Below, piece after piece: positions 1 through 12,529 of a stretch of 12,529 nt of DNA. The DNA comes from Candidatus Wukongarchaeum yapensis. Lineage in GTDB: Archaea > Asgardarchaeota > Wukongarchaeia > Wukongarchaeales > Wukongarchaeaceae. The stretch's first letter is position 1. Each line of letters begins with the position of its first letter. Made by a program: the position numbers and the translations under genes. Under the pieces are notes generated by a model. It was not told the origin of the DNA. It searched no databases and worked only from the letters and a program-made list of their open reading frames with translations. The stretch spans positions 1 through 12,529 of the forward strand of contig JAEOSI010000042.1 of assembly GCA_016840425.1 (NCBI GenBank). The letters run 5' to 3'.

Positions 1-69
1 TTGTTCTAGGCTGTTTTTAAGTTGGTGCGCCTCTTCCTCCTTTTCCTTCCCTTCTTTTTTTGGTTTCAT
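1..69 (-). CDS. 5' end of a hypothetical protein, truncated by the window edge (MKPKKEGKEKEEEAHQLKNSLEQ...)
   Basis: ATG at 69..67 opens the only minus-strand frame that stays open to position 1. The Lys/Glu-rich start resembles the N-termini of other genes here. Only 23 codons are visible, so no family can be assigned. Confidence 0.4.
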   Translation of the reverse strand, partial: MKPKKEGKEKEEEAHQLKNSLEQ

Positions 70-221
70 CCTTTATTGTTCTAGATTGTTGTTTTTTCCT
101 TTTCCTTCTCCATATCTGGGTAGGACGCTTTTAAAAACGAACTTTGGAGAATAAAAAATCGAGAATAATTTGATTTATTCAACCATTTCTCACTTGTGGT
201 TGGAAAAATTGGTGATGGAAT

Positions 222-878
222 ATGGTTGACAGAACTGGGTATAATTTTGCTGATTGGAGTTGCGAAGATGAAGAAACTTTTGTAAAAGCTTTGGAGAAAA
301 ACCCTGAAAACGCCATGATACACCACGACTACGGTTTATTCCTCACTATAACAAGTAATAGGTATGGTGAAGCAGAAAAACATTTCAAAAAAGCCTTAGA
401 AATAGAACCGATGAACGCAGAACTCCTATGGGCTTATGGATTTCTTTTTTCCAAGATGGGGCATGAGAGATATCCTGAAGCAGAAGAACATTTAAAGAAA
501 GCCTTAAAAATAAACCCTAAAGATGGACCTTCTTGGGAAATTCTTGGATGGCTTTACCTGTTGATGGAACATCTTGATGATGGTGTGGACTGCCTCATTA
601 CGGCTCTTAATTTCCGAAAACAGTTACCTGATAAGGGGGAAGACATACTTTCAGAACTACCAATTTTAGCTGAAAAATTAACAGACAAATTCCTTAGTTA
701 TATTTCAGTTTTCAGCTCGTATGAGGAGAAGTGTACTGCATGTTTTCGATTGACTATATTATACAAGATTTTGGGGGATGAAGAAAAGGCTGTGTATTGG
801 TATAGGGAAGGAGATAGGTACTGTAAAGATTTTCCCGAAATAAAACAAAAAATAGACAAAGTATGTAAAAACAAATAA
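222..878 (+). CDS. Tetratricopeptide repeat (TPR) protein, 218 aa
   Basis: About 3-4 TPR-like units: KALEKNPENAMIHHDYGLFL, YGEAEKHFKKALEIEPMNAELLWAYGFLF, YPEAEEHLKKALKINPKDGPSWEILGWLY. GGTGA RBS at 211-215, 6 nt before the ATG. Confidence 0.88.
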   Translation: MVDRTGYNFADWSCEDEETFVKALEKNPENAMIHHDYGLFLTITSNRYGEAEKHFKKALEIEPMNAELLWAYGFLFSKMGHERYPEAEEHLKKALKINPKDGPSWEILGWLYLLMEHLDDGVDCLITALNFRKQLPDKGEDILSELPILAEKLTDKFLSYISVFSSYEEKCTACFRLTILYKILGDEEKAVYWYREGDRYCKDFPEIKQKIDKVCKNK

Positions 879-932
879 TCTACAACAATATGATACAATG
901 ATAAAATGTATTCGAGAAAAGCTTAAGAAAAC

Positions 933-940
933 AAAAAAAA
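933..940 (-). terminator. Oligo(T) terminator candidate for the por cluster
   Basis: A8 on + is T8 on -, about 12 nt past the porB stop. Oligo-T termination is established in archaea. Confidence 0.5.
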
Positions 941-952
941 GAGGGGAGAAAT

Positions 953-1936
953 TTATTCTTCTTTTACACCACAAAGCCGTAGAAGTTGTTGCCACTTCCA
1001 ATCTACCCATTTCTGCGTATCATTAATGATATCGTCACGTCGTTTTGGTTTGAACAAATGCCGAAAACGTCCCTGAGTCTTTAGAAACTCCTCCACAGGA
1101 ACCTTATTCTCCTTCTTGATCATCTTTGTTAACCTATACTCACCACAGTCAACTTCGTACAAAGGATACATACACGTCTCCACAGCAAGCTCTGCGATCC
1201 TTATAGTAAGACTACTATCAGCACGCCAACCCAAAGGACAAGGAGAAAAAGCATGAATAAAGGAAGCGTCGTCGCTTGCTAAAGCCTTGCGTATTTTCTT
1301 AATGAAATCCTTAGGATAAGCAACGTTCACAGTAGCAACATATTGAACGTCGTGGGCTGCAGCAATCTTTACAATATCTTTAGGGAACTCAGGCTTACCT
1401 GGAATAACCTTCCCACCGGGACTAGTAGTCGTAGCGGCGCCATAAGGCGTAGCCCCGCTTCTCTGGATACCTGTGTTTTCGTACGCTGAGTTATCGTAGC
1501 AAACATAGGTCAAATTATGCCCTCTCTCAAGCGCCCCGCTTAAAGCCTGGACGCCGATGTCATAAGTTCCACCATCACCACTAAAAGCTATTACGTTCGT
1601 CTTTCTCTTCGGAATTTTATTTTTCCGCATAAGGGCCTTTAATCCCGCTTCGATTCCACTTGCTACTGCGGCTGCATTTTCAAAAGCGCAGTGTACCCAT
1701 GGTGTTTGCCATGCAGTGTAGGGGTAAATGGTTGTACTTACTTCAAGGCATCCTGTGGAGCTCACACAAATACTTGGGTCTTCCGTTGCCATCATTGTAA
1801 ATTTTACTACAAGGGGGGCTGCGCAGCCAGCGCATAAACGATGACCAGCAGCGAGAACCGGTCGTTCTTCAAAAGCCATTTCTCGCCATTTGATTGGTTT
1901 TTCTTTCTTTTTCTCGGTTATTGTTGTTTCTGTCAT
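953..1936 (-). CDS. porB: Pyruvate/2-oxoacid:ferredoxin oxidoreductase beta subunit (TPP-binding), 327 aa
   Basis: GHRLCAGC and GCLEV Fe-S ligand region, FENAAAVASG, TPP motif GDGGTYDIG...YDN, YENTGIQRSGATP, HAFSPCPLGW. GAGGTG RBS upstream of the ATG. Pyruvate versus ketoisovalerate specificity cannot be settled from motifs alone. Confidence 0.93.
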   Translation of the reverse strand: MTETTITEKKKEKPIKWREMAFEERPVLAAGHRLCAGCAAPLVVKFTMMATEDPSICVSSTGCLEVSTTIYPYTAWQTPWVHCAFENAAAVASGIEAGLKALMRKNKIPKRKTNVIAFSGDGGTYDIGVQALSGALERGHNLTYVCYDNSAYENTGIQRSGATPYGAATTTSPGGKVIPGKPEFPKDIVKIAAAHDVQYVATVNVAYPKDFIKKIRKALASDDASFIHAFSPCPLGWRADSSLTIRIAELAVETCMYPLYEVDCGEYRLTKMIKKENKVPVEEFLKTQGRFRHLFKPKRRDDIINDTQKWVDWKWQQLLRLCGVKEE

Positions 1937-1950
1937 TTAAAACACCTCTC

Positions 1951-3132
1951 TTAGAACTCTACTCCTCTGACACCGACCCAAGAAATCTTCGACGGTTCTT
2001 CACCAGTTTTTGCGGTTTCAAAGGCTCTGTCTGCGACTTTTGCGATATCTTCTATCCTGACATCTCTTCCTCCAAGGCCGGCAATAAAACCTTGAATAAT
2101 GGGTCCTCCATTTGATGTGGTGACTTTCACATCACTATATAAGATAGGTCCTGGTGCTCCGAAAGTTATTGATCGGTCGATGGTTGCCGCTACCTTGGCG
2201 CCTTTTAAAGCGTCTCTGAGTTCTTTTTCAGGAAAAGGTCTATAAACATGTACCTGTGCTAGTCCTAACTTCTTTCCTTGTCTTCTGTATCGATCAACCA
2301 CTGTTCTTGCCGTACCGGTTATAGCACCTTGCGTGACTAAGATAACGTCAGCATCTTCTGCATAATACGTGTTTATGACGTTATAATAACGCCCGGTAAG
2401 TTCTCCAAACTCTTCTTGAACTTTTTTAATGGTTTTCATCGAGTTTATCATTACTTGTTCCTGTGCATACTTTAGTTCATAATAACTGTCTTGTAAAGCC
2501 AATGAACCTACGCTTATTGGATCGTCGGGATCAAGAACATATAAAGGATCTCTTGGTGGTAGAAAATCTTCTACTTCCCTTTTTTCCAATGTTTCTACGC
2601 CTTCCAAAGCATGTGATATAATGAAAGCATCTATCCCGTACATTAATGGAAGGGAAACTTCTTTATCTTCTGCGATTTTAAAAGCCATTATGGTTGTGTC
2701 GTATGCAGACTGGCAATCATGGCAGAAAATGGAGATCCATCCAGTGTCTCTGCAGACTAGTTGGTCTTCTAAGCCTGCGTGTATATTAATCGGTGCGCTT
2801 AGCGCCCTGTTAGCCACTCCCATAACAACAGGTAATCGGGCATTTGAAACGATGAAAAGGATCTCAAACATTAAAGCTATTCCCTGAGATGCAGAAGCGG
2901 TAAAAACACGTGCACCGGCTATTGAAGAGCCGTAACAACAAGACATCGCTGAATGTTCTGACTCAACGGGAATAAACTCTGAATCAAGTTCTCCATCATA
3001 TACGAAATCAGCTAAACGCTCAACCATAATCGTTTGAGGCGTAATAGGATATGCTGCAATAACATCCGGGTCGCAAAGTTTAACAGCGTGTGCTATTGAT
3101 TCATCTCCTGTCATTCCAACAATTTCACCCAT
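1951..3132 (-). CDS. porA: Pyruvate/2-oxoacid:ferredoxin oxidoreductase alpha subunit, about 393 aa
   Basis: AYPITPQT, VESEHSAMS, TASASQG, NRALSAPINIH, RPFP, GLGGRD. Start placed at ATG 3132 (MGEIVGMTGDE), preceded by GGAGTG; the ORF track extends to an upstream TTG at 3150. Confidence 0.93.
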   Translation of the reverse strand: MGEIVGMTGDESIAHAVKLCDPDVIAAYPITPQTIMVERLADFVYDGELDSEFIPVESEHSAMSCCYGSSIAGARVFTASASQGIALMFEILFIVSNARLPVVMGVANRALSAPINIHAGLEDQLVCRDTGWISIFCHDCQSAYDTTIMAFKIAEDKEVSLPLMYGIDAFIISHALEGVETLEKREVEDFLPPRDPLYVLDPDDPISVGSLALQDSYYELKYAQEQVMINSMKTIKKVQEEFGELTGRYYNVINTYYAEDADVILVTQGAITGTARTVVDRYRRQGKKLGLAQVHVYRPFPEKELRDALKGAKVAATIDRSITFGAPGPILYSDVKVTTSNGGPIIQGFIAGLGGRDVRIEDIAKVADRAFETAKTGEEPSKISWVGVRGVEF

Positions 3133-3192
3133 ACCGACCCACTCCAACAATCTTCACGATTACGAATAAAACATGGCTTGTTTTTTTCCCTT

Positions 3193-3777
3193 TTAGGAAA
3201 TAACTACTTCATTATAGGCGCGCCTAATTGCTTCAGCGTTCTTTTCCCCGATTTCTCCTGGAAAACGCTTCTTTGTAACCTTAATTATGTTTTCAAGATC
3301 TACGACTTCTGCCGCTTTTATCAAAGCCCCTAGTATGACAGTATTAGTGATGGCGCGTCCAATAACATCGATAGCTATTGAAGTTGCATCCACGACGCCA
3401 ACTTTTATATTAGGATTCAATTTTAATTCCTTTCTAAGTTCTTCTGGTGATTCCTTATAGTTCGATATCAAAACGCCCTTCTCTTCATCTAATCCTGAAA
3501 CAATGGCCTGTCCAAGAATGCCGTAGAGCGTTGGATCAAGGACGCAGACTATGTCCGGATAAACTACTTCACATTTTTCGTAAAAACGGTTGTTGCTTAT
3601 TCTTGTAAAAGCCTGTACCGGTGCTCCTATCCTTTCAGGTCCAAAGGCCGGAAAAGCATGTACATATTTGCCCTGTAGTAGGCCTGCCTCTCCGATTAAC
3701 CGGGAAGCTGTAACCACTCCTTGACCTCCTCGCCCGTAAAACCTGATGTCTATTACGTCTGTTTGAGTTTCACTCAT
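3193..3777 (-). CDS. porC: Pyruvate/2-oxoacid:ferredoxin oxidoreductase gamma subunit, 194 aa
   Basis: IRFYGRGGQGVVTAS, FPAFGPERIGAPV.AFTRIS, PDIVCVLDPTL, NTVILGAL, KNAEAIRRAYNEV. No ferredoxin domain is fused. Confidence 0.93.
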   Translation of the reverse strand: MSETQTDVIDIRFYGRGGQGVVTASRLIGEAGLLQGKYVHAFPAFGPERIGAPVQAFTRISNNRFYEKCEVVYPDIVCVLDPTLYGILGQAIVSGLDEEKGVLISNYKESPEELRKELKLNPNIKVGVVDATSIAIDVIGRAITNTVILGALIKAAEVVDLENIIKVTKKRFPGEIGEKNAEAIRRAYNEVVIS

Positions 3778-3845
3778 GGTTAGCCCGCCTAAACATTTTT
3801 TGAGGAGGTTATGATAAGCTGGTAGATATAGCTTTCTTAAAGCTT

Positions 3846-3860
3846 TTTTATATAGCTTTC
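3846..3860 (-). promoter_or_regulatory. BRE/TATA promoter candidate for the por cluster
   Basis: The minus strand reads GAAAGC-TATATAAA, a purine-rich BRE-like element followed by a TATA box, about 70 nt upstream of the porC ATG. Confidence 0.55.
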
Positions 3861-3985
3861 CCTTTCTTAAAACATTTAAAATAGTAAATGTAAACTTTAA
3901 TTACGATTTTGACCTAAATATTTTTCATCTTTTAATAATTCATCCCTCCTAGCTTCGGCTTAAAATTTATCTTCGGTGAAAAGTT

Positions 3986-6643
3986 TTGACTATCGCTTTT
4001 GCAGTTTACGGAAAAAAAGAAGAGGAGATTTTCTCAAAATTTAAACCCTACGTCTTTCAGTGGTTTCAGCAGTCATTCTCCTCTATGACGCCGCCTCAAA
4101 GCCTAGCTTTGCCTGAGATTCTTAACGGTAAAAATGTGCTGATTAGTGCGCCGACTGGCAGCGGCAAAACATTGGCCGCTTTTTTAACGCTTCTAAATTT
4201 TTTATTTGATTTAGGGGAAAAAGGAGAGTTAAATAATGAGATCTATGTTGTATATGTTTCCCCGTTAAGGGCGTTAAATAATGATATCAAGCGAAACTTG
4301 ATGGAACCACTAAAAGGCATACGTAAAATTACCGAAGAAAAGGGAATAGAATTACCGGAAGTCAGGGTAGCTGTTAGGACGGGTGATACTCCCCAATCTG
4401 AACGATCAAAAATGCTAAGAAAAACGCCGCACATACTTATAACGACGCCTGAAACCATTGCAATTGTTTTATCCGCTCCGAAATTCCGCGAGAAGTTAAA
4501 ATCGGTAAGATTTGTGGTTGTGGATGAGATCCATGAACTTGCAGACTCCAAACGAGGTGTACACCTCTCGCTTAGTCTTGAAAGACTCCAAGACTTAGTC
4601 GGAGACCATCAAATAGTGAGAATCGGATGCAGCGCTACTCAAGCACCGTTAGAAGAGATTTCAAAATTTTTAGTAGGTTTCGAAACAGAAGAAAAACCCA
4701 GAGATTGCGTGATTGTTGACGCGTCCATGATAAAACAGACAAAAATAGCCGTTCAAACACCTGTAAAAGATCTCATTTACACCCCGGAAGAAAGCTTGAG
4801 CCATGCCTTATACGTGAACCTCGACGAACTTATAACTGATCATGTTACAACATTGGTTTTTACAAACACACGGAGCGGAACAGAGCGAGTAGTATTTCAT
4901 TTACAAGACATATTTGGAGAGAAATATGTTGATAACATTGGTGCCCACCACTCTTCCTTATCTAGGAAACATCGCTTAGACATCGAAGGAAGACTGAAAA
5001 AGGGAGAGCTTAAAGCAGTTGTCTGTAGCACCAGTCTAGAACTGGGTATAGACATCGGTTATATCGACCTCGTTGTTCAATTAGGGAGCCCGAAAAGCGT
5101 TTCAAGATGTTTGCAGAGGGTTGGCAGGTCAGGTCATAAGCTTCATGAAATCTCAGAAGGCGTAATAACAGTGCTTGATAGGGATGATTTAGTCGAATGT
5201 ACAGTACTTGGGAAAGCAGCTTTAGAAGGGAAAATAGACCGAGTTCAGATACCGAAAAACTGTTTAGACGTTCTTGCCCAGCAACTTCTTGGAATGGCAA
5301 TAGACCGTAGGTGGGAGGTAAAAGAAGCCTTTGAACTAGTCCGACGATCGTATTGTTATAAAGACCTTGATTTTGAGGATTTTATCAATGTTTTAGAATA
5401 CTTAGCTGGAGAGTATGTGGAGCTTGAAAGTCGAAGGGTTTATGCTAAGATATGGCTTGATAGAGTTGACGAAAGATTTGGTAAGAGAGGGAGACTGACA
5501 AGGGTAATATATTATACGAATGTTGGCACGATTCCTCAGGAAACTCAGGTTGATATTTTTGTTAGACATGGAAAGAAAAAGAGTTGGGTTGGGTCGATAG
5601 ATGAAGGGTTTCTTGAGAGGCTTTCTCCCGGGGATATTTTTGTGCTGGGGGGTAAGACTTGGAAGTTTAAGTATGCGAGGGGTTTAAAAGCGTATGTTAG
5701 CCCTGCTCCTGAACGTCGCCCCAGTATTCCTAGTTGGGTTTCAGAAATGTTGCCTTTGAGTTTTGATTCTGCTTTGGAAGTTGGGCGTTTCAGGAAAAAA
5801 GTTTCTCAAAAAATTCTCAGAGGAGAAAAAAAGGAAAAGATTGTAGAATGGATAAGCGGAGAATTTCCTGTAAGTCTTATAGAAGCAACAAACATTGTTA
5901 ACTATTTTATTGAACAGTTGAAGTTTACAGGAGGGATCATGGCAGATAATGAGACGCTCGTAGTTGAAACCGTTGTTGATGACATGGGCAGGCAAAACAT
6001 AATCTTTCATTCCCTCTTTGGGAGACGCATAAATGACGCTCTTTCAAGGGCTTACGGTTACTTCTTGTCAAAAATAGTCAGAGGAAACGTGAGTATAGCC
6101 ATAAACGACAACGGCTTCTCATTAACCATACCAAAAGGTCTCAAAGTATTAAACGTAGAAGACTTTGTTCGAAAAATAACTAAGGACAACTTAGAAAATC
6201 TATTAAAAGAATCTTTAGAAAAAACAGAGCTCTTCAAGAGAAGGTTCCGTCACTGTGCAACAAGAGCATTAATGATCCTAAAACAGTATAAAGGTCATAA
6301 AATCTCTATAGGAAGACAAACTATGAACGCGCACTTTCTAATAGCTGCAATAAAACAGATTAGTGAAAACTTCCCCATTCTTAAGGAAACTTTCAGGGAA
6401 ATTGTTGAGGATCATATGGATATAATCAACGCTAAAAAAGTCCTAGATTGGATGGAGGAGGGAAAATTAAACGTGGTGGTTTTCGAAGGAAGTGACATAC
6501 CAAGTCCTTTTGCCCATAATTTATTCGCAATAGGGCAAAGTGATGTAATCCTCATGGCGGACAGAAAAGAGCTCCTTGAAAGACTTCATAAACAAGTACT
6601 CGAAAAAATAAAAGCGCAAACGCAAGAATTAACTAATATATAG
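3986..6643 (+). CDS. lhr: Lhr-family SF2 ATP-dependent helicase (archaeal Lhr-core, aLhr2-like), 885 aa
   Basis: Q motif TPPQ, Walker A APTGSGKT, SPLRALNND, RTGDT, ITTPET, Walker B DEIH, SAT, FTNTR, HHSSL, STSLELGIDIG, QRVGRSGH. Lhr-typical DVLAQQLLG, GTIP and C-terminal PSPFAHNL. TTG start supported by GGTGA at 3975-3979. Confidence 0.95.
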   Translation: MTIAFAVYGKKEEEIFSKFKPYVFQWFQQSFSSMTPPQSLALPEILNGKNVLISAPTGSGKTLAAFLTLLNFLFDLGEKGELNNEIYVVYVSPLRALNNDIKRNLMEPLKGIRKITEEKGIELPEVRVAVRTGDTPQSERSKMLRKTPHILITTPETIAIVLSAPKFREKLKSVRFVVVDEIHELADSKRGVHLSLSLERLQDLVGDHQIVRIGCSATQAPLEEISKFLVGFETEEKPRDCVIVDASMIKQTKIAVQTPVKDLIYTPEESLSHALYVNLDELITDHVTTLVFTNTRSGTERVVFHLQDIFGEKYVDNIGAHHSSLSRKHRLDIEGRLKKGELKAVVCSTSLELGIDIGYIDLVVQLGSPKSVSRCLQRVGRSGHKLHEISEGVITVLDRDDLVECTVLGKAALEGKIDRVQIPKNCLDVLAQQLLGMAIDRRWEVKEAFELVRRSYCYKDLDFEDFINVLEYLAGEYVELESRRVYAKIWLDRVDERFGKRGRLTRVIYYTNVGTIPQETQVDIFVRHGKKKSWVGSIDEGFLERLSPGDIFVLGGKTWKFKYARGLKAYVSPAPERRPSIPSWVSEMLPLSFDSALEVGRFRKKVSQKILRGEKKEKIVEWISGEFPVSLIEATNIVNYFIEQLKFTGGIMADNETLVVETVVDDMGRQNIIFHSLFGRRINDALSRAYGYFLSKIVRGNVSIAINDNGFSLTIPKGLKVLNVEDFVRKITKDNLENLLKESLEKTELFKRRFRHCATRALMILKQYKGHKISIGRQTMNAHFLIAAIKQISENFPILKETFREIVEDHMDIINAKKVLDWMEEGKLNVVVFEGSDIPSPFAHNLFAIGQSDVILMADRKELLERLHKQVLEKIKAQTQELTNI

Positions 6644-6660
6644 CTCACAGTTTGATTTCC

Positions 6661-6678
6661 TTTCTTTTTTTTAAAAAA
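6661..6678. terminator. Bidirectional oligo(T) terminator candidate between lhr and the metallophosphoesterase
   Basis: TTTC-T8-A6 in the 62-bp gap between two convergent stop codons provides a T tract on each strand. Confidence 0.55.
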
Positions 6679-6705
6679 GATAAAAGGCTCTAATAGTCTT
6701 TTATT

Positions 6706-7482
6706 TTAATATTGGAGTATTTTTTGCCACTTTTTTAGCTTTGGAAACCGAAATGCGCCTGCTTCTATGTCAAGGGCTATAGCTTCAAGGTTGCCTATAT
6801 CTACAATTTTTTTATCGCGTAATATCGGGGATAAAAACTCACTCTGAGGTTGCATATTTACCTCTACGCCTAAAACAATTGGGGATAAAGCAGGTTGAAC
6901 CACTATTTTCTTCCCCACCTTAGTCTCGCCAAAAAGTACTGCAGGAACTTTTATCTTCACATAAACATCATCTTTTAACCCTAAAGCAGGATGCTCATGA
7001 GCAATTACTATGCATTCTACTTTTGTTGAAAAAAGATCCAAAGAAAGTTCGTGTCCGTGGGCAAATCCATATTTGCCAATCGTTAAATAGGACGATATGA
7101 ACTCTACATTTTCAAATTTCCGAATGATATTAATAAGATAATTATCATGGTTACCTCGCACAATGATGATCTTTTTAAACCGTGTTAAAAGTTCTTTTAG
7201 AAGGGTTTCTATTTCTTTTCTTTCTTGGAAAGAGAAGCGCCCAAATTCATGTTTTAAATCACCGTTTATAATTAGAATATCGGTGTTCGTTTTTTCAAAC
7301 CCTTCCACCAAAAGTTTCATAATAATGTTGAATTGGCTTTTAGGGTAAAAAATTCCTTTATTAGCTAAAGCCTCTTCATATCCTAAATGTAGGTCTGCTA
7401 CGGTTATCGCGTTTATACTTGGTATGTAAAGTATCGGAAGCCCGTTAATAGTTTTAATGTCAAGGGTTTCAAATAACTTCAA
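6706..7482 (-). CDS. Calcineurin-like metallophosphoesterase of the Lhr-associated type, 258 aa
   Basis: All five metal-binding motifs are present: ADLHLG, NGDLKH, RGNHD, HGH, AHEHP. TTG start with GGGGA upstream. Adjacent to lhr. Confidence 0.9.
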   Translation of the reverse strand: MKLFETLDIKTINGLPILYIPSINAITVADLHLGYEEALANKGIFYPKSQFNIIMKLLVEGFEKTNTDILIINGDLKHEFGRFSFQERKEIETLLKELLTRFKKIIIVRGNHDNYLINIIRKFENVEFISSYLTIGKYGFAHGHELSLDLFSTKVECIVIAHEHPALGLKDDVYVKIKVPAVLFGETKVGKKIVVQPALSPIVLGVEVNMQPQSEFLSPILRDKKIVDIGNLEAIALDIEAGAFRFPKLKKWQKILQY

Positions 7483-7552
7483 AAGTGTATATCCCCTTAC
7501 CCCAAAATATGCCTTATTTTATTAAAAATTGACGTTATTTGATTTTATTTTT

Positions 7553-8554
7553 TTATTTCGATGGTTTTTCTGCAAGTATCACAAAATTTTCTAAAATGGT
7601 AAGATTTTCAAAACCAACCTTTTCTAGTTGTTGTAAAAGACTTTCTTGAGAAGGAAAACCTCGAAAATCTTGTTTTACTAAGAGAAGTACTTCATAGGAA
7701 AATGGTTCGTGAGGCTGTAGTCTTAAAGGCTGTATCGCTATAAATTTTCCCTCCTCCTCAAGGGCTCCAAAACAAAGTTTTAGGAGATTTTCATAATTTT
7801 TCGGATCTGTGCGCTGAAAAAGCTCTAAACCAAATATTAGACCCGCTTTTGTTTCCGGTAACTCTTCCCAAGGATTTGTTTCAATAAACTCCATCTTTAT
7901 TTCATCTGTTATTCCTAGGTTTGAAAGATTTTCTTTCGCAACAGCTAAAATTTGAGCATCAGGCTCAACGAAAAAAATTTGATCAATTTCTGGAAAAACT
8001 TTTTCCATGGTTATACTGCTCCAACCAGTATACCCAAATAGATCGAATATCTTCTTGCTAGGTATTTCGTGGGCCTTTTCTAAAGCAGAACTTATTAAGG
8101 ACGTGTAAAAGTGGCTTGAGTATATGGCATCCATAATCGCAAGAAATCCCTCCTCATGTCGTATCCTTTCCCCTCTTAAAGCCTTTGGTAAAAATTCCGC
8201 ATATTCTGATAATTTTGATGCAAAAGGCGTGCTTTTTTCTGAAAATAGTCGCTCAAAAGCAGAAATTTTTAGATTGTGACCTTTCCATGCAAATTTGTGA
8301 GATTCTGGTTCCTCAAGCACTCCCAAAATAGCCAAAGTGCGAAGGTAATAGTCAAGTATTCCTAAATCACTATATCCCTTCTCCTTGGCTATTTCAGCCA
8401 CCTTACACGGATCTTTCAAAATAATGTTAAGATCTTCCTTGACCGCAATTTGCGCCAAAGAACGTGTTAAAAAATGCTGAAGACCTTTAAACAGATCTTT
8501 AACCTCTGCGGGGAGAGATCCCCACTTAATCTTCGACTTTACTTTTTTAAACAT
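7553..8554 (-). CDS. Class I SAM-dependent methyltransferase-fold protein with an N-terminal helix/wHTH domain (O-methyltransferase-like layout), substrate unknown
   Basis: N-terminal pattern LKDP.KVAEIAKEKG...LDYYLRTLAILGVL; motif-I-like FDLFGYTG; VEPDAQILAVAKENL; C-terminal LLKLCFGALEEEGKFIAIQ and LLQQLEKVGFEN. Start is ATG 8554 or TTG 8569. Confidence 0.65.
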   Translation of the reverse strand: MFKKVKSKIKWGSLPAEVKDLFKGLQHFLTRSLAQIAVKEDLNIILKDPCKVAEIAKEKGYSDLGILDYYLRTLAILGVLEEPESHKFAWKGHNLKISAFERLFSEKSTPFASKLSEYAEFLPKALRGERIRHEEGFLAIMDAIYSSHFYTSLISSALEKAHEIPSKKIFDLFGYTGWSSITMEKVFPEIDQIFFVEPDAQILAVAKENLSNLGITDEIKMEFIETNPWEELPETKAGLIFGLELFQRTDPKNYENLLKLCFGALEEEGKFIAIQPLRLQPHEPFSYEVLLLVKQDFRGFPSQESLLQQLEKVGFENLTILENFVILAEKPSK

Positions 8555-8623
8555 GGCAGTTCCATCCAAAACCTCGAATATAGCACTTTAAACCCCTTTA
8601 TTATTCTATCAAAGGTATTCTGA

Positions 8624-9370
8624 TCATGGGCTTGTTGGGAGACCTTCAGAACTTAAAGTTATCACCATATCGCGCATAGCAAGATGATGTAAAAGTTCTA
8701 CCATAGTTTTTTTATCTATAGAAAAAGCTTCTGAGATCTCATGTAACGTGTGGGATTTTTTGTTCAAAGTTTTCATCATCTCATCTATTGTAGAAAGCGG
8801 TATGTTCAGGCGAGAGAGGGACATGTGAAAGCTCTTAGATTTTGAGTAAAATCTTTCATAAGCGTTTAAACCCTCATCAGTTACCGTGTACTTGTAAAGA
8901 TTTTGACTAGTAATCATTGTTCTTATCGCTGGAGATGGAACTTTTCTATATAATATAGGTTCAAGCCACTTAAAAACAGTTTCTCTTGCAGGATGAAAAG
9001 AAGTTAAGTCGCCTAATTCTTCACTTTCATCCATTTTTTCGATATAGTCGTAAAAAAGAGTTTCAAACTCCTCAACCAATGAAGCTAAAGCTTTCCTAAT
9101 CTGAACAACCTGAGAAAACTCTAGCGGTTTAGCTTTACATATCACTATAACCTGTAAACGATCAAAACGCTCCGCAATAACGTTTTTATCCTGAACATCT
9201 AATAACCGTAAGGGCTCAGAAGACGTCAAAGCTTCTTCCAAAAAAGCCTCAGCCGCACTAAGCAAACGACTAATAGTCCCCGGATCACTTTTCTCCTTAC
9301 CAAAAGTATAATGAAAAACCTTAAGACCATCATCACGAACAATGAAAAGCTCTTCCAAGATGTTTTCCAT
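8624..9370 (-). CDS. Longin-like domain protein with a C-terminal winged helix-turn-helix, about 248 aa
   Basis: Residues 1-140 follow the longin pattern: ELFIVRDDGLKVFHYTF, helix ISRLLSAAEAFLEEAL, three strands, helix IRKALASLVEEFETLF, then GDLTSF. The C-terminus TLHEISEAFSIDKKTMVELLHHLAMRDMV is wHTH-like. Start placed at ATG 9370; the ORF track's upstream extension looks non-coding. Fold assigned by eye. Confidence 0.65.
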   Translation of the reverse strand: MENILEELFIVRDDGLKVFHYTFGKEKSDPGTISRLLSAAEAFLEEALTSSEPLRLLDVQDKNVIAERFDRLQVIVICKAKPLEFSQVVQIRKALASLVEEFETLFYDYIEKMDESEELGDLTSFHPARETVFKWLEPILYRKVPSPAIRTMITSQNLYKYTVTDEGLNAYERFYSKSKSFHMSLSRLNIPLSTIDEMMKTLNKKSHTLHEISEAFSIDKKTMVELLHHLAMRDMVITLSSEGLPTSP

Positions 9371-9513
9371 ACTTTCGCTCAAAAACCGCCTCTCCAAACG
9401 CCTTAGAATCACATAAACCCTTAAATAATAACAACTATTTTTTAAAACCCTTAGGAAAAACAATTACTATAAATAATAATAAAATTAAAGATTTATAAAA
9501 CATTGTAGATCTT

Positions 9514-10143
9514 TTACCCTTCTCCTCCTTCATTTGAGATCTTCTGGTCAGGAGAAACCGCTACCACCACTTGAGCAGGTTTCAACACCTTAGAATAAAG
9601 CATATAACCTCTATTAACCTCCTCAACTATGGTGTTCTCAGGGATTTCAGAGGTAAAAACACGAGAAACCGCTTCATGCCTCAACAAATCAAAAGTCGCT
9701 TCAAAAGTCTCAATCCTTGAAACCCCTTCACTCTTTAAAAAACCCCAAAGTTTATCAAGAACCATCCGCATGCCCTTAACAACATTCTCAGAATCCTTTT
9801 GATCACTACTTGCTTCCACTATACGTTCAAAATCTTCAAAAATCTCGATTAAACCCAAAATAAGCCTTTCTTTTAACTGAACTGAGAGACTTTCCTGCTC
9901 CTTCTGAACCCTTTTTAAAAGATTTTCATAATCTGCTTGAGCCCTCTGCCAATTTTTAAGATATTTTTCAGCGAGCTTTGACTTCTCCTCCACCAAAACT
10001 TCAAGTTCTGAAATCCTCCCATCTTTTTCAAGAAGAATCTCTTCTAATCCCTCCTTCTCCATGACCTCTTTTCCTAATTCCTTTTTCTGTTTCTCCTCTT
10101 CAAGAGGTACCTCTTTTTCCGTTTCATTCGTTTCACCAGACAT
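9514..10143 (-). CDS. grpE: GrpE nucleotide exchange factor, 209 aa
   Basis: Acidic N-terminus, long coiled coil, RAQADYENLLKR, KGMRMV, FD...HEAV, GYML..KVLKPAQVVV. Strong GGAGGT RBS at 10155-10150, 6 nt before ATG 10143. Confidence 0.92.
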   Translation of the reverse strand: MSGETNETEKEVPLEEEKQKKELGKEVMEKEGLEEILLEKDGRISELEVLVEEKSKLAEKYLKNWQRAQADYENLLKRVQKEQESLSVQLKERLILGLIEIFEDFERIVEASSDQKDSENVVKGMRMVLDKLWGFLKSEGVSRIETFEATFDLLRHEAVSRVFTSEIPENTIVEEVNRGYMLYSKVLKPAQVVVAVSPDQKISNEGGEG

Positions 10144-10268
10144 GGAGAAACCTCCTAAAACCAAAATAAAATATACCAACAAAGGGTTAAAAGAAGTTTT
10201 TATTTATTATCTTTTTCCAACTCTCTCCGCCATTTCTTTTACAAACATACTAAAACAGCGGGTCACTA

Positions 10269-10811
10269 TTACCCTTGTCCCTTTTCAGCTTCTTCCACCA
10301 TTTCTTTTGCAAGCATAGTAAAACATTTGGTCACAAGTTCCCCTGTTTTAGCAGAAGTCTCAAAAAAAGGGATACCAAGCTTCTTCGCAAGACCTTCTCC
10401 TTCCTTAGTAGTTACTTCCCGTTGATCCTCCAAATCAATCTTATTCCCCACAAGAAGTAACGGAATCCTTTCACAATGCTTTTTAATCTCCTCAAGCCAA
10501 TTACCCACATTTTCAAAACTTTTCTTATTAGTCACATCATAGACTATAATACTGCCACGGGCACCCCGAAAATACATTGGACGAATATGACTAAACCGTT
10601 CTTGCCCTGCAGTATCCCAAACGCTTAATTTGACCTTTTTACCGTCTGCTTCGACAATTTTAACAGCGAAGTCAACTCCAATTGTCATCCGGTAAGACTC
10701 GCTAAAAGTGCCTGTAGCCCACCTCATAGTGACCGCAGTTTTCCCTGTGGCGGCATCTCCCACAACAATTACCTTGAAAAGGAAAGCTACGTCATTCTTT
10801 GTTTTACTCAT
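10269..10811 (-). CDS. Rab-like small GTPase (Ras superfamily), 180 aa
   Basis: G1 GDAATGKT, G2 Thr in YRMTIGVDF, G3 WDTAGQE, G4 GNKID, G5 ETSAK; GAGGAG RBS. No C-terminal cysteine prenylation motif. Confidence 0.95.
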   Translation of the reverse strand: MSKTKNDVAFLFKVIVVGDAATGKTAVTMRWATGTFSESYRMTIGVDFAVKIVEADGKKVKLSVWDTAGQERFSHIRPMYFRGARGSIIVYDVTNKKSFENVGNWLEEIKKHCERIPLLLVGNKIDLEDQREVTTKEGEGLAKKLGIPFFETSAKTGELVTKCFTMLAKEMVEEAEKGQG

Positions 10812-11002
10812 TTCTTTTGCTCCTCTTTTAGTATTGTGGATATAACGACTTTGCTAAAATATGTTATGTTTTTTTTGTTTCTTCCTCCTTTTTTGTTTTT
10901 TGGTTTTAATATCAAAATCGCTAAATCTTGTTTTTGAAGGCTTTGATGCGTAAAAACTTTTTTAGTGTGTATTAAGTCTTTTTTGAGATTTTAGTGGGGG
11001 GT

Positions 11003-11018
11003 GTAAAAACTTTTTATT
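11003..11018 (+). promoter_or_regulatory. BRE/TATA-like element in the divergent Rab/HEAT intergenic region
   Basis: GTAAAAACTTTTTATT, about 90 nt upstream of the HEAT ATG. A second GTAAAAACTTTTT lies at 10950-10962. Confidence 0.4.
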
Positions 11019-11105
11019 AGGTGCAAAGTAGTGGTAATTGGATCAAAGTGGTCTCTATAATCCTTCATGTTATGTGTAATCTGTTGTCAAGAGGGATGTG
11101 TGAAT

Positions 11106-12122
11106 ATGGGAACATCCAATAATTCACTTAAGAGAAAAAAAGATGCCTTGAAGAAAGTTGAAATTCTTATTAAGGATTTAAAACATGAAAATCCCAATCG
11201 TCGGGAGAGGGCGGCGAAGATTCTTAGTGAGATAGGGGATGCGAGGGCTGTTGAGCCTCTTAAAGAAACACTAAAAGATAAAGATTCAAATGTTCGAAAG
11301 AATGTGATTTGGGCACTTGCTATGATAGGGGGTCCAAATGTCGTAGAACCGCTAATACAAATGTTAAAAGATGAAAATAGAAGTGTTCGAGCGAGGGCAG
11401 TAACTGCTCTTGGTAAGATTGGGGATTCGAGGGCAGTAGAACCATTAATACAAACTTTAAAGTATGAAGATAGTGTTTTTCGAGGGGAAGTAGCAATTGC
11501 TCTTAGTAAGATGGGGGACTCAAAGGCTATTGAACCCCTCGTTAAAATACTCAAGGACGAAAGAAGTGATGTACGACTTGTGGTAGCAGAATCTCTTCAA
11601 AATCTAGGGGGTGAACCAGAAAACGATACGGATAAAGCTTATTACTTTATTGCATTGAAAAATTGGAGTGAATTGGTTAGATTAGGAGAAGCGGCTGTTG
11701 AACCTCTTATCTGGGCTTTAAAAGATGCAGATTTTAGTGTTCAATGGGAAACAGTAGATGTTCTTGGGGAGATAGGGGATGAGAGAGCTGTTGAACCTCT
11801 TATTCAGTTATTAAAAGGGGAACTTGATGTAAGAGAGGGTTCAATAAAGGAACGTCCAGACTTTTGGGAACCAGATTTTGAATTTCAAGAAAGGATAGCT
11901 GAAGCTATAGGGAAAATAGGCGGTAAAAAGGCGGTAGAATTACTTATTCAGGAATTGGAGGATAGTTCTAGTTATGTTAAAGAGTGGGTAGCTATGAGTC
12001 TTGGAGAGATTAGAGATTCGAGAGCTATTGAACCTCTAATACAGGCTCTAAAAGACGAAGATGAGGAGGTTCGTATAGCTGCGAAAAAAGCTTTAGAGAA
12101 GATCAAGGGGAAGAAAAGCTAA
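11106..12122 (+). CDS. HEAT repeat protein (PBS lyase HEAT-like / HEAT_2), about 338 aa, 9 repeats
   Basis: Nine units of about 31 aa with consensus AVEPLIxxLKDxxxxVRxxAxxALGxIGD. Start placed at ATG 11106 (GAGGG at 11091-11095); the extension from 11067 (MLCVICC) is unlikely to be translated. Confidence 0.92.
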   Translation: MGTSNNSLKRKKDALKKVEILIKDLKHENPNRRERAAKILSEIGDARAVEPLKETLKDKDSNVRKNVIWALAMIGGPNVVEPLIQMLKDENRSVRARAVTALGKIGDSRAVEPLIQTLKYEDSVFRGEVAIALSKMGDSKAIEPLVKILKDERSDVRLVVAESLQNLGGEPENDTDKAYYFIALKNWSELVRLGEAAVEPLIWALKDADFSVQWETVDVLGEIGDERAVEPLIQLLKGELDVREGSIKERPDFWEPDFEFQERIAEAIGKIGGKKAVELLIQELEDSSSYVKEWVAMSLGEIRDSRAIEPLIQALKDEDEEVRIAAKKALEKIKGKKS

Positions 12123-12165
12123 ATACTAGTTAATAAACTTTCTTAAAAGATAAGAGAGGATATAT

Positions 12166-12179
12166 CTTTTTTTAAAAAA
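12166..12179 (+). terminator. Oligo(T) terminator candidate after the HEAT gene
   Basis: C-T7-A6 about 45 nt after the stop codon, the same C-T7/8-A6 pattern as at 6664-6678. Confidence 0.45.
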
Positions 12180-12233
12180 TTAGTTTACTTTCCACACCAA
12201 TATGCACTCCATAGATCCCAAAAAAGCCTTACA

Positions 12234-12298
12234 ACTTTCTATACCGATAGATACGCGGCAAACCAGTTTACTTTCTATACCGATAGATGCACGGCAAA
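12234..12298. repeat. Two 29-bp direct repeats at 36-bp period, each with a TCTAT-N4-ATAGA palindrome
   Basis: ACTTTCTATACCGATAGATACGCGGCAAA (12234-12262) and ACTTTCTATACCGATAGATGCACGGCAAA (12270-12298), 27/29 identical. A degenerate third copy starts at about 12182. Confidence 0.85.
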
Positions 12299-12412
12299 AA
12301 TCGTCCCTAATCTACCTAAAAACATTTAACTTATTATAAAAAAAGAGTTAAAAGTGTTTTAAATTTTAAAAGTCTTTTTTACTAAACTTTTTGTGTGAAG
12401 GTTGAAAGGATT

Positions 12413-12529
12413 ATGTTTGCAAAGGATGATTCTTTGACAAAGGTTGTTGAACTACTTAGGGAACTTGAGAATAAAGCTAATCTATATGTAGCTTTCTTGG
12501 TGACTGTAGAGGGTTTAAGAATAGCTACC
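12413..12529 (+). CDS. Probable roadblock/LC7 (MglB-like) domain protein, N-terminal 39 aa, truncated by the window edge
   Basis: Not in the ORF track. MFAKDDSLTKVVELLRELENKANLYVAFLVTVEGLRIAT matches the roadblock start: an amphipathic helix, then a strand and the (D/E)G turn. The frame is open to the end of the window. Confidence 0.6.
   Translation, partial: MFAKDDSLTKVVELLRELENKANLYVAFLVTVEGLRIAT

Follow-up and report, generated by a model that had tools for sequence, protein, structure and literature searches.

The only gene pairing at the analysed locus that was widely conserved across Asgard archaea was that of a longin and winged-helix-like (longin-wHTH) gene with a methyltransferase-like gene. 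The window, a 12,529-nt stretch of Candidatus Wukongarchaeum yapensis DNA, was the entire contig C249. An earlier note had read five of its genes, namely, Rab, grpE, longin-wHTH, HEAT, and roadblock, as a small GTPase encoded with its regulators and a scaffold, possibly tied to chaperone status. All five genes were found where the note had placed them. The locus was described here as a mosaic around a two-gene module, with the pair conserved in seven families, the Rab-like gene before the pair in two, a relocated grpE, and lineage-specific HEAT and roadblock genes; this description is held with high confidence. The whole statement, which adds a mechanism in which a Rab or another NTPase, docked on an adaptor, would gate the methyltransferase, is given about an even chance.

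Longin-wHTH and methyltransferase-like gene pair

The first gene of the pair (8624..9382, minus strand) encodes 252 aa from TTG 9382 or 248 aa from ATG 9370. As the sister genome (G001) has ACG in place of the ATG at 9370, TTG 9382 is probably the start codon. The second gene (7553..8554, minus strand) encodes an O-methyltransferase-family-2-like protein of 333 aa and is separated from the first by a 69-nt spacer (8555..8623, minus strand). It lies outside the flagged 8624–12529 region and was overlooked in the earlier note; of the neighbours of the longin-wHTH gene, it alone is strongly conserved.

The longin-wHTH gene was followed by the methyltransferase-like gene in 13 of 14 informative genomes, covering seven Asgard families, and the two genes were adjacent and co-oriented in each of the 13 (G000, G001, four of family f3, G010, two of family f32, G144, G147, G148, and G149). 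The pair was also carried by the metagenome contigs L143, L145, L146, and L149. In G150, the two genes sit on separate contigs, and on the short metagenome contig L053 a different gene lies downstream. A methyltransferase orthologue scoring at least 364 bits was present in all 12 tested genomes having a longin-wHTH orthologue, and none of the 13 tested genomes without one had a methyltransferase score above 185 bits. The called ORFs of the pair overlapped by 14–20 nt in f3 (Odin-like), f32, and contig L050. Full-length longin-wHTH orthologues were found in the seven families, the longin-wHTH branch of this genus was very long, and the pair proteins were approximately 25% identical between this genus and G010. 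Moreover, a paralogous pair consists of a methyltransferase paralogue and, 20 nt upstream of it, a 495-aa KaiC::longin-wHTH fusion; another KaiC fusion is P0012, and further longin-wHTH paralogues adjoin KaiC-like ATPase genes.

The Pfam search assigned the longin-wHTH protein to no family. In its AF2 model (pLDDT 78), residues 5–140 follow the longin strand and helix order, after which come helices and a wHTH-like end. The best structural matches over residues 1–142 were sedlin (2j3w_A) and synbindin (2zmv_A), both with a VIA-align Z of 13.0, followed by other TRAPP chains (Z 11.2–12.9, with TRAPPII chain 7e2c_H at 12.9) and a Lokiarchaeal longin (Z 10.7); other longin families scored only 1–3 units below the TRAPP matches. 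The top Foldseek matches were all longin or roadblock platform proteins, and GATOR1 chains were among the weak structural matches from Foldseek and VIA. On the model, the N-terminal part is a true longin fold, as the earlier note had proposed, and the C-terminus is predicted to be wHTH-like from the model and from sub-threshold MarR/PF0610-like matches.

In the case of the methyltransferase-like protein, the AF2 model (pLDDT 89) combines an N-terminal wHTH-like domain of the dimerisation type with a Rossmann methyltransferase fold. The best Foldseek match was BchU (1x19, E 3e-14), followed by many full-length family-2 O-methyltransferases, and the whole-length fold, including both domains, is shared with that family (BchU, DnrK, MmcR, and ASMT). 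Unlike that family, the window copy gave Pfam matches below cut-off only, PF00891 included, with a weak TIGR02716 match, whereas its relatives in G010, G150, and f32 have clear methyltransferase domains. Motif I reads DLFGYTG in the window copy and NIGVGTG in G010, and the motif-III Asp is replaced by Asn. As motif I is non-canonical and the motif-III Asp is lost, catalysis by the window copy is uncertain, and motif I hints that this copy is degenerate. The literature searched contained no obligate genomic pairing of family-2 O-methyltransferases with a longin protein.

Genes neighbouring the pair

The Rab-like small GTPase gene (10269..10811, minus strand) encodes 180 aa (PF00071, E 2e-62). 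Every G motif claimed for it could be read in the sequence, namely, G1 GDAATGKT, switch-I Thr43, G3 DTAGQE, G4 NKID, and G5 SAK. The protein carries the catalytic Gln and no C-terminal Cys, and its closest PDB matches were Rab10, Rab8A, and Rab1A (E ~2e-49). In G010, which belongs to another Asgard family, an orthologous Rab gene was located 48 nt upstream of the pair with no grpE, a placement obtained by joining contigs C298 and C74 through an exact 127-nt overlap. This Rab is the reciprocal-best orthologue of the window Rab, with 59% identity compared with 45–48% for paralogues. The earlier idea of a longin-Rab connection was thus borne out in part, as a Rab orthologue precedes the pair in G010, but not in five other families, where, as on metagenome contigs with enough flank, Rab was not beside the pair. 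A link of Rab to the pair is suggested by gene order and given somewhat less than an even chance.

In this genus, grpE and the AT-rich spacers on either side of it stand between the Rab gene and the pair. The grpE gene (9514..10143, minus strand) encodes a full-length protein of 209 aa from ATG 10143 (PF01025, E 2e-36, positions 6–164 of 165) and is single-copy in the genome. In 25 of 27 other Asgard loci, including that of a genome of the same order, dnaK came immediately after grpE. Compared with this grpE-dnaK(-dnaJ) operon, the window gene is detached, which was seen in this genus only; dnaK of this genome is on contig C32, with hsp20 before it. Since the sole copy lies here and grpE adjoins dnaK in so many other loci, the gene looks relocated, and it was judged a housekeeping gene that came to lie between those for Rab and the longin-wHTH protein. 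GrpE works on Hsp70, not on Ras-type GTPases, and the relocation is a better reading of its presence than the suggested tie to chaperone status. The Rab-grpE spacer (10144..10268, minus strand, 125 nt) contains AT-rich TATA-like tracts and AGGAGG before the grpE ATG, and its column identity with the sister genome was approximately 84%, a level uninformative about function. The grpE-longin spacer (9383..9513, minus strand, 131 nt) contains AT-rich tracts and GGAGAGG before the TTG start. The gap lengths of 125 and 143 nt reported earlier were correct, the latter being counted to ATG 9370.

On the other strand, a PBS-lyase-type HEAT-repeat protein of 351 aa (11067..12122, plus strand; PF13646, E 1.6e-63) was confirmed. 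Its gene encodes 123 aa in the sister genome G001 and is absent in contig L142, and the family has DNA-level paralogues on many contigs; it was judged a variable neighbour outside the module. The 5' part of a roadblock/LC7 gene (12395..12529, plus strand) closes the window, whose last 137 nt are the start of contig C91, a join supported by the sister genome, where the genes are in the same order. Once completed on C91, the probable roadblock protein (138 aa) could be assigned to PF03259 (E 1.8e-13), and it matched the Robl_LC7 protein of PDB 7f8m (E 2e-9). The gene is divergent from the Rab gene and near it within this genus only, and the surroundings of the best Rab matches in G002, G010, G003, and G312 contained no roadblock or HEAT gene. 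Like the HEAT gene, it is a neighbour specific to the lineage.

Proposed mechanism and alternatives

In the preferred reading, the longin-wHTH protein would be an adaptor complexed with the methyltransferase-like protein. Small GTPases dock on longin and roadblock dimers, which serve them as platforms (PMC10933270), and the longin platform may dock a P-loop NTPase, namely, the Rab-like GTPase in the window and in G010, and a KaiC-like ATPase, fused or adjacent, in the paralogues. The Rab-like GTPase is a possible nucleotide-switch input to the pair, and the nucleotide state would gate the activity, target choice, or location of the methyltransferase. If the methyltransferase is degenerate, it may report SAM status instead.

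The five genes within 3.9 kb are real, and the Rab-GrpE-longin-methyltransferase order with the divergent roadblock gene was kept in three members of the genus. Moreover, proteins with roadblock and longin folds act as regulators of small GTPases (PMC10933270), and a conserved Asgard operon of roadblock, Rab-like, and DENN genes is known (10.1101/2020.10.19.343400). However, one GTPase switch unit with regulators, scaffold, and chaperone link is very improbable, as the Rab-GrpE-longin order was limited to G000, G001, and JGI contig L142, all of one genus, which is close to the order unique to a single genome that the earlier note itself had regarded as contrary to its proposal. The grpE gene, single-copy here, adjoins dnaK in 25 of 27 other Asgard loci, its product acts on Hsp70, G010 keeps Rab-longin-methyltransferase without it, the HEAT gene is shorter or missing in close relatives, and the Rab best matches in four other genomes lack both roadblock and HEAT neighbours. 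It is also rather unlikely that the pair is a self-contained enzyme-plus-adaptor unit whose Rab neighbour, in the window and in G010, lies there by neutral or chance synteny. Such coincidence would agree with the absence of Rab near the pair in five families and the other contigs, and with zero Rab fusions among 153 relatives retrieved. In addition, 19 ORFs of this genome are Ras-like and 13 match the longin-wHTH profile, and with these counts chance alone would give approximately 0.8 Ras-longin pairs within 3 kb; as one was observed, co-location in this genome alone is not above chance, and the earlier caution that such abundant families may meet by chance was justified. However, reciprocal-best Rabs flank orthologous pairs in two families despite the low identity of the pair proteins, longin domains are known GTPase platforms, and the adaptor paralogues are repeatedly fused or adjacent to P-loop NTPases of a different class.

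These same associations with KaiC-like ATPases and Rab point to protein-protein coupling, and they bear on whether the longin-wHTH protein binds DNA as a transcription factor with a longin-like sensor, controlling the downstream methyltransferase gene in an ArsR-ArsM-like manner with no small-GTPase role. This would suit the wHTH-like C-terminus with its sub-threshold MarR, ArsR, and IclR-type profile matches, and the Atlas structural neighbours that join a longin-like fold to HTH_47 or TrmB domains; operons with the regulator first are common. The last 70 residues are basic (pI 8–10) in most orthologues, but near neutral (pI ~7) in this genus. Furthermore, the overlap of the two ORFs suggests that their products are made in matched amounts, as would be expected of partners in a complex more than of a regulator. 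In NPRL2/3 and related longin proteins of eukaryotes, the winged helices serve to bind other proteins. Transcriptional control is considered unlikely.

Comparison with known systems

Similar to TRAPP, with its longin subunits sedlin/TRAPPC2 and synbindin/TRAPPC4 and with Rab1/Ypt1, the locus has a longin domain with its best structural matches there and a neighbouring GTPase nearest Rab1/8/10. However, the window has no Bet3/TRAPPC3-type gene, its longin protein has no family match at the sequence level, and neither the winged-helix extension nor the methyltransferase partner has a TRAPP counterpart. As an analogy only, the order of longin domain and winged-helix-like C-terminus recalls NPRL2/NPRL3 of GATOR1. 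SAMTOR is a methyltransferase-fold SAM sensor upstream of Rag GTPases, and the association of a class I methyltransferase fold, with a small GTPase in some lineages, resembles GATOR1 plus SAMTOR, again as an analogy only. The window GTPase is Rab-like rather than Rag-like, the methyltransferase fold is that of O-methyltransferase family 2, and no NPR2, NPR3, or Bmt2 Pfam matches were found among the window proteins scanned. SAMTOR co-purifies with GATOR1-KICSTOR (PMC12507694). Unlike GAP-type longins (PMC12290439), the window longin has neither the GP motif nor the conserved arginine.

In a described Asgard operon, a Rab-like GTPase is encoded together with a LAMTOR1-like roadblock protein and a DENN-domain protein (Liu et al. 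2021; 10.1101/2020.10.19.343400), and the window likewise has a Rab-like gene beside roadblock/longin-superfamily genes, the proposed GTPase regulators or docks. In contrast to that operon, Pfam scans of all window genes gave no DENN gene, the roadblock gene is divergent with a genus-limited linkage, the longin protein has a methyltransferase-like enzyme as its conserved partner, and a Rab link is found in two families only. In MglA-MglB, a single operon encodes a Ras-like GTPase and a roadblock GAP. The window also has a small GTPase gene near a roadblock/LC7 gene, but the two are on opposite strands with the HEAT gene between them, and the GTPase is Rab-like with a catalytic Gln. On contig C125, a separate Ras-like gene has roadblock genes on its flanks.

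Gene content and setting of the flagged genes

The window was the entire contig C249 of the Candidatus Wukongarchaeum yapensis genome (G000), a 92%-complete assembly of 2.16 Mb in 277 contigs. Its last 137 nt were the start of contig C91, which was taken to continue the window because the sister genome G001 and the JGI metagenome contig L142, both of the same genus, carried these genes in the order that the join produces. The relatives of the genome and its gene content, with cofilin, roadblock proteins, and many Rab-like GTPases, placed it within the Asgard archaea. The five genes named in the earlier note were all present, namely those of a Rab-like GTPase (10269..10811, minus strand; PF00071), GrpE (9514..10143, minus; PF01025), a longin-wHTH protein (8624..9382, minus; longin fold by AF2/VIA), a HEAT protein (11067..12122, plus; PF13646), and a roadblock protein (from 12395, plus; PF03259). 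As claimed, the Rab-grpE and grpE-longin gaps measured 125 and 143 nt; read directly in the sequence, they were AT-rich. Thus, the observation was confirmed, and its interpretation was partly supported: the longin-Rab idea gained some comparative backing from an adjacency in G010, a genome of another Asgard family, while the five-gene unit did not hold, since the placement of grpE and roadblock was genus-limited and HEAT was variable.

The caution that these families might meet by chance was apt. The longin-wHTH profile matched 13 ORFs of G000, which also contained 19 Ras-like ones; from these counts, approximately 0.8 Ras-longin pairs within 3 kb were expected by chance (our own calculation), and one was observed. 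Nine roadblock genes were counted in the same genome. As the cluster was not above chance within G000, the comparative evidence must carry the case. No Rfam families or tRNA genes were found in the window, and a sigma-70 promoter/terminator scan, a model not applicable to archaea, stayed at shuffle level.

GrpE was full-length (PF01025, 125 bits, positions 6-164 of 165) and encoded by a single copy in G000. The dnaK gene of this genome was located terminally on contig C32, where hsp20 rather than grpE came before it. In other Asgard genomes, including a same-order genome and the Odin-like family, grpE lay immediately 5' of dnaK in 25 of 27 loci, and its position between the Rab and longin genes was confined to the window genus. 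The simplest reading of grpE here, including its proposed tie to chaperone status, is that a housekeeping gene has been relocated. The target of GrpE is Hsp70, and no link to the GTPase was seen; a role of GrpE in nucleotide exchange on Rab was rejected, as no basis for it was found in the known mechanism of the GrpE family and the position is genus-specific. At C32:1-2438 (loci L010 and L138), dnaK was truncated by the contig end, and a divergent ArsR/MarR-type winged-helix gene was observed upstream.

The HEAT protein (PF13646, E 1.6e-63) comprised 351 aa in the window and 123 aa in G001; L142 lacked it, and on that contig approximately 250 nt separated the neighbouring, divergent roadblock and Rab genes. 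At the DNA level, paralogues of 65-75% identity occurred on many G000 contigs (e.g., C131, C228, C34, and C4), so that the gene belongs to an expanded PBS-lyase-type HEAT-repeat family. The roadblock protein, finished on C91, scored 50.5 bits for PF03259 (cut-off 23; E 1.8e-13) and matched PDB entry 7f8m with E 2e-9. No HEAT or roadblock gene was found near the best Rab matches in genomes G002, G010, G003, and G312, and both genes are lineage-specific neighbours. In the spacer between them, a 29-nt direct repeat occurred twice (12234-12262 and 12270-12298, period 36, core CTATACCGATAG). Neither G001 nor L142 had this repeat, and one further copy of the core was present on contig C270.

The longin-wHTH protein and its methyltransferase-like partner

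The AF2 model of the longin-wHTH protein (248/252 aa; pLDDT 78) showed a longin fold over residues 1-142, with the secondary-structure order of a longin, i.e., two strands, a helix, three strands, and two helices (a five-stranded sheet). VIA-align gave Z 13.0 to sedlin and synbindin with an rmsd of approximately 3 A over 123-131 residues; further TRAPP longin subunits reached Z 11-13 and the Lokiarchaeal longin 8yqg Z 10.7. The Foldseek list contained longin/roadblock platform proteins only. No Pfam or NCBIfam family was found for the protein, and no Pfam family reached its cut-off in the 18 family members, one of which matched Fuz_longin_1 with E 0.03; a PDB-sequence profile search (alignment A4) returned nothing significant. 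The C-terminal 60 residues were modelled as three helices and a short hairpin, and their MarR, ArsR, and IclR-type matches were all sub-threshold, so that a winged helix is a reasonable assignment, weaker than that of the longin; an Atlas feature search of this part reached a score of at most 0.84, a lead only. The TTG at 9382 is more likely the start codon than the ATG at 9370, because G001 has ACG in place of the latter but keeps the TTG together with the preceding GGAGAGG.

When the N-terminal longin domain was searched alone, 3307 representative proteins were retrieved at E up to 1e-3, and the domain was widespread in archaea. It was often located near the C-terminus of ~750-aa proteins or inside giant CARDB/MG2 proteins (P0013-P0153), and an instance from G000 itself was listed at C145:2622-5039. 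Full-length longin-wHTH orthologues occurred in only 7 of 33 Asgard families (400 genomes sampled). In the window, the longin-wHTH gene is followed at 7553..8554 (minus strand), outside the region flagged in the earlier note, by the gene of a 333-aa methyltransferase-like protein, and its orthologue came next in the same orientation in 13 of 14 informative genomes. Overlaps of the called ORFs measured 14 nt in the Odin-like family, and 20 nt in both family f32 and a JGI contig. Four further metagenome contigs carried the pair and one short contig did not; in genome G150, both genes were present on separate contigs. In the sample tested, the two genes also co-occurred strictly: all 12 genomes with a longin-wHTH orthologue had a methyltransferase orthologue scoring at least 364 bits, and none of 13 genomes lacking the former exceeded 185 bits for the latter.

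A second, paralogous pair was also kept together in f32, with the longin-wHTH part fused behind a KaiC-like ATPase. At locus L139 (G313:C10), 20 nt separated this 495-aa fusion (2422-3909) from the paralogous SAM methyltransferase downstream of it (3930-4949), and the duplicated form of the pair was found at G312:C1 as well. Distant longin-wHTH paralogues were likewise fused to or located beside KaiC-like ATPases. At loci L055-L057 (6001-12109) and L054, such paralogues of 336-377 aa stood in a row with a ~132-aa protein and a KaiC-like ATPase, and at L055-L057 a 1301-aa protein followed. In one lineage (L143/L144, 5001-7507), the pair was followed by a co-oriented gene for a 140-aa protein with a weak HEAT_2 match, which may be a coincidence given the many HEAT genes in these genomes. 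At L092 of genome G147 (5899-10060, family f25), the pair genes were approximately 1.3 kb apart with no long ORF between, and a second longin-domain protein of ~340 aa was encoded 3' of the pair.

The model of the methyltransferase-like protein (pLDDT 89) comprised an N-terminal winged-helix dimerisation-type domain and a class I Rossmann methyltransferase domain, and matched O-methyltransferase family 2 over its whole length in Foldseek (BchU, E 3e-14). At least 500 matches were obtained at E <= 0.001, and all 50 among the matches listed were methyltransferases. The window copy scored 16.2 bits for PF00891, below the gathering score of 22.3; relatives in G010, G150, and f32 had clear methyltransferase Pfam domains. 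Motif I was DLFGYTG (non-canonical) in the window copy, NIGVGTG in G010, and G-C-K/R-T-G in most orthologues; the motif-III position was Asn in the window copy, and the acidic residue after strand 2 was mostly kept among the orthologues. Given motif I and the motif-III Asn, the catalytic state of this putative methyltransferase is uncertain.

The Rab-like GTPase and possible functions of the pair

The Rab-like GTPase (180 aa; PF00071, 210 bits, E 2e-62) had complete G motifs with the catalytic Gln (GDAATGKT, Thr43, DTAGQE, NKID, and SAK). Its top PDB matches were all Rabs, not Ras, Rho, Arf, or Rag proteins, namely Rab10/8A/1A/1B/Sec4/Rab35 (E 2e-49 to 1e-46), with Rab10, Rab8A, and Rab1A the closest at approximately 2e-49, and a Thorarchaeota Rab in the PDB gave E 1e-43. 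Eukaryotic Rabs have a C-terminal Cys prenylation motif, which was absent here: the tail ended in EKGQG and had no Cys.

In G010, contigs C298 and C74 shared an exact 127-nt overlap, and after joining, the order was Rab, 48 nt, longin-wHTH, and then methyltransferase, with no grpE. The Rab proteins of G010 and the window were reciprocal best hits with 59% identity, against 45-48% for paralogues. At this distance the pair proteins are only ~25% identical, so that neutral retention of the adjacency is unlikely. Owing to the long branches of both, the longin-wHTH tree did not settle whether G010 is sister to the window genus. Given the Rab adjacency in two families and the KaiC-like ATPases of the paralogues, the longin-wHTH family recurrently accompanies P-loop NTPases. 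In five other families, and in the remaining metagenome contigs with enough flank, the pair had no Rab beside it, and an alignment-based search for related loci found five, none with Rab. The G010 protein had no relative in the metagenome contigs, and no Rab or methyltransferase fusions were found among 153 retrieved proteins. Complex prediction of Rab with two longin domains (residues 1-145) gave 0.00 against a mark of 0.32, which counts neither for nor against binding. Overall, a link between Rab and the pair is a real possibility, with a likelihood somewhat under one half.

The following are stated with high confidence: a conserved, often ORF-overlapping, co-occurring pair, an orthologous Rab adjacency in two families, the relocation of grpE, and the variability of HEAT. 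As for function, the longin-wHTH protein would serve as an adaptor that binds the methyltransferase-like protein and, through its longin platform, docks an NTPase, either the Rab-like GTPase or, in the paralogues, a KaiC-like ATPase. The nucleotide state of the docked NTPase would then gate the enzyme or SAM sensor. Such a three-part archaeal switch, consisting of a P-loop NTPase, a longin/winged-helix adaptor, and an OMT-fold methylator or SAM sensor, would co-read nucleotide and methyl-donor status with a SAMTOR-GATOR1-Rag-like logic that would have arisen within Asgard; argued by analogy, it is speculative and quite improbable as a whole.

Other readings were weighed against this switch. 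The pair may function with no GTPase link, which agrees with the missing Rab in five other families and in well-flanked metagenome contigs; however, the reciprocal-best Rab was kept 48 nt 5' of the pair in the divergent G010, and this reading is considered somewhat unlikely. The longin-wHTH protein, with the sub-threshold MarR, ArsR, and IclR-type matches of its C-terminal part, could instead be a wHTH transcription factor, a reading considered unlikely. The five genes were all found together in the window, but the genus-specific position of grpE, the variable HEAT gene, and the lack of both HEAT and roadblock genes near Rab in the four genomes leave the original five-gene unit very improbable.

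A GP motif and a conserved arginine are hallmarks of GAP-type longins (FLCN, NPRL2, and SMCR8) and of one Asgard longin class (PMC12290439). In these longins the GP motif precedes the second strand, whereas Gly15 of the window family, invariant in 18 sequences, was followed by Leu, Arg, Gln, or Ser and never by Pro. Their arginine finger lies in the longin domain, whereas the only invariant Arg of the window family (R233) sat in the C-terminal wHTH-like part. Superposition of the whole architecture on NPRL2/NPRL3 gave E 2.5e-3, TM 0.29, and rmsd 14 with Foldseek (9o5a_C), and Z 7.5 and rmsd 11.8 by VIA (8fw5_C). The longin-wHTH protein had no NPR2/NPR3 Pfam match at E up to 0.1, and the methyltransferase-like protein had no match to Bmt2 (SAMTOR) at E up to 0.01. 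Since the GP motif and arginine were lacking and no NPR2/NPR3, DENN, or Bmt2 family match was found, the resemblance of the pair and Rab to GATOR1-SAMTOR, drawn as an analogy, is one of logic only.

The MglA-MglB system is an operon of a co-oriented GTPase and roadblock gene, whereas the window genes were on opposite strands with HEAT between them. A previously described operon, conserved in Asgard archaea, combines genes for a LAMTOR1-like roadblock protein, a Rab-like GTPase, and a DENN protein (10.1101/2020.10.19.343400), but a DENN match was absent from all window genes and C91 neighbours scanned. The GTPase genes of MK-D1 reportedly do not, as a general rule, share operons with those of roadblock or longin proteins, and matching Asgard GTPases and longin/roadblock proteins to partners from genome layout has been noted to be hard (PMC10933270).

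Asgard genomes encode dozens of small GTPases and longin/roadblock proteins, and one eukaryote-like longin protein now has a firmly conserved partner, a methyltransferase-fold protein. Neither this pairing nor a partner of this type for longin proteins was found reported in the literature searched, the coverage of which was incomplete. The protein set is small, soluble, and testable. The attractive five-gene reading is corrected to a mostly accidental one, and the genus-specific relocation of grpE cautions against inferring function from single-genome neighbourhoods in gene-family-rich genomes.

Other genes of the neighbourhood

Approximately 1 kb past the roadblock gene, a cofilin/ADF homologue (PF00241, E 2.3e-21) was encoded at C91:1376-1885 on the plus strand (locus L137), and its neighbourhood was kept in G001 and L142. 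In the window, three co-oriented genes at 953-3777 (minus strand) encoded a 2-oxoacid:ferredoxin oxidoreductase (POR gamma, POR_N/PFOR_II alpha, and TPP-binding beta). A Lhr-type helicase with DEAD, WH_Lhr, and DEAD_assoc domains (3986-6643, plus) was convergent with an SbcD-related archaeal phosphoesterase (6706-7482, minus; TIGR00024). In L142, the Lhr-type helicase was called as two genes.
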